Of a stretch of 64,000 bases of DNA, positions 1-64,000 are shown piece by piece. Source of the stretch: Leptospiraceae bacterium. GTDB lineage: Bacteria > Spirochaetota > Leptospiria > Leptospirales > Leptonemataceae. Each line of letters starts with the position of its first letter. The first letter of the stretch is position 1. A program made the position numbers and the translations under genes. The stretch is from NCBI GenBank assembly GCA_040217195.1, contig JAVJNR010000003.1, positions 704,001-768,000 on the forward strand, read 5' to 3'. Below the pieces are notes generated by a model, which was not told where the DNA came from, searched no databases, and worked only from the letters and a program-made list of their open reading frames with translations.

Positions 1-2
1 CC

Positions 3-1025
3 ATGAACTCCAGAATCCCTCAAGGATTGTTTGCTACCATCTACATAGTGCTTCTTTATTCTCTGGTTTCGCTTTCTCTTTCGCTAAATTGGGTACCGGC
101 CAGCAACATCATTGGACCGCAACGGCAACCATCTGCCCTGGAAACGATCCAGAGCCTTTCGCTTGTAAGCATCATTTGCACAGGCGTCTTTTTCCTGATT
201 CGAGGCCTGGTAAGATCCCTTGAGAGAAAGAACAATAAACTGGAAAAGCAGGCCCATCAATTCCAGAAAGTAAACCGCGACCTGGCTGCGAAGAATCGAA
301 TGATCAAAGATGAACTGGCAGTGGCTCGCAGGATTCAGGAAACTTTAATTCCATCTACTATGCCTTCCGGAAAAGGATTTCGCATAGAAAGCAGATACCT
401 TGCACTACATGAAGTGGGAGGAGATTATCTGGATTTCTTTGCTACCCGAGAAGGCTATCCTGGAATTCTTGTGGCGGATGCGGCCGGACATGGAGTGCCG
501 GCAGCTCTTGTGGCCAGCATGACCAAAATGGCTGCGGATCGATTTCGCAAACAGATGCATAAGCCCAGGGATTTCCTGCATTCCCTGAACGGTGCCATTC
601 TCGATCGCATCAACCTTCACTTTGTAGCCGCCTGCTATGCTTTCTACCATCCGCGTCGTCGACTTCTAAAATACTCAGTAGCCGGAAACCCGCCTCCGTA
701 TTTGCTGCGACCAGGTAAAACGGCAGTGGCTCTGGAAGGCCAGGGTAGCGTACTTGGCATTCATTCCGAACCAGTACTACATAAATATCGAATACAGCTG
801 GAGGTAGGAGATCGAATTGTAATGTTTACAGATGGAATCGATGAATGCAGAAACCGACAGGGCGAACAACTTTCGCGAATTCAACTGGAGGCATTGCTCA
901 CCGGTGTTGCTTCCCTGCCGCCTACCGAAAACACGGCAGATACCATTGTTCGCGAACTGGAAGGCTTCGCATCTGGCCGGGGGTTTGAGGACGATGTAAC
1001 TCTTGTAGTGCTGACTGTGGAATAG
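3..1025 (+). CDS. PP2C/SpoIIE (RsbU-like) Ser/Thr phosphatase with N-terminal TM helices; may begin upstream of the window
   Basis: Motifs VGGDY, VADAAGHGVPAAL, FTDGI and DDVT; coiled coil ELAVARRIQ. Confidence 0.9.
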   Translation: MNSRIPQGLFATIYIVLLYSLVSLSLSLNWVPASNIIGPQRQPSALETIQSLSLVSIICTGVFFLIRGLVRSLERKNNKLEKQAHQFQKVNRDLAAKNRMIKDELAVARRIQETLIPSTMPSGKGFRIESRYLALHEVGGDYLDFFATREGYPGILVADAAGHGVPAALVASMTKMAADRFRKQMHKPRDFLHSLNGAILDRINLHFVAACYAFYHPRRRLLKYSVAGNPPPYLLRPGKTAVALEGQGSVLGIHSEPVLHKYRIQLEVGDRIVMFTDGIDECRNRQGEQLSRIQLEALLTGVASLPPTENTADTIVRELEGFASGRGFEDDVTLVVLTVE

Positions 1026-1180
1026 AGCAAAGTCCGGACGGCTGTGGCTCACCGAAGAAGTCTCGGCAACCGGCGATACCAATCAAAAGGACCAATCGGT
1101 TTTATGAGGCCTGTCCGAGTTTTGCCTGCAGATAGGCCCCGCTCCCTGGTGATTCCGTTGACCCTGAGGTCGCGGTTTCT

Positions 1181-3265
1181 CTAACCAGTTACTCGAATCA
1201 CGTTTTGAGTTTCTGCCTGAAACGATTGAGGCTCTACCGTTTTGTAGATTCCTGCATCGATGAATATATCCAGCATCTTTTCATCCACTCGCTTTTCCCG
1301 GGCTTCAATCTTTAGAATGTCCAGGGCTTGCTCTGCAGACAGGGAACGTTTATAAGGACGATCCGGAGCTGTAAGTGCATCGAAAATATCGGAAATAGTC
1401 ATCATTTTAGACTGTGGCAGAATTTCTTCGCCTCGCAGCCTCAAAGGATATCCGGAACCATCAATTTTTTCATGGTGACCATGTGCAATGTCTGGAATAT
1501 TTCTTAGATCCGAAGTCCAGGGTATTTGAATCAAAAACCGGTAGGTATGAGTGACATGGCTTTCAATTTCAAGTCTCTCTGCCTGGTCCAGAGTACCTCT
1601 TCGCACCTGGAGGCTCACCAGTTCATTCTGCTTTAGAAATGGCACCTCTTTGCCGCTTTCCAGTAAAATCCTATTCTGAGCAATTTGTTCTAGCTGGGCA
1701 AAAGTAGCTGATTCCAGTACCGAAGGCTCATTGGATGCTTCGATAGTGTTGAGCATATGCTCCACTTCTTTCACTCGATCGCGCAATTCTAGATCCAGGT
1801 ATTTCTCATAATAATCGAATCCTGTATGGCCTCCGTCCTTAAGAAATGAAAGCTTCTTATCCAGGTATTCTTTTTCCAGAGCCTTCTTTATGTAGCGAAA
1901 GCGCCATTGAATCAGTTCCATCTGGTACTCGTATAGCTTCTTGGCTTTTACAAGTACTTGCTCTCTTACACCAACTTTTCCAAAGTCATGCAAGAGACTG
2001 GCATATCGAATCTCTCGAATCTGATCAGGCGAAAACTTGAGTGGAGCAAATTCTCCGTCCCTGGTTCGATCCAGAGCCATGGCCAGATGGGTTGTGTATT
2101 CGGCAACTCGAAAGGAATGACCGGATGTAGTTGGATCCCTCTGCTCAATGGCAGTTACCGACGCTTTTACAAAACCTTCAAACAGGTTATGGATGTTCTG
2201 CAGTAATTTATTGTTCTGAATTGATACAGCCGCCTGCCCGGCCAGAGCACTGACCATCTCATTGCACTTTTGAGTAAATGGTCTTACTTCTCCGCCTCGC
2301 ATTTCTTCCAGGTTCAAAGCCCGATTGAAGTTGGTCCGCTTATTGATTAATTGAATGACTCCAATTACTTCACCGGCATGATTCTTCATGGGAATCACAA
2401 GCATGGAACGAGTGTAATAGCTATGTAATCGATCAAATTCAAAATTGAAGCGATAGGGCTCATCGCCGTTCAAAGCATACACATCATCGATAAGCAGCGA
2501 TTCACCGCGTAATGCTACATAGCCAGCAATGGAGGAGGAATCTATGGGTAAAAGAAACTCGTTAGCATTCAATTCCAGAGCTGACTTCTTGAAGCGAATA
2601 TATTGAGGACGCTCATTTCCTCTAGGAGATTCAGTTACATAGATGGAACCCGCATCGGCACCTACCAGTTCTCTGGCCTGATGCAGAATCAAATCGATGA
2701 GTTTATCAAAGTCCCGTTCTGTGGACATGGCCTGACCCACGCGAATGATTCGCCGCATTTCCTGGGTGCTCAGTGCCAGTCTGGATTGTAAACTCAGCCG
2801 CTCATAGCGCAGCTCAAGTTGGTAATGTGCATTTCGAACTACGTCCACCAGAATCGAAGGAGATACCTGCACCGGAAGTATAAGATGGATCAGTTCTTCG
2901 GGTAGCGGATTCAGGGATTGCGGATCCAGCTCTTCATCGCTCAGTACAATGAATCGAACCTCTCGAAGTGGACTGTCTTTGATCCAGGTCCATAGATCCA
3001 GACGGAATCGTTCCAGGAAGTCTCGACTGACCAGAAAGGCCACAAGTTCCATGCAGCGGGCATCGGCGGAATGATCTGCAAGCTGAGGAAGATAATCATT
3101 TTCCGGCAGCACATGCACATCCATGGATTCTGGCAGCGCAGATGAAAATCGAGACAGGGAGGCATCCAGAATGCAAATTGGTTGCAGGCTGATTTCCGTT
3201 TCTCCGGGATCCTGTTTTAGCGGTTCAATGTCAGAAGGTTTTCCTTGGTTATCTCGCACATTCAT
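1181..3265 (-). CDS. GAF + HD-GYP cyclic-dinucleotide phosphodiesterase
   Basis: GAF (SIAGYVA...YYTRSMLVIPM...GVIQLINK), RDPTTSGHS, HDFGK, HHEKIDGSGYP, DIFDALT.DRPYK. Confidence 0.92.
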   Translation of the reverse strand: MNVRDNQGKPSDIEPLKQDPGETEISLQPICILDASLSRFSSALPESMDVHVLPENDYLPQLADHSADARCMELVAFLVSRDFLERFRLDLWTWIKDSPLREVRFIVLSDEELDPQSLNPLPEELIHLILPVQVSPSILVDVVRNAHYQLELRYERLSLQSRLALSTQEMRRIIRVGQAMSTERDFDKLIDLILHQARELVGADAGSIYVTESPRGNERPQYIRFKKSALELNANEFLLPIDSSSIAGYVALRGESLLIDDVYALNGDEPYRFNFEFDRLHSYYTRSMLVIPMKNHAGEVIGVIQLINKRTNFNRALNLEEMRGGEVRPFTQKCNEMVSALAGQAAVSIQNNKLLQNIHNLFEGFVKASVTAIEQRDPTTSGHSFRVAEYTTHLAMALDRTRDGEFAPLKFSPDQIREIRYASLLHDFGKVGVREQVLVKAKKLYEYQMELIQWRFRYIKKALEKEYLDKKLSFLKDGGHTGFDYYEKYLDLELRDRVKEVEHMLNTIEASNEPSVLESATFAQLEQIAQNRILLESGKEVPFLKQNELVSLQVRRGTLDQAERLEIESHVTHTYRFLIQIPWTSDLRNIPDIAHGHHEKIDGSGYPLRLRGEEILPQSKMMTISDIFDALTAPDRPYKRSLSAEQALDILKIEAREKRVDEKMLDIFIDAGIYKTVEPQSFQAETQNVIRVTG

Positions 3266-3568
3266 ACTCTGTTTTTATTTCGACTTCTTTTGTATCAGTT
3301 CTATAATCAGGTACCTGTTCTGCAGAACTGGCATCTGCCATAGTAGACTCGAATATATCCAGGATTGTTCCAAACCATCCCCAATTTCGTGCCAGCAGGC
3401 CCCATATCCTGCGCAGTTAAGAGGGAAACCGGTCCTCCGGGATTCCGAGCCTCTGGATCCAAGTCAATTCAGATCTGAATCGTCTCTATAGAGAAGAACC
3501 TCAGACCAGGACTTCGTCAATAGAAATACTTGACCCACTTTCGGCTCTTGACTTTTTTGAGAGTGGCC

Positions 3569-3934
3569 ATGTTTATATCTCTGTGTAAATCCAAGATCCA
3601 CAGGGCAACGGTTACCCAGGCTGAGTTGCACTACATGGGTTCGCTGACTGTGGATGAAGAACTGCTGGAAAGGGCTGGAATGCGTCCTTACGAGCAGGTT
3701 TCCGTGGTCAACGTGAACAACGGTGCACGATTGGAGACATATACTATCCGAGGGGAAAGAGGAAGCGGAGTCATCTGCCTGAATGGTGCAGCCGCCCGCC
3801 TGGGACAGGTTGGAGATAAGATTATCATCATTAGCTACGGCTTTTTCAACCCGGACGAAGTTCCCATGGATTTTGAACCCCAGGTGGTTCATGTAGATGA
3901 ATCCAATCGAATTCTAGAGCCTGCTGTTCTTTAA
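3569..3934 (+). CDS. panD: Aspartate 1-decarboxylase
   Basis: [18 protein letters not shown] autocleavage site, [16 protein letters not shown]; start moved to ATG 3569. Confidence 0.97.
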
Positions 3935-4105
3935 CCCTTGTCCTTTTTTTGAATCATTGTTCTGGTGTGCCTCAGACTGTGCTAACCAGGTAGTGTTCTA
4001 CCGCATTAAAATCCCTTTTATCGCAAAGCAGCCGAATCCTCCAAACAGTGCCCCCGATTGCGGTAAATGCTTGAAATCAATCCCGCGAAATGGGATTCAT
4101 AAGGA

Positions 4106-4900
4106 ATGCAGATCGGTCTAAAGCCCAATATGAACCCTGGAAACAGTTTCCCTAAACGAGTGGGCCGCGGCTTTAAAGCCGGAGTGGAAGGACTGAAATC
4201 GCTCTTTCAAGAAGGGTTGATTATTTATGCCATATTACCGGCATTCATTGGGCTTGTTTCTGGTGCAGCCCTGGCATTCGGCACCTATACGTTGCTGGAA
4301 TACTGGATGATTGAAGGTCTGGGAGCCACCGGCGCTCTGGACAGTAGCTGGTTTTCCTGGCTGGGTTCCATCGCAGTGGTTCTTAGCATCATCGCATCGT
4401 TCTTTGTATACATCGGTCTTTATCGATTCATCATTTCCATTGTGATTTTTCCATTGCTGGGACCAATGATTGACCGACTGGAACTGGAATATCGCGGCAA
4501 GAAAACGGAAACTACATTCAAGCAAGATTTAGGGGCTGCCATTTACGGAGGCTGGATTGGTCTGCTGCAGGCTCTGGCCGGATTGCTAATTCTGGTGGTC
4601 TCCTTCTTTACCGGCCCGCTTCAGCCTTTCCTGTTGGCTCTTGCCGATGGCTACTTCTACGGCTATGGTGCTTTTTCTGTAATACTGGAACGAGATTTTC
4701 CAGACAATCGCATTCGCAGACATGAATTTTCGCGATATCGAGGGGAGATCCTGGGGCTTGGACTGCTTTTTGTGGCTTTACTGGCCATACCGTTGCTGGG
4801 AGCTCTTCTGGCACCCATTGCCTGCGTTGCCGGTGCCTCCAAACTGTACTACACTCGCATGGCACCCTCTCTTTCGCAAGTATCCACACAACAATCCTGA
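4106..4900 (+). CDS. EI24/CysZ-like membrane protein
   Basis: Several TM helices, 'IFPLLGPMIDRLE' and C-terminal 'LLAIPLLGALLAP' patterns typical of the family. Confidence 0.65.
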   Translation: MQIGLKPNMNPGNSFPKRVGRGFKAGVEGLKSLFQEGLIIYAILPAFIGLVSGAALAFGTYTLLEYWMIEGLGATGALDSSWFSWLGSIAVVLSIIASFFVYIGLYRFIISIVIFPLLGPMIDRLELEYRGKKTETTFKQDLGAAIYGGWIGLLQALAGLLILVVSFFTGPLQPFLLALADGYFYGYGAFSVILERDFPDNRIRRHEFSRYRGEILGLGLLFVALLAIPLLGALLAPIACVAGASKLYYTRMAPSLSQVSTQQS

Positions 4901-5005
4901 GGCATTCATTGAATGAAAAAGGAGGCATCCTTGCAATACCCGGATCCTCCAGCCACTGGCCTATTCGCACCGGTCTCAGTAGTCAAAAAAAAGGCACAAT
5001 GGATT

Positions 5006-5509
5006 TCACGCCAGTTCAGCCCGGATTCGATCTTCGAGTTCTCTTAAGAACGGAACAGACTCTTCATCCGCTTCGGTGGGTGCCCAGGATGCAAACTCCT
5101 TATCGTCTGCAGGCTGATAGGGACCAGGCTTAACTTCATAGCAAATCGCTTCATCCGAAAGTACAACCAGGGTATGCCAGAGACCTGGTTCGATGTCCAC
5201 ACCCAGGCCCGAACTGGATAGATCCCCGAGGTTTTCGCCCAGAAGTTTGCATTCCAGGAGATTCCCATTTTCATCAAAAATGGCGAAAGCCACTGATCCA
5301 CGAATAATCAAGAATGACTCCGGCTTGGGAGGATGCAAATGCCGATGTGGTCTGATGTAAGTTCCCCTTAACATTACATTCAAAAACCGATGAGGATTGT
5401 CCTCCATGGATCCGTGGAAATTGAAATTCTTTCTTTTCCTGGGACTGGACCGAGCCTGGTGGAGCACCGTCTCAAAAAGATCTTCCGTTATCCATTGAAT
5501 GCCCTTCAT
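5006..5509 (-). CDS. WbuC-family cupin-fold metalloprotein
   Basis: SPRKRKNFNFH, YIRPHRH, WHTL, YEVKPGPY, FASWAP; start probably MKGIQ. Confidence 0.88.
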   Translation of the reverse strand: MKGIQWITEDLFETVLHQARSSPRKRKNFNFHGSMEDNPHRFLNVMLRGTYIRPHRHLHPPKPESFLIIRGSVAFAIFDENGNLLECKLLGENLGDLSSSGLGVDIEPGLWHTLVVLSDEAICYEVKPGPYQPADDKEFASWAPTEADEESVPFLRELEDRIRAELA

Positions 5510-5640
5510 GCAGTAAATAAAAGGGGCCGTAGATTCTTCCTCAATCAAATTCTATATGCGATTCGATTTTAGTTGCTGTCAATGCCAGGCGCAAAGAAAT
5601 AGCAGCTACGCTCAAATCCACTGAACTGAGCAGGTTTCCA

Positions 5641-6741
5641 ATGTCCGAAGATGAATCCATAATCCTGAAAGAGGAAGAAAACCCATTCGAGAACTATGCA
5701 GCCGTGGTAGAATCGGACCTTCGTACGGTGTATCTATACCTGTTGCCGACCAAGAATGAAAATCTGCCCGCACATGCTGTATGGCTTAGAAATCTGGTGG
5801 AAGCCCCGGAAGAACCGGACCGGGAGTCCATTCAGTCTGGTCGACCGCCGCTCATGCATGTGCAGGGATGCAACCATCCAGAGGGTGCAGATGCCTACGA
5901 TCCAGAAGGTCTGGACTTCGTATGGTTCCCTGAAGGCAACGGTGTATCCCTCTATCATAACGGGGAGCTTGAAGCCATATTACCCACCTGGTCGGGAAAA
6001 GAGGATGTGTCCGGCTACAGCCGGGAGGCCCTGGGCTATCAAAGTAATACACTTCCATTGCCACCGGAGAACTCGGCAATCTACGATAGATTGGAGGATA
6101 ATCTAAATTTCTGGGATCGCCGCACTGCCTCCGGAGACTGGGATAGCTTTCGCAATGATTTGCTGAATCATTACGAATCCATACTGGGCAAACATCAAAA
6201 GTACTATGCTCTCACCGATGTAAATTTTCCCACTCTGGCCATTGTAGAGTTTCGCCTGGAACATGGAATTCTTTATGCAACCCTGGGCATGTCCAGACAG
6301 CCCATGCCTGGAATCGAGATGATAAAGCAGGAACCGGAACACTTTGTACGAAGAGAAATATTTCTTTTTAGCCCGGATGTAGATGCACCCGGTATTGACT
6401 ATGCCTATGCCAGCCTGGAAGGAGCCCTGGATCCGTTACGTTCAAACTATCCAGGCCTGCTCGGACGGTTGGCGCGATATCCCTGGATTGTCTCTTCTGC
6501 TCTGGACCATGGCCATTTGTTCGAAAGCGGGATGGAAGCGAATTACTGCGACTTCATTTTCTCCGAAAGTCCAACGCCTACAGGGTTGTCCCAGGACATT
6601 ATGGCCGGACTAATGCAACATTACTCCGTGGAAGGGTTCAGTCTTTCGCCTCTGTTTGCCCTGCCTGCAACGCAGGAAGATCTGCTAGTAGCCAGACAAA
6701 AAGGGGCCGATTTCTGGATCGAAAAAAAGACCAGATCTTAA
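5641..6741 (+). CDS. Suppressor-of-fused (SUFU)-like domain protein
   Basis: C-terminal half has HYESILG...YATLGMS..PMP...RREI...YPW...LDHGH, typical of bacterial SUFU domains. Confidence 0.7.
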   Translation: MSEDESIILKEEENPFENYAAVVESDLRTVYLYLLPTKNENLPAHAVWLRNLVEAPEEPDRESIQSGRPPLMHVQGCNHPEGADAYDPEGLDFVWFPEGNGVSLYHNGELEAILPTWSGKEDVSGYSREALGYQSNTLPLPPENSAIYDRLEDNLNFWDRRTASGDWDSFRNDLLNHYESILGKHQKYYALTDVNFPTLAIVEFRLEHGILYATLGMSRQPMPGIEMIKQEPEHFVRREIFLFSPDVDAPGIDYAYASLEGALDPLRSNYPGLLGRLARYPWIVSSALDHGHLFESGMEANYCDFIFSESPTPTGLSQDIMAGLMQHYSVEGFSLSPLFALPATQEDLLVARQKGADFWIEKKTRS

Positions 6742-6892
6742 GATTAATACAGATTTCCAGCAATCCGCCCCGGCTCGGGAGCACTAACCGGGTTAAACCC
6801 CTGGGACACCAAGATGAGCCGATCCGCATGAACCGGCCTCACAGATGTCTACAGATATGTCCCGGAAGTCTGATTCTCTGATTCATGCGAAA

Positions 6893-7999
6893 TCAAGACG
6901 ATGTTGCTGAGGCCTGGCCTAATCGGGCCGGACCAGCTTCTCTATAACTCAACCAGTGCCCCTTCTCTGAATCGAATAGTTTGCATTTCATAGTAGCACG
7001 AAAGTAATCTCTAAAGACAGTGCGACGCTCAATTACATATTCACCGTACACCGATTTGATCCCCTCCAGAGCCTTCTTCAAGTTATAGAATGGAATCCGA
7101 ACCTGCACATGATGCGGCATGTGAATGAAGATATTGTGAAAAAAGAAATTGAATACAGCTGGAATGTGATAATTCACCGTTCCGAATAACTGTCCATAGG
7201 CGGGCGACCAGCCTTTACGATCCTTCCAGGGAATTTGATCGTTTATATGATGAACGTAAACGGTGAAACCAATGGTGTAGTTCCAGGCAATGAAAGGAAT
7301 AAAAAACATCTTTGTCCATAGCCAGAGACCAGCCAGCCAATCGAATCCAGCTCCCGCAAATGCGCCGCTCAGAAACAGTCCTGCACTTACGCCGGCTGCA
7401 AATCCCAGTACAAGAAGCTTATCGCGCAGGGCCCCTTTCTGTGGTGCAGTGTATAGTAACATTCCCTTTAGCCAGATCTCGACTAGATAATAGGGACCGG
7501 CGCCCAGGGCAGACCAGTAAAGACGATGAAGCATTCGCTGGATCAGATTCATTTTCTGAAATTCAGTAGGGGACACCGGATGCCAGACAAAATCGGCACC
7601 CAATTTCACCGTATGTCCATGGTGAACTCGATTATGACCGTAGCACCATTGATTATATGCATGCAAAGATGGAAGCATGGCAATCTGCCCTACCCACCAG
7701 GAAAGACGTTTCGAGTTGAACAGAGCTCCATGAGCGGCATCATGGCCGATTACAAACAGTGAACTGATACTTAGAGCCGAAAGAAACCACAATGGGATTA
7801 GAAGGTACCAGCTCTCTGCAAAGAACAGTAGGCCAAAAATAGCACCAAATACGATCAGGTCCCGCAGGAAATAAAGCAAACCAGGAAGGGTTGGATTATC
7901 ATAGGCGCTATCTGGAATACTATCCTTGATCGATTTCCAGGTCAGTTTCCTTTCTGAAAACCGCGTCGCCGTGACATCATTATGAAGCGTCTGTTCCAT
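6893..7999 (-). CDS. Membrane fatty-acid desaturase (delta-12/omega-6 type)
   Basis: Three His boxes: HDAAH, HNRVHH, HMPHH; IPFYNL. Confidence 0.92.
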   Translation of the reverse strand: MEQTLHNDVTATRFSERKLTWKSIKDSIPDSAYDNPTLPGLLYFLRDLIVFGAIFGLLFFAESWYLLIPLWFLSALSISSLFVIGHDAAHGALFNSKRLSWWVGQIAMLPSLHAYNQWCYGHNRVHHGHTVKLGADFVWHPVSPTEFQKMNLIQRMLHRLYWSALGAGPYYLVEIWLKGMLLYTAPQKGALRDKLLVLGFAAGVSAGLFLSGAFAGAGFDWLAGLWLWTKMFFIPFIAWNYTIGFTVYVHHINDQIPWKDRKGWSPAYGQLFGTVNYHIPAVFNFFFHNIFIHMPHHVQVRIPFYNLKKALEGIKSVYGEYVIERRTVFRDYFRATMKCKLFDSEKGHWLSYREAGPARLGQASATSS

Positions 8000-8013
8000 C
8001 GTTACCCCTCAAA

Positions 8014-8049
8014 TCTAACAGTGTTCGACATATATTTAAGCCCGTTAGA
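8014..8049. promoter_or_regulatory. Two tandem imperfect palindromes TCTAAC-N3-GTTAGA; probable operator of the divergent TetR
   Basis: TCTAACAGTGTTCGA (8014-8028) and TTTAAGCCCGTTAGA (8035-8049), 21 bp apart, just upstream of the desaturase start. Confidence 0.6.
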
Positions 8050-8132
8050 TACGGTCAATCATTCCGTGGCGCAGTGCACAAAAATTTGAGGAAATCACTT
8101 GTCAGCTCAAATACGGACGGAATGCTTCTGAG

Positions 8133-8759
8133 ATGCTGCCGGTGGACAAAATGGAAAAATCGCGCCGGGTTCGCGGAAGCCTGAGTCGAGAAGAGATCCT
8201 GGGCGCCGCTCTGGAAATACTGCACCGTGAGGGCCTGGAAAAGCTGAGCATGCGAAATATTGCTCGAAAACTGGGCTGTAGCGTGGCCAGTCCTTACGCC
8301 TATTTCAAGAATCAAGAGGACATTGTTCGCACCCTCATTATTCAGGGAGAGGCGGATTTAACGGAGCGATTACAGAAGGCCCGAAGGAGCTCCGAAGATG
8401 TTTTTGAACAACTTACGGCCATTGCTTATACTTACTGGGATTTTGCCACGGAGCATCGGGAGCTCCACCGAGTAATGTTTGGCACAGCCATGGGCGGAGC
8501 CACCTATAGAAGGGTCTTTCCATCCCTGCCCACAAGCTACCGGGTTTATCTTGAAGCCCTGCGCTCCGGTAGCCAATCCGGAGCCATTCCTCATGGAAGA
8601 GACCAGTACCGGGCCATCGCTCGCACTATGTGGGCCTGGATGTTCGGGGTCATAACACTGGAAATGACCGATCTGGTACATGCCCGGCCGGGGAATCATC
8701 CCATCGAAGAAGGGATTCGGATGTTTATTGCGCTGTTGCGTAGCGGCGTTGCCATTTAA
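8133..8759 (+). CDS. TetR/AcrR-family regulator (WHG-like C-terminus)
   Basis: HTH ILGAALEIL..EG...LSMRNIARKLGCSVASPYAYFKN; divergent from the desaturase. Confidence 0.93.
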   Translation: MLPVDKMEKSRRVRGSLSREEILGAALEILHREGLEKLSMRNIARKLGCSVASPYAYFKNQEDIVRTLIIQGEADLTERLQKARRSSEDVFEQLTAIAYTYWDFATEHRELHRVMFGTAMGGATYRRVFPSLPTSYRVYLEALRSGSQSGAIPHGRDQYRAIARTMWAWMFGVITLEMTDLVHARPGNHPIEEGIRMFIALLRSGVAI

Positions 8760-9003
8760 CTATGGATTTCAGCCCCGGGCAGGCTTGCGAATTAGCCGGC
8801 TGCTGGAGATAGAACCAGGCCATCGCGGACTGGAAGAATCATGATGAATTGAACTTCAAGTCTTCCGGTTCGCAAAGCAGCCGGCCGCATGAATCAAGTC
8901 GAAACAGGTCCCAAATATACAGCTACAAAGTACGCATCGCGCCAAAAGCTGTCCGGCGAGATTACCCACTGCTACCCAGATCTCGACCCGGCCGCGGCGC
9001 CAA

Positions 9004-10335
9004 TCATGCGCCGCCCACAATCTCCTCCAATGACGATTCCAGAATCTCATACACAGTATCCAGTTGCTCCTCTTCAATGATTAGCGGAGGAGTAAGATAA
9101 ACTGTATTCGCAAGAGGGCGAATCAAGGCGCCCTTCTCTATAGATTTAGCTAACATCTGTGGCGCGAAATTACCGGTATAGCCGCTATCCAGGTTCACAT
9201 CCAGAGCTGCTACAGAGCCGTGGTAACGACAATTCTTTACATGCTTTCCGGCCGGACCTTCCATCAAGTTAATGAGAAAACGTCGATGCCATTGCTCCAG
9301 CTCTTCCACAACGCCGTTTTGCCGTAGCTCTTCAAAGATTTCCAGACTAACCAGAGATGCAATACATCCCATGGGGTTCCCTGTCATGGAATGACCATGA
9401 AAGAGTGTATGAATTCTATCATCGCTGTAGAATCCTTGATAAACCTTCTCTGTGGACAGGGTGGCAGCAAATGGAAAGTAACCTCCGGATAAACCTTTGC
9501 TCAGTGCAATTATATCCGGCCATACACCTGCCTGTTCAAATGCGAAGTAAGTGCCCAGTCTTCCGGTGCCAACGAACACTTCATCTGCTATCAAGAAAAC
9601 ATCATACTGATCGCAGAGTTTTCGAGCACCTTTCAGATACTCGGTAGAATAGAATTTCATACCCCCGGCTCCCTGAATCAATGGCTCCAGGATAAAACCG
9701 CAAATCTGGTCTGCTTTTCGCTTTAACAATGCCTCCAGGTCTGCAAGAGCCGCCTCACTGGCCTCAACCTTAACTTTTCCGGAAGCGAAATCAAATTCAT
9801 CCGCTGGAGAGGCCACATGATTCACATCAAAAAGCAGTGGCTCATAAAGTTTGTGAAAAACACTTCGGGTGCCAACGGACATTGTACCGATGGTGTCCCC
9901 GTGATAACCGTCCTTCAAAGAAATGAATTCGCACTTCTGAGAATTTCCCTGATTGCGAAAATACTGAAAGGCCATTTTTAGAGCGATTTCAACAGCTGTG
10001 GAGCCGTTGTCTGAGAAAAAAACTCGGGGAAGCGCATCCCCGGACTGACTGGAAAGGGCCTGACTTAGTTTAAGGGCCGGCTCATGAGTCATGCCAGCAT
10101 ACATGGCATGTTCCAGAGTTTCCAATTGCTTGATCACCGCTTCATTGATTCTTGGGTTGCAATGACCAAATAGATTTACCCACCAGGAGCCCACCGCATC
10201 AATAATCGCTCGGTCACCTTCGTAGAGAAATACCCCACTGGCCCGATCGATCTTGTACGGAGTATGAGCTAGTTTCATCTGGGTAAATGGCTGCCAGGCA
10301 TGTTTTTCATGAATCTCTTTGAAGCGTTCTTCCAT
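9004..10335 (-). CDS. bioA: Adenosylmethionine-8-amino-7-oxononanoate aminotransferase
   Basis: WQPFTQM, SWWVNLFGH, NGSTAVEIALKMA, YHGDT, LIADEV, SKGLSGG, HGHS.TGNP. Confidence 0.96.
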   Translation of the reverse strand: MEERFKEIHEKHAWQPFTQMKLAHTPYKIDRASGVFLYEGDRAIIDAVGSWWVNLFGHCNPRINEAVIKQLETLEHAMYAGMTHEPALKLSQALSSQSGDALPRVFFSDNGSTAVEIALKMAFQYFRNQGNSQKCEFISLKDGYHGDTIGTMSVGTRSVFHKLYEPLLFDVNHVASPADEFDFASGKVKVEASEAALADLEALLKRKADQICGFILEPLIQGAGGMKFYSTEYLKGARKLCDQYDVFLIADEVFVGTGRLGTYFAFEQAGVWPDIIALSKGLSGGYFPFAATLSTEKVYQGFYSDDRIHTLFHGHSMTGNPMGCIASLVSLEIFEELRQNGVVEELEQWHRRFLINLMEGPAGKHVKNCRYHGSVAALDVNLDSGYTGNFAPQMLAKSIEKGALIRPLANTVYLTPPLIIEEEQLDTVYEILESSLEEIVGGA

Positions 10336-10426
10336 TGGTATACCCTGCAAAAGCACTCTTCATCGCCAAGGAAAAAGCCCCAGGAAAATGCTGGATTGGA
10401 GGGCGAAGAGACGTTTTGCTGTAGGT

Positions 10427-10819
10427 ATGGAACTTGATCTTGTAAGCTATTTGAAAGAGGGACCGACGATGGCTCTCGTAGGCGCTACGAACAACTCAAC
10501 AAAGTTCGGAAATATAATCTTCCGGGACATGGTCTCCAAAGGCTATGAGATCATTCCCATCAATCCTCGGGCAACCACGGTTAACGATGTTCAGGCCTAT
10601 CCGGATCTGGCCACTGCGAACCAGCAGCATGATCTGGACCTGCTGGTTTATGTTGTACCTCCGAAGCATACACTGGAGAGCCTGAAAGAGGCTCATGAAC
10701 TGGGTCTTAAACGGGTCTGGATTCAGCCCGGAGCGGGAAATCCAGACGTGCGAAACTACCTGAATGAAAATGGGTTTGAGTATTTGATGGATGCATGTGT
10801 AATGGTCGAAACCCGATAA
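10427..10819 (+). CDS. CoA-binding protein (YccU-like)
   Basis: ALVGAT, IPINP, VWIQPG, DACVMV; start at ATG 10427. Confidence 0.9.
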   Translation: MELDLVSYLKEGPTMALVGATNNSTKFGNIIFRDMVSKGYEIIPINPRATTVNDVQAYPDLATANQQHDLDLLVYVVPPKHTLESLKEAHELGLKRVWIQPGAGNPDVRNYLNENGFEYLMDACVMVETR

Positions 10820-10861
10820 CAATTGCGGGCTTTTTTAATTACCCCATGTAAAGGACCAATC

Positions 10862-11614
10862 ATGAAGTTTAGCTCCAGGAGCCTAATTGCTCTTTCTCTA
10901 GTATCCCTTTCTTTTTTCCTCCAATGTGGTGCAGAAGTTCCCGATAGAAAAGGAATGTTTGCAGTTATTCATACCGACAAAGGTCAGCTTGTTGTGGAGC
11001 TATTCCCGGAAGCGGCCCCTAAAACCGTTGAGAACTTTGTAAAGCTGTCCAATGACGGCTTCTACGATGGTATCATCTTTCACCGGGTGATACCTCAATT
11101 CATGGCACAAACAGGAGATCCCGAGGGCACCGGACGGGGCGGACCTGGTTACAAATTCGAAGATGAGATTAGCGCGAAAGCCCTGGGCCTGGATGAACAG
11201 AAAGCCGGCGAAACAGGATACTACAATCGCCAGATCAGTCAGATAGCTATAGATCAGCTGGGGATCACCAGCCAGCAGGAGTTCAATCAGCGCCAGAATG
11301 AAGTTCAACGCGAAACAGATAAGCTAAGCCAAAAAAGCGCTGAGGAAATACTGAAAATGGTGGGTTATTCCTATAATAACGAGCTACCATCGATTCCGGG
11401 CAAGAAAGGGACCCTGGGGATGGCAAATTCTGGCCCCAATACCAATGGCTCCCAATTCTTTATAAACCAGGTGGAAACGCCGCATCTGAACGGACTTCAT
11501 ACCTTCTTTGGACAGCTTGAGGATGAAAGTTTTCCAGTTCTAAATGAGATTATCGCTGCCGGTAATGGGAACTCCAAAATCGAAAGTATTGAAATCGTAG
11601 ATAAACGACAGTAA
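10862..11614 (+). CDS. Cyclophilin-type peptidyl-prolyl isomerase, predicted lipoprotein
   Basis: APKTVENF, FYDG..FHRVI..FMAQTGDP.GTG.GGPGY, MANSGPNTNGSQFFI; lipobox SFFLQC. Confidence 0.93.
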   Translation: MKFSSRSLIALSLVSLSFFLQCGAEVPDRKGMFAVIHTDKGQLVVELFPEAAPKTVENFVKLSNDGFYDGIIFHRVIPQFMAQTGDPEGTGRGGPGYKFEDEISAKALGLDEQKAGETGYYNRQISQIAIDQLGITSQQEFNQRQNEVQRETDKLSQKSAEEILKMVGYSYNNELPSIPGKKGTLGMANSGPNTNGSQFFINQVETPHLNGLHTFFGQLEDESFPVLNEIIAAGNGNSKIESIEIVDKRQ

Positions 11615-11751
11615 TAGTCAATTCAATCTTTGACCCGGGCCTCGTCGGTAATCTACTGACGGGGCTGCCCTTCGCATTCCCTCCCTTTCTCTTTCCTACC
11701 CTTCCAACTTTCGAATAGAGGGCTTGCAGGCAGCGAAACAGACACAGGACC

Positions 11752-12147
11752 ATGGAAACACTGCTCTTACAGCATTATTTCTTTCAGGTATTTCACATCT
11801 GTCTTATTCTATTTAATCTTTTTGGCTGGGCATGGAGAAAGACGCTGCGCTGGAACCTATTCACCCTGCTATTGACTGCAGGCAGCTGGATTCTACTGGC
11901 ACCATTTTATGGACTGGGATATTGCCCACTTACAGACTGGCATTATCAAATTCTCTGGAAACTGGGCCACCTGGACCTACCCCGATCTTACATTGCCTAC
12001 CTGGTGCAGTCCGTTTCGGGAATTCGCCCGAACCCGGCACTCACTGATTTTATGACAGGCACTCTATTCTCCATGGCCCTGGTCACCAGTATAGCTCGAA
12101 ATCTGTGGACCAGCAGAAAAGAGGCTAGAAGTGATACTGCAGATTAA
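11752..12147 (+). CDS. DUF2784-family membrane protein
   Basis: H..(L)ILFNLFGW and GYCPLTDW motifs. Confidence 0.8.
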   Translation: METLLLQHYFFQVFHICLILFNLFGWAWRKTLRWNLFTLLLTAGSWILLAPFYGLGYCPLTDWHYQILWKLGHLDLPRSYIAYLVQSVSGIRPNPALTDFMTGTLFSMALVTSIARNLWTSRKEARSDTAD

Positions 12148-12207
12148 TCAGCGAAAGCCACACCGGGCTTATTTCTTACTGATTCGCATTCGCCTCTTAC
12201 TCTGGAC

Positions 12208-13782
12208 TCAGAGTAATCTTCCCTGATTATCATCACCAAAGCGCTCCAGGTATTTCTTGAGTTTCACCTTCTTTCGCGTCTGCTCGGAAGTCATATAGCG
12301 AATCTTGCCGAATACTGGCCGCTCCTGCCAGGGCCGGTCAAATCGACCGAATACCCAGAATACGCCGCTGTAGCTATTTGGATTACGGCCATCGATGCTG
12401 TACTTGTTGTTCAGATGAAGAGTAATCTCCAGAGCTTCTCGGGGGCTCTTAGTCCATTCCAGAATCTTTTTTCCCCAGAGCATTCGCAAATAGTTATGAA
12501 TGATCCCGGTTTGCCTGAGCTGTCTCTGAGCCGCATTCCAGATTTCATCGTGTGTCTTTGCATTCTCCAGTGCTTCTGCCGAATAGATGTGTTCTCTGGG
12601 ATCCGAAGCATGCTCTAACAGTGTCCTTCGCGCCCAGTCAGGTAATGATTCGAATTGGTCAAAATCAGGTCGGTGGAAACAAAAATGATAACCGGTTTCT
12701 CTCCAGGTTAAAGCCTCATCCAGGAATGCATCCACTTCCGGAGGTCCGGGGAAAAACCCTCTGGATCCGTTATTGTAGATGAGTCCCTTCCACGAATCAT
12801 TCAGATCATATCTATCAAATACAGACTGAACAACCTCATGAATGCTTATCCTTCCAAAGTGCAGATAGGCCGATAGTCCGCTAGTGGCTGCTGCATCTGG
12901 ATCATTTCTTTGCTCCGTATAACTTGACATGGAAGAAACGAATCCCTGCATTCGCTTCATCGCCTCTCGTCGGCTACCAGACTGTACAATCCCCACCGAT
13001 TCATCCAGACGCAATGGGCTTAGAAGGGAGGCAGAGGCCTGCCCCCTCCAGTTTTCCAGAAGTCTTGACGTTGATTTGAGGCCCTCCTTCTGAAGTTTCG
13101 TCAGCGGTAGCTCCAGTGTCAGAGAGTGCTTTTGCTTTCGCATGGATAATGGCTTCTGTAAGGGGAAGTCCTGGTAGCAGGATGCAAATTTCTTTTGAAG
13201 GATCTTTCTGAATAAATAGGCGGAATACGGATCAGTCTGGCTTTCCTTGAGCGGTATGACTCCGTTGGAATCCACAGTCAGAAATGCAGTTTTTGACTCC
13301 CGTAGCTTTTTCTCAAGTGCCCTATTTTGTTCCGGAACTATGAATACCGGGAACTCATCTGTTATCACACAGGATGCACTTTCGCACAGTGTTTTGAAGA
13401 ATCCCCGGCTCTGTTCAGCGGATTCTGGGACAAAAGGCAGATAATGGGCCGGTCCGGCCCCCTTGCCAACCAATCGTTTTCCGTCCTCAGTTAGTTGAAG
13501 TAGCCATTCTTTTTTCCGGAAAAATTCGAAATGATCAGCCATTCCGTCCAGGATGAAGCCGTGGAATCTGGGGCTTGCATGGGGGTAGTCTGGTCGCAGA
13601 CCTTCGTAAATTAGAAGAGGCTTATCAAGCTTCTCTGCGATATGACAGGCATGCTGCAATCCAAAATTAGACTCCAGCCGGCGATGCATCTGCATCCAGT
13701 AAACGACGTACTGACCACTGGAAGAGGGAGGGTATGTGGTGCGCTGAAATACTCGATTCTCTGGAGCCGGTTGCAAAGCCAT
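12208..13782 (-). CDS. phr: Deoxyribodipyrimidine photolyase, class II
   Basis: VVYWMQ..RR...N, SGLSAYLHFGRIS, THDEIWNAAQ, HNYLRMLWGKKILEW, DGRNPNSY. Confidence 0.93.
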   Translation of the reverse strand: MALQPAPENRVFQRTTYPPSSSGQYVVYWMQMHRRLESNFGLQHACHIAEKLDKPLLIYEGLRPDYPHASPRFHGFILDGMADHFEFFRKKEWLLQLTEDGKRLVGKGAGPAHYLPFVPESAEQSRGFFKTLCESASCVITDEFPVFIVPEQNRALEKKLRESKTAFLTVDSNGVIPLKESQTDPYSAYLFRKILQKKFASCYQDFPLQKPLSMRKQKHSLTLELPLTKLQKEGLKSTSRLLENWRGQASASLLSPLRLDESVGIVQSGSRREAMKRMQGFVSSMSSYTEQRNDPDAAATSGLSAYLHFGRISIHEVVQSVFDRYDLNDSWKGLIYNNGSRGFFPGPPEVDAFLDEALTWRETGYHFCFHRPDFDQFESLPDWARRTLLEHASDPREHIYSAEALENAKTHDEIWNAAQRQLRQTGIIHNYLRMLWGKKILEWTKSPREALEITLHLNNKYSIDGRNPNSYSGVFWVFGRFDRPWQERPVFGKIRYMTSEQTRKKVKLKKYLERFGDDNQGRLL

Positions 13783-14038
13783 GCTACAGTAAGCCAATTC
13801 GCCACTGTGTAGAAAAGTTAAATCGTTCTGGAATCGAGGACGAAGAAAGATACAGAAGAGGAAATTCCAAATGCAGGCTTGCTGGTAACCTGTGACAAAG
13901 ATGAGCACAGGATTCTGTGGCTTGATCTAAAACCAAATCACGTCACAGTGGAAAGTGAATGCAGACTCGGGGCTCTCTAAAGGGTTCCAATGACAATTGT
14001 CTAGCCCCGAATCATGCACTCCTGCCTACCTGGCATAC

Positions 14039-15250
14039 CTAGTAGGGGCGAACAGGCCGGCCCGATATCTTTTCCAGTTCGGGATCAGATAGCCCTTCCG
14101 GATTGCGGCCAAAGCTCATACCCATGGTTTCATAGATCCGAACTTCCTTTTCATCCACCAGCCGTTGAACAATAGCTTCTTTGGTATCCATATAATTGAT
14201 CTTTCCATCGTTGTAGCCAGCTACCGTAACGCCGAAGATACCCTGACTGGCCAGATAGAATGCACCTGCCCCTGCTTCCAGACCAAAGGCAGCATCGATT
14301 GGAGTTGTGAATCCACATCGCACCAGGTGACCTGGTCGTACTTCTCGAACTTCAGGAATCTCGTAGACACCTTCCACAAATTGACCGGTTCGAATCATGA
14401 AATCCTTGATTTCGGAATCTTCCTTAATTCTTTCCTCAATTTCCTTAACTACGTATTTTCCGGCACCCATTAACTTCTGGTGTCCAAAAGAATCCACTGG
14501 AGAATTCTCATCTACCAGCTCCTTTCCAGAAGCATCTCTCAAACCTTCAGCAACAAGAACCATTGCACTACCGGCTCGCACGTCGCTCAGTTCAACACGA
14601 TGCATAAATCGCTTCTTAAGGAATTCATAAAGATAATCAAAGTCCACTGGAAGCTCGGGAATAAGTACAGCATCCGCCTGGGCTGCCACGCCTCCCCGAA
14701 AAGCGGTATGACCGGCGTAACGACCAAATACTTCCATTACGATAATTCGATTATGGGTTTGACCGGTGGTCCGTAAATCCCGGGCAAATTCGGCTATGCG
14801 ATTAATGGTGGAATCTCCACCCACCGAATAAGTCATCAGGTCCAGGTCCATGGTCTTGGGCACATGCAAACAGGGAATACCTTTGTCTGCCAGGTCGGCC
14901 ACCACGGATCCTGTATCGTCGCCGCCCGCGATTACTACGGCTTCTATGCCAAATTTTTCCAGGCCCTTCCTTATACGTTCGTACTTATTGTCATCCTTGA
15001 TCTTTGCAATTTTAACCCGGGAGTTGCCGGCTTCACTGCCAGCAAGATAGACAGCAATTTCCGCCAACCTGTCTTCGGTAAGTTCCGTTAGTCCGGGAAG
15101 GTCCACAAGATTGTACAATCCTGCATATCCATTAGGAATTACAAATGTCCTGGTGCCGCGTTGTAGTGCGGTGAGAGCAACTCCGCGAATCACTCCATTT
15201 AGGCCCCCGCAATCTCCGCCGGAGGTGAGTACAGCGATTTTCTTCAGCAT
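14039..15250 (-). CDS. pfkA: 6-phosphofructokinase, PfkA superfamily, probably PPi-dependent
   Basis: TSGGDCGGLN, GGDD, PKTMD, EVFGRYAG, LIPE. Confidence 0.92.
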   Translation of the reverse strand: MLKKIAVLTSGGDCGGLNGVIRGVALTALQRGTRTFVIPNGYAGLYNLVDLPGLTELTEDRLAEIAVYLAGSEAGNSRVKIAKIKDDNKYERIRKGLEKFGIEAVVIAGGDDTGSVVADLADKGIPCLHVPKTMDLDLMTYSVGGDSTINRIAEFARDLRTTGQTHNRIIVMEVFGRYAGHTAFRGGVAAQADAVLIPELPVDFDYLYEFLKKRFMHRVELSDVRAGSAMVLVAEGLRDASGKELVDENSPVDSFGHQKLMGAGKYVVKEIEERIKEDSEIKDFMIRTGQFVEGVYEIPEVREVRPGHLVRCGFTTPIDAAFGLEAGAGAFYLASQGIFGVTVAGYNDGKINYMDTKEAIVQRLVDEKEVRIYETMGMSFGRNPEGLSDPELEKISGRPVRPY

Positions 15251-15426
15251 GGCGGTAACGTGGGTGGAGCTTCCGTAGATTCAACCATTATTCGAATCCC
15301 GGTCCATAGATTCCTCCTTCGGAACAAAAGGATGTATAACAGATTAGTTGCGATAAAGCCCGGCAATTGTCCCTGCTCGCTGCGCTGCTCCGGCAATCAG
15401 AAAACAAGTGTCCTGTGACGATTTCG

Positions 15427-15480
15427 GAGATGCTGGAATCGTTGGAGATGCTGGAATTGTTAGAGATGCTGGATATGGTA
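15427..15480. repeat. Intergenic tandem repeat, 3 x 18 bp (GAGATGCTGGAATYGTTR)
   Basis: GAGATGCTGGAATCGTTG / GAGATGCTGGAATTGTTA / GAGATGCTGGATATGGTA, read directly. Confidence 0.9.
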
Positions 15481-15539
15481 GAACTGCCCGAAAGTCTTCT
15501 CTCTCAGAGGGGTCTCCTGGAGGGGAATTTCGATGATTC

Positions 15540-17330
15540 TTATTGGGGAATTTCCACACCATATTTGGTGAGTCGTTTTTCAATGCCCTGGATTTCTGAT
15601 TTAAGCCTGGGTATGGATGCTAGAGTCCTTACCAGCTCATCGTCTCTAAAAATGTACAGATAATTGTACAGGTTCATTACAATGGTTTCCAGAGCTTCGT
15701 CGATTCGCATTCCGTTTAACCGGGTGCTTCCGGCAAGAATGCGATCATGCATTGGGATAAATCGAATGGAAGGCTCCAGAATTTCAATAGGATAGGTCTT
15801 GGTCCTGAGCAAATTGTCACTGGCCTTTTTATTCGCCTCTTTTTCCACCGCCTGCTCATGGTTATGAAGTACCAGCCGCAGACTGGCCACGGTTCTACGA
15901 AACAATTTGTTGGCCCGAGCCACCACATGAGCGAACCCAGCAATCATAGCATCTTTGCTACCAGCTTTAAGACCTGCGATGTAAGCTTGAAATGTGAAAG
16001 TGGTATTCTTATATTTGCGAAGGAACTCTTCCATTTCCCGGTGCACGCCCAGACTTTCATCTGCTTCCAGTTTAAAGAGTCCCGATTTAAACAAAATTCC
16101 ATCCCCTACTCCACCGGTCTCATGATCCACCTGCACCGTTCCGGTAAGAAGACTTAAAACGGTCATTTCATAGTCCGCCAGTAGCAGATGCATTAGCCGA
16201 TGGGGTTCAGATTTCTGGGCTTTGATGTAGTCCTGATTCATGCCCTTATCTGGCTGGGTTTTACGAATCACAGATCCCAGTATCTGATCCAGAAAATCCA
16301 CGGTTACTCTGCCATTGGAGTCAGTTTTAAAATAATTCTTTCTGACTTCCTGAATCTCTTCAATGGACTCTCGTCTGGTGCGAATCTCTTCTTTTAGTTT
16401 GGAAATCTTTTTATTGATTCGCTGCATTACCGAATCTGGAGCCCGGTACTCATCCATGACGGGCTCTTTGACTTTTAGCTCATCCAGCAGCTCCGGCCAA
16501 CCCAGGATCTTCTTTCGCTCCAGTGCGTATAGGGCCAAAAAGCAATCGGAAAGCTTGGGTCTGGTCTTTTCCAAACCTACCAGCTGCCTCATTACCTTTT
16601 CCGTTGGATTTGCCAGCTTAGAGATATCTTCGCTTCCTCCAACCCAGGGTGGAAACTCATCAACCAGCACCTTTTCCCAGCCTGGCATCTTTAATAGCTG
16701 CGAATACAATACCTGCGCTTTAAGTGTTTCCTGAATGATAGTAGCCGGACTGTCCTGCTTCTTGAATAGAACTGGAACTTTGATTAATTCCTGAAAGAAC
16801 TGATACGCACAAACCAGTACGTTGTATTTTTCAGGAGGAAAGGATTCCCAGGCATTGACTACTGCGAAACGAAAAGCCCGAATAGCAGATACAATGCTTT
16901 CCTCATCAAACTGATCAAAGACTCGGGGGACGGATTTAGATAATTTTAAATTAAGTGCAAGGAACCCGGAATCAAGAGTTCCGGTTCTCTCTCCCCACTT
17001 TGCCAGGTCGCCACCGAACAATGAAGTAAGGAAGCCCGGCTTGGCTGGCGCCGCTGATCCTTTCTTTGCAGGCGCTTTTTTGGCCGGTGCCTTTTTGCCG
17101 CCTGGGCTTCCGCCGCCGCGTCTGCGACCATCGCCCCCCCTGGTTTCAACCCCTCGGGAGCCACCACCTTCCCTTTCATCCACCTCTTCAATTCGCTTGA
17201 TACGAACGAAGATATCACTCACGTTCTTTACAATGTCATCCACCTGCTTCTGAGCGTCTGGAGATCGCTGCTTCTGATACAGCTCTCCAAAATACCGGTG
17301 CGCCTGGGATCGTGTTAACGTGGGATCCAT
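15540..17330 (-). CDS. Hypothetical all-helical protein with a Gly/Arg- and Lys/Ala/Pro-rich N-terminal linker
   Basis: 596-aa ORF; no family recognised; coiled-coil segments. Confidence 0.8.
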   Translation of the reverse strand: MDPTLTRSQAHRYFGELYQKQRSPDAQKQVDDIVKNVSDIFVRIKRIEEVDEREGGGSRGVETRGGDGRRRGGGSPGGKKAPAKKAPAKKGSAAPAKPGFLTSLFGGDLAKWGERTGTLDSGFLALNLKLSKSVPRVFDQFDEESIVSAIRAFRFAVVNAWESFPPEKYNVLVCAYQFFQELIKVPVLFKKQDSPATIIQETLKAQVLYSQLLKMPGWEKVLVDEFPPWVGGSEDISKLANPTEKVMRQLVGLEKTRPKLSDCFLALYALERKKILGWPELLDELKVKEPVMDEYRAPDSVMQRINKKISKLKEEIRTRRESIEEIQEVRKNYFKTDSNGRVTVDFLDQILGSVIRKTQPDKGMNQDYIKAQKSEPHRLMHLLLADYEMTVLSLLTGTVQVDHETGGVGDGILFKSGLFKLEADESLGVHREMEEFLRKYKNTTFTFQAYIAGLKAGSKDAMIAGFAHVVARANKLFRRTVASLRLVLHNHEQAVEKEANKKASDNLLRTKTYPIEILEPSIRFIPMHDRILAGSTRLNGMRIDEALETIVMNLYNYLYIFRDDELVRTLASIPRLKSEIQGIEKRLTKYGVEIPQ

Positions 17331-17461
17331 GGAGTTGGGTTCTATTCCGAAAAAAACTTCCTGATAAGCAAGTAAACAGGTTCAAGGTTCAACAAGTTCT
17401 GTCTAACTGTCACGTCAAATCCTGTGCTGAAAGCTGCAAATACCTGCAGTATGGATATCAA

Positions 17462-17490
17462 ATAAAAAAGCCCCCTGATTCAGGGGGCTT
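17462..17490 (-). terminator. Rho-independent terminator of etfBA
   Basis: AAGCCCCCTGA-T-TCAGGGGGCTT hairpin with a U-tract on the minus strand. Confidence 0.88.
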
Positions 17491-17525
17491 CTCGACCGCC
17501 CGGGGCGGCAGATAGTCGGCCTGGT

Positions 17526-18464
17526 TTAGCCCAGTACCTTTTTGAACTCGTCCGTAAGCGCTGGAACTACCTTGAAGAGGTCATCCACTACTCCATAGGT
17601 AGCCACTTTAAAGATAGGAGCATCCGGATCTTTGTTAATTGCAACAATGTACTTGGATGAACCCATCCCTGCCAGGTGTTGAATGGCACCGGAGATTCCG
17701 CAGGCGATGTAGCAATTGGGAGACACAGTCTTACCGGTCTGGCCCACCTGATGGGAGTGGGGAATCCAGCCTGCATCTACGGCTGCTCTAGAGGCGCCCA
17801 GTGCAGCTCCAATAGTATCGCAAAGAGCCTGCAGAAGTGGCCAGTTTTCCGGGCCCTTAATTCCACGACCGCCGGATACAATGATAGAGGCATCAGCCAG
17901 AGTTACGGTGCTTCCCGCAGAGGCATCCACATCCTTCAGCACATCCTTTACATCTCCGCCATTGCTTTCAGTGGCTTCGATCGTTTCAGGTCCTTTGTGA
18001 TCGGTTACTTCTTGAGAGTTAGGACGAATGGTAATTACCGCTGGAGACTTTAGCTTGATATTGGCGAAAGCTTTTCCTGAATAGATAGGCTTTTTAACTT
18101 CCACTTCATCGCCGCCGCCTTTAACTTCAACCACGTCGGCTACAGCCGTTCCATCCAGTGCGATTGCCAGACGACCGGCAAAATCTCGACCTTGAACGGA
18201 ATGAGGAACCAGAACAAACTTGGCACCTTTCTCTTTTGCAACTTCCGCTGCAATGTTCGTCCAGGCTTGAGGTGAGTAATCGGAAACGGTGGCTTTTACA
18301 ACCACATCGGCACCCGCGCCAAAGAGTTCCTTGGCATGATCATCGGTTCCGTTAATAAGTAGAGCGGTTACAGGTCCGCCGATTTTTTGACCGGCAGATA
18401 CCAGCTCTTTGGAGATTTTTTTCAGGGCATCGCCCTTGATTTCTGCTACTGCTAATACTGACAT
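17526..18464 (-). CDS. etfA: Electron transfer flavoprotein alpha subunit
   Basis: VSGGRG, GASRAAVDAGW, QVGQTGKTV.P, GISGAIQH, AINKDPDAPIF. Confidence 0.98.
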   Translation of the reverse strand: MSVLAVAEIKGDALKKISKELVSAGQKIGGPVTALLINGTDDHAKELFGAGADVVVKATVSDYSPQAWTNIAAEVAKEKGAKFVLVPHSVQGRDFAGRLAIALDGTAVADVVEVKGGGDEVEVKKPIYSGKAFANIKLKSPAVITIRPNSQEVTDHKGPETIEATESNGGDVKDVLKDVDASAGSTVTLADASIIVSGGRGIKGPENWPLLQALCDTIGAALGASRAAVDAGWIPHSHQVGQTGKTVSPNCYIACGISGAIQHLAGMGSSKYIVAINKDPDAPIFKVATYGVVDDLFKVVPALTDEFKKVLG

Positions 18465-18487
18465 TCTATTCTCCCTTTAATCGTGCC

Positions 18488-19249
18488 TTAGACGACTTTG
18501 GCCTCGTCACGGAGTAGTTTAACAAGCTCAGCGGCTTTAGCTTCAGGCTCTTCGCCTTCGATAATGCGACCTTCGGGACGTGCCGGAGGCATTTCCAGAG
18601 AGGTTACTTCGATTTTAGGAGGCTCAACTCCCAGAGAGGAAGCCTCAACGGTTTCAATCTGCTTTTTCTTCGCAGCCATAATTCCTTTCAGAGAAGGGTA
18701 GCGAGGATCGTTCAGATTCTTCGCAGCCGTAACGACTGCAGGCGAAGGAACTTCCATGTTGGCTGTTCCGCCTTCTACTTCGCGCTTGGCTTTTACAGTT
18801 CCGCCTTCCACGGAAAGCTCTACGGCATTGTTAATGCTGGCAGCTCCCATGAGCTGTGCTACCATAGTGGGCACCAGGGAAGAAGAAGAATCAATAGCCA
18901 CATGACCTGTGAGCACAACGTCAGGGGCCTGATCTTTCAGGTAGGCAGCCAACAAACGAGCTGCATAGCCAGTATCCAGGACGTTATAGGATTCATCTTT
19001 AATATGAACGGCCTTGTCAACACCCAGAGCATAGGAAGTACGCAGAGCTTCTACGCAGCGATCCGGTCCCAGGGATACAGCGGTGATCTCGCCGCCGGTC
19101 TTTTCGCGCAGACGAAGAGACTCCTCCAGAGCATGCTCATCGAACGGAGATACAATCCATTTAACTCCGCCTTCTACAATTGATGCGCCGGATACCTTAA
19201 TGGATGTTTCGGTATCGGGCACTTGTTTTACCAGTACGAAAATTTTCAT
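18488..19249 (-). CDS. etfB: Electron transfer flavoprotein beta subunit
   Basis: VKQVPDT, PFDEHALEE, PRYPSLKGIMAAKKK. Confidence 0.97.
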   Translation of the reverse strand: MKIFVLVKQVPDTETSIKVSGASIVEGGVKWIVSPFDEHALEESLRLREKTGGEITAVSLGPDRCVEALRTSYALGVDKAVHIKDESYNVLDTGYAARLLAAYLKDQAPDVVLTGHVAIDSSSSLVPTMVAQLMGAASINNAVELSVEGGTVKAKREVEGGTANMEVPSPAVVTAAKNLNDPRYPSLKGIMAAKKKQIETVEASSLGVEPPKIEVTSLEMPPARPEGRIIEGEEPEAKAAELVKLLRDEAKVV

Positions 19250-19458
19250 AAAGCAAGGGCTCCTTGAATTTTGCATCGTTCGGACAAGCCGAAGCAGTCG
19301 AACCGAAGGACAATTTTTGGGTTATTGGACTCGGGTCAATGAAATAAACCGCAGAGCCAAAGACTGTGCATGCGACAATTAAGGGGCAATGGATGGATAC
19401 TATTGCCGGGCCGAATCGATTTATGTCCCCCGGATTTGGTGCCCCTGTTCAGTCAGTT

Positions 19459-19800
19459 TTAGAGCTGGCCCGGGTATATATGTTTTAGGAGCTGAAGGCT
19501 GGTCAGGATTCCCGCTGCCACTCCCAGGAAATTAATGTCGGATCTCAGGAAGAAGCCAAAGAATATCAGCGGTACGAGCAGATGCATTAAGAAATAGTGA
19601 ATGGTGCACTCCAGCGGAATGCGACTCAAATCACCATCTCTAAAGACTCGGTGGATATGGCTTCTGTAGAAGTGGATGAGCCCTGCACTTTTCTCCTGAA
19701 CACTGGTCAAAGACCAGCGATAGTGCGTCTGGATCTGGTAGGACAGAAAGGCCAGAAGCGAAACCACAACGGCGGATATGATCAGACAAAGGCTACACAT
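19459..19800 (-). CDS. Small hypothetical membrane protein
   Basis: ORF with three hydrophobic segments filling an intergenic gap. Confidence 0.5.
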   Translation of the reverse strand: MCSLCLIISAVVVSLLAFLSYQIQTHYRWSLTSVQEKSAGLIHFYRSHIHRVFRDGDLSRIPLECTIHYFLMHLLVPLIFFGFFLRSDINFLGVAAGILTSLQLLKHIYPGQL

Positions 19801-19874
19801 GGTTGTTGCAGTAAAAAACCCGGAAGGATACAATTCTGATTGCGAGTATTTGCTGAAAAGAACAATCTGAAAAA

Positions 19875-21071
19875 ATGCAGACCTTGAATAGCCAAACCGC
19901 AGCCAACGACCTATTTAATCCTACTGAAGAGCATGCACAGCTACGAGAAATGGTGGAGAAATTCACCTGGCAAACCCTGGAAGGACAGGCCGCCGAGCAC
20001 GATGAGAAAGAAACGTTTAATAAAGATTTGTTTCATACCCTGGGCAGTGAACTGGGCATCTTTGGGCTAACCGTTTCTCCTGAATTCGGCGGAGCCGGCA
20101 TGGATCCTGTGGCCGAAGTAATCGTTCATGAAACCATGAGCATGGCAGATCCGGCCTTTACTTTGAGCTACCTTGCTCATGAAGTACTATTTGTTAACAA
20201 TCTCTTTGTTAGCGGCAATGAAGCTCAAAAGAAGAAATATCTGCCCGGGGTAATCAACGGAGAGAAAATTGGGGGCATGGGCATGACGGAACCCGGAGCA
20301 GGAACGGATGTTCTTGGGCTTCAGACCATGGCTCAAAAGAAATCCGATCGGTATGTACTGAATGGCTCCAAGCAATTCATTACCAATGGAAATGAAGGCG
20401 ATGTTTTTATCATATATGCAAAGATCGACGATAGAAGCAAAAGACAGATTACTTCCTTCCTGGTAGAATCCAGTTATTCCGGTTTTCGCGTAGGTAAGAA
20501 AGAGGAAAAGATGGGAATGAAGGCCTCCAGCACAACTGTGTTGCATTTCGACGATGTTGAAGTACCGGCCGAAAATCTGATTGGAACAGAAGACAAAGGC
20601 ACCAGTTCCATGATGCGAAATCTGGAAATCGAAAGAGTAACCCTTGCAGCCCAGTCCCTTGGAATTGCTCGGCGCTGCATTGATATGATGTGCCAGTATT
20701 CCATTCGGGACAGAAAAGCATTTGGTAAGCCTCTGATCGACCTGGGGCAGATTCAACGACTTGTTTCCGAGAGCTATGCTAAATGGGAGGCAGCCCGAGC
20801 ACTGGTTTACAATGTTGCAGCGAATATGGATCCAACCAGGCGCAACTCCCTGGGAGCAGCCAGTGCGAAGCTGGTAGCCACAGGCATGGCTGAAGAAGTG
20901 GCAAGAAATGCGATTCAGGTCCTTGGGGGCTACGGTTACATCCGCGAATATCCGGTAGAACGAATGCTAAGAGATGCGATCTTGCTTAGCATTGGTGGAG
21001 GCACCAATGAAGCTATGCAGAAGAATATTTCCGCCGATCTAAAACGTATGTATGAAAACCTGGGAGGTTAA
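19875..21071 (+). CDS. Acyl-CoA dehydrogenase (isovaleryl-CoA dehydrogenase-like)
   Basis: GMGMTEPGAGTD, LNGSKQFITN, KMGMKAS, AIQVLGGYGY, IGGGTNE; close to etfBA. Confidence 0.93.
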   Translation: MQTLNSQTAANDLFNPTEEHAQLREMVEKFTWQTLEGQAAEHDEKETFNKDLFHTLGSELGIFGLTVSPEFGGAGMDPVAEVIVHETMSMADPAFTLSYLAHEVLFVNNLFVSGNEAQKKKYLPGVINGEKIGGMGMTEPGAGTDVLGLQTMAQKKSDRYVLNGSKQFITNGNEGDVFIIYAKIDDRSKRQITSFLVESSYSGFRVGKKEEKMGMKASSTTVLHFDDVEVPAENLIGTEDKGTSSMMRNLEIERVTLAAQSLGIARRCIDMMCQYSIRDRKAFGKPLIDLGQIQRLVSESYAKWEAARALVYNVAANMDPTRRNSLGAASAKLVATGMAEEVARNAIQVLGGYGYIREYPVERMLRDAILLSIGGGTNEAMQKNISADLKRMYENLGG

Positions 21072-21102
21072 CTTGCCCGGTTTCTAAGCATTATGATTAG
21101 TT

Positions 21103-21136
21103 GTTCATCCGGGCCCATCCAATGACCCGGATGAAC
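21103..21136 (+). terminator. Stem-loop after the acyl-CoA dehydrogenase
   Basis: GTTCATCCGGG...CCCGGATGAAC 11-bp stem; no clear U-tract. Confidence 0.5.
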
Positions 21137-21279
21137 CGAAGTCTTTCGCGGGTCTGCCATTCGGTGCAACCCGTTCAACCACCAGCCCATTAACTCTTCC
21201 AGGCAAGGATAATCGAGTTACGAAACCTGTGATTCGCTTTTTGCGTTGATGCTTACTGTGTACTTAAATCCATGGGTCT

Positions 21280-23667
21280 ATGAGGCGAATCTTTGCAACC
21301 TGTGTAATACTCTTAATCATTCCTTCCGGCTTATTTGCCAGTGACGGTGTTGCGGCCTTCTCCCATGCAGAAGCAGATATATTGTGGGTCATTATCGCCT
21401 CCGCCCTGGTTCTATTCATGCAAGCCGGATTTCTCATGCTGGAAACCGGCATGGTTCGAGCCAAGAACACAATTAATGTAGCTTTTAAGAATCTGTTCGA
21501 CTTCTTCATTGGCGTTGTGGCCTTCTTCGCTTTAGGTTATGGTATAATGTTCGGAAGTTCCTACCTGGGGTGGATCGGAACAGATAACTTCTTTCTGGCT
21601 CAGGTAAAGGAGCCTTCTAAGTTCGCTTTCTTTCTTTTTCAAGCCACCTTTCTAGGAACAGCGGCCACTATCGCATCCGGTGCAGTGGCCGAACGAATGA
21701 GGTTCAGCGCTTACATCCTCATTTCACTGTTTGCATCCATCTGGATTTATCCAGTCTTCGGGCACTGGGCCTGGGGCGGAGGATGGTTAAGCGAAATGGG
21801 ATTTATCGATTTCGCAGGCAGCACAGTGGTGCATTCCACTGGCGGATGGATTGCTCTGGCAGCGATCATTATGCTTGGGCCCCGTCAGGATAAATTCGAT
21901 GAATCCGGTAAACCCCGGAAAATCACAGGCCATAATCTTCCGGCCGCTGCCCTGGGAACCTTTATCCTGATGTTTGGCTGGCTGGGATTCAATGGCGGAA
22001 GCACTCTTGCATACACAGATGCAATACCTCTTATTCTAGTAAATACCACCATCGCGGCCGCCGGCGGAGCTCTTTCTGCCATGGTCGTAAGTTGGATTCG
22101 CTTTAGAGCTCCCGCTGTGGAAGATGGAATCAACGGGGTTCTGGGCGGTCTGGTTGCCATCACTGCAGGATGCCATATGATGTCGCCTGCCATGGCTCTG
22201 CTCGTAGGGGGCATCGCAGGCATTATTGCCTCTCTTTTTGTTATTCTTCTGGAGAACTTCTTTCGCCTGGATGATGTAGTGGGAGCATTCACCGTACATA
22301 GTGTATGCGGAGTCTGGGGAACCCTGGCCCTGGCACTGGTGGGAAATACATCAAGCTTTGCCACAACCAATGGTGAGCCCATCAGTCGCCTGGAACAGAT
22401 GGGAATTCAACTCATAGGCGTGGGCAGCAATACCCTGTGGGCCTTTGGTCTGGCTCTAATCTTCTTCTGGACTATCAAACGGTTCACTCCTCTGAGAGTG
22501 ACTGCAAAAGAAGAAAGCGATGGTCTTAACTTTTCGGAACACAATGCAAGAACCAACTGGTTCGAATTAATGCGATCCATGGATTCCATGGCACGAGGTG
22601 AAGGAGACCTGAGTACAAAACTGGAGGTGGAACCGGCCACTGCAGAAGGAGCCATTGCAGAGGTATTTAATCGAATCCAGGAAAGGATGTACGGTCTAAT
22701 CGCACAGATTCATACAAGTGTAGACCAAATGGAAATGGCTGCTTCAGATATGACAGAAGTTTCTGTGGATATCAACTCGACTGTAGAAGAACAATCGGCG
22801 CAGCTAGAAGAAATAAATGCACTGATGGAATTAATCAGTAAAGCGGTGAAAGATGTAGCTGAATTTACAGAAAAGCAAAACCATCTATCAACCCAGGTGG
22901 AGGCCATGATAGGCCGAACAGTGGATTCTGCTTCCAGGCTTCATAGTCGCATCGATCAGGCCACGGAACGGGCCGGAAATGGGCGAAATCTAGCCAGCGA
23001 AGGCCAGAAAGTTCTGGGCGAATTGTCCCATGGGATGCAGGGAATTGAGCAGGGGGCCGGCCAGGTAATGAACATCGTAAAGACTCTTCAGAAAATCTCC
23101 GAGCAGCTATCCTTTCTTTCCATCAATGCAAGTATTGAAGCGGCCCGTTCCGGTCATGACGGGATGGGCTTTGCTGTGGTAGCCGGAGAAATTAATAACC
23201 TGGCAGAGTTTACGGCAGCCCGTACCAAGGAAGCGCAGAGTCATATATCTGAAATGCAACGATGGGTGACCACGGGCAGCGCTGGAATCGACAGGACCAG
23301 AAATTCCTTCCGGACAATTGCTGAAGAAGTGGCCAACATCGATGAAGAACTCAAACAGATTCGTAGTATTAGTGAAGATCAAAACGAACAGGGAAAACGA
23401 ATCCCGGAACTAATGTCCGAGCTAGATACGATGGCAGAATCTATAGAAGAAAATGTAAAGTCCAGATCCAAAGAGATTGGAGAGATCTACGAATCCATTT
23501 CCGAGCTGAACGATTCGCTCACGGACATGAACAGGAGAACAGAAAAGCTACAGGATACAGGCAGTAGTCTCCATGAAAATGCTCTGGGCTTGCAGAAGCT
23601 TACGGCCCGCTTTCGCCTGGACAGGTTCGGCTCTCACCCAACCCAGGCATTGCCAGGCCAGGCATAA
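21280..23667 (+). CDS. Ammonium transporter (Amt) fused to a HAMP-like linker and methyl-accepting chemotaxis signalling domain
   Basis: Amt: FMQAGF..LE.G.VR.KN, SGAVAER, WAWGGGWL, DFAGSTVVH, GW.GFNGGS, DD..GAFTVH. MCP: LSINASIEAARSG..G.GFAVVA.EI..LA. Confidence 0.93.
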   Translation: MRRIFATCVILLIIPSGLFASDGVAAFSHAEADILWVIIASALVLFMQAGFLMLETGMVRAKNTINVAFKNLFDFFIGVVAFFALGYGIMFGSSYLGWIGTDNFFLAQVKEPSKFAFFLFQATFLGTAATIASGAVAERMRFSAYILISLFASIWIYPVFGHWAWGGGWLSEMGFIDFAGSTVVHSTGGWIALAAIIMLGPRQDKFDESGKPRKITGHNLPAAALGTFILMFGWLGFNGGSTLAYTDAIPLILVNTTIAAAGGALSAMVVSWIRFRAPAVEDGINGVLGGLVAITAGCHMMSPAMALLVGGIAGIIASLFVILLENFFRLDDVVGAFTVHSVCGVWGTLALALVGNTSSFATTNGEPISRLEQMGIQLIGVGSNTLWAFGLALIFFWTIKRFTPLRVTAKEESDGLNFSEHNARTNWFELMRSMDSMARGEGDLSTKLEVEPATAEGAIAEVFNRIQERMYGLIAQIHTSVDQMEMAASDMTEVSVDINSTVEEQSAQLEEINALMELISKAVKDVAEFTEKQNHLSTQVEAMIGRTVDSASRLHSRIDQATERAGNGRNLASEGQKVLGELSHGMQGIEQGAGQVMNIVKTLQKISEQLSFLSINASIEAARSGHDGMGFAVVAGEINNLAEFTAARTKEAQSHISEMQRWVTTGSAGIDRTRNSFRTIAEEVANIDEELKQIRSISEDQNEQGKRIPELMSELDTMAESIEENVKSRSKEIGEIYESISELNDSLTDMNRRTEKLQDTGSSLHENALGLQKLTARFRLDRFGSHPTQALPGQA

Positions 23668-23830
23668 AATTGAATTATAGGACCGGCAGAACGCCGGAGC
23701 AATCTACATTGAGAGATTAAGCCATCGAAAATACCTGACGGCAAAAAGCAGTCCGGCCTGAGATTGTCCGGGCCTGGGTTCGAGCACTTCAAAGTATTCG
23801 ACACAGGCTCGATTGGGACTCCATCAAAGT

Positions 23831-24379
23831 TTAGCCCCAGAGCTTCAAATGGCGAGGTTCTTCCTTCGATTCAGGACCGTTCATTCTATACTCTCGCTGC
23901 GCCTGACTCTGCAAGCTGTTGGCTTCGTTAGCAACAAGCATATCCGGTGCGGAAGGATCACCAGGTGCCATGGCCGCCAGACGAATCTGATTGGCCCGAG
24001 CGGCCGTGGCCTCCGGATCGCCAGGAACCGGGCTTGTATCGATTCGAACTTTCCCGCCTATTGCATAGGGCTTCCCATCCGGTCCAATGGCATATTCAAA
24101 TGTGGGTCCACCCTTGGCCAGGGTTCCCGCTGCAGCCATATGCTTCTGTTCATGGAGGCGGACTTCTCGATCCCGCTCCTTCAATTCATCTAGAAGGGCC
24201 TTTTCTTCATCCGAAAGTCTGGTCTCATTTTGCAAGCCTGATCGAGCAGACCTGCCTGGTTCCGCCCTTTCTACACCTTTGTCCGGACTCACATTTCTGG
24301 TGATAACCATGCCATTGGACATGATTCCCAGCAGATCTCGATTCGGATCCGCAATGATTCTTGAAATAGCCGGGGACAT
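23831..24379 (-). CDS. SprA-related family protein (putative metalloprotease, HEQxH)
   Basis: RDREVRLHEQKH..A.G...GG..FEY..GPDGK.YAIGG.V.ID...P.AT...A..I..AA.AP.DPS..D. Confidence 0.85.
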   Translation of the reverse strand: MSPAISRIIADPNRDLLGIMSNGMVITRNVSPDKGVERAEPGRSARSGLQNETRLSDEEKALLDELKERDREVRLHEQKHMAAAGTLAKGGPTFEYAIGPDGKPYAIGGKVRIDTSPVPGDPEATAARANQIRLAAMAPGDPSAPDMLVANEANSLQSQAQREYRMNGPESKEEPRHLKLWG

Positions 24380-24518
24380 ATATTGTTCAGAACCGCTCTT
24401 CGATTCAGTGATCGGAAAAAGTAGAATCGTACTTAATGGTTCAAAGAAAATGTTGACCGGCGGAAAGCCAGTCCCCGGATACTTGATTTTTCCAGTTCCA
24501 GGAAATCCGAGGACTCAG

Positions 24519-24962
24519 ATGTTGTTGGTGCGCACCTATATTGATCGCAGTGGAATTCATGGCATAGGATTGTTTGCAGATGAATTCATACCGGCAGGGA
24601 CAATGATCTGGCAGTTACTGCCGGCCTTCGATTTGATTATCAGCGAAACAGACCTGGCACAGCAGTCCAGGGTAGTCCAGGAATACGTGGGCAAATATGG
24701 CTACCTCAGCCCGGAAAGCCAGGGATACGTAATCTGTTCAGATGATGCAAGATTCTTCAACCATGCAGATGAGCCGAATACAAGATCCATCAGCCATGAG
24801 GTAACTCTGGCGCTCCGGGATATAGAGAAAGGGGAAGAACTAACCTGCAATTACTTCGAGTTTGATGCAACGGCCATCAATCATTTTCGCGGTCTCAGGG
24901 ACACGGAACCCGTGGCCGGTGCGATTCCGGATAATCCAGAAAATGGTAGGGAGGCTTCCTGA
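24519..24962 (+). CDS. SET-domain protein (putative lysine methyltransferase)
   Basis: SGIHGIGLFA, RFFNHADEPN, ALRDIEKGEELTCNY; start ATG 24519 with GAGG upstream. Confidence 0.9.
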   Translation: MLLVRTYIDRSGIHGIGLFADEFIPAGTMIWQLLPAFDLIISETDLAQQSRVVQEYVGKYGYLSPESQGYVICSDDARFFNHADEPNTRSISHEVTLALRDIEKGEELTCNYFEFDATAINHFRGLRDTEPVAGAIPDNPENGREAS

Positions 24963-24999
24963 TATAAGAAGTCCATGGGCAGAGCAGACCAAACGAAAA

Positions 25000-26286
25000 T
25001 CAGGGCTGATCGGCGTTGTTTCTGAATCTGGCTGTAATTGGCTGCATAGCGCTCGGTGCCAGTGAGTTTCGGGCCAGTAGATCCACATACCTGGCTGAAA
25101 GCACTGTTACTCTGTAGCGATAACCACCCAGGGCTTCCGAATGATAGGAAACCGGATTGGCCAGCTGAATGACTACAGACCTGTCTTCAGGATAAACACA
25201 GATCTCAGAAAAAGTACCGTTCCATAGTCCACTATGGAAGAAAGTCTTCACCAGTCCATTGTGAGCTTCCACACGGAACCCGTGGGAGTAATATTGCATG
25301 TGCTTGGTCACGGGCATGAAAGCCGGAGGCTGCAGCATTTCCTGGACGGAATCTGGTCTTAGAATTTCCGCCCCTTCCAGGGTTCCACCGCCAAGCAGCA
25401 TTCGGCCAAAACGACCCAGGTCATGAATACTGGAAGAGATACCAGAGGAGCCTTTGATTCCTGGACTGGCAGTGCTATCTCGCATGCCCAGTGGCTCAAA
25501 AATAGCCTGTTCCAGGTATTCCGGATAAGTCATTCGACTGGCATTTTCGATTATAGCGGCCAGGTGGGCATAATTTCCGTTGGAATACTGATGCCGAATT
25601 CCAGGAGCATAGGATGGTAATGAAGAACCGTAAGAAATCCCGGACGTATGAAGAAGAAGGTCTCGAACTGTTATCTGACCGAATTCAGGCCGACTGACAT
25701 GGACCCCGTATCGTGATATGGGGGCATCCAGATCTACCAATCCGTCTTCCACCAGAGTCATAACAGCTACCGCGGTAAAAGACTTGGTAAGGGATGCAAT
25801 TGGCTGACTTCTGTGTGAATCCAGGCCCTGATAGATTTTAACTGCAGGCTGCTCTTCAAGATAGATCTCTACAGCTGCACTGGGTACAATTTGATCGGAA
25901 ACTGCGGATTTAACGTAACCCAGGAGCTCCTGTTCGGCCCTGAGAGCCGCCCGAGATCTTTGAATTCTGGCTTCCCGATGTCCCTGAGTCAGCCTCACCC
26001 TGGGTGGCTCATAGCTAATAGCCCGGTCTGTCCTGGCAGGAGGAGGTACATCCAGACCCACATCAGGAAATAGGTTATCTTCTGGAAACTGCAGTGAATC
26101 GGACGCCTCTTTATATGAGAAAACGGATGCCATGGGCATGGGAACGATCAAAAGCAAGGCAAGTGCTACCCGATGCGCAATTTTCTTTTTCTGCTCCGGG
26201 CGGAGCAAAGGCCTGGAAGGGGCGCCGCTCTCATAGGGAGAAAGGCGGGCCACTCGATTTCCCTGTGCGTCCATAATCAAAGGCAT
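25000..26286 (-). CDS. Serine hydrolase, beta-lactamase class C/AmpH-like family
   Basis: SxxK (IASLTKSF), LLLHTSG, YSN, HSG; N-terminal TM anchor. Confidence 0.88.
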   Translation of the reverse strand: MPLIMDAQGNRVARLSPYESGAPSRPLLRPEQKKKIAHRVALALLLIVPMPMASVFSYKEASDSLQFPEDNLFPDVGLDVPPPARTDRAISYEPPRVRLTQGHREARIQRSRAALRAEQELLGYVKSAVSDQIVPSAAVEIYLEEQPAVKIYQGLDSHRSQPIASLTKSFTAVAVMTLVEDGLVDLDAPISRYGVHVSRPEFGQITVRDLLLHTSGISYGSSLPSYAPGIRHQYSNGNYAHLAAIIENASRMTYPEYLEQAIFEPLGMRDSTASPGIKGSSGISSSIHDLGRFGRMLLGGGTLEGAEILRPDSVQEMLQPPAFMPVTKHMQYYSHGFRVEAHNGLVKTFFHSGLWNGTFSEICVYPEDRSVVIQLANPVSYHSEALGGYRYRVTVLSARYVDLLARNSLAPSAMQPITARFRNNADQP

Positions 26287-26585
26287 ATCCCTCTATAAAT
26301 CGGCCAAATGCTGATAAAATTCCAAAAAAAGCTAATGGATTGGCCCAAATGATTCGTCTAAGCTTGACTTTCAATTCTTTTTTGCACTGCACTGAGACAT
26401 TAGCTTCCGGGCCGAGCTCGGTCCATCCGGGAGCGTTCTTTCCCGGCCCTCCGCTCCTCAAAATCTTCCGTAAGCGATTGAATTTAACTCCAATCAGCCC
26501 TGCCTCCGCTCACTGGCTGGATTTCCTGGTTTATGCGGCCGGGACCGGAACCGATGGGATGGGATCTGTGGCGGATCCAGCCGAG

Positions 26586-27029
26586 TTATGTCGTATTACG
26601 GTGGTTCGCGCGGATTATGTCTCATTAGCTCTCCGGGGCCTGGATTATGTCTCATAAAGGATTGGCGGCGCCGTATTATGTCACATCGCCGTTCAGCGGC
26701 CGGATTATGTCGTATTTGAAGCCGGGCCGAAGGCCGGAACTCAGATTGGCCAGGAATCGCAAAATCGACCGACCCAGGACTGCTGAATCGCCCGTTTTAC
26801 AGGCAGATATCTCCCGCTTCTTAGCTCGCTTTGAGCCTCCCCCTCCGGTGAACACAGGGCCCAATTTTGTCGGGCGGCTGAGAGGACCGTTGAGTAGATT
26901 ATGTCGCATCGGGGGGATCGGATCGGATTATGTCACGTTGCCTTCAGAAGGAGAGAGATATTATGTAACATCTTGTCAGGGTCGCAAAATTATGTCGCAT
27001 CGCATGTGCAATGCTGTATTATGTCACAT
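26586..27029 (+). repeat. Bipartite direct-repeat array: 2 x 5 copies of an 11-bp core TTATGTCNYAT with unique spacers
   Basis: Cores start at 26586, 26615, 26645, 26676, 26705 and 26899, 26928, 26961, 26990, 27019. Confidence 0.95.
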
Positions 27030-27162
27030 TACTGCGGTACTGAAGGATCATATCCTATTGCCTTTTCGGCGGAGGTATAACATTCATACAATCCAGGTCG
27101 GACTTTCGCAGTGCCCTTTGCCAGACGACCAACCCGGGAATACTAAACTGGATACCTGCCAG

Positions 27163-27717
27163 CTATCCGGCAGATTTTCTCTCGCGAATCCAGTTTTCCA
27201 GTTCGCGATTCACTTTTTCAGCCATAGAACCAAAGGATTCCAGTTCCTCCGGGCGGAAATTGCCCAGTAAATAGGATGCTATCTCCCCTCTCTCCGGTCT
27301 ACCGACACCGATTCGCACACGGAAAAAATTGCCATTACCCAATCGAGCAATAATATCCCGCAGACCATTGTGCCCTTTATGCCCTCCATCCTTTTTTAGC
27401 CGTACATCTCCAAACGCCAGTTCGGCTTCATCGTGCAGAACAATGATATTTTCCTGTTTGATGCCGCTGGATGCCATAGCCTTTTGCAGAGGACCGCCGG
27501 ATCGGTTCATATAGGTCATAGGCTTGAAAAGGATCAAATTCATGGAGAAAAGCTCAGCTTCAGCCATATCTCCATCATGCTTGGTTCGCCAGCTCACCGG
27601 AAGTGGCAGGTCCTCTGCAAACCGGTCCAGGGCCAGAAATCCAGCATTGTGACGAGTCTTGCTGTACTGATTGCCCGGGTTTCCCAGACCTACAATCATC
27701 AATCGCGAACCAGACAT
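27163..27717 (-). CDS. pth: Peptidyl-tRNA hydrolase
   Basis: IVGLGNPG..Y..TRHNAGF, KP.TYMNRSG, HDE, GHNGLRDI, RIGVGRP. Confidence 0.97.
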   Translation of the reverse strand: MSGSRLMIVGLGNPGNQYSKTRHNAGFLALDRFAEDLPLPVSWRTKHDGDMAEAELFSMNLILFKPMTYMNRSGGPLQKAMASSGIKQENIIVLHDEAELAFGDVRLKKDGGHKGHNGLRDIIARLGNGNFFRVRIGVGRPERGEIASYLLGNFRPEELESFGSMAEKVNRELENWIRERKSAG

Positions 27718-27774
27718 GGAGCCAGAGGCCAGGTTGCACTTGACCCGAAAAGGAAAAAACAGCGAGTCTACAAT

Positions 27775-29229
27775 ATGAACCGCCCTGCTCACCTGGTGCT
27801 GGCCCGAAAGTATCGTCCATTGAAGTTTGCCGATGTGGTTGAGCAAACAACTGCGGTCCGTGCACTGCAAAATGCAGCCCTGGAAGATCGAATCGGTTCG
27901 GCTTATCTGTTTTTTGGTCCCAGAGGTGTAGGAAAAACCACAATAGCAAGGATCCTGGCACGTCGAATAAACTGCACCGACCCAAAAGAGGGGGAGCCCT
28001 GTAATCAGTGCGAATCCTGCCGATCAATTATCGACAGCAGGTCTCTAGATGTAATCGAAATAGATGCAGCATCAAACCGAAGGATCGAAGATGTAAGAGA
28101 GCTTCGCGAAAATGTGAAGTTCCAGCCGATGAATAGCAAGCGAAAGGTGTACATTATCGATGAGGTTCACATGCTTACCACGGAGTCTTTCAACGCATTG
28201 CTAAAGACCCTGGAAGAGCCGCCAGAGCATGCTGCCTTTGTCCTGGCCACCACCGAGCTGAATAAAGTTCCAGAAACCATACTTAGCCGATGCCAGGTAT
28301 TTACCTTTCGCAAGGTACCATTGCATCGGGTTCAGGAATACATGGCCGACATTTGTCGTAAGGAAAACATTGAAGCAGAAAACGATGCTCTATTCTGGAT
28401 TGCTCGCAAAGGCGATGGCTCGGTCCGAGATAGCCTGAGCTTTCTGGAACAGGCAATTAGCTTCTGCGGAAATAAAATAACATCAGAAAAAGTGCGCGAA
28501 TTGGCCGGAGTCTATCCTCTGGAATTGTTCCTTCAGCTCACAACGCTGCTTATGAATCCGGCCACCCCTTCGCAGGATCTGGCTATGCCTGTCATGGAAA
28601 TATTTGACCAGGGCGGCGATCTGAATCGTTTTATCTGGGACTACCTGGACCATCTTAGAATCATACGCTACATTCGCTCGGGCGTGGAAGATTCAGATTT
28701 TCTGGGAATTCCGGGAAGTCAAATTCAGAATATAAAGTCCAGAGCCATGGAGTTTGATCCTGCACGAATATCCTTGATTTTTGACGAAATTCATGGATTG
28801 CTCACCACCGCCTTCTTTCTTAAACTTCGCAACTCCTATGAATCTCGTATTCTGATTGAGATGGAGTTGTTGAAAATCCATGATCGTCTTAAGAAGCCTT
28901 CGGTGAGCGCACTTATCAGCAAGATCCAAAAGCTCAGTGTAAGTCTGGCAGGACAGGATTCCCGCCGGAGCGAAGATTTAATGGCTGACCTTCCGGAAGA
29001 TTCCGGTCTCACTTCGCAGGCCCAGCCGCAAAACCAGAACCCCCGACCTTCGCAGCCGCTGCCCGGCCAATCGGCGCCCGGCAAAGATCAAACACCAGGT
29101 CCATCCTCAGATAAAAGCGATTCTACAATCAAAGGTAATGATTCGATTCCGATTGAAGATGAGCTGCAAAAGCAGTTTCTTGGGACCATGGTAGATCCGG
29201 AAAGTGTGCCAAACGAACCGGACGAATAA
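27775..29229 (+). CDS. dnaX: DNA polymerase III subunit gamma/tau
   Basis: LARKYRP..F, GPRGVGKTT, Cys cluster, EIDAASN, IIDEVHML, NALLKTLEEPP, TILSRC. Confidence 0.97.
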   Translation: MNRPAHLVLARKYRPLKFADVVEQTTAVRALQNAALEDRIGSAYLFFGPRGVGKTTIARILARRINCTDPKEGEPCNQCESCRSIIDSRSLDVIEIDAASNRRIEDVRELRENVKFQPMNSKRKVYIIDEVHMLTTESFNALLKTLEEPPEHAAFVLATTELNKVPETILSRCQVFTFRKVPLHRVQEYMADICRKENIEAENDALFWIARKGDGSVRDSLSFLEQAISFCGNKITSEKVRELAGVYPLELFLQLTTLLMNPATPSQDLAMPVMEIFDQGGDLNRFIWDYLDHLRIIRYIRSGVEDSDFLGIPGSQIQNIKSRAMEFDPARISLIFDEIHGLLTTAFFLKLRNSYESRILIEMELLKIHDRLKKPSVSALISKIQKLSVSLAGQDSRRSEDLMADLPEDSGLTSQAQPQNQNPRPSQPLPGQSAPGKDQTPGPSSDKSDSTIKGNDSIPIEDELQKQFLGTMVDPESVPNEPDE

Positions 29230-29249
29230 GGGGCATCAGGAGAAATGCA

Positions 29250-29576
29250 ATGGAGAACATGAATTTTTCAGATTTGTTCAAAAATCTGGGCGGAATGAAA
29301 TCTAAAATGGAAGAAGCCAAACGTAAAATCGAAAGAATTACGGTGTCCGGTGAATCCGGGGCGGGCATGGTCACAGCCAAAATGGATGGCTCCGGAAAGC
29401 TTCTTTCTGTTTCTGTGGATGAAAGACTACTGGATCCCAAAGAGAAAGATCTGATGGAAGAATTGATTACAGGCGCCGTAAACGATGCTCAAGCGAAAAT
29501 GAAAGAAGCGGTGGCCCATGAAATCAAGTCTGCAACAGGAATGGATATTCCAGGCCTTGGTGGAATGTTTGGATAA
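29250..29576 (+). CDS. ebfC: YbaB/EbfC nucleoid-associated protein
   Basis: GESGAGMV, EELI.GAVNDA; canonical dnaX-ybaB-recR order. Confidence 0.93.
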   Translation: MENMNFSDLFKNLGGMKSKMEEAKRKIERITVSGESGAGMVTAKMDGSGKLLSVSVDERLLDPKEKDLMEELITGAVNDAQAKMKEAVAHEIKSATGMDIPGLGGMFG

Positions 29577-30172
29577 TGCAATTCCCTGCGCTGGAACAGC
29601 TAGTAGATGTGCTTGGATCTTTACCGGGTGTGGGCAAAAAATCTGCAAGGCGAATTGCTTTTCATATCCTGAAATCCGATCCGGAAGTTAGCAGACGACT
29701 CAGTGATTCCGTAGCTCATCTGCGAAAGGAAGTGCGTTTCTGTGCTCAGTGCGGTGGCCTTTCTCAATCAGAATTGTGTCACATTTGTTCCGATACACAT
29801 AGAAATCAAAGACTGCTGTGCGTTGTGGAGGATCCATCGGACATCTTTTCCATCGAAGACACAGGAGAATTCAGCGGACTCTACCATGTATTGATGGGAG
29901 CTCTATCTCCTCTGGACGGCATAGGCCCGGATGATCTTCGCATTCAAGAATTAAGCCAGAGGATTGAAACCCATCCTTTTGATGAGATCTTTATTGCCAC
30001 AAATCCTACTCTGGAAGGGGATGCAACAGCTCATTATATCTCTGAACTATTCGCTCACCGTGGATTTCGGTTTACACGAATTTCGCATGGCATCGCCACC
30101 GGGGCAAGCATCGAATATGCAGATAAAGGAACCCTGGCCAGATCCATACGCGAAAGAAAATCCCTGGAATGA
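29576..30172 (+). CDS. recR: Recombination mediator RecR
   Basis: LPGVGKKSA.R, C4 zinc finger, YHVL.G.LSPLDG, ATNPTLEGDATA. Confidence 0.98.
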   Translation: MQFPALEQLVDVLGSLPGVGKKSARRIAFHILKSDPEVSRRLSDSVAHLRKEVRFCAQCGGLSQSELCHICSDTHRNQRLLCVVEDPSDIFSIEDTGEFSGLYHVLMGALSPLDGIGPDDLRIQELSQRIETHPFDEIFIATNPTLEGDATAHYISELFAHRGFRFTRISHGIATGASIEYADKGTLARSIRERKSLE

Positions 30173-30236
30173 AAGATTTCCCCGGATCGATTATATACTT
30201 CACTCACATCATTGGCCCTATCCTTTATTAGTTTTT

Positions 30237-31181
30237 CTATTTATTCGTCTGTGATGATAGAGCGACGCTCGAGCGAGACGTAATATAGACTCCAGCCAGC
30301 ACAATCGAAGCTCCCAACCATTGATACATATGAGGCCAGGCTCCCAGGGCGATGGAAAGAAGCATCGCAAATACCGGCACCAGGTTGATAAATACAGAAG
30401 CCCTTGGAGCACCCAGGGCTCTCACTCCTTGATACCAGAATAGAAAGGCAAAACCGGATGCAAATAGTCCCAGGTACATTAAATGAAGCCAGGCCAGGCC
30501 ATAGACAGTGATGTCCAGAAGCTCCCAGGCAGGAAAACTGAACTCCTCACTGAATGGAAGCCAGCCCAGATACTCAAGTATACCCAGCGGCAGAAGTAGT
30601 AAGGCTCCAATGATGCAAGCTACAGTGGTGGTGCCCAGAACCGGCTGGGATTGCAGCACCTCTCTTCCCTTTACGGAATAGAAAGCCCAGCATATGGATG
30701 CACCAAAGATAAAAATGTCTCCTATCCTGAACTCCAGTGCTGAAAGCACAGCCCAGGAACCCTGGCTAAAGACCAGAATCAGGCCCAGAAAAGATAAAGC
30801 AATCCCTGCCCATCGCATCGCACTGGAATGTTCCTTTTTCCAGATACTACTGACCAGAGCCGTTACGGCCGGATTAGCAGCAACGATGAGTGATCCGGTG
30901 ACTGGATCACTGAGCTTAATGCCCATGAAAAAGCAAAGATTATAGAAGAACACTCCAACGATTCCAAGAAAAAGCAGATCCCGTTTCTGAGCTGCAGTGC
31001 GCATAGCGGGCCATCCACCATAGATGCTTGTTAAGACCGAAAGGAATGCACTGGCAAAAAAGAATCGAAAGAATGCGGCCAGATAGACTGGAAATACCTG
31101 AACCACCGCTGTAACTGAGAAAAAGGCCAGAGACCAGAAGAAAGCGGTGGCAATAAGACGAACATAGAAGCCCCTGTACAC
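30237..31181 (-). CDS. DMT/EamA-family transporter
   Basis: About 10 TM helices in two EamA halves; ASVFINLVPVFA. Confidence 0.9.
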   Translation of the reverse strand: MYRGFYVRLIATAFFWSLAFFSVTAVVQVFPVYLAAFFRFFFASAFLSVLTSIYGGWPAMRTAAQKRDLLFLGIVGVFFYNLCFFMGIKLSDPVTGSLIVAANPAVTALVSSIWKKEHSSAMRWAGIALSFLGLILVFSQGSWAVLSALEFRIGDIFIFGASICWAFYSVKGREVLQSQPVLGTTTVACIIGALLLLPLGILEYLGWLPFSEEFSFPAWELLDITVYGLAWLHLMYLGLFASGFAFLFWYQGVRALGAPRASVFINLVPVFAMLLSIALGAWPHMYQWLGASIVLAGVYITSRSSVALSSQTNK

Positions 31182-31326
31182 AGACCCAGTCCATGAAGTC
31201 CGAACCTGGACACAAGTGGATTTGACGGATCAGGAATCGGAAGAGAGGCCTCCTGGCTGCGGCAGGATTTGCCCGATGCGGTGCATTCTCTTGCTCGCAG
31301 AAGAGTAGCTATTTTACAGTGTCAAT

Positions 31327-32622
31327 ATGAAACTATCCGGGGATTGGGTCATTGCTACGAGTCTGGGACTGGGACTTTTTATCATATATTTGAGCGCGCC
31401 GGTTTATTATGGTTCCGATGCAGAATACGCGGTACCCCAGATTGTCTCTATCTTGCAGCATGGAGATCAGAACCTGGATGAGTACGCTCATCTTTATAAA
31501 AAGCAATACCAGATTCTAAAAATAAACGGGCATTATTACGATGCATTTCCATTTGGAACGGTCTATCTTGGACTGGTACCGGCCCTTTTCCTTCAACTCA
31601 TCTATGATCCGAATTACATAAGCCTGCACAGGGAAGAGTTCGCCCTCATAATTGCCGGCATTCTGATGGCACTCGCATCTTCTATTTTCTATCGCCTGGG
31701 CAGACTGAATCATCTTTCCCTTCCAAAATCATTGTTACTGGCCTTGATCGCCGGACTTGGAACGTCCATTCTATCCACTGGGAGTCGGGCGTTGTGGCAA
31801 CAATCAGGCATAATGCTGATGTACACTCTGATTCTCTATTGCTACGAGTATTACCGGAAAACGGAAAGACCGATATGGATTGGCTTTATCAGCCTCTTGC
31901 TGGGCTTTTCCTTTGCCGTCAGACCACTGAGCGCTATACTAATCGTTTGCCTGGGAATCCAACTGTTTCTCACCCATTGGAAGAAGCCCCGGACCTTGCT
32001 AATGCTCGTACTTCCGGGTCTGATTGTAATTGGCGCTCTGGTGGTTCAGAGTTATACACTGTTTGGGAACTGGTTACATCCATACTATCTCATGGATCGT
32101 CCCGGTCACGATAACATTACAGGAGCCCTGGCCGCGAACCTATTCTCCCCAGCCCGGGGATTGTTCTTCTGGCACCCCATTCTGCTCTATTCGTTTGTAT
32201 GGATGATTCGCTCCCCGGCCCATGGAACTCATTCTTCCATCTACGGAACTTTGCTCATTGTCTGCTTTCTGCATCTTCTGGCCGTTTCGGCCTTCAAGCA
32301 CTGGTGGGGTGGCCACAGCATGGGGCCTCGGCTTACATCGGATCTTGTACCATTGCTCCTGTATTCGCTCATCCCGGCCATTCGCGAAATCAATCATTGG
32401 AAGCGACCGGCCTTCACATTGAGCTTTATCCTGCTGGCTTTTCTGGGTATAGCGATGCACCTTAGAGCTGTCTTCGTCCCGGAGGTAGGTAAATGGAATC
32501 TTGGACCGCCGGATGTAGACCGGGCTCCTAATAGGATCTGGAAAGACTCACCACCGATACTTAGCGGGGACAGAACGTTTCGCACCCTGCTCAAAATGCC
32601 CGTGCCACCGAAGCCAGAATGA
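31327..32622 (+). CDS. Polytopic membrane protein, probable GT-C-fold glycosyltransferase
   Basis: Many TM helices; motifs LFSPARGLF..HP and WWGGHS.GPR. Confidence 0.6.
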   Translation: MKLSGDWVIATSLGLGLFIIYLSAPVYYGSDAEYAVPQIVSILQHGDQNLDEYAHLYKKQYQILKINGHYYDAFPFGTVYLGLVPALFLQLIYDPNYISLHREEFALIIAGILMALASSIFYRLGRLNHLSLPKSLLLALIAGLGTSILSTGSRALWQQSGIMLMYTLILYCYEYYRKTERPIWIGFISLLLGFSFAVRPLSAILIVCLGIQLFLTHWKKPRTLLMLVLPGLIVIGALVVQSYTLFGNWLHPYYLMDRPGHDNITGALAANLFSPARGLFFWHPILLYSFVWMIRSPAHGTHSSIYGTLLIVCFLHLLAVSAFKHWWGGHSMGPRLTSDLVPLLLYSLIPAIREINHWKRPAFTLSFILLAFLGIAMHLRAVFVPEVGKWNLGPPDVDRAPNRIWKDSPPILSGDRTFRTLLKMPVPPKPE

Positions 32623-32773
32623 TTGACCAGAACGAAAGTCCAGAGGTTAAGCCAGCAGATCACAGTTTACTCAACTGAAGGCTTGCAGGCCAGGACATGG
32701 GTGCGATGCCCATTCCGAAATCAATACACCCCGGACTTCGCAATGGATTCCCAACGTCTTGTATGTTAAGCAA

Positions 32774-34186
32774 CTACTGAAATTGTGCCTTTCGCATCCG
32801 GCTTTGCACAAGGCTGCGAAAACGGACTTTCTTTACCAGGGCATCAAAGTATACATTTTCCAGCCGATCCACCACAGAGTCCCACCCTGCCAGACTGGCT
32901 ATTTCTCTGGCCCGCACTCGAATGGATTGAAAATCCAGATTGGAGACCGGACTGTTTGAATTTAACCTGGTCCCCATTCCTGGCTGTGCAATTGTTGCAA
33001 GCTTTCTGGCAAGTCCCAGAAAAGACTCTGGATCCATTTGTGATGCGATCAAAGCACTCTCTTCATCTTTCAGAAGTTGCCTTGCTGCTCCTCGATCATA
33101 GGCCAGAATAGCCAGGCCACTGGCAGCCGCCTCGGTGACTACGTTACCAAATGTATCTGTAAGACTGGGGAATAGAAATACGTCTGAAGAAGCATAGTGC
33201 TCCGATAGATCTTTTCCGGAAAGAAAGCCGGTGAAATACAGGTCCGGGTTTTCCCTTTCCAGACGATTACGCTCAGGTCCATCACCTACCAGAAGCATGC
33301 GTGCATTCGGAATTCTATTTTGAATCTCTCGAAAGGATTGGATAGCCAGTTCGATGTTTTTCTCCGGGGCCAGTCGTCCGGCGTACAATACCAGCAGGTC
33401 ATTTACTCCGACCCCCAGACTTTCGCGGAGCTCCGGATTCCTGTGCTCCGGCGAATAAGCCTGCAGATCTACGCCTCTTCCAATGACCGAAACCCTTTTG
33501 TATCCGGAGGCTAATAATTCGGATCTCATGCTTTCCGTAGGAACCAGTGTTCTTCTGGTCAGGTTATGGAATAATCGCAGGTATCTGGACACAGCTCGTC
33601 CCAGACCAGACATACCATAGTAGTCAAAGTACTGATCAAAGTGGGTGCGATAATCGCTTATCACCGGAATGCCACAGCTTCTGGCCGCAAGCATTGCGTT
33701 GAATCCCAGGGGCCCCTCAGTTATTATATGGACCAGGTCCGGTCTATGCTGGCGAAATCTGGACCTAAAGAAATGAGGGCTGGCCAATCCTACCTGAACC
33801 TCTTTGTAAAAGGGCATTCGCAATCCAATACATAGATGTTCGGTGGTACCTTCCCTGGCTTTTGAGTCATATGCTGGTCGGGAGGTTTCATTGGTTAAGG
33901 CAGAAACCCTTTGCTCTGATTCGATCGAAATACGGCGGAGACTGGATTTGCTTCGCGGGAAGAATCGACCGGAGATTGTCTTATAGGAGAGGCCGGTAAT
34001 TGAATCAAGAGTGAGGTCCAGACCTGGCGTTTGATCAGAAGACTGTGCCGGACGAAATACAGTCAATTCATGTCCTCTGTCTCGCATGCCCTGCATCATC
34101 CGATCCAGACTGCGAGAGACTCCATTTACTTCAGGCAGATGAGTTTCTGTAACCACGGAAATCCGTAGACGATTGGCCGCTGACAT
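32774..34186 (-). CDS. Glycosyltransferase family 4
   Basis: VTET.LPEVNGV, HI.TEGPLG, YAGRLAPEKN, FPSLTDTFGNVV.EA.ASGL. Confidence 0.92.
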   Translation of the reverse strand: MSAANRLRISVVTETHLPEVNGVSRSLDRMMQGMRDRGHELTVFRPAQSSDQTPGLDLTLDSITGLSYKTISGRFFPRSKSSLRRISIESEQRVSALTNETSRPAYDSKAREGTTEHLCIGLRMPFYKEVQVGLASPHFFRSRFRQHRPDLVHIITEGPLGFNAMLAARSCGIPVISDYRTHFDQYFDYYGMSGLGRAVSRYLRLFHNLTRRTLVPTESMRSELLASGYKRVSVIGRGVDLQAYSPEHRNPELRESLGVGVNDLLVLYAGRLAPEKNIELAIQSFREIQNRIPNARMLLVGDGPERNRLERENPDLYFTGFLSGKDLSEHYASSDVFLFPSLTDTFGNVVTEAAASGLAILAYDRGAARQLLKDEESALIASQMDPESFLGLARKLATIAQPGMGTRLNSNSPVSNLDFQSIRVRAREIASLAGWDSVVDRLENVYFDALVKKVRFRSLVQSRMRKAQFQ

Positions 34187-34502
34187 AAGAAATGTATGCT
34201 CACCCAACGCTACGATTCAATGAAAGAAATGTGTCATTCCTGTGTTTGAACTTACCTCTTAGCCATTTTTGGCGAATCGATTCAACAAAATCGTGAACCA
34301 ACTCGGGCATGGCAATCTGATTCTCCACTTATCGCATACTTCCAAAACGAATCTATGTACGGTTCATGTCATTTGCAAGACACTGAGCAATAAGCGAATG
34401 CATCCGGGCGCAGTCCGGAGGCATGCCTATATTTCTTTAATCGAACCCGACGCTGTGCGCCCTGGCAATGTTTCTTGCTTCTTGAACCACTTTCTTTCGA
34501 AT

Positions 34503-35843
34503 TCAGGCCAGTTTGTACACCGGCACCGCCTCTTTGCGACCGCGCACCTGAATGGGTTCAATCTCTGAGCCCAGAATTTCCATGCCTGCATTCTCTGCAT
34601 CTCGCCTTACTGTATCCGAAATAAGCAGAGCGGATTCGAACTTTTTATTCATCTGTTCCAGACGAGATGCAACATTTACCGTATCGCCTATAATTGTGTA
34701 CTCCTTTCTTCTGGAAGATCCAACGTTACCGGTTACGGCATCTCCTGCATGAAGGCCAATCCCCACTTTCGTTAGAGGAAAGTCCCTGGATTGATTCCAG
34801 GAATTCAGAGCATGTAGAATATCCAGGGAGGCCTGGATTGCATTTCGGGAATCCCTTCCGTCGGAGATCGGTGCTCCAAAGACAGCCATAAATCCGTCTC
34901 CCAGAAATTTGTTGATGATTCCTCTATTATTATTCACACAATCGATCATGAAATCAAAGAGCTGATTTAGGTATTGCACCACTTCAGACGGAGTACGATG
35001 TTCGGAAAACGCAGTGAAGTTGCGAATATCCAGAAACATTACGCAAACGTGTCTGGTTTCGCTTTCCAGATCCGTTTTTTGATCCAGCAGCTTATCCACT
35101 ACTTCCGGAGAAACATGCGCCCCAAACATTTCCACAACACGATTTCTCTCTTCCAGGGTGTTTAGAGATTCAAGAAATCCCTTTTTCAACTCCCGGGCCA
35201 CATAGCCCGCAACAGCGCCGGCCACAACAAACATCAGAATCTTTCCCAGATGGAAGGCTGGCATTGCCAGAATCATACCCGGCGAAATGGGTCCATCCAC
35301 CGGAAGCGTAAAGCCCACCAGCGCTGGCTGATAATAGATCCACAGAGCCGAGTATTCCACAGTAGCCACCAGGCCGGTAAAGATACAGAGCCGATAGTCC
35401 AGCCTCAATGTAGACAGCAATATAAAGAGAAAATAGGCATAGGTAGGAGGACTGTACAGTGCCTCCAGAGGATGAACCAGGTTCGTAAATGCCAGAATCA
35501 TGAAAGTTGGAATGCTGGTTTCAATCAAGGCATTGGCATAGCGGTGGCTGATCGGGACCATTCTTCCGCGCCTTAAGAAATAACGAAAGCCCATGAATGC
35601 AGCTATCTCATAGGCCAGGGCCACGGACAGGGTCAGAAATGCGAATCGAAGCTGCCATACCCGGAAATCTGCATCTTCCAGAAGGATTCTGGTAAATGTG
35701 CCCAGAATGAAAACAACTACAATGAGGCCAGCCAGTAGCATTGCCAGGATTCTGACCCGTCTGATTTCCGAATGCAGAATCTCTTTTTCAAAGGCTTCCT
35801 CGGCAGCTGAGAGTGGGTTGGCCTGTTTCCAGAATGGCATCAT
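34503..35843 (-). CDS. Membrane-bound class III adenylate/guanylate cyclase
   Basis: FLDIRNFT, KFLGDG.MAVFGAP, GIGLH.G, YTIIGDTVNVASRLE. Confidence 0.93.
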   Translation of the reverse strand: MMPFWKQANPLSAAEEAFEKEILHSEIRRVRILAMLLAGLIVVVFILGTFTRILLEDADFRVWQLRFAFLTLSVALAYEIAAFMGFRYFLRRGRMVPISHRYANALIETSIPTFMILAFTNLVHPLEALYSPPTYAYFLFILLSTLRLDYRLCIFTGLVATVEYSALWIYYQPALVGFTLPVDGPISPGMILAMPAFHLGKILMFVVAGAVAGYVARELKKGFLESLNTLEERNRVVEMFGAHVSPEVVDKLLDQKTDLESETRHVCVMFLDIRNFTAFSEHRTPSEVVQYLNQLFDFMIDCVNNNRGIINKFLGDGFMAVFGAPISDGRDSRNAIQASLDILHALNSWNQSRDFPLTKVGIGLHAGDAVTGNVGSSRRKEYTIIGDTVNVASRLEQMNKKFESALLISDTVRRDAENAGMEILGSEIEPIQVRGRKEAVPVYKLA

Positions 35844-35979
35844 GGCAGAATTTCTATCCGGGGTTTTTTTGGGTCAATGCGCTTTGATGCAGAAAAAAAT
35901 CAAAAATCTGCAACCGGATACCCGGCAAAGGTTCCTATGAATTGAGCCAGAAATAGGGCTCAATTGCAGGAGCGACAAA

Positions 35980-37128
35980 ATGATTAAGTGGAACGAAATA
36001 AACTGGCCCACCTTTCTATTCTTTATCTTCAGCCCCATTGGCGCAATAGCAGGTGTGGTTTATGTAGCAATGGAGATCGGATTTCATCCAGCTACCATTG
36101 CACTCGCTGTATTTATGATATTTGCCACCGGAATCGGAATTACCGGCGGGTATCACAGGCTTTTTTCGCACAAGAGCTATGAAGCATCAAAACTGGTGCG
36201 CTGGCTCTATGTTTTCTTTGGATCGGCTGCTCTGGAAATGAGCGTCATCGAGTGGGCCTACGACCATCGAAATCATCATCGGTACGTAGACCATGAAAAG
36301 GATCCGTATGCCATAACAAAAGGTTTCTGGCATGCCCATATTCTGTGGCTTTTTAGAAAGCGCGGAACCGGTAATCGTGAAGAAGTGGATCTAAATCTGG
36401 TTCAAGACCTCTGGAAAGATCCAGTACTGAGATTTCAGCACAGATTCTACATCCCTATTGCTCTTCTCACTTCCTTTCTATTTCCTGCCGTCGTAGCATC
36501 CCTCTGGGGAGACTTTATAGGCGGACTTTTAATTGCAGGTCTGGCCCGAACTGTCTGGGTGCACCAGGCAACCTTTTGCATCAATTCAGTATGCCATTTT
36601 CTGGGAACTCAGCCCTACTCGGACAAACATACAGCCAGAGATTCCTGGGTTACAGCTCTGGTAACTTATGGAGAAGGATATCATAACTACCACCATGAGT
36701 TTCCGGTAGATTATCGAAACGGTATTCGTAAATACCAGTATGATCCTACCAAATGGCTGATCTTCGCACTGAGCAAGCTGGGCCTGGTATGGAATCTGAA
36801 ACGCATTCCGGATGAGAAGATCCTGGCGGCCAAAATGGAAATGCGGGAAAAACAGCTAATTGCACTTTCGCAAAAGAAGGCCCAATCCACTGGCTTCGCA
36901 GAGGGCATTGCAGCTCTTAAAGAAAGCGGCGAGAAGACTCTGGTTCGAATACAGGACCGATTCGACGAGCTTGCAAAAAATCTCAAAGAGATGCGCAGAG
37001 AAAAGAAATCTCACACTGAAATGAAAAACATTCGCAAGCAACTGATTCGCACATACCGGCTCCACGAACAAAAAGCTGTGGAGCTCATGCGTCAGATTTC
37101 TTCTAAAGACCAGACTGCAGCTGCCTAG
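35980..37128 (+). CDS. Delta-9 acyl-CoA desaturase
   Basis: GYHRLFSHKSY, HRNHH, INSVCH, GEGYHNYHH, YDPTKW. Confidence 0.94.
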   Translation: MIKWNEINWPTFLFFIFSPIGAIAGVVYVAMEIGFHPATIALAVFMIFATGIGITGGYHRLFSHKSYEASKLVRWLYVFFGSAALEMSVIEWAYDHRNHHRYVDHEKDPYAITKGFWHAHILWLFRKRGTGNREEVDLNLVQDLWKDPVLRFQHRFYIPIALLTSFLFPAVVASLWGDFIGGLLIAGLARTVWVHQATFCINSVCHFLGTQPYSDKHTARDSWVTALVTYGEGYHNYHHEFPVDYRNGIRKYQYDPTKWLIFALSKLGLVWNLKRIPDEKILAAKMEMREKQLIALSQKKAQSTGFAEGIAALKESGEKTLVRIQDRFDELAKNLKEMRREKKSHTEMKNIRKQLIRTYRLHEQKAVELMRQISSKDQTAAA

Positions 37129-37214
37129 GTCCGAATACTACTGGCTCGGGCAGGTTCCGGGCCAGAATCAATGAAATTGCAGATTTTCGGGAACCTCGTT
37201 GAAGGCTCCCACCG

Positions 37215-37244
37215 GAAAGGCCCCTCGGGGCCTTTCTTTTTTTT
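37215..37244 (+). terminator. Rho-independent terminator
   Basis: GAAAGGCCCC-TC-GGGGCCTTTC followed by T8. Confidence 0.9.
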
Positions 37245-37393
37245 GCTGGTCAGGACTCACTTATGTCACAGACGGAATATAGAGTGTTCCCATGAAAACG
37301 CCAGAACTCAGAAGACTTCAGCCGGGCTTACCGGTGTCATCAACCACCAAATTAAGCCGCAGAACCGGCCATCCTTCCGATAATAAACAGGTA

Positions 37394-38479
37394 ATGCAGT
37401 TTCGTTTTCTGGATCTATTTGCAGGGATTGGTGGAATGCGCTTTGCGTTCGAAAAGGTTGGAGGCCAGTGTGTCTTCAGCTCGGAATGGGATCGTGCCGC
37501 GCAAAAAACCTATGAGGCCAATTTTGGTCATTTGCCCGAAGGCGATATTACAGCCATAGGAGCGGAAGACATTCCCGATGCGGACATTCTTGTGGGAGGA
37601 TTCCCCTGCCAGCCATTCAGTATTGCAGGAGTGTCAAAAAAGAATTCCCTGGGAAAGAAACATGGATTCGGCGATGAAACCCAGGGAACGCTATTCTTTG
37701 ACATTCTTCGTATTCTGGCTGTAAAGAGGCCTTCCGCCATTCTTCTGGAGAATGTGAAAAACCTCCGCAGCCATGATGGGGGAAAGACATTTGCAGTCAT
37801 TGTTGAAAAGTTGACAGAGCTGGGCTACCACCTGAACATCGAAGTCTTAAATGCATCGGCCGTTCTGCCGCAAAACCGGGCGCGAATCTTCATCGCAGGA
37901 TTCCTGGACCCTCGGGCCGCCGCTGCCTTTCAATTCCCACTGGCCCATGAATTCCCACTTCCCGACTATTTGAAGCTAAGACCAACTCGCTGGGACGATG
38001 CAATCCAGGACCGCTTAAGCTATAAACCCAGACTGGGCGATATCCTGGAAAAAGCAGTGAATCCAAGATACACTCTTTCGGACCATCTTTGGAAATACCT
38101 TCAGGATTACCGGGATAAACATCGCAAAGCCGGCCATGGATTTGGATTTGGACTATGCGGCCCGGCCGATATTGCCCGCACTCTATCAGCCAGATATTAC
38201 AAAGATGGATCAGAGATCCTGATTAAACAGCGCCCCTCCAGAAGAAATCCCGGAGCGAACCCAAGAAGACTTACTCCCAACGAATGTAGAAGGCTGATGG
38301 GCTTTCCAGAGGATTTCCAGATCGTGGTTTCAGATACTCAGGCCTACAAACAATTCGGAAACTCTGTGGCTGTGCCGGTTGTTAGCGCCATTGCATCAGG
38401 CATGGCGAAGGCCCTTCAATCAGTGAGCGCTTCCGGCAAAAAATGGAAAGTAGGGGCGAAACTGGCATCAGCGTCATAG
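37394..38479 (+). CDS. dcm: DNA (cytosine-5) methyltransferase, Dcm/M.EcoRII-like; alternative start 37292
   Basis: DLFAGIGG, GFPCQPFS.AGVSKKNSLG..HGF, ENVKNL.SHD.GKTF, RTLSARYYKDGSEILI, PRRLTP.EC.RLMGF, YKQFGNSV. Confidence 0.92.
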   Translation: MQFRFLDLFAGIGGMRFAFEKVGGQCVFSSEWDRAAQKTYEANFGHLPEGDITAIGAEDIPDADILVGGFPCQPFSIAGVSKKNSLGKKHGFGDETQGTLFFDILRILAVKRPSAILLENVKNLRSHDGGKTFAVIVEKLTELGYHLNIEVLNASAVLPQNRARIFIAGFLDPRAAAAFQFPLAHEFPLPDYLKLRPTRWDDAIQDRLSYKPRLGDILEKAVNPRYTLSDHLWKYLQDYRDKHRKAGHGFGFGLCGPADIARTLSARYYKDGSEILIKQRPSRRNPGANPRRLTPNECRRLMGFPEDFQIVVSDTQAYKQFGNSVAVPVVSAIASGMAKALQSVSASGKKWKVGAKLASAS

Positions 38480-39159
38480 GCCCAGGAACTCTTAGATCCA
38501 TTCATCGGAAGCTAATGGACTGGTTTCGAGGCTCCAGGAGGGACTATCCCTGGCGTCAAACTCATAACTGGTTTCATCTGGTCATTGCGGAGCTAATGCT
38601 CCGCCGCACCCGTTCCGATCAGGTGGCCGCCGTATACGAGCGCTTTGTCAAAAAATATAAGAATGCCCGGGCAGCAAGCAAGGATCCGGAAGGTGTTCAG
38701 GAAACCATTCGTTCCCTGGGGTTAAACTGGCGAAATGAACAGATTCAAGAAACGATCCAGTATCTAAGCCATAGGTATGGCAATAGGCGAAAGCTCAGTC
38801 CAGATGAAGATCTAAAGAGTACTCCGGGTGTGGGCGATTATTGCAATGCCATGCTAAGAAGTCGTCTATTTCAGGAACCGGAACCGGCTATCGATTCCAA
38901 CGTCGCTCGTATTTATTGCAGACTTCTGGATGTGGAGTTTCATCCAGAAATGCGTCGAAAAGCCTGGCTTAAGCAGCTGGCCAGAGACTATATGGATACT
39001 GCCGTACAATCCAAAGAGCTAAACGACCCATTTGAGATTAACCTGGCACTTCTAGATCTGGCCGCATTGGTATGTAAGCCTGGAATCCCGAAATGCATGG
39101 AATGTCCAATTCGCAATCATTGCAAGACCGGGCTTTCTCGAAACTCCAGGATTTCTTAG
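38443..39159 (+). CDS. HhH-GPD DNA glycosylase with a 4Fe-4S loop; MIG (T:G mismatch)/MutY-like
   Basis: R.YPWR, AELMLRRT, HhH PGVGDY, IDSNVAR, C-X6-C-X2-C-X5-C; lacks the MutY C-terminal domain. Confidence 0.85.
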   Translation: MESRGETGISVIGPGTLRSIHRKLMDWFRGSRRDYPWRQTHNWFHLVIAELMLRRTRSDQVAAVYERFVKKYKNARAASKDPEGVQETIRSLGLNWRNEQIQETIQYLSHRYGNRRKLSPDEDLKSTPGVGDYCNAMLRSRLFQEPEPAIDSNVARIYCRLLDVEFHPEMRRKAWLKQLARDYMDTAVQSKELNDPFEINLALLDLAALVCKPGIPKCMECPIRNHCKTGLSRNSRIS

Positions 39160-40394
39160 CCTGCGCTGATCATGCCGGCAGCCACTGTGGCATTGCTGGA
39201 CTCATCGACCAGGATGAAACTTCCGGTGCGACGATTCTTGGAATATCTATCAAAGCTCAAATTCTCTGCCGTTTTAATCCTTACCAGGCCAATGTCGTTT
39301 AGCTCCATACTATCCGAGGCCTGCTTCTCCAGACTCTTGATATCGTAAACCGCTTCAATGGATTGAACCACTGCCATCGACCTGCGAGTGGTTTGCTGCA
39401 GCAGGAATCGATTTCTGGACTGTAGCTTCGTTTGATCCATCCAGCAAAGATGGGCCACAAATTCCCGACCGGTCAGAGCCGGATCATCATTTGAAACGAT
39501 CATATCCCCGCGAGAAACATCAATATCATCCTCCAACTGAATGGTGATGCTCATTGGCGCAGAAGCTCTCTCCAGGGGTTCGCCACCCAGCTCCAGGGAT
39601 TTGATTCTACTCTTTTGGCCGGAAGGCAGCAAGGTCACTTCCTGACCCGCTTCCAGAACTCCGGACTGCAATTGCCCGGCATAACCTCGATAGTCATGGT
39701 ACTGCTCAGAATGGGGGCGAATCACCCATTGCACAGGGAAACGAGCCGGACCCACATCTTTGCGATGCGGCAACTCTTCCAGAACTTTCAATAGAGGCTG
39801 ACCTTTAAACCAGGGCATATGCTCCGATTTTCGAGCAACGTTTTCACCGGAAAGTGCTGCCACTGGAATATAAATCACATCGTCCAGATTCATTCTAGCT
39901 TTGATGCCTTCGTATTCCTGTACAATTTCATTGAATCTCTCTTCGCTGTATTCTACCAGATCCATTTTGTTGATCGCAAGAATTACATGTGGAATGCCCA
40001 GAAGAGAAGCCAGAAAACTATGACGTCTGGTTTGCTCTGCAATACCCTGGCGCGCATCGATGAGTATCACCGCCGCATCCACATTGGAGGCCCCTGTAAC
40101 CATATTTCGAGTATACTGCACATGCCCTGGAGCATCTGCGATAATGAACTTCCTCTTTTCCGTGCTGAAGTATTTATAAGCCACATCGATAGTAATTCCC
40201 TGCTCTCGTTCGGCCTTCAGTCCATCTGTAAGAAGAGCCAGGTTTACTGTATCGGATCCGCTTTTTTCGCTGGATCGCTCTATAGCTTCCACCAGGTCTC
40301 GAGCCACGGCTCCACTATCGAATAACATTCTACCGATCAATGTTGATTTTCCATCATCTACGGATCCGGCTGTGATAAATCTTAATAAATCCAT
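39156..40394 (-). CDS. cysN: Sulfate adenylyltransferase subunit 1 (no fused CysC)
   Basis: GSVDDGKSTLIGR, EREQGITIDVAY, DAPGH, NKMD. Confidence 0.96.
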   Translation of the reverse strand: MDLLRFITAGSVDDGKSTLIGRMLFDSGAVARDLVEAIERSSEKSGSDTVNLALLTDGLKAEREQGITIDVAYKYFSTEKRKFIIADAPGHVQYTRNMVTGASNVDAAVILIDARQGIAEQTRRHSFLASLLGIPHVILAINKMDLVEYSEERFNEIVQEYEGIKARMNLDDVIYIPVAALSGENVARKSEHMPWFKGQPLLKVLEELPHRKDVGPARFPVQWVIRPHSEQYHDYRGYAGQLQSGVLEAGQEVTLLPSGQKSRIKSLELGGEPLERASAPMSITIQLEDDIDVSRGDMIVSNDDPALTGREFVAHLCWMDQTKLQSRNRFLLQQTTRRSMAVVQSIEAVYDIKSLEKQASDSMELNDIGLVRIKTAENLSFDRYSKNRRTGSFILVDESSNATVAAGMISAG

Positions 40395-40477
40395 TTTATT
40401 CTCCTTTTAGAAAAGCTTGCCAGTGCGTAATGAGCCGTTAACACTCATAAACGAAAGAAACATTACGCCTCTGCGCA

Positions 40478-41410
40478 CTAGAAGTAACCTGCTCGCTTGC
40501 GCTCTTCCATGGCCGCTTCACTCCGGCGATCATCGATTCGAGCACCCCTTTCAGTAATGTCTGCAGATTTGATTTCATGAATAATATGTTTGATTTCCAC
40601 TGCATCGCTTTCAACGGCTGCCGTGCAGGTCATATCACCTACGGTTCGGAATCGAACATTTAGTTCCTGCACCTCTTCATCTGGGTCTACCTGAATAAAA
40701 TCGGACGCAGGGAAAAGATGCCCCATACGACGAATCAGTTTTCTTTTATGCGAAAAGTACAGCGATGGAAGGTCCATACCTTCTTTTAGAATATAATTCC
40801 AGACATCCAGTTCGGTCCAGTTGCTGATAGGAAATACCCGAACGTTCTCTCCTGGATGAATCTTACCATTGTAAAGGTTCCATAATTCAGGGCGCTGCAG
40901 ACGAGGATCCCATTGTCCGAATTCATCTCGCACGGAGAAAACTCGCTCTTTGGCCCTGGCCTTCTCTTCATCACGTCGTGCGCCGCCTATGCAGGCATCA
41001 AAGCCATTTTCTTCTATCGTATCCAGCAATGTGACGGTTTGCAGGCTATTGCGACTGGCATACTTGCCGGTTTCTTCTTTAACTCTACCTTTATCAATAG
41101 ATGCCTGAACGGATCCCACGATCAAACGCTCGCCTAACTGGTTGACCATATTGTCTCGAAACTCTATTGCTTCCGGGAAGTTGTGACCAGTATCGATGTG
41201 CACCAGAGGAAAAGGAAACTTGCCTGGCCGGAAAGCCTTCTCCGCCAACCGTACCAGAGTAATGGAATCCTTTCCGCCGCTGAATAACAATGCCGGTCGA
41301 TCGAATTGCGCAGCCACTTCGCGCATGATGTAGATCGCCTCAGCTTCCAGCTCCTCCAGGTGGGTTAATGTTGCCTTATCAAGTCCGTTATCTGCCTGTA
41401 CTGCTGTCAT
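40478..41410 (-). CDS. cysD: Sulfate adenylyltransferase subunit 2
   Basis: LEAEAI.I.REV, FSGGKDS, GGARRDEEKARAKER, RVFPISNWTE, MEERK..GYF. Confidence 0.97.
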   Translation of the reverse strand: MTAVQADNGLDKATLTHLEELEAEAIYIMREVAAQFDRPALLFSGGKDSITLVRLAEKAFRPGKFPFPLVHIDTGHNFPEAIEFRDNMVNQLGERLIVGSVQASIDKGRVKEETGKYASRNSLQTVTLLDTIEENGFDACIGGARRDEEKARAKERVFSVRDEFGQWDPRLQRPELWNLYNGKIHPGENVRVFPISNWTELDVWNYILKEGMDLPSLYFSHKRKLIRRMGHLFPASDFIQVDPDEEVQELNVRFRTVGDMTCTAAVESDAVEIKHIIHEIKSADITERGARIDDRRSEAAMEERKRAGYF

Positions 41411-41429
41411 AGTATTCTCCTCTGGATCG

Positions 41430-43103
41430 CTACTCTGCGATCAAAGCCTGAAATGGCTCCAGTCCAATTCGATTGCTGAAGTCTCCAAAGCTTTCGCCTT
41501 CTTTTCTATCCTTCTTCCATAAGGTGAACATTTCATCCACCAGAGATGGCAATCGCTCCACTGCCACGGTATCGGATATTTCCTGCACCAGACGGGTGCC
41601 TTCCGGGTTTCCACCCACATAAACTGCATAAATTCCTGCGCTTCGACCAACAAAGGCCAGCTCCGCCGAGTATGGTCGCGCGCAACCATTGGGACATCCT
41701 GTCATTCGCACAACCGGAGGTGAGTCTGTAAGTCCATGCTTGTCCAGGCTGCCCTGAATATCTGCCAGCAGATCCGGTAGGAACCTCTCCGCCTCGGCAA
41801 GAGCCAGGCCGCAGGTAGGTAATGCAGGACAGGCCAGAGCACGACTGTACACGGAGCCTTTAGGTGAAATAGCAAGCTGCTTATCTGCAAAGATAGCCTC
41901 AAACTTTTCCTTTGCACTCTGCGGAAGTCCCATAAACACCAGGTCCTGATCCGGAGTGATCTGAACTTCAGGCTGAAAGGTTTCAACAGCTTCTCGAATG
42001 GCCGATTTAATTGGCTCATTTTCTCGGTCAATAATCCGCCCGGAAAGGATGTGCAGCCCAAAACTCAAACTTCCATCTCTTCGCTCATGCCATCCGAGAT
42101 AGTCTACGAAATCCCAGGTAGGTTCATCGATTAAGTCCAGGGTAAAATCCAGATGTTTTTCTACTTCTGCGCGAAACCAGTCCAGACCGCGATCTTCCAG
42201 AAGGTATTTCAATCGGGCATGTTTTCTATCTTTGCGATCCCCATGTTCTTTTTGTACGGCGATGATCGCTTCGCATACAGGGATCATTCTTTCTACGGAG
42301 GACCAGCCCAGGTAGGAAGCCAATCTGGGATACGTTTTTGCATTTCGGTGGTTTTTCCCCAGGCCTCCACCAACATAATAATGATAACCGGTGATTTCAC
42401 CATTTTCGAACGTTGCTGCCAGGGCCAGATCGTTGGTGAATAGATCTATGGAATTATCGCCAGCGCGGGTCATGGCAATCTTGAACTTTCGCGGCAAATA
42501 GTTGGTTCCATAGATTGGATCCTCCTGCTCGCTCTGTGGATCCACTCTCTCTCCATCCAGCCAGATTTCTACGTATGCATTGGATTTAGCTGCAAAATGA
42601 TCTGAAATGAGATTGGAAGGCTCATCCAATTTTGCCAGCTCCGGATCCCCCAGTGGATTGGGAGCCTGGGTAACGTTTCGAACCACATCGCCGCAGGCAC
42701 AGATAGTACTGAGCATGGAGTCATGGATTCCTTTGATCAGGTCCTTCATCTTATGCTTCAATACTCCATGGTACTGAATACTCTGTCGTGTTGTGAGCCG
42801 GAGACCGCCATTTCCGTACAGATCTGCCAGCCTGTCGAATTCCAGGTACTGTTTGGCTGTCATTCGACCGCCGGGGATTCTTCCACGAATCATCATGGAA
42901 TAAGCTTTCTCCATGCCTCCGCCGCTGCGGCTTCGGGCATCCCTATCATCCTGCTGATAGATTCCATGAAACTTCAAAAGCTGGAGAGAATCCTGGTTAA
43001 AGTTCGGTGCATCATTGGCCAACTCTTCGGAAAGAGTGCCTCGCAGCCCCTGAGAGCTTTCCTTGATTTTTTCGACTTTTGATACCTGTGGTTTCTCGGA
43101 CAT
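41430..43103 (-). CDS. cysI: Sulfite reductase hemoprotein (CysI/Sir type)
   Basis: KFHGIYQQDDRD, LTTRQ, ACGDVVRN, YLPRKFK, ACPALPTCGLA, MTGCPNGC. Confidence 0.94.
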   Translation of the reverse strand: MSEKPQVSKVEKIKESSQGLRGTLSEELANDAPNFNQDSLQLLKFHGIYQQDDRDARSRSGGGMEKAYSMMIRGRIPGGRMTAKQYLEFDRLADLYGNGGLRLTTRQSIQYHGVLKHKMKDLIKGIHDSMLSTICACGDVVRNVTQAPNPLGDPELAKLDEPSNLISDHFAAKSNAYVEIWLDGERVDPQSEQEDPIYGTNYLPRKFKIAMTRAGDNSIDLFTNDLALAATFENGEITGYHYYVGGGLGKNHRNAKTYPRLASYLGWSSVERMIPVCEAIIAVQKEHGDRKDRKHARLKYLLEDRGLDWFRAEVEKHLDFTLDLIDEPTWDFVDYLGWHERRDGSLSFGLHILSGRIIDRENEPIKSAIREAVETFQPEVQITPDQDLVFMGLPQSAKEKFEAIFADKQLAISPKGSVYSRALACPALPTCGLALAEAERFLPDLLADIQGSLDKHGLTDSPPVVRMTGCPNGCARPYSAELAFVGRSAGIYAVYVGGNPEGTRLVQEISDTVAVERLPSLVDEMFTLWKKDRKEGESFGDFSNRIGLEPFQALIAE

Positions 43104-43175
43104 TCTTGCCTGCCTGTACTCCTGTTTTGTGACAGAGAAGTAATCCCATGGGCAAGATCAAGAAAAAAAGACAGT

Positions 43176-43198
43176 ATTCCTATCAAAAAAGTAGGAAT
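43176..43198. promoter_or_regulatory. Palindromic operator upstream of cysI
   Basis: ATTCCTA-N9-TAGGAAT; a near copy lies upstream of cysH. Confidence 0.75.
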
Positions 43199-43525
43199 TA
43201 AGCGGAATCCGCCTGAGCGGCCTTCTGAGTATACTATGAGGCTATTCTGAGGCTAATCTGAACAATGGGAAAATAGACAGGATGGAAAAATAGGAGCAGA
43301 AAGTTACCTCTTTGCCGGCAAAAGGGGCGGAGTAAATACTAAATTCCACGACTGAAGGGCCTGCTGGATCATCCTGTGGCAGGCTCGCAGACAGCGCGGC
43401 AGTCAGCATTGCAGAAGCGAGCCAGGGGTCGCTCGGTCCGGCAAAGTCCTATGTCCCTGCCCAGGAGGATCTGAATATTTTAGAACCAGGTGCGCTGAGA
43501 CCTGGACTGCGCATTCCATTCAGAT

Positions 43526-44635
43526 TCAAATTCTAAGTGGCACAGAGAAGGATACGATGACTCCGGTCAGAGAATACCTGAATCCGTCGCGGTTGAAGAT
43601 GGGCCCACCCAGAGCTACACGAATAGTAGCATACTCCCAGACATACTCTCCATGAAGAAAATAGGAAGGGACAAAATCCTCCCGGAAATCGACTTGAAGG
43701 TTGGCCAGACCTACCGCTCCCACAGCTTCCAGTGGAGTGAGCAATAGATCTCCAGGGGCCTGACCGCTGGTCAGGTAGTTAATCAGAAATAGCGTTGTAA
43801 TATCGGTTTTGATATCCCCTCGGGCCATCAAATAGGTTCCCATCCGTTCCAGGCCGCCCGGCTGCTGCAACCCAAGTAGTAGAGATCCGTACACAGGATC
43901 TCCTCGAGTAAAGTCGATGCTACCCTGCACAATGGTATTGAATTGCAGGTCCCGGGTCATTGTGGCTCGATCCTGGGAAAGAAAGAGAGGAGCCAGAGTC
44001 AAACCGCTATCCAGCGCCGCCGTACCCCTCAAGCGCACCACGGACGGTCCATACCCCAGACCAAAACGAAATCCTTCTTCCTCGCCATTTACGTTGTAAT
44101 ATACCACTGGAACCGTAAGTGCATAGTATCCCCTCATTCTGGTTCCCAGATCCTCAATGACAGTTTGAGACGATTCGCTTCCATCGTCGGCAGTAACCCT
44201 TTCCTGGTAACTTTGATACCCCAGATCAAAGCTTCGAGTATGAGCCAGTAAATGAACTCCCCAGTGTTGGGTAATTGGGTAGTCCCTGGATTTTATATCC
44301 AGCATCCAGTCCAGTTTGGTCCATGGGTTTTCATTTACAAGAGTTGCATTGCTTCCTGAACGATAACCCAGTCCGGAAATACTGACGTTGCTGGTTGATA
44401 CCAGAAAGCCAGGATTTAGCCGGACCCAGTAATCATCCATAACCTCTTTTCTTTTTGCTTCTCGTTCTTCCCGCTCCCGCTGTCTTCGTTCGGCATCTTC
44501 CTGCTTTTCGCGCTCAGTCTGTTCCGGCTCTTGAATCAAGGTTGGATCAAAGGCCTGAGCCGGGATAGCCGTGCTGCATAACAAACTAGAAGTGAGCACC
44601 GATAAAATGATAAGATTTTTATATCTGAATTGCAT
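43526..44635 (-). CDS. Hypothetical exported protein, possibly outer membrane
   Basis: Signal peptide ending AQA, charged coil, alternating beta-like segments at the C-terminus. Confidence 0.7.
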   Translation of the reverse strand: MQFRYKNLIILSVLTSSLLCSTAIPAQAFDPTLIQEPEQTEREKQEDAERRQREREEREAKRKEVMDDYWVRLNPGFLVSTSNVSISGLGYRSGSNATLVNENPWTKLDWMLDIKSRDYPITQHWGVHLLAHTRSFDLGYQSYQERVTADDGSESSQTVIEDLGTRMRGYYALTVPVVYYNVNGEEEGFRFGLGYGPSVVRLRGTAALDSGLTLAPLFLSQDRATMTRDLQFNTIVQGSIDFTRGDPVYGSLLLGLQQPGGLERMGTYLMARGDIKTDITTLFLINYLTSGQAPGDLLLTPLEAVGAVGLANLQVDFREDFVPSYFLHGEYVWEYATIRVALGGPIFNRDGFRYSLTGVIVSFSVPLRI

Positions 44636-44722
44636 CCTGTCTAACTCCCTGCGCTTGTCTTACACGAAATGGCAGTCGATACTGCAAACCTTCTATTCCT
44701 GGGTTCTCAACCAGAGAAATGC

Positions 44723-45343
44723 CTAATCCGATTGCGGCTTCAACCGAAGACTTCCTCTCTGTCCCATACTTTCCGCCGCTGACACGATTGAAAGACTCAG
44801 ACTCAGTCGAGCTCTACCATATTGCCCATTCTGTTCGCGATAATTGAGCACCGGAAAAGCCACAGAACTATTCCAGGTTACTCTTTCCAGGTCCGCAAGA
44901 ATACGTACGGACTTTCTAGTTTGCGGATTTATGATCTGAATTGTGCTTCTGTGTATTTGCGTTTCCGTGTAGGGGATAACGGAGAAGGAAATCAGGGAAA
45001 GTATGACCCAGCCCATTCTCCAATCTTCCTCCTCGGTCCCTGTATCCACACTGCCATATTTTTCCAGTAATAATACAACATCGCAGGATAGCCCCTGTTG
45101 CTGCTCTCTCTGCACTTCCAGGTCAGCCCCAAGAGGTATCAACGTATGACCTCTTGCCTGTAATAGATTCACGACTTCGTAATGCCTGGTCATTCCCAGA
45201 GTGCAAACATTGAGCGAACGGACACTTCGCTCCGGGCTTTCCAGAAGAATACCTTCAGAGGACTCCACCCGCGGATAGTATATCGCCGAAGCACAACTTC
45301 CCAGAAACAATGCGAGAAGACAAAAGCAGCCGAACCGAATCAT
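44723..45343 (-). CDS. Hypothetical lipoprotein
   Basis: Lipobox LFLGSC; 4-bp overlap with the upstream ORF. Confidence 0.7.
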   Translation of the reverse strand: MIRFGCFCLLALFLGSCASAIYYPRVESSEGILLESPERSVRSLNVCTLGMTRHYEVVNLLQARGHTLIPLGADLEVQREQQQGLSCDVVLLLEKYGSVDTGTEEEDWRMGWVILSLISFSVIPYTETQIHRSTIQIINPQTRKSVRILADLERVTWNSSVAFPVLNYREQNGQYGRARLSLSLSIVSAAESMGQRGSLRLKPQSD

Positions 45344-46095
45344 GGAGTACGCCCCTGAAAATTGTGGGGCAACTGGTATTGGAAATCCAGGCCCTCCAGT
45401 AAATCATTGTTATCCTGACTATAGCGAACCCTTCTATCAAACCGGATTTCCCACTCAGAGCCGTAGCTGAGCCTCAATGGATAAGATCCATCGGGTACGG
45501 CGCAGGTAATTCGGGCCCTGGTCTTCCTTTCTGGCCACAACCAGAGAGCCGGTCCCTCATGGGGCAATGTTCCAGGTCCTGCCGGCGCATAACCGAACCG
45601 ACAGCGGCCAAGCCAGATTCCATCCTTAAGATGGGTTTCCACCATAAAATCGGATTGGGCCAGATCATCCATCCCCAGCTCCAGCCGCAAAAGACCAACT
45701 GTTGATTGAAATTTTTCATAATTGATCTGGGCTTTTTCTTCAGGCTTCGCACGAGACAGGCCTGTATCGCGCATCATAGTGATAAATTCCGATCTCATAT
45801 TCTGGTCATTGGTGCTACAGTTGAAGATACGTAAGCCATTACCCAGATGCTCCAGTTCGAGATGAATATGAAGCTGATGCTGACCAAAGTAATGGTAATC
45901 CCTGTGATAAAGCTCCTCGGCGCCCAGAAGCCGGGCCCTGAAGGATTGACCGCTCCATTCGCGTTCTGCGGGGACATAAAGTCGGCCTGTGCGATGTATG
46001 CCACTGGCCGTGGGCGAGCAACTTACCAGGACTGTTCCCAGCATCAGAATTACAGCCATGAAACCAGGGTGTCTTGTTAGGGGAGCTACATGCAT
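45340..46095 (-). CDS. Hypothetical lipoprotein
   Basis: Lipobox VLVSC; AGAGG RBS upstream. Confidence 0.7.
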   Translation of the reverse strand: MHVAPLTRHPGFMAVILMLGTVLVSCSPTASGIHRTGRLYVPAEREWSGQSFRARLLGAEELYHRDYHYFGQHQLHIHLELEHLGNGLRIFNCSTNDQNMRSEFITMMRDTGLSRAKPEEKAQINYEKFQSTVGLLRLELGMDDLAQSDFMVETHLKDGIWLGRCRFGYAPAGPGTLPHEGPALWLWPERKTRARITCAVPDGSYPLRLSYGSEWEIRFDRRVRYSQDNNDLLEGLDFQYQLPHNFQGRTP

Positions 46096-46285
46096 TTATA
46101 CCTCTCTTAGATCGCCAGCTCCCGGGCGCGAAAACCATAGATACATTCCAGCAATCGGTGAGCTATTTGAAAAACCCGGATGAAAGCGAAACGGAGCGCA
46201 ACGTACGTAGGCCCCTGGTTAATAAAAGTATGAGACGGGTAAGCGAAAGGTTGATTAGTGATATTGTTGGCCCGGTGCACCAAAC

Positions 46286-46313
46286 ACAAAAGGGGGCCTT
46301 CACCCCCTTTTGT
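46286..46313 (-). terminator. Terminator of the ferredoxin gene, possibly bidirectional
   Basis: ACAAAAGGGGG-CCTTCA-CCCCCTTTTGT. Confidence 0.85.
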
Positions 46314-46339
46314 CCAGAAAAATAGCTTACTTAGTTGGT

Positions 46340-46621
46340 CTATAGACCGTAGTATTCATAGTTTTTCTTGATATAGGATTCCCATTTTTCCGGTACTTCA
46401 TCCTCCGGAAAAATGGCCTGCACTGGACAGGCTGGTTCGCATGCTCCGCAATCGATACATTCTTCTGGATTGATGTAGAGCATTTTACCTTCCAGTTTGC
46501 CCTCTTCGTAGCCTTTTGCGGGCCACTCCTCTTTCGTAGGGTGAATGCAGTCCACAGGACATACGTTCACGCAGGAAGTATCACATACTCCCTCACAGGG
46601 CTCGGTAATAATAAATGCCAT
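46340..46621 (-). CDS. Dicluster ferredoxin (FdxA-like)
   Basis: C..VCD.SCV.VCPVDCI, CIDCGACEPACP; GGAGG RBS. Confidence 0.95.
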   Translation of the reverse strand: MAFIITEPCEGVCDTSCVNVCPVDCIHPTKEEWPAKGYEEGKLEGKMLYINPEECIDCGACEPACPVQAIFPEDEVPEKWESYIKKNYEYYGL

Positions 46622-46739
46622 ATTTTCCTCCTGGATATGGTCTTCTGACCAAACAGAAACTCCAGGGTCAAATTAGTGGTGCCCATCCAATTTTTCCACC
46701 ACAATCAAACCGGGACCTGCAAAAACGAAATTCCGGAAT

Positions 46740-48275
46740 TCAGCCGGCCCGGCCGGCCATCCTATCCTCCCTGGGGGACAATGGCTCCAGGGTTACCAGG
46801 TCTTGCCTCACTAGATTGTAAGCATTTAAATCCAGATTCCTGGTTGCCTGGCGGAAAGATAAAGTAGACCCGGGCCACAATACTCGGTTCTCCCCTTTTT
46901 CATTCAGATACCAGCTTATACAACCGCTGGTCCATTTGGTATTTTTCATCCTTTCCTGAATGGTCTTATTGAATGTCCGGTCATGTTCGCTCCTAACATC
47001 CAGATAATGATCCGGATATTTGCGAAGGGTCTTCAGATAGTCCGCCAGATAATTGGACTGAGATTCCATCATATGTACCATGGAGTTGTGTCCCAGGCCA
47101 GTATTTGGGCCCAGAAAGAATAGTAGATTGGGAAAGCCTGTGATAGTCGTTCCCAGATAAGCATGCATCCCATTGAGAGACCAGTATTCCTTTAAGCTCT
47201 GTCCACCAGGTCCTAGAATATCCAGATCCAGGTTCCGATGCATGTTCGCCACATGAAATCCGGTGCAAAAGATTAGTGCATCTGCCCGAGCCCGTTCGCC
47301 ATTGCTGGCGATCACCTGATTGCCTTCAATTCGAGCTACTGATGAGTCTATTACCCGGGCATGGTCTGTGGCAAGAGCCGGATAATAATCATCAGACAAT
47401 AGAACTCTCTTGCAGCCTATTCGATAATCCGGAGTGAGCTTTTGAATGAGCTCTGGATCCCGAATGGCTTTCTTTATATGTCTGAGAGCCACCCGCCTCG
47501 CCAGATGATTCAGAGTTTCGCTTCCATAGATAACTGGACCGGCAATAAGTTCATTGTAAGCGTAGATCTTCAAACGATGGAGCTTCTGAAGCAATGGAAA
47601 GAGATCAAACAATCCCTGCAGTAAGGATCCCACCGGTTTGTCCTTTCGGGGAGTAACATAGGCCGCTGTCCGCTGAAATAGATTCAGCTCCTTCACTTCA
47701 TCAATTATTCCTGGAACTACCTGTATGGCGCTGGCCCCGGTTCCCACCACAGCCACTCTCTTTCCTCGCAGGTCTACATCATGATTCCAGCGAGCGGAAT
47801 GAAAGACCGGACCCGGGAATTCTCTTAATCCGGGTATATCAGGTATAGAAGGGCGATTCAACGGGCCTATGGCCAGAACCAGAATTCGAGCTTCCAGTTC
47901 CATCCCCTTAGTTTTGATTTTCCAGCGGCCGGAAACGGAGTCGAATCTAGCTTCTTGCACTGCGCTGTTAAAACGAATATGCTGCCTTAGCCCCAGATTT
48001 CTGGAACAGTCCTGCAAGTACTCCAGTATTTCAGGCTGGGTGGCATATAATCGTGACCAGTTACTCCTTGGTGCAAAGGAATAAGAATATAGATTGGATT
48101 TCACGTCGCAGGCGCAACCCGGATAGGTATTTTCTCTCCAGGTGCCACCCACTTCATCTGCCTTTTCCAGAATCAGAAACGATTCGCATCCTTCTCTTTT
48201 CAACCGCGCTGCAGCAGCCATCCCGGAAAACCCGGCACCTACAATGATTACTTCCAGAACATTCTCACTCTGCAT
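46740..48275 (-). CDS. Flavin-containing (Baeyer-Villiger type) monooxygenase
   Basis: GAGFSG, GGTW..NTYPG..CD, FHSARW fingerprint, GTGASA, GCKR. Confidence 0.93.
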   Translation of the reverse strand: MQSENVLEVIIVGAGFSGMAAAARLKREGCESFLILEKADEVGGTWRENTYPGCACDVKSNLYSYSFAPRSNWSRLYATQPEILEYLQDCSRNLGLRQHIRFNSAVQEARFDSVSGRWKIKTKGMELEARILVLAIGPLNRPSIPDIPGLREFPGPVFHSARWNHDVDLRGKRVAVVGTGASAIQVVPGIIDEVKELNLFQRTAAYVTPRKDKPVGSLLQGLFDLFPLLQKLHRLKIYAYNELIAGPVIYGSETLNHLARRVALRHIKKAIRDPELIQKLTPDYRIGCKRVLLSDDYYPALATDHARVIDSSVARIEGNQVIASNGERARADALIFCTGFHVANMHRNLDLDILGPGGQSLKEYWSLNGMHAYLGTTITGFPNLLFFLGPNTGLGHNSMVHMMESQSNYLADYLKTLRKYPDHYLDVRSEHDRTFNKTIQERMKNTKWTSGCISWYLNEKGENRVLWPGSTLSFRQATRNLDLNAYNLVRQDLVTLEPLSPREDRMAGRAG

Positions 48276-48345
48276 CCGATCCACCTCATAGTTGAATTCT
48301 TTTTTCAAACCATGTGAAGTATAGATCAAACACGGGTGTTAAACA

Positions 48346-48383
48346 ACCGGTCTTATAATACAGTCCCTGCATCTTATAAGTCC
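48346..48383. promoter_or_regulatory. Candidate AraC-family binding site
   Basis: ACCGGTCTTATAA plus a second TCTTATAA 21 bp downstream; similar site at 50697. Confidence 0.6.
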
Positions 48384-48433
48384 TACCGAAAAAGACTTGT
48401 GCCCGTGCTTCAGAAAATACCTCATCTAGCGAG

Positions 48434-49561
48434 ATGGAGCTGCTCAATACTATAAGCCTGCAGTTCATATACTTTGGAGCCGGGCTTTCTGTCCTGATGG
48501 TAATTGGACAGCTATACTATAGTCGCCAGGAAGAAGCAGCGCCCTCCAATCCCTATCTGAGTCTTATTGGAATTACGGCCTTTTCTATTCTGACTCGTAT
48601 AGCACTCTACCTGGAGCAATTTGGACCGAACAGCTGGTGGTATTTCACCCTCTTTGCTTTCGTCTTCGCCAGTGGCCCTCTATTGATGCAAATGGCCCGA
48701 CGGATGATCGATGCAGCGTTTGATGGAGATCCACCTAAGCCGGCCAGAAATCCCTGGTTTCGCAGTAAATGGTATTTTGCCCCTCTACTGCCGGTTCTGG
48801 GCGTGGAGCTACACTTTCAGCTTCAGCCCGCAGACGATAAGAATGCCATACTGAAAACCATTTATACGGAACTGGGCGCAAACAGTGTTGATATAGGTCT
48901 TATACTGGGAATTCTGCAGACCATACTCTGCCTTGCTTTGCTCACATATTTCGTTTATCGAACGGGAAAGGAGTACAACCTGAGCGATACAACAAGAGCC
49001 CTGAGTATTTTTATTCTACCGTTACTGGCTTCCATTTCTCTTCTGGCTGGCTATTCGCTTAAGATTCTCTGGGCCGTGCACATGGGAGGATGGCTCATAT
49101 CGCTGACCATTGTTCTATCCTTTCTCTATATGCTTCGGTACCCGAACTTCTTTCAATCCATGAAGCGAGAAATCCAGAAAGAAAGATATGCCAGAACTCA
49201 GTTAACCGGACTGGATGTGCCCAGAGTTCTAAAACAGCTGGAAAGTCTCATGGAGAATCAGAAGTTATTTCTGGATCCTGATCTTAGGTTGTCGGATCTG
49301 GCAGATGAACTGGAAATGTCATCGCATCAGCTTTCCAGGATCCTCAACGAAACCTTCAGTCAGAATTTCAATGCATTCATAAACTCTTACAGAATTGCAG
49401 AAGCCAGAGAACAACTCATTCAGGAGCCGGAAAAAACCGTTCTGGCCATTGCATTCGATGTGGGCTTCAATACCAAATCGGCCTTCAATGATCAGTTCTC
49501 AAGAATTACAGGGATGACTCCTGCAAGATTCAGAAAGAAGCAATCGAAAACCAAGCATTAG
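48434..49561 (+). CDS. Membrane-anchored AraC-family regulator
   Basis: About 7 TM helices, then L.L.DLA......HQLS..LN, F..FIN.YRI.EA, IAFDVGFNTKSAFN. Confidence 0.93.
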   Translation: MELLNTISLQFIYFGAGLSVLMVIGQLYYSRQEEAAPSNPYLSLIGITAFSILTRIALYLEQFGPNSWWYFTLFAFVFASGPLLMQMARRMIDAAFDGDPPKPARNPWFRSKWYFAPLLPVLGVELHFQLQPADDKNAILKTIYTELGANSVDIGLILGILQTILCLALLTYFVYRTGKEYNLSDTTRALSIFILPLLASISLLAGYSLKILWAVHMGGWLISLTIVLSFLYMLRYPNFFQSMKREIQKERYARTQLTGLDVPRVLKQLESLMENQKLFLDPDLRLSDLADELEMSSHQLSRILNETFSQNFNAFINSYRIAEAREQLIQEPEKTVLAIAFDVGFNTKSAFNDQFSRITGMTPARFRKKQSKTKH

Positions 49562-49750
49562 CGTAAAGCGAACGACCACTGATAGCCCGGCATTAATAAA
49601 TCCTAAATCGAGAAGTGATAGGCTCTGGAAATCTTCGCTGCAGATCCGGGCATTAGAAAATGCATCCCGTGCCGGTTCGAGATGAACCGGGATGCTTCAA
49701 AGTTTCATGACCGAAAGACAGATAAACAGATTCTATGATACAGCAGAATT

Positions 49751-50626
49751 CTAAGCCGCCGCTTCTTCAGACACAGGAAGACCCTGATCTCGAAGTTTCT
49801 GGGCTGCTATCATTCGATTTTTATGATCATCTGGATGGAAACCTGGTCGCAAATAGTCCATTAATCTAAGTGGCAGGGCCAGAAAGAATCGATACCCTCC
49901 GCGACGCATAAAGCGAATAAAATCTCGATGGAAGCTCCAATAGTTTGCATTTGGATCATGCTTTACCATGAAGCGTGTGCCTCGGGCTGTAAAACTGAGC
50001 AATTGAACGGTTGCCATCATAAAGCCAGCAATCCTTTTGAAATATCCAGGACTCACATCTTGCATTACATCGTATGCTACAGATTTATGCTCAATTTCCT
50101 CGCAAGCATGCCAGTACAGAAGATCTCTCATATCCTGCGGCATTTCATATTCGAGCACTCCGGAATCGAAAACTGCCTGAGCCAGAGTAGCTGTATAATG
50201 CTCCAGAGCCACTGTATTGGCCAGAGATAACCAGGGACCAATACGGCGATTAACAAAACCTTCCAGTCTTTGATAGGCGCTCTGCCTGTAGGCATTCAGG
50301 AAATCATCCACCGGAAATCCCTGCTTTCGCAAAGTGTCCCAGGCCCTTTCATGGGCTACACCATGTTGAATCTCCTGGGCCATGAAGAGTCTGACCTGTT
50401 TTTTAAGCTCCGGATCCTGTATCTGTTTTCGATAGTGATTTACGCTTCGAATAAAGAATCTTTCCCCATCTGGAAAGATCAGATGCAAACTGTTGAGTAC
50501 GTGAGTGGCTGCGATGTTGCCTGCAAACCAGTGCCTGTCCATGGCACCTCCGCCATAGGGAACTCGCCTTTCTCTTATCTCCACCTGCCGGGTTCTTTCT
50601 TTGCTGGATCGTTTAAACAAATTCAT
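49751..50626 (-). CDS. Predicted metal-dependent hydrolase (ferritin-like, Metal_hydrol family)
   Basis: FPDGERFFI.SV, F.AQE..H...H, LEHYTA, WHACEEIEHKSVAYDV, PGFHP. Confidence 0.9.
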   Translation of the reverse strand: MNLFKRSSKERTRQVEIRERRVPYGGGAMDRHWFAGNIAATHVLNSLHLIFPDGERFFIRSVNHYRKQIQDPELKKQVRLFMAQEIQHGVAHERAWDTLRKQGFPVDDFLNAYRQSAYQRLEGFVNRRIGPWLSLANTVALEHYTATLAQAVFDSGVLEYEMPQDMRDLLYWHACEEIEHKSVAYDVMQDVSPGYFKRIAGFMMATVQLLSFTARGTRFMVKHDPNANYWSFHRDFIRFMRRGGYRFFLALPLRLMDYLRPGFHPDDHKNRMIAAQKLRDQGLPVSEEAAA

Positions 50627-50696
50627 AATTCCTCCCTTCGGATCTAATCCAAATGGCTGTTAGAGGCAATTATGCACTGAATCCGAAGAAACTGCG

Positions 50697-50709
50697 ACCG
50701 GACTTATAA
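50697..50709. promoter_or_regulatory. Second candidate AraC-family site
   Basis: ACCGGACTTATAA, 71 bp from the hydrolase start codon. Confidence 0.55.
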
Positions 50710-50757
50710 GAAATGGGTCTGAATCCGAGGATTTCGGACTTCTGCAAAAGAGAAGAA

Positions 50758-51324
50758 TCAGCCCAGATGATCTGAAACCATTCGATTAAAGCGTTCCAGG
50801 TAATAGGAGTCCGTGGTATCGAATCGGCCCTCTTCAGGACTATCAATATCCAGTACCCCGATGGGCCGGGCAGACACATGGGTGGTTTCTGGCGCAGGAG
50901 GCGGTGTACCAGGAGCGAATAAAGGAATTACCATTTCGGATTTACTGGCCGGATCACAGGTAATATGGCCCGGGAATCGATTCACATCGTCCACGATTAC
51001 CGGCTTCCTTCTTTCGAATGCGGATCCGCATACACCCTTGCCCGGCTCAATGACAGTGCAGGCCGGCATCCCCTGGAATGGACCCAGGCATAGTTTTTCA
51101 CCATCCCAGAGATAGAAACCACACCAGTTCACATCCGAAAGAAACCAGTTTAAAAGAGCTATAGAGTTTGTAAGGGTTGCCAGGGATTGAGGACCATACA
51201 GCCGAGATTCGAAGAAGCTATTCGGGTCGGTATCAGCCGGTTTCTCAAGCAAGGCATCCAGGGCTTTGAGAAGTTCCTCATAGTCAGACCTGGTATTCTG
51301 AGTTTTTCGAAATGGCTGAAACAT
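50758..51324 (-). CDS. msrC: GAF-domain free methionine-(R)-sulfoxide reductase
   Basis: NWCGFY, LGPFQG.PAC, GKGVCG, DV..FPGHITCD..S.SE, GVLDIDS. Confidence 0.9.
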   Translation of the reverse strand: MFQPFRKTQNTRSDYEELLKALDALLEKPADTDPNSFFESRLYGPQSLATLTNSIALLNWFLSDVNWCGFYLWDGEKLCLGPFQGMPACTVIEPGKGVCGSAFERRKPVIVDDVNRFPGHITCDPASKSEMVIPLFAPGTPPPAPETTHVSARPIGVLDIDSPEEGRFDTTDSYYLERFNRMVSDHLG

Positions 51325-51374
51325 CCAGGCACTCTGCTAATGCAAAACCTATTAGTCCATGCAATTCCAGAAGC

Positions 51375-51405
51375 AAAAAGAAGGGCCGCCTGATTAAGGC
51401 AGCCC
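51375..51405 (-). terminator. Rho-independent terminator
   Basis: Minus strand reads GGGCTGCCT-TAATC-AGGCGGCCC-TTCTTTTT. Confidence 0.7.
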
Positions 51406-51448
51406 CGACAACCCGGCTCATTGGCCGGTTCTGATACTCATTCTAAGA

Positions 51449-54181
51449 CTACTGCTGAACGCAGATGATACTATGCGAGTTGCGACAGTCTTCTTCTGCG
51501 TTGGTAAAAGTTCCGGATCCATTGGAGTTCCAAATCTCTCCGTAGAACTCAACACTACCGGCCGTTGGACAGGTCTGGAAAGTAAACCCATGGCAATTGT
51601 GTCGATACACTGTGGAAGGATCGACGCAGCTCCCGGTTGGAGTACTCGCCTGAGTCTGTGGTGCAAGCGAAGTGTTCATTCCAGTCCAGTAGGTGCCGCT
51701 AGGCCAGTATATCGCACTAGCATTATGTCTGGCCATACTGGTAGGATCGAACGAACTTCCTACAAATGCATGACTGGCCTCATCGTTACAGGTGCCGGCA
51801 CCGGTGCACAGGTAATAATAATTGGAAGAGTTGATCACCCAGTCTGTGCCTGTGCTACGATCATTCACTTCTCCACTACTATCACTGGCAATCAGCGCTT
51901 TATAAGTTCCGCTTGGAGCATATCCGGGTTTATTGCTATTGCAGATATTGTCTGCTCCCTGGACTCCCTGAGCGGTCATCTCACCCGGAGTATTCGTGGT
52001 GGCGATAAATACAGCCTTTCCAGCAGGCTCGTTATCTACGTTGGTTACATTTATGCTACCAGGTGATCGCCCGGAATAGCCAGCGTCCGTGCCTGTAGAA
52101 CCAGCCCCGAAATTCACTGAAAAGGTCTGATTACCATCAGCGAAGTCATCGTCCGCTCCGTTTACCGTAAACGATTTCACGTTAGTCGAACCGGCAGTAC
52201 AAGTGCCGTTGCTTGTAGCATCTGACTGCTCACCAGCACCCCAGGAAATCGAAGCCGGAGAGATCGTTGATCCTGCCTCATCCCCAGATGTAGCAGGAGT
52301 CAGCACAACGGTACCGGTGGGGCTGGCCCCCAGGCACACGTAGATGGTAGCAGTTGTAACCTCATCTTCGCTGGTATTGCCTACACGGTTAATATAGTAA
52401 TACTGCTCATTGTCGTTGGTCCGGGCGTATATTTCCACGGGATTGTAAGAATTGAAAGTGCCATCTGCAGAAGAGGACGCCGCCGTTTGCATAGTCCAAT
52501 CACGGTTCTGCGGCGTATTTACAATACTGTCATTGGCATGATTCAAGATCACACGGTTCGAGCCGCCAGCCAGCAAGGTGTTGTAATTGCTGCTATCAAT
52601 CACCACTGGTGTACTACCCGGAGTTCCGCCTTCTGTAGCATCGCTACTTGACAGCGTTACATTCACATCTGCGGCCGGTGAAGACTTGGTAATCAACCAA
52701 GTAGTGCTTGTGCCGCCTTCTGTCCTGCTGAACCGGTTCCCCATCGTTCCCAGTGGGGAACCAGAAAAGTTGCAATGAGCGATAACGTTGGTTGCATCGT
52801 TGTCGCAGGATCTAATCCGAAACACTGGCTCAGTTACTGAAGTGTTATAAGTAGAGTCGCTTGAAGACGCATCAAATGTCACATTATAATCCTGAAGCCC
52901 ACTATTTACAGAGTCTGTGGCACCTTCCACTTGCACGGTTTGGAAATTATTCCAGTTGCTCGGTGTAAAAGTTAGGCTACCGGTTAGCAGGTTGCATTTT
53001 GAACCGCAATTGGAGGAAAAGTTAAGCGTTACATCGGCAGATGGTTTCGAACGCAGGCGAATTCTGAACGTGGCATATGTAGCTCCCATTTGATTCGCTT
53101 CATCTGTCGCAAATCCGACAATGGTACCCCCTCCAGAATTTGTACTACCAGAACTCGTTTCTCCAGGAGCCGTATGGGAAAATTCCCAAGCATACCCGGG
53201 CACGCTCTGGTCACGGTTATATATCACAACATCCCTTGGATCGATACCGTTATAATCGCCATCGGAACTGGATGTACTCTCCACAGCAATTGTGTATATC
53301 TTGATTCCATCAACTTCAAGGTCATCCACGGCAGTAACCGTAACGGTCTGTGGTGTATTCCAATCACCTGGAGTAAAAGTCAGGGTTGTAGGGCTGGTTG
53401 TGCCCTCACGATTACCGGCATTAGTGGAGTCCGCAGTATCGTTTATTGGGATAGTAACGTTTGACAGAGGTGCAGTACGCAGAACAACGGAAAAAGTTCC
53501 GCTATTTGGTGTCGCCACTCCGGGCTCTTCCATAACATTCGAGATGTTGGAAACTCGAATCCCAGGCCCTTCATCGTCTTCCATTTGAACTGTTATGCTA
53601 CATGGAGTCTTGTTATGATAGGATCCGTCTTCGTTAATCTCACCCTCTGAATCCCTTTCAGTAACCCGGCCCATGGTAATTTCAAGAGGATCTTCAGGTG
53701 TATTTCTATCAAGATCATCCACGCGAGTAAAGGTAAAGCATTGTCGCTCCGCTACTCCCTCTGCATCAAAACTCAGCATTGCAGGAAGCGGGTCTCCATC
53801 CACAGAAGTAGGAAAGGAGCGGGTAACATCCACTCGACCATCATAAGAGCCGTTAGTAGTCAGGCCAAACTCAACACTACCCGAGAAGGCAACGTTAGGA
53901 TAGATGCAGGTTTCGAAGGACCGGTAGCCCCAGGATGTGCCACCGTTTACGTCATTTTCTGCGATCCCCTTGTCTTCGGAATCATCAAAAGTGGCTATTA
54001 CATCACCATCCTCTAGAAGAGAGATCTCTCGATAGGTGACGGTAATATCAGAAGTACAGGAATTGTCGTTTGACTGAAAAGCAGTACCAAACAACAGGCT
54101 ATCCCCTGCTCCCGTGGTTCCCAGGCATCCCAGACTGAAAACACTAACTGTTAATATTGCAAAGTAGTATGTGTATCGCAT
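51449..54181 (-). CDS. Large surface lipoprotein with repeated cadherin/Ig-like modules and a C-terminal DUF1554 (Len, endostatin-like) domain
   Basis: Lipobox FSLGC; repeats LTFTPGDWNTPQTV / LTFTPSNWNNFQTV; C-terminus GADNIC...GTYKALI...YWTG...IICVQQ. Confidence 0.82.
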   Translation of the reverse strand: MRYTYYFAILTVSVFSLGCLGTTGAGDSLLFGTAFQSNDNSCTSDITVTYREISLLEDGDVIATFDDSEDKGIAENDVNGGTSWGYRSFETCIYPNVAFSGSVEFGLTTNGSYDGRVDVTRSFPTSVDGDPLPAMLSFDAEGVAERQCFTFTRVDDLDRNTPEDPLEITMGRVTERDSEGEINEDGSYHNKTPCSITVQMEDDEGPGIRVSNISNVMEEPGVATPNSGTFSVVLRTAPLSNVTIPINDTADSTNAGNREGTTSPTTLTFTPGDWNTPQTVTVTAVDDLEVDGIKIYTIAVESTSSSDGDYNGIDPRDVVIYNRDQSVPGYAWEFSHTAPGETSSGSTNSGGGTIVGFATDEANQMGATYATFRIRLRSKPSADVTLNFSSNCGSKCNLLTGSLTFTPSNWNNFQTVQVEGATDSVNSGLQDYNVTFDASSSDSTYNTSVTEPVFRIRSCDNDATNVIAHCNFSGSPLGTMGNRFSRTEGGTSTTWLITKSSPAADVNVTLSSSDATEGGTPGSTPVVIDSSNYNTLLAGGSNRVILNHANDSIVNTPQNRDWTMQTAASSSADGTFNSYNPVEIYARTNDNEQYYYINRVGNTSEDEVTTATIYVCLGASPTGTVVLTPATSGDEAGSTISPASISWGAGEQSDATSNGTCTAGSTNVKSFTVNGADDDFADGNQTFSVNFGAGSTGTDAGYSGRSPGSINVTNVDNEPAGKAVFIATTNTPGEMTAQGVQGADNICNSNKPGYAPSGTYKALIASDSSGEVNDRSTGTDWVINSSNYYYLCTGAGTCNDEASHAFVGSSFDPTSMARHNASAIYWPSGTYWTGMNTSLAPQTQASTPTGSCVDPSTVYRHNCHGFTFQTCPTAGSVEFYGEIWNSNGSGTFTNAEEDCRNSHSIICVQQ

Positions 54182-54280
54182 TGCATTCCCCCGCCGATTT
54201 ACGGCCTATACTAAGAAACGGACGGCCTAATATGCTGGCGCAATGCAAAAAAAGGCTTACTACCTGTCTGTTTTTACAGG

Positions 54281-54886
54281 TTATCGTTTTCGCCATTTCC
54301 AGGGGGGTTGAGGATTCGATCTGTTCCAGAGACCTGCGCGATCGTCTTGTGCCTGCTTCTGATCATCTAAATACTTCTTCGAGTATCTTCTAAAAGCCCA
54401 GGCGCATCCTTTGCGAACAAGTTCAGCATTCAAATCTACTCCTTTCAGAGACATAACGGTGGCCACATTTCTGCCGTAGGGGTCCTCATACTCGGTTTCT
54501 ATGCGAAACGCTTCTTTTTGCAGTATTTCTTGCAGGCAGCTTTTTGCATCCCGTCCAAATTCCTGATCCAGTTCCGGAGCATCTACGCCATGCATTCGAA
54601 CCTTGATCTGACGACCATTCAGCCGTGCTGTAAATGTATCTCCATCGGCCACGCGGATCAATTCAGCGGCGGTGCCTGCGTCAGATTTTAGCTCCGGGCC
54701 CTGACTGCTGCTCGAAGAATCCGAATTGGCCACTGAATCTGATTCTGGCTTACAACCAGAGCCCAGGATCATCAGAACAAGAGTGATTGCAATTGGGCCA
54801 GCAAACCGCCAGGCCGGGCCGGTTGAAATACCCGGAACAGAGTCCAATCCAGTAGATTTCAGAGTCCTTCGGCGCATATCGCTCAA
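54281..54886 (-). CDS. Thermonuclease (SNase) family lipoprotein
   Basis: DGDT, VRMHGVDAPE, DPYGR, LVRKG.AW, GLW...PPWKWR. Confidence 0.92.
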   Translation of the reverse strand: MSDMRRRTLKSTGLDSVPGISTGPAWRFAGPIAITLVLMILGSGCKPESDSVANSDSSSSSQGPELKSDAGTAAELIRVADGDTFTARLNGRQIKVRMHGVDAPELDQEFGRDAKSCLQEILQKEAFRIETEYEDPYGRNVATVMSLKGVDLNAELVRKGCAWAFRRYSKKYLDDQKQAQDDRAGLWNRSNPQPPWKWRKR

Positions 54887-54975
54887 AGACTCTTCCGTAG
54901 CTCAGAGGGCAGCCTTTTTTCTATGTTAGTGGACTCCCGGATCCGCTCCTTTCCCGGACCAAACCGCAAAAATAC

Positions 54976-55030
54976 TTGTCGATGAACCCTGGACTGTTAT
55001 CCTGACTATTCATAGTATTCAGATAGGAAT
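54976..55030 (+). promoter_or_regulatory. Sigma70-like promoter of cysH with a downstream operator
   Basis: -35 TTGTCG (54976), 16-bp gap, extended -10 TGnTATCCT (54995-55003), operator ATTCATA-N9-TAGGAAT (55008-55030). Confidence 0.65.
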
Positions 55031-55049
55031 CATTCTATAGGAAACCGGT

Positions 55050-55802
55050 ATGGCCACAAAACAACTGGACTGGAAGAAAATCGCAGATCTAAATAAGGAT
55101 CCCGAGTTACAGACCGCTAACTCGATTGTTGACTGGGCAGCAAATTCCGGTCTGAATCTGGGGCTGGCCAGTAGCTTTAGCGCCGAGGACACCACTTTAA
55201 TCGATCACCTGGCCAGGGCCGTTCGAGCCGTGCCAGAAGCTGCAAAAAGAATTCATGTATTCTACCTGGAAACCGGACGGTTGCACGAAGAGACCCTGCA
55301 AACCCTGGAACAATGCAGAAAAATCTATCCAGAACTGGACTTCAAAGGCTATTTCCCGGCCCAGGCTGCTGTGGAACATCTCATTGGAGAAAAGGGGTTG
55401 TATTCATTCTACGATTCCATTGAGAACCGGAAGGAATGCTGCTTTGTGCGAAAAGTGGAACCTCTGAGCCGGGCTCTCAGAGATCTGGATGGCTGGATTA
55501 CGGGACTCAGACAATCCCAATCCGTAACACGAGCGAATCTACCGGTATTCCAGCTGGATACGGATCACGGAGGAATACTAAAGCTTAACCCATTGTCCTC
55601 CTGGGAAGAATCCGATGTGTATAACTATATAGAAGAAAACGATGTACCTTTGAATCCTCTGCATAAGCAGGGCTTTCCGAGTATTGGCTGCGCCCCCTGT
55701 ACCCGGGCTGTGCAACCTGGAGAGGATATACGGGCCGGCCGGTGGTGGTGGGAGAATCCGGAGCATAAAGAATGCGGATTACATGCAGGAGGCTCCAAAT
55801 GA
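55050..55802 (+). CDS. cysH: Adenylylsulfate (APS)/PAPS reductase, 4Fe-4S type
   Basis: SSFSAED, ETG, ECC..RKVEPL, TGLR..QS, SIGCAPCT, RAGRW, ECGLH. Confidence 0.96.
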   Translation: MATKQLDWKKIADLNKDPELQTANSIVDWAANSGLNLGLASSFSAEDTTLIDHLARAVRAVPEAAKRIHVFYLETGRLHEETLQTLEQCRKIYPELDFKGYFPAQAAVEHLIGEKGLYSFYDSIENRKECCFVRKVEPLSRALRDLDGWITGLRQSQSVTRANLPVFQLDTDHGGILKLNPLSSWEESDVYNYIEENDVPLNPLHKQGFPSIGCAPCTRAVQPGEDIRAGRWWWENPEHKECGLHAGGSK

Positions 55803-56695
55803 TGCGCCAGCAAGAAGGCTTTTCTGGAGCTAAGAATCAAAAAACCGGTGCCAGCTCTGCGGAAGGTCTAGCGAAATCCCAGCAATACCAGGGAAGTGTG
55901 GTACTGGCAGGTGCCGGCCCCGGGGATCCAGATCTTCTCACGCGAAAAGCCATCAAAGCTCTTCGAAAAGCAGATGCAGTGTTGTACGATCGACTCATCG
56001 ATCCAGCCGTTCTGCGATATGCCAGAAATGCCATCAAGATTCCAGTGGGTAAAAAACCAGGTCGGTGCCAGGAAACCCGGCAGCGCAGGATTCATCAGCT
56101 AATGGTGTATTATGCGCGAAAGGGCTACAACATTGTAAGATTGAAGGGAGGCGATCCGTTCATTTTTGGAAGAGGAGGCGAAGAGCTTCAGATATTGCGG
56201 AATGCTGGCATTCAATGCGAAGTAATACCCGGTATAAGCTCCTTCTATTCCGTTCCGGAAAACGTTGGCATTCCATTGACATTTCGCGGAATCTCCACTG
56301 CCTTTGGAGTTTTCACCGGACATGAAGCGGATCGCACTTCAGGAATTGCCTACGATGCAGCGGCTCGTATACCCACCGCCGTTTTTCTGATGGGCGTTAA
56401 AAAGCTTCCCGAAATTTCCAGGCAGTTAATTCTACATGGCCGAGCACCAGAAACACCGGTAGCCATCATTCGAAACGGCACCAGATCCAACCAGGAGGTT
56501 CGTATCACTGATCTGGCTACGGCTCCTCATTTAGAAGGCCTGGCTTCGCCTTCCATCATAGTGGTAGGCGAAGTAGTTCATGCACTGGGAATTTCTCCAG
56601 ATGCTTCCAGCCTGGCCGCTCTAACGGAACTGGCCAATGAAATGGAGTCTGCAGTGCCCCGGAAAACAGAAAAGATTGCTCCAACTCGCAGTTAA
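55799..56695 (+). CDS. cobA: Uroporphyrinogen-III C-methyltransferase (siroheme synthesis)
   Basis: GAGPGDPDLLT, YDRL, RLKGGDPFIFGRGGEE, PGISS; ATGA overlap with cysH. Confidence 0.95.
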   Translation: MMRQQEGFSGAKNQKTGASSAEGLAKSQQYQGSVVLAGAGPGDPDLLTRKAIKALRKADAVLYDRLIDPAVLRYARNAIKIPVGKKPGRCQETRQRRIHQLMVYYARKGYNIVRLKGGDPFIFGRGGEELQILRNAGIQCEVIPGISSFYSVPENVGIPLTFRGISTAFGVFTGHEADRTSGIAYDAAARIPTAVFLMGVKKLPEISRQLILHGRAPETPVAIIRNGTRSNQEVRITDLATAPHLEGLASPSIIVVGEVVHALGISPDASSLAALTELANEMESAVPRKTEKIAPTRS

Positions 56696-56781
56696 CTAAT
56701 TTGCAGGTACCTGCCCTGGGTCGGGACAAACGGGATCTAACTCTGGTCCAGGAATGATCCTGGCCAGGGGATGCCCCTGGC

Positions 56782-57150
56782 TTAGCGATGTTGATCAAAT
56801 AAGATGGAATTTCCGTCTGGATCTTTAAGTGTAAAACTGGCAGGACCTTCGGAATTCTTTGTTTCGCTATCCAGGGAAATCCCCTGATCCTTGAGCTTTT
56901 TCTCTATTTCGCGAATATCTGTAAAACTTTCCAGTTCGCTTGCATTCTGGTCCCATCCTGGATTGAAAGTTAGAATATTGCCTTCGAACATACCCTGAAA
57001 TAAGCCAATATTGCAATCCCCGTTTTTCATAATTAGCCAGCCCTGATCCTGCTGCCCATGGAATACCTGAAAACCCAGGGCTTCGTAAAAATCCCTGGAT
57101 TTCTGAATATCCTTCACTGCAAGACTAATGGAAAAACAACCTGGATTCAT
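56782..57150 (-). CDS. VOC/glyoxalase family protein
   Basis: SL.VKD...S..FY..LGF, IGLFQGMF..N.LTFNPGW, DPDGN. Confidence 0.9.
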   Translation of the reverse strand: MNPGCFSISLAVKDIQKSRDFYEALGFQVFHGQQDQGWLIMKNGDCNIGLFQGMFEGNILTFNPGWDQNASELESFTDIREIEKKLKDQGISLDSETKNSEGPASFTLKDPDGNSILFDQHR

Positions 57151-57407
57151 TTTATACCTGCCTGAATTTCGATAATTCGTATCAGAGACATGCCCAATCC
57201 TTCCAGCACTTTTTCAATTCTCCATCCGCAGATCCGTTCATAGGAAAAGCCTTTAGGTGGCCGTAGCTTGCGCTCGGTAGAGTGAGACATACTTCCGCGA
57301 CTGTAAATCCAGCCACCATAAAAGCTACCCTGCCCTGGAAACAAAACAGCTAACAATGCCCTGAACAGATTCTTGACATGTGAATTTTTGCTACTGGTAT
57401 TTAGCCC

Positions 57408-58415
57408 ATGCTGCGATTGTTTCTACTTCTGCTATTGGAAGCCGCTTCAGTATTCATTCTTTATCGCATTTCGATTACATCACCGACCATAGAATATGAA
57501 GTGCGCGAAATCTCCGGCTACATAGCTCTTGGCATTCATTGCCTGGCTTTGCTGCTTGCCCTGATCCTGGGGCCCAGAGGCGGCCAGGATTGGTCGGTAT
57601 CCCGTGAAAAGGCCCGGGCGAACCTAATCTACCTGGGCATCTTCCCTGCTTTCTCAGGATTTTGTATATACCTGGCATCCAATCAGAATATGTCATTGCT
57701 GGGAGTTTCCGGAGCCCTGAATGCGATGCTGGCATTATTCCTTTTGAACTGGTATCGCATGGATTTCCAACAGGCTGACCATCAGTTGAAACACAATTCC
57801 CTTTACGGGGAATTCCTGCCGCCGGCCGTAACCAGGAGTAATGGACTATTGGTAAAAAAGTTTATAGAGGGCACCTCTCTGGTCCTTCGAGGCAAAGCCG
57901 ATTGGGAAAGATTGGCAGGCTTTATTTTCTGGATTTTACTCTCTGCAGGGCTTGCAGGGATACTTTATCTGTCAGAAAACCAGAGTCTCTCCGGTTGGAT
58001 CATAGCCGTTCTACCAATTCTGGTTGCAATTCTGCACTACAAAGATGTCTGGCAGCTAAAAATTCGACTTTCTGCCAACTATCTTTCCATTGAGGACCAT
58101 ACCCTCATCACGAATCAAGATACGGATACCTCTATTTCACTCATATATGTGCAGGGTTTTCGCGTGGCCCATGAAACGCCCGGACATTACGTCTGGTTCC
58201 ATGAATCAAAGACTCATCAGTATTACAGACAACACAGAATTAGAATCTATGCGATTATGAAAAAGGGAGCTGATTACGGAAATTTAAGTATGGAGGGCTC
58301 GGAAGCTCTGGTGGGGGATTTTCATATTCTTTCTGAGAGTTCTGAGGAAGATGCAAACGAAGCTGAATACTTTATCAACAATGCACTTGCAAGCATCAAT
58401 GAACGATTAGGCTGA
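57408..58415 (+). CDS. Hypothetical membrane protein
   Basis: 335-aa ORF with about 6 hydrophobic segments. Confidence 0.7.
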   Translation: MLRLFLLLLLEAASVFILYRISITSPTIEYEVREISGYIALGIHCLALLLALILGPRGGQDWSVSREKARANLIYLGIFPAFSGFCIYLASNQNMSLLGVSGALNAMLALFLLNWYRMDFQQADHQLKHNSLYGEFLPPAVTRSNGLLVKKFIEGTSLVLRGKADWERLAGFIFWILLSAGLAGILYLSENQSLSGWIIAVLPILVAILHYKDVWQLKIRLSANYLSIEDHTLITNQDTDTSISLIYVQGFRVAHETPGHYVWFHESKTHQYYRQHRIRIYAIMKKGADYGNLSMEGSEALVGDFHILSESSEEDANEAEYFINNALASINERLG

Positions 58416-58566
58416 TCCGCTGACGGCCTATGTTGGTATTCCGGGTTCCATTGAACTCAAGCAACCAGAACCCGGGATAGGTTTTTTCACTGGTCATGGT
58501 CTGAGATGTTATCCAATTGTAACTCCGGATCATGAAATCCGAATAGAACAGAAAACGAGGAAAAAC

Positions 58567-58908
58567 ATGGAAAATGGGAAAACCTATTACAATCCCGAAG
58601 ATTTAAAGAAGTTTGGCAACATTGCTGATTTTCAGCCAGAACTGGCGAAGAAATTCTTTGATTATTATGGAACGGTGTTTCAGGAAGGAGCATTGACTGC
58701 CAGGGAGAAGTCCCTAATTGCACTGGCAGTATCACATGCTGTTCAGTGTCCCTACTGCATTGACGCTTACACTGTGGATACAATGGAAAAGGGAGCCTCG
58801 GAAGCGCAGATGATGGAAGCAGTTCATGTAGCGGCTGCAATACGAGGCGGTGCATCTCTGGTTCATGGTGTTCAAATGATGAATCGAGCAAGCGAACTCT
58901 CCATGTAA
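58567..58908 (+). CDS. CMD/AhpD-family peroxidase-like protein (ArsS-associated)
   Basis: GALT.REK.LIALAV, CPYCIDAY, EAVHVAAAI.GGA.LVHG.QM. Confidence 0.9.
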   Translation: MENGKTYYNPEDLKKFGNIADFQPELAKKFFDYYGTVFQEGALTAREKSLIALAVSHAVQCPYCIDAYTVDTMEKGASEAQMMEAVHVAAAIRGGASLVHGVQMMNRASELSM

Positions 58909-58945
58909 TTTTTTAGCGCATTGAATAAGAAGGTGAATCCAGAAG

Positions 58946-60010
58946 ATGACTAATGTAATGCCCACACTTTCAAAATCAGGAAATGAATTGGCCAGCTCCG
59001 AAGAGCAGCTGAGAATCCTTTCGCAACCGTTGCCGGACGGAAAGATACTGCCGTCATTTGAGCAGCGACTGTCTTCTATCGGCCTGGATCCATTCAAGCC
59101 CACAAAGATTGGCATCTTTCAGATGAACCTGGGTAAGCTCTGTAATCAGACCTGCAAACATTGTCATGTGGATGCTGGCCCCGACCGTACAGAAGTAATG
59201 TCCAAACATACAATGCAGGAATGTCTGGATGCTCTTGACCGAAGCGATATACCCACCGTGGATATTACCGGAGGTGCCCCGGAGATTAATCCAGATTTTC
59301 GCTGGCTGGTTGAGCAGCTTCGCATGCGAAACAAGCATATAATGGTCCGCTGCAACCTGACTGTAATTATGTCTGGATTAAAGTATCGCGACCTGCCTTC
59401 ATTCTTCGCCGAAAACCAGGTAGAAGTGATCTGTTCGCTTCCTTTCTATACGGAAGGTAGAACAGACCGCCAGAGAGGAGATGGAGTGTTTCAAAAATCC
59501 ATGGATGCACTCAAGGAACTGAATCGGATGGGCTATGCTCAGCCAGATTCAGACTTGAAGTTAAACCTGGTCTATAACCCGGCAGGAGCCTTTCTGCCCG
59601 GCAATCAGAGCGATCTACAGTCCGAGTTCAAGCGAGAACTGGAAAACCAGCATGGCGTGCAATTCAATGAATTGTATACTATCACCAATATGCCCATCAG
59701 TCGTTATCTGGAGTTTCTGATTCGATCCGGAAACTACGCAGAATACATGACCAGGCTGGTTGAAGCTTTCAATCCATCGGCTGCAACTGGAGTGATGTGC
59801 AGAGATACTATTTCTATTGGCTGGGACGGAACCCTATATGATTGCGATTTCAATCAGATGCTGGATATGCGAATTGAAGACCAGTATACAGGCCATGTAA
59901 GAGATTTTGACCAGAACCTTCTGGAGAGTCGAACCATTCGTACTCATCAGCATTGCTACGGATGCACGGCCGGGGCAGGCTCAAGTTGCGGCGGAGCTGT
60001 GTCCGAATAA
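58946..60010 (+). CDS. arsS: ArsS-family radical SAM protein (Cys form)
   Basis: CNQTCKHCHV, DITGGAPE, RQRG.GVF, VMCR, YDCDFNQ, HCYGCTAGAGSSCGG. Confidence 0.88.
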   Translation: MTNVMPTLSKSGNELASSEEQLRILSQPLPDGKILPSFEQRLSSIGLDPFKPTKIGIFQMNLGKLCNQTCKHCHVDAGPDRTEVMSKHTMQECLDALDRSDIPTVDITGGAPEINPDFRWLVEQLRMRNKHIMVRCNLTVIMSGLKYRDLPSFFAENQVEVICSLPFYTEGRTDRQRGDGVFQKSMDALKELNRMGYAQPDSDLKLNLVYNPAGAFLPGNQSDLQSEFKRELENQHGVQFNELYTITNMPISRYLEFLIRSGNYAEYMTRLVEAFNPSAATGVMCRDTISIGWDGTLYDCDFNQMLDMRIEDQYTGHVRDFDQNLLESRTIRTHQHCYGCTAGAGSSCGGAVSE

Positions 60011-60352
60011 GAAAAGCAGCCTCTCCAAACCGGCCGTTGCATTGAACCATAGGTCTATAACCACGGCTGGAACCGGGAGCTTGTATGGATCCTGGAGATT
60101 TAAACAGGATCCTTGTTCAGCCGGCTGCCCGGACAATTATTCGATTGGCATAAAACCATCTGTCTGAATTGAAGCGTCTTGATCCGAGCCGGTAATCTAC
60201 ACGTTGCCCGAGCACTCCAACGATCCATAATGGGCGGACCAGGAGGCAATAGCCCGACCGTACGCAGAAAGCGAGGGCCCATTGCCGTAGCCGAAAATCG
60301 GACACCTACTGGAAAAAACCTATGAAGGTATATTAAAAGGCTATCTATTCTA

Positions 60353-61846
60353 TTAATTCATTCCGACTACGGTTTCGAACATGATCTTGGTTCCCAGCTT
60401 AAGGTTGTCCTGGCTCAAGTATTCATTATCCGAATGAGTGCTGCCCAGTTCTTCTGAATTCAGCATCACCGGTGTGAGGCCATAGCAGAGTAATCCAATT
60501 TCGCGCAGATAGGTGTTGTCGGTGTTTCCTGGAGTGATCAGCGGCGTTACAACCGCTTCGGGCACATTCTGTACACTAACTCTGGCCATTACTTTGAAGA
60601 ATTCCGAATCCATGGGCGATGAGTTGGGCATGATAGTACCTATTGGCTTGATCTTGATGCCATATGGTTCAGCCAGTTTTTCCAGTTTTGCCAGATACTT
60701 CTCTGGAGTGGTGTTGGGTAACAGTCGGATATCTACCTTGGCGAACGCCTGATCTGCCACTACATTGATTCCCTCATCCTCATTGGTATTCAACCCGGTA
60801 AGGGCTCGAGTATTGCTGGTCATGGCCACCAGGTATCGGTTGCCCTTCAATGCAGGTAAAATCAAAGGTCTTACCAGAGGGTTGTTATTGCGTTTCATGA
60901 AGAATGATACAGGAAAGCTATAGGCCTCACCCATTTGATAGAGAAAGGTTTCCATCTCCGGCACGATGGTAAGATCCGTTTCCATATCTTGAAGCGCATT
61001 TAAGAATCTTACCATGTTCAGAAGTGCGTATTCACCGGGTGGACGCGCTCCATGACTGGATTCCCCTTTAACGGAAAGTTCCGCCCAGATCTTACCTTTT
61101 TCCGCCCATTGGATGTTAAATATCTTACTTCCTTCTACGGCCACACCTTCAGTGCCCAGGCCACCTTCATTGAATACATATTTATAACCTTCGAACACAT
61201 CCCTGTGTTGATCCACCATGTACTTGACGCCATATTTTCCGTCGCTTTCTTCATCAGCCAGAACCAGCAGCATTAGCTTTCGCTTCAATGGTACATCCAA
61301 TCGTTTCACCAGTAACATGGACATTAATCCCATTACCACATGGCCTTTCATATCGATGGCACCACGGCCCCAGATTTTACCATCGATCAGGGCGCCGGAG
61401 AAAGGAGGCTGTCGCCATTTCTCTTCATTTACTTCTACAACATCGGAATGACCCGTTAGAATAATTCCTTCATCTTTCATGGAAGAATCCATGTTATCAG
61501 GAATGATTTCAGCCACAAGGTTGGAGCGAGTGGGATCCTCGGGATGCTGATAAATACGAACTTCGATTCCTTCGCTTTCTAGAATCTTCTTAATGTAGAG
61601 ACTAACCTGATGCTCATTGCCCCGGATGGTTTTCATCCGAAGTAGATCCTGCAGATAGCCGGTGGCTTCATCCGTTACCGCAGGCCAATTAATATTCTGC
61701 GCTTTTTGAGGGTCCAGTCTGGTGATTTCGCCTTCATCTGCCATTTCAAGAGGCGATGCAGTCCAGAGTGCTGTGATCACCAGCAAGAGTAAAAGCAGGG
61801 AACCAACGATGATAAGGATCTTCTTTACGAGGGAAAGTCTGGACAT
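60353..61846 (-). CDS. M20/M25/M40 metallopeptidase with N-terminal membrane anchor
   Basis: GHSDVV, WGRGAIDMKG, DEE, NEGG, HG..P, TD, H..NE. Confidence 0.92.
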   Translation of the reverse strand: MSRLSLVKKILIIVGSLLLLLLVITALWTASPLEMADEGEITRLDPQKAQNINWPAVTDEATGYLQDLLRMKTIRGNEHQVSLYIKKILESEGIEVRIYQHPEDPTRSNLVAEIIPDNMDSSMKDEGIILTGHSDVVEVNEEKWRQPPFSGALIDGKIWGRGAIDMKGHVVMGLMSMLLVKRLDVPLKRKLMLLVLADEESDGKYGVKYMVDQHRDVFEGYKYVFNEGGLGTEGVAVEGSKIFNIQWAEKGKIWAELSVKGESSHGARPPGEYALLNMVRFLNALQDMETDLTIVPEMETFLYQMGEAYSFPVSFFMKRNNNPLVRPLILPALKGNRYLVAMTSNTRALTGLNTNEDEGINVVADQAFAKVDIRLLPNTTPEKYLAKLEKLAEPYGIKIKPIGTIMPNSSPMDSEFFKVMARVSVQNVPEAVVTPLITPGNTDNTYLREIGLLCYGLTPVMLNSEELGSTHSDNEYLSQDNLKLGTKIMFETVVGMN

Positions 61847-61967
61847 GGGATCGGTTTTGACGTAGATCCCTGAATCAGTAAATCGCTTTTTTCAAATCCG
61901 GAAGGGGCCCTCTACGAAGCGAAGCAGGCCCCATCGAGGATGAAATTCCTGAAATCTAAGGCTGACT

Positions 61968-63311
61968 TCATGAGACTCTGCTCAGAACTTCGTCTCGCGC
62001 TCTCTGGCCGGATTCCACTGCTCCATCGAAATATCCCATCCATCGCTCGGCCGTTTCTGTACCTGCCCAGTGAATGCGACCAGCTGGCTCTCTAAGGTAT
62101 TTACCGTAATGCATCATGGTACCCGGAATCATAAGTCCAGTATAGCATCCACCGCTCCATTCATCCATGGTCCAGTTTTTCTCAACGTAACCGATGGGTC
62201 TGTCCGCTTTCGGACCAAAGAAGCGTACCAGAGTGCGAATAATAGCAGCCTTCCTCTCTTCTTCAGTGGCAATGGCATAACGCCTTCCTTCTTCACCTTC
62301 CAGGAAGCCCACCAGGTATCCACGAGGATCGTCCGGCAAACAGGCATCAAAAACTGGACCAAACGGCCCCTTATCGCTAATGGCCATACCTGCCATATCA
62401 TCGCTTCTCCAGAAAGGCTTTTCGTAAGCAACTATGGCTTTTGTTACCGAGCCCATGGGCATTCTACGGGCCAGACTCAGTCGCTCCATCGGAGCCGGTG
62501 AGAAATGAATTCCGGTCATTAGATTGGGAGAAAGAGCTACTATGCAGAATCGACCTCGGTGCTGCCCTCTCTGTGTGCGGACCAGGACTTCCGACTCATC
62601 TTGCTCTATGGAGAGCACCGGGCTGGAAAGTGAGATATTTTCTGGTCCCATTCGATCCGCCATTTTCCTGGCAATTTGAAAGGCTCCACCCAGGATTCGA
62701 TCCTGCTGAGCAGCACCTTCTACATCGGCCAGGAGCTCAAAACTGCCGGCTCCCTGTATATAGTTCAAAAAATAGAGAAAGGAAATTTCAGAGGATTCTC
62801 CAGAAAAAATGGCTCGAATGGCAATTCGGATCATTTCCCTGGCAATTTTAGTGGGGACTCCCTGAATCCAGTGCTCGGCTGTAATGGTATCCAGAGCCTC
62901 TGCCCTGTGGTCCTTCCAGGGTTCCTGAGCCAGGGATTGGGCAAGCCGGTTTATCTTCTTGATGGCCCGATCTGCTGAAAGCAAGGAGAGAATTGGCAGG
63001 CGTGGAATGACTCCTTTATACCTGGTCAATTTACCGTGCATTTCCACCAGCTGAAAGCCTTCACTGTGCTGAGGGAATGTGCTCAGCTCCAATTCCTGGA
63101 TTAAACCCATGATCCTGGTCTGGGTAGGGCCCACCCACTGACCGCCTAGATCGAAAGACCGGTCCAGGAGTTTCCCTTCCATGGTCCGTCCCCCCACTCG
63201 ATCCCTGGCCTCCAGAACCTGAACGCTCCGGCCTGCCTTTTTTAGCTCATGGGCTGCGGTCAGGCCAGCCAGACCGGCTCCTACAATGATGACATCCTTC
63301 ACTTCTTCCAT
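61968..63311 (-). CDS. Flavin monoamine oxidase family protein
   Basis: GAGLAGL, EARDRVGGR, DLGGQW, WAGTETA..W.GY.DGA..SG. Confidence 0.93.
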   Translation of the reverse strand: MEEVKDVIIVGAGLAGLTAAHELKKAGRSVQVLEARDRVGGRTMEGKLLDRSFDLGGQWVGPTQTRIMGLIQELELSTFPQHSEGFQLVEMHGKLTRYKGVIPRLPILSLLSADRAIKKINRLAQSLAQEPWKDHRAEALDTITAEHWIQGVPTKIAREMIRIAIRAIFSGESSEISFLYFLNYIQGAGSFELLADVEGAAQQDRILGGAFQIARKMADRMGPENISLSSPVLSIEQDESEVLVRTQRGQHRGRFCIVALSPNLMTGIHFSPAPMERLSLARRMPMGSVTKAIVAYEKPFWRSDDMAGMAISDKGPFGPVFDACLPDDPRGYLVGFLEGEEGRRYAIATEEERKAAIIRTLVRFFGPKADRPIGYVEKNWTMDEWSGGCYTGLMIPGTMMHYGKYLREPAGRIHWAGTETAERWMGYFDGAVESGQRARDEVLSRVS

Positions 63312-63346
63312 TTTTTCCCCCTGCTTTCCCTTTCTTGATCATTAAA

Positions 63347-63360
63347 ATATACGCGTATAT
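63347..63360. promoter_or_regulatory. Perfect 14-bp palindrome; probable TetR operator
   Basis: ATATACGCGTATAT between the divergent amine oxidase and TetR genes. Confidence 0.65.
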
Positions 63361-63489
63361 CTAAATTTTCGGATGCATCCCTTTTTCTGCTCGCTCTGCT
63401 CAAACTGGCTCATACACTTGGAGCCGTGTAGTCTCGAAAATAGACCAGGCAACCGAGAAGAGTCAGATTCAGCCATTTAGAGAATTTCC

Positions 63490-64000
63490 ATGTCTAGCTC
63501 AGCAACCAGAGGCCCATCCGGGGCCAAACGCGGAAGGCCGGCCTTAACAGCACAAGAATTGGAGGAAGGCAGACAACATATTCTGTCTGTGGCTCGCTCC
63601 CTGTTCCAGAAGGATGGCTACGAAGCTGTCACAATTAGAAAGATCATGGAGCATACTTCCAGGTCTCCCATGATGTTCTATCGCTACTTTGCAAACAAAC
63701 GTGCAGTCATCCGATTTATCTGGGCAGACATTCTAACCAACTTCTTTGACCATTGCAAGGATTCCATCAGCCGAATTCAGAGTCCGGAGTTTCGCCTGGA
63801 GGGATTCTTGCGAGCAGCCATTCACTTCTGGCTGGATCGACCGGATGATTTTCGCATTCTCTATTTAAACCAGGACAGACTGGAATCAGACGAAGATTCC
63901 TATTTTGCACATGAACCAGAAGGGTATGCCCAGAGCGAAATCATTGATGAGTTACTTCTGGAATGGAATGGCCAGATCAACGCCCAGGATCTTCCACTCT
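63490..64000 (+). CDS. TetR-family regulator, truncated by the window end (absent from the ORF track)
   Basis: Manual translation: MSSSATRGPSGAKRGRP...ILSVARSLFQKDGYEAVTIRKI....RSPMMFYRYFANK. Confidence 0.88.
   Translation, partial: MSSSATRGPSGAKRGRPALTAQELEEGRQHILSVARSLFQKDGYEAVTIRKIMEHTSRSPMMFYRYFANKRAVIRFIWADILTNFFDHCKDSISRIQSPEFRLEGFLRAAIHFWLDRPDDFRILYLNQDRLESDEDSYFAHEPEGYAQSEIIDELLLEWNGQINAQDLPL

Follow-up and report, generated by a model that had tools for sequence, protein, structure and literature searches.

Ten dif-arm half-sites in one intergenic region

What are ten copies of an 11-bp motif, all on the same strand, doing in a long gap between two genes of a Leptospiraceae bacterium? 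Here the window is the whole stretch of DNA analyzed, 64,000 nucleotides long, G000 is the label of the host genome, and its contigs are labeled C1 to C10. All ten cores described in the initial annotation were recovered with their sequences and spacings on the plus strand. Block 1 (26586..26715) has five XerD-arm half-sites starting at 26586, 26615, 26645, 26676, and 26705, and block 2 (26899..27029) has five starting at 26899, 26928, 26961, 26990, and 27019. Start-to-start distances are 29, 30, 31, and 29 bp, then 194 bp across an inter-block gap of 183 bp (26716..26898), and then 29, 33, 29, and 29 bp. Reading of the sequence also bore out the A that precedes nine of the ten cores and the eight spacers of 18 to 22 bp, no two of which are alike while the cores are intact. 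The 876-bp intergenic stretch holds 10 motif matches, compared to at most 2 in any of 20,000 first-order resamplings.

The flanking genes are as first described. The array lies on the 3' side of pth, which encodes peptidyl-tRNA hydrolase (27163..27720, minus strand) and is followed in the host by dnaX, ybaB, and recR; pth serves as a landmark, and any functional link to the array would be putative. On the other side, a gene for a beta-lactamase-family serine hydrolase (25000..26286, minus strand) starts 300 bp from the nearest core. None of the 12 open reading frames (ORFs) scanned around the array belongs to an integrase, Rep, or Cas family, in line with the earlier claim, with the qualification that the host xerD sits 29 kb from the array, just beyond the window edge. 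A coding repeat was rejected, since the ORFs of 207 and 105 amino acids across the array have no Pfam match and the spacings are neither multiples of three nor conserved. Elsewhere in the window, at 21280-23667, an ammonium transporter is fused to a methyl-accepting chemotaxis signaling domain.

The chromosomal dif of the host lies on C5, whose cumulative skew peaks about 25 kb away. It is the sole motif copy on the chromosome with an XerC-type arm and a 6-bp center, and two more such copies are found on the circular contigs C8 and C9 (82 kb), the three true dif sites being C5:423401, C8:51869, and C9:32134 (minus strand). The full dif pattern is present in 29 of 31 genomes, G000 counted. From the E. 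coli dif arm and established knowledge, we take the TTATGT arm to be the XerD arm. In the chromosomal dif this arm, TTATGTCTCAT, is identical to cores 2 and 3 at 11 of 11 positions, with the preceding GGA shared too, and all ten cores have 0 to 2 mismatches of 11 to it. Eight of the ten equal natural dif arms letter for letter among 30 dif loci read, cores 7 and 8 being variants absent from the arms collected there. The dif arms and the dispersed sites discussed below are both variable at position 8, and both have a T/A tail.

No XerC arm could be found beside the cores; compared with the host C arm, the DNA beside every core differs at 6 to 10 of 11 positions. Set against chromosomal dif and XerC-XerD, as covered in the sections consulted of one review (PMC5357621), the array resembles dif in that its 11-bp right arm is the host dif arm; it differs in having no XerC arm 6 bp upstream, and hence no 11-6-11 layout, and in its head-to-tail copies far from the terminus, whereas the true dif sites occur singly on C5, C8, and C9, one per replicon. 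The host xerD scores above its family cutoff; an XerC-like gene scores best as XerC, yet below the XerC cutoff. Since no XerC arm accompanies the cores, no recombination synapse is expected to form, and judged by its arms the array cannot act as a resolution site. The initial reading of multi-copy XerD half-sites lacking an XerC arm is therefore strongly supported by the perfect match to the host's own dif arm, and further by the cores that equal relatives' dif arms and by a site type that shifts with the dif arm across lineages. Overall, the array is real and conserved, is not dif, and is best read as a non-recombining cluster of XerD-only sites; XerD very probably binds its cores.

Dispersed sites at division and flagellar promoters

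The motif is not confined to the array. In the host genome, ATTATGTCNCAT occurs in 44 copies compared to about 1 expected under a fifth-order model, and 42 of these strict sites are intergenic and 2 genic according to our own simple gene caller. In all but one of 31 genomes the motif outnumbers its reversed control, the exception being G007 (3 versus 3). Half of 26 site loci (13) fall in divergent gaps (p 0.005), and one falls in a convergent gap. Genes downstream of sites in the host include fliF, fliG, fliO, flhF, ftsQ-ftsA, parA of C8 and C9, a dnaA paralog, lexA, recX, an HU/IHF gene, and a class II ribonucleotide reductase gene; the sites at the par loci of C8 and C9 are single ones.

Relatives were mapped in part, covering all 23 strict sites of G027, 20 regions of G011, 17 of G014, 15 of G024, 7 of G029, 5 of G008, and one region of G030. 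Of the 65 genes found behind a site in these relatives, 19 are preceded by one in G000 as well, against a G000 background of 81 of 3,856 genes, and the ftsQ-ftsA site recurs in five of the six relatives mapped. The distant genome G107 has nine non-dif sites, located at fliL, fliO/P, the rsmH (dcw) region, ftsZ, flgB, fliF, and two ribosomal-protein genes.

Two genes were followed across the phylum. For ftsZ, 30 of 38 matches yielded loci. Among families beyond the class of the host, 14 of 14 host-type loci have a site within 300 bp upstream; the counts are 0 of 4 inside the class, where mapped relatives have the site before ftsQ, and 0 of 12 at loci with other arm types. For fliF, 20 of 21 host-type loci have an upstream site, compared to only 2 of 10 loci from other-arm genomes. 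In these tests, eight genomes were labeled host-type (C-type) by their class or family rather than by a dif of their own. The remaining 65 kb of the ftsZ loci contain 0 sites. The low count at other-arm fliF loci indicates that the regulon is not phylum-wide. One putative site upstream of ftsZ, in G067, was rejected as ftsZ is located elsewhere in that genome.

Mapped transcription starts are available for Leptospira interrogans. The promoter letters of G024 and G029 closely match rows of the L. interrogans start table, which suggests the order Leptospirales. Among the Table 4 rows found in PMC5243855, the motif ends 9 nt before the primary start of flgC, and in the ftsQ region its end is 37 nt ahead of a strong start, with a -35-like hexamer immediately below it; at fliF, an opposite-orientation variant ends at -1 of the primary start. 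Several further rows of that table with the 8-letter strings are unrelated. Read from these rows, the motif lies in the core promoter of flgC, fliF, and ftsQ. The portions consulted of the same study state that few Leptospira transcription-factor sites are known and that no promoter motif beyond sigma-54 was found, and these portions give no report of an XerD-arm motif. A sigma-factor element was considered and rejected: in 111 contexts, the distance between the motif and a -35-like hexamer is not sharply fixed, and the position and orientation of the motif vary against the mapped starts, which fits an operator rather than a sigma element. A single RNA run covered 0.05 of words, left the array uncovered, and is uninformative on expression.

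The Xer genes themselves may be among the targets. In 6 of 21 genomes, the xerD frame is preceded by near-matches at 46 to 150 bp, and in G336 five cores form an array directly upstream of the XerC-like gene, which together hint at Xer autoregulation via upstream sites.

Several sites accompany replication genes. A second, divergent dnaA-like gene near the terminus (L057:2650-3966; G000:C5:323647-324966) has an XerD-arm site upstream in G000, G011, and G014, and both host dnaA genes score below the family cutoff. An XerD-arm site is kept in the oriC gap between dnaA and dnaN of G024 and G029. On chromosome II, one lies between parB and the next gene in both families examined.

A proposed XerD regulon, its sink, and the chromosome

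XerD clamps a single dif arm as a monomer. XerD monomers would likewise clamp individual arms of the array, where the absent XerC arm would preclude a synapse, and the same half-site would be a conserved operator at ftsQA or ftsZ promoters, at flagellar basal-body promoters (fliF, flgB/C, fliL, fliO/P, and flhF), and at partition and replication genes, as well as near the par loci of secondary replicons. XerD bound at these promoters would cover the -10 region or flank the -35 region, so that it could repress or activate, both being feasible. It is likely that XerD regulates the site-bearing promoters in one direction or the other, and the array is probably the visible tip of this XerD regulon. 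The target set recalls Caulobacter CtrA, one DNA-binding protein with sites at replication origins and at the genes of division and early flagellar assembly; the regulator proposed here would be a tyrosine recombinase on a monomer half-site and not a response regulator.

What would such a regulon need arrays for? Since many sites lie away from target promoters, a sink would be their simplest use. This array and four smaller ones could serve as decoy sinks that set the level of free XerD, with a capacity that doubles as forks pass. Located 0.9 Mb from oriC, this array would be duplicated part-way through replication, shifting XerD off promoters and thereby timing division and flagellar assembly to chromosome replication. 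A natural precedent is datA, a cluster of DnaA sites that titrates a promoter-regulating protein and is duplicated at a set time in replication; the array would work alike as a site cluster for a promoter regulator, with a different protein and motif. The chance that the array titrates XerD as a sink is about even. The explanation taken whole, an XerD docking array titrating an XerD-controlled division and flagellar regulon, may equally well prove right or wrong, and we lean slightly toward the broader view, in which XerD, the chromosome-dimer resolvase, is an unrecognized regulator of cell-cycle transcription in several deep lineages of spirochaetes, Leptospira included, and is titrated by arrays during replication.

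The finding bears on how, in spirochaetes, division and the assembly of polar periplasmic flagella are matched to the chromosome cycle, and it supplies a candidate regulator with its 11-bp operator, its targets, and a putative natural titration element. If true, a role as transcription factor would be a third job of XerD, after recombination and SMC unloading, and division and the building of periplasmic flagella would be coupled to chromosome state. A literature search, with subscription journals and preprint supplements outside its scope, found no report of XerD half-sites at promoters, of the motif in Leptospira, or of natural arrays.

The initial annotation had placed the array in chromosome organization by analogy with the XDS (XerD-only sites) of Bacillus subtilis. 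As described in the parts consulted of three articles (PMC11894783, PMC11840125, and PMC13342612), XDS are terminus-region sites at which SMC is unloaded, and an artificial chromosomal XDS array blocks Smc-ScpAB and makes a boundary (PMC11840125, citing Karaboja 2021). That engineered array is the nearest counterpart of the natural one. On this partial view of XDS, what is shared is dif-like XerD sites off dif, the absence of an XerC arm, and an SMC-encoding host (G000 has a full-length smc, above the family cutoff). In contrast to terminus-located, SMC-unloading XDS, the host sites lie on both arms and on all three replicons, at division and flagellar promoters, and are amplified into natural mid-arm arrays.

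Where does the array lie on the chromosome? Contig ends give the order C5-C4-C1-C7-C2, and site order in G005 gives C2-C3-reverse C10-C6-C5, with dnaA at C2:75 kb and oriC on C2. The array is mid-arm, with oriC 0.90 Mb and dif 1.32 Mb away, so by position it is not an XDS. Of the 24 chromosomal site loci, 4 fall in the interval that reaches 5% of chromosome length to each side of dif, compared to about 2.4 expected. Roughly 26 of some 60 host sites are in arrays among housekeeping genes, 0.7 to 1.55 Mb from oriC. An apparent replication-strand polarity (40 versus 14 by site) drops to 17 versus 7 by locus (p 0.064, not significant) and was set aside; in G024 and G030, most chromosome sites point the opposite way if the records begin at the origin. 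An XDS-like terminus cluster noted in G107 was withdrawn once its sites mapped to fli, flg, and dcw promoters.

Could the XerD-bound array instead shape the chromosome, as a natural XDS-array analogue that unloads or blocks Smc-ScpAB mid-arm, with the promoter sites a separate use of XerD? The full-length smc, the blocking of Smc-ScpAB by an artificial array (PMC11840125, in the part consulted), the lean of 17 versus 7 loci to one strand, and two smaller host arrays placed in near-mirror fashion about 700 kb from oriC, one per arm, would all suit such a role. The great distance from dif, sites without terminus enrichment, a strand bias short of significance, the preference of single sites for divergent, promoter-bearing gaps, and the division and flagellar operons found in place of the G107 terminus cluster speak against it. 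We consider this role unlikely, the XDS and SMC analogy having gained no positive support, although a structural array would still match the engineered XDS array as its counterpart in nature.

The conservation of the array bears on whether it has any function at all. The gene pth was located in five of six congeners (the assembly of the sixth, G006, is 58% complete), and all five, with Pth proteins 78 to 87% identical, have an array on the pth 3' side with 6 to 13 near-perfect cores in one orientation and unalignable spacers. The array thus recurs in relatives, with spacings that are not conserved. The bipartite layout described earlier is retained just in a loose form: the inter-block gap is conserved in neither length nor sequence, ranging from 66 to 344 bp in four congeners, and G001 has a single block. 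Nor is a phased, cooperative arrangement general, as 57 spacings across this and homologous arrays, entered by hand, vary between 22 and 54 bp and lack a 10.5-bp period (Rayleigh p 0.66), and helical phasing was rejected on these grounds.

Beyond the pth locus, G000 has four smaller arrays, beside serB, groES, gcvH/gcvP, and one gene of no assigned function. Of 190 genomes of the class, 16 contain three consecutive strict cores, including 7 of 7 in the host genus and a few in families f1, f2, f3, f53, and f54, and the arrays in f3, f53, and f54 consist of unrelated 31- to 49-bp units. No triple-core array was found in genera g14, g15, and g16, where promoter sites are kept, suggesting that arrays are dispensable for the regulon. 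Very long tandem XerD-arm arrays with units of 31 to 49 bp are present in G344 (123 overlapping triplet matches), G193, G352, G335, and G336.

Such patchiness raises the question of whether arrays are non-adaptive, arising where an XerD-site unit is repeatedly duplicated in a long gap, perhaps aided by XerD binding, with cores that persist while spacers drift. Near-identical adjacent units in G001 and G004 fit ongoing duplication, and the long tandem arrays of G193, G344, and G352, the patchy presence in the class, and a difference in array size at one orthologous locus (4 cores in G000 versus 1 strict core in G005) point the same way. This origin is nevertheless quite improbable: in the pth array the co-oriented cores stay near-perfect in every congener with pth found while the spacers cannot be aligned, and in the host all eight spacers differ between intact cores.

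Co-variation of the sites with the dif arm and XerD

Across 201 genomes of the phylum, motif enrichment is limited to certain families. Among 23 enriched genomes searched for dif, 21 have the TTATGTCNCAT arm and 2 yielded no dif; non-enriched families have dif arms ending in CTACT, TAACT, TAAGT, or AAAGT, or no clear site. In nine of ten other-arm genomes, the genome's own dif arm is not above the reversed control, indicating that the trait is limited, and in G067 it is modestly above (37 versus 22). The own arm type of G067 lies directly upstream of fliF, fliP, and fliL (3 of 11 non-dif loci fetched), and that of G039 lies upstream of fliF.

Family f15, with TTATGTTAACT or TTATGTTAAGT as its dif arm (3 genomes), offers a further case. 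All 30 fliF loci, from 31 genomes, carry 2 to 4 TTATGTWWACT-type sites that match the f15 dif arm type; these loci are close kin and count as one lineage, and by our reading of the rows none of them lacks a match to the pattern set beforehand, the TTTACT variant having been added after G067. Host-type sites and reversed-control matches both number 0 at these loci, and f15-type sites elsewhere number 0 in 129 kb. Two arm types each reappear at the orthologous fliF promoter. Such switching of promoter sites with the dif arm suggests that the reader of the dif arm, most simply XerD, also reads the promoters. The XerD helix aligned to E. coli RQTFWHRI is RKS[VA]WRLL in 21 of 21 host-type lineages and different in 9 of 9 others; the 21 host-type proteins form one clade (support 0.65), so the helix co-variation amounts to a single event.

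Might another transcription factor read the motif and also bind the dif arm, with the array as its sink? The regulon looks like one under a cell-cycle master regulator, the 15-mer is partly palindromic, and XerD as a transcription factor is unreported in the literature searched. Such a factor would have to be a second protein co-evolving on the same 11 bp, as the site tracks the dif arm across lineages; the core is asymmetric, with an invariant TC and a free position 8, and XerD would still be expected on such perfect arms. We therefore regard a separate factor as highly unlikely. A 225-amino-acid protein with a tyrosine-recombinase fold, no N-terminal domain, and altered catalytic residues is encoded at C4:235167-235844 (L112:2170-2844); it was rejected as the binder, since among 40 genomes only one, G005, has a strong match.

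The least probable reading, with a very slight chance in our view, makes the array a local operator of the serine hydrolase gene or a transcribed repeat-spacer or antisense RNA: it lies 300 to 730 bp upstream of the hydrolase in the orientation of most operators, and core 8 supplies the -10 of one sigma-70-like match, but that single match is at shuffle level (mean 1.0), no Rfam family comes near threshold, the identity with dif would be left unexplained, and in G001, where an unrelated convergent gene replaces the hydrolase, the array is retained in a convergent, promoter-less gap, so the hydrolase is probably not its target. The Rfam scan of 24000-30000 gave no credible match, its one snoRNA match (E 3.1) being outside the array, and folds of both blocks, inspected by eye with no shuffle control, had no repeated unit structure. 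A CRISPR or other repeat-spacer RNA finds no support, with no Cas family in the 12 nearby ORFs and a conserved unit of just 11 to 12 bp, and neither does an iteron or parS cluster, with pth and the hydrolase as flanks, oriC on C2, and no Rep or ParB neighbor. The iteron, parS, and repeat-spacer RNA alternatives raised in the initial annotation are disfavored.

Other Xer-related features were seen in the survey. In several lineages without promoter sites, ftsZ has an Xer gene within 2 kb and fliF has a different one within a few kb, the same link made via gene order; Xer genes near ftsZ or fliF fall into a first set (G130:C122, G037:C23, G044:C1:1466098-1468239, and G032:C36) and a second set (G037:C34, G099:C1:493365-499218, and G036:C243). 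G067 has three full dif-like sites (C1:137863, 420715, and 696208), two of them beside sugar-modification or metabolic genes, and these are possibly integrated elements. Head-to-head pairs of arm-like 11-mers with a 6-bp center are repeated within genomes (G023:C1:819856-819883 [L123], G029:C1:1275363-1275390 [L124], G029:C1:1514702-1514729, and G023:C3:60094-60121) and are possibly the ends or targets of a mobile element with a single recombinase.
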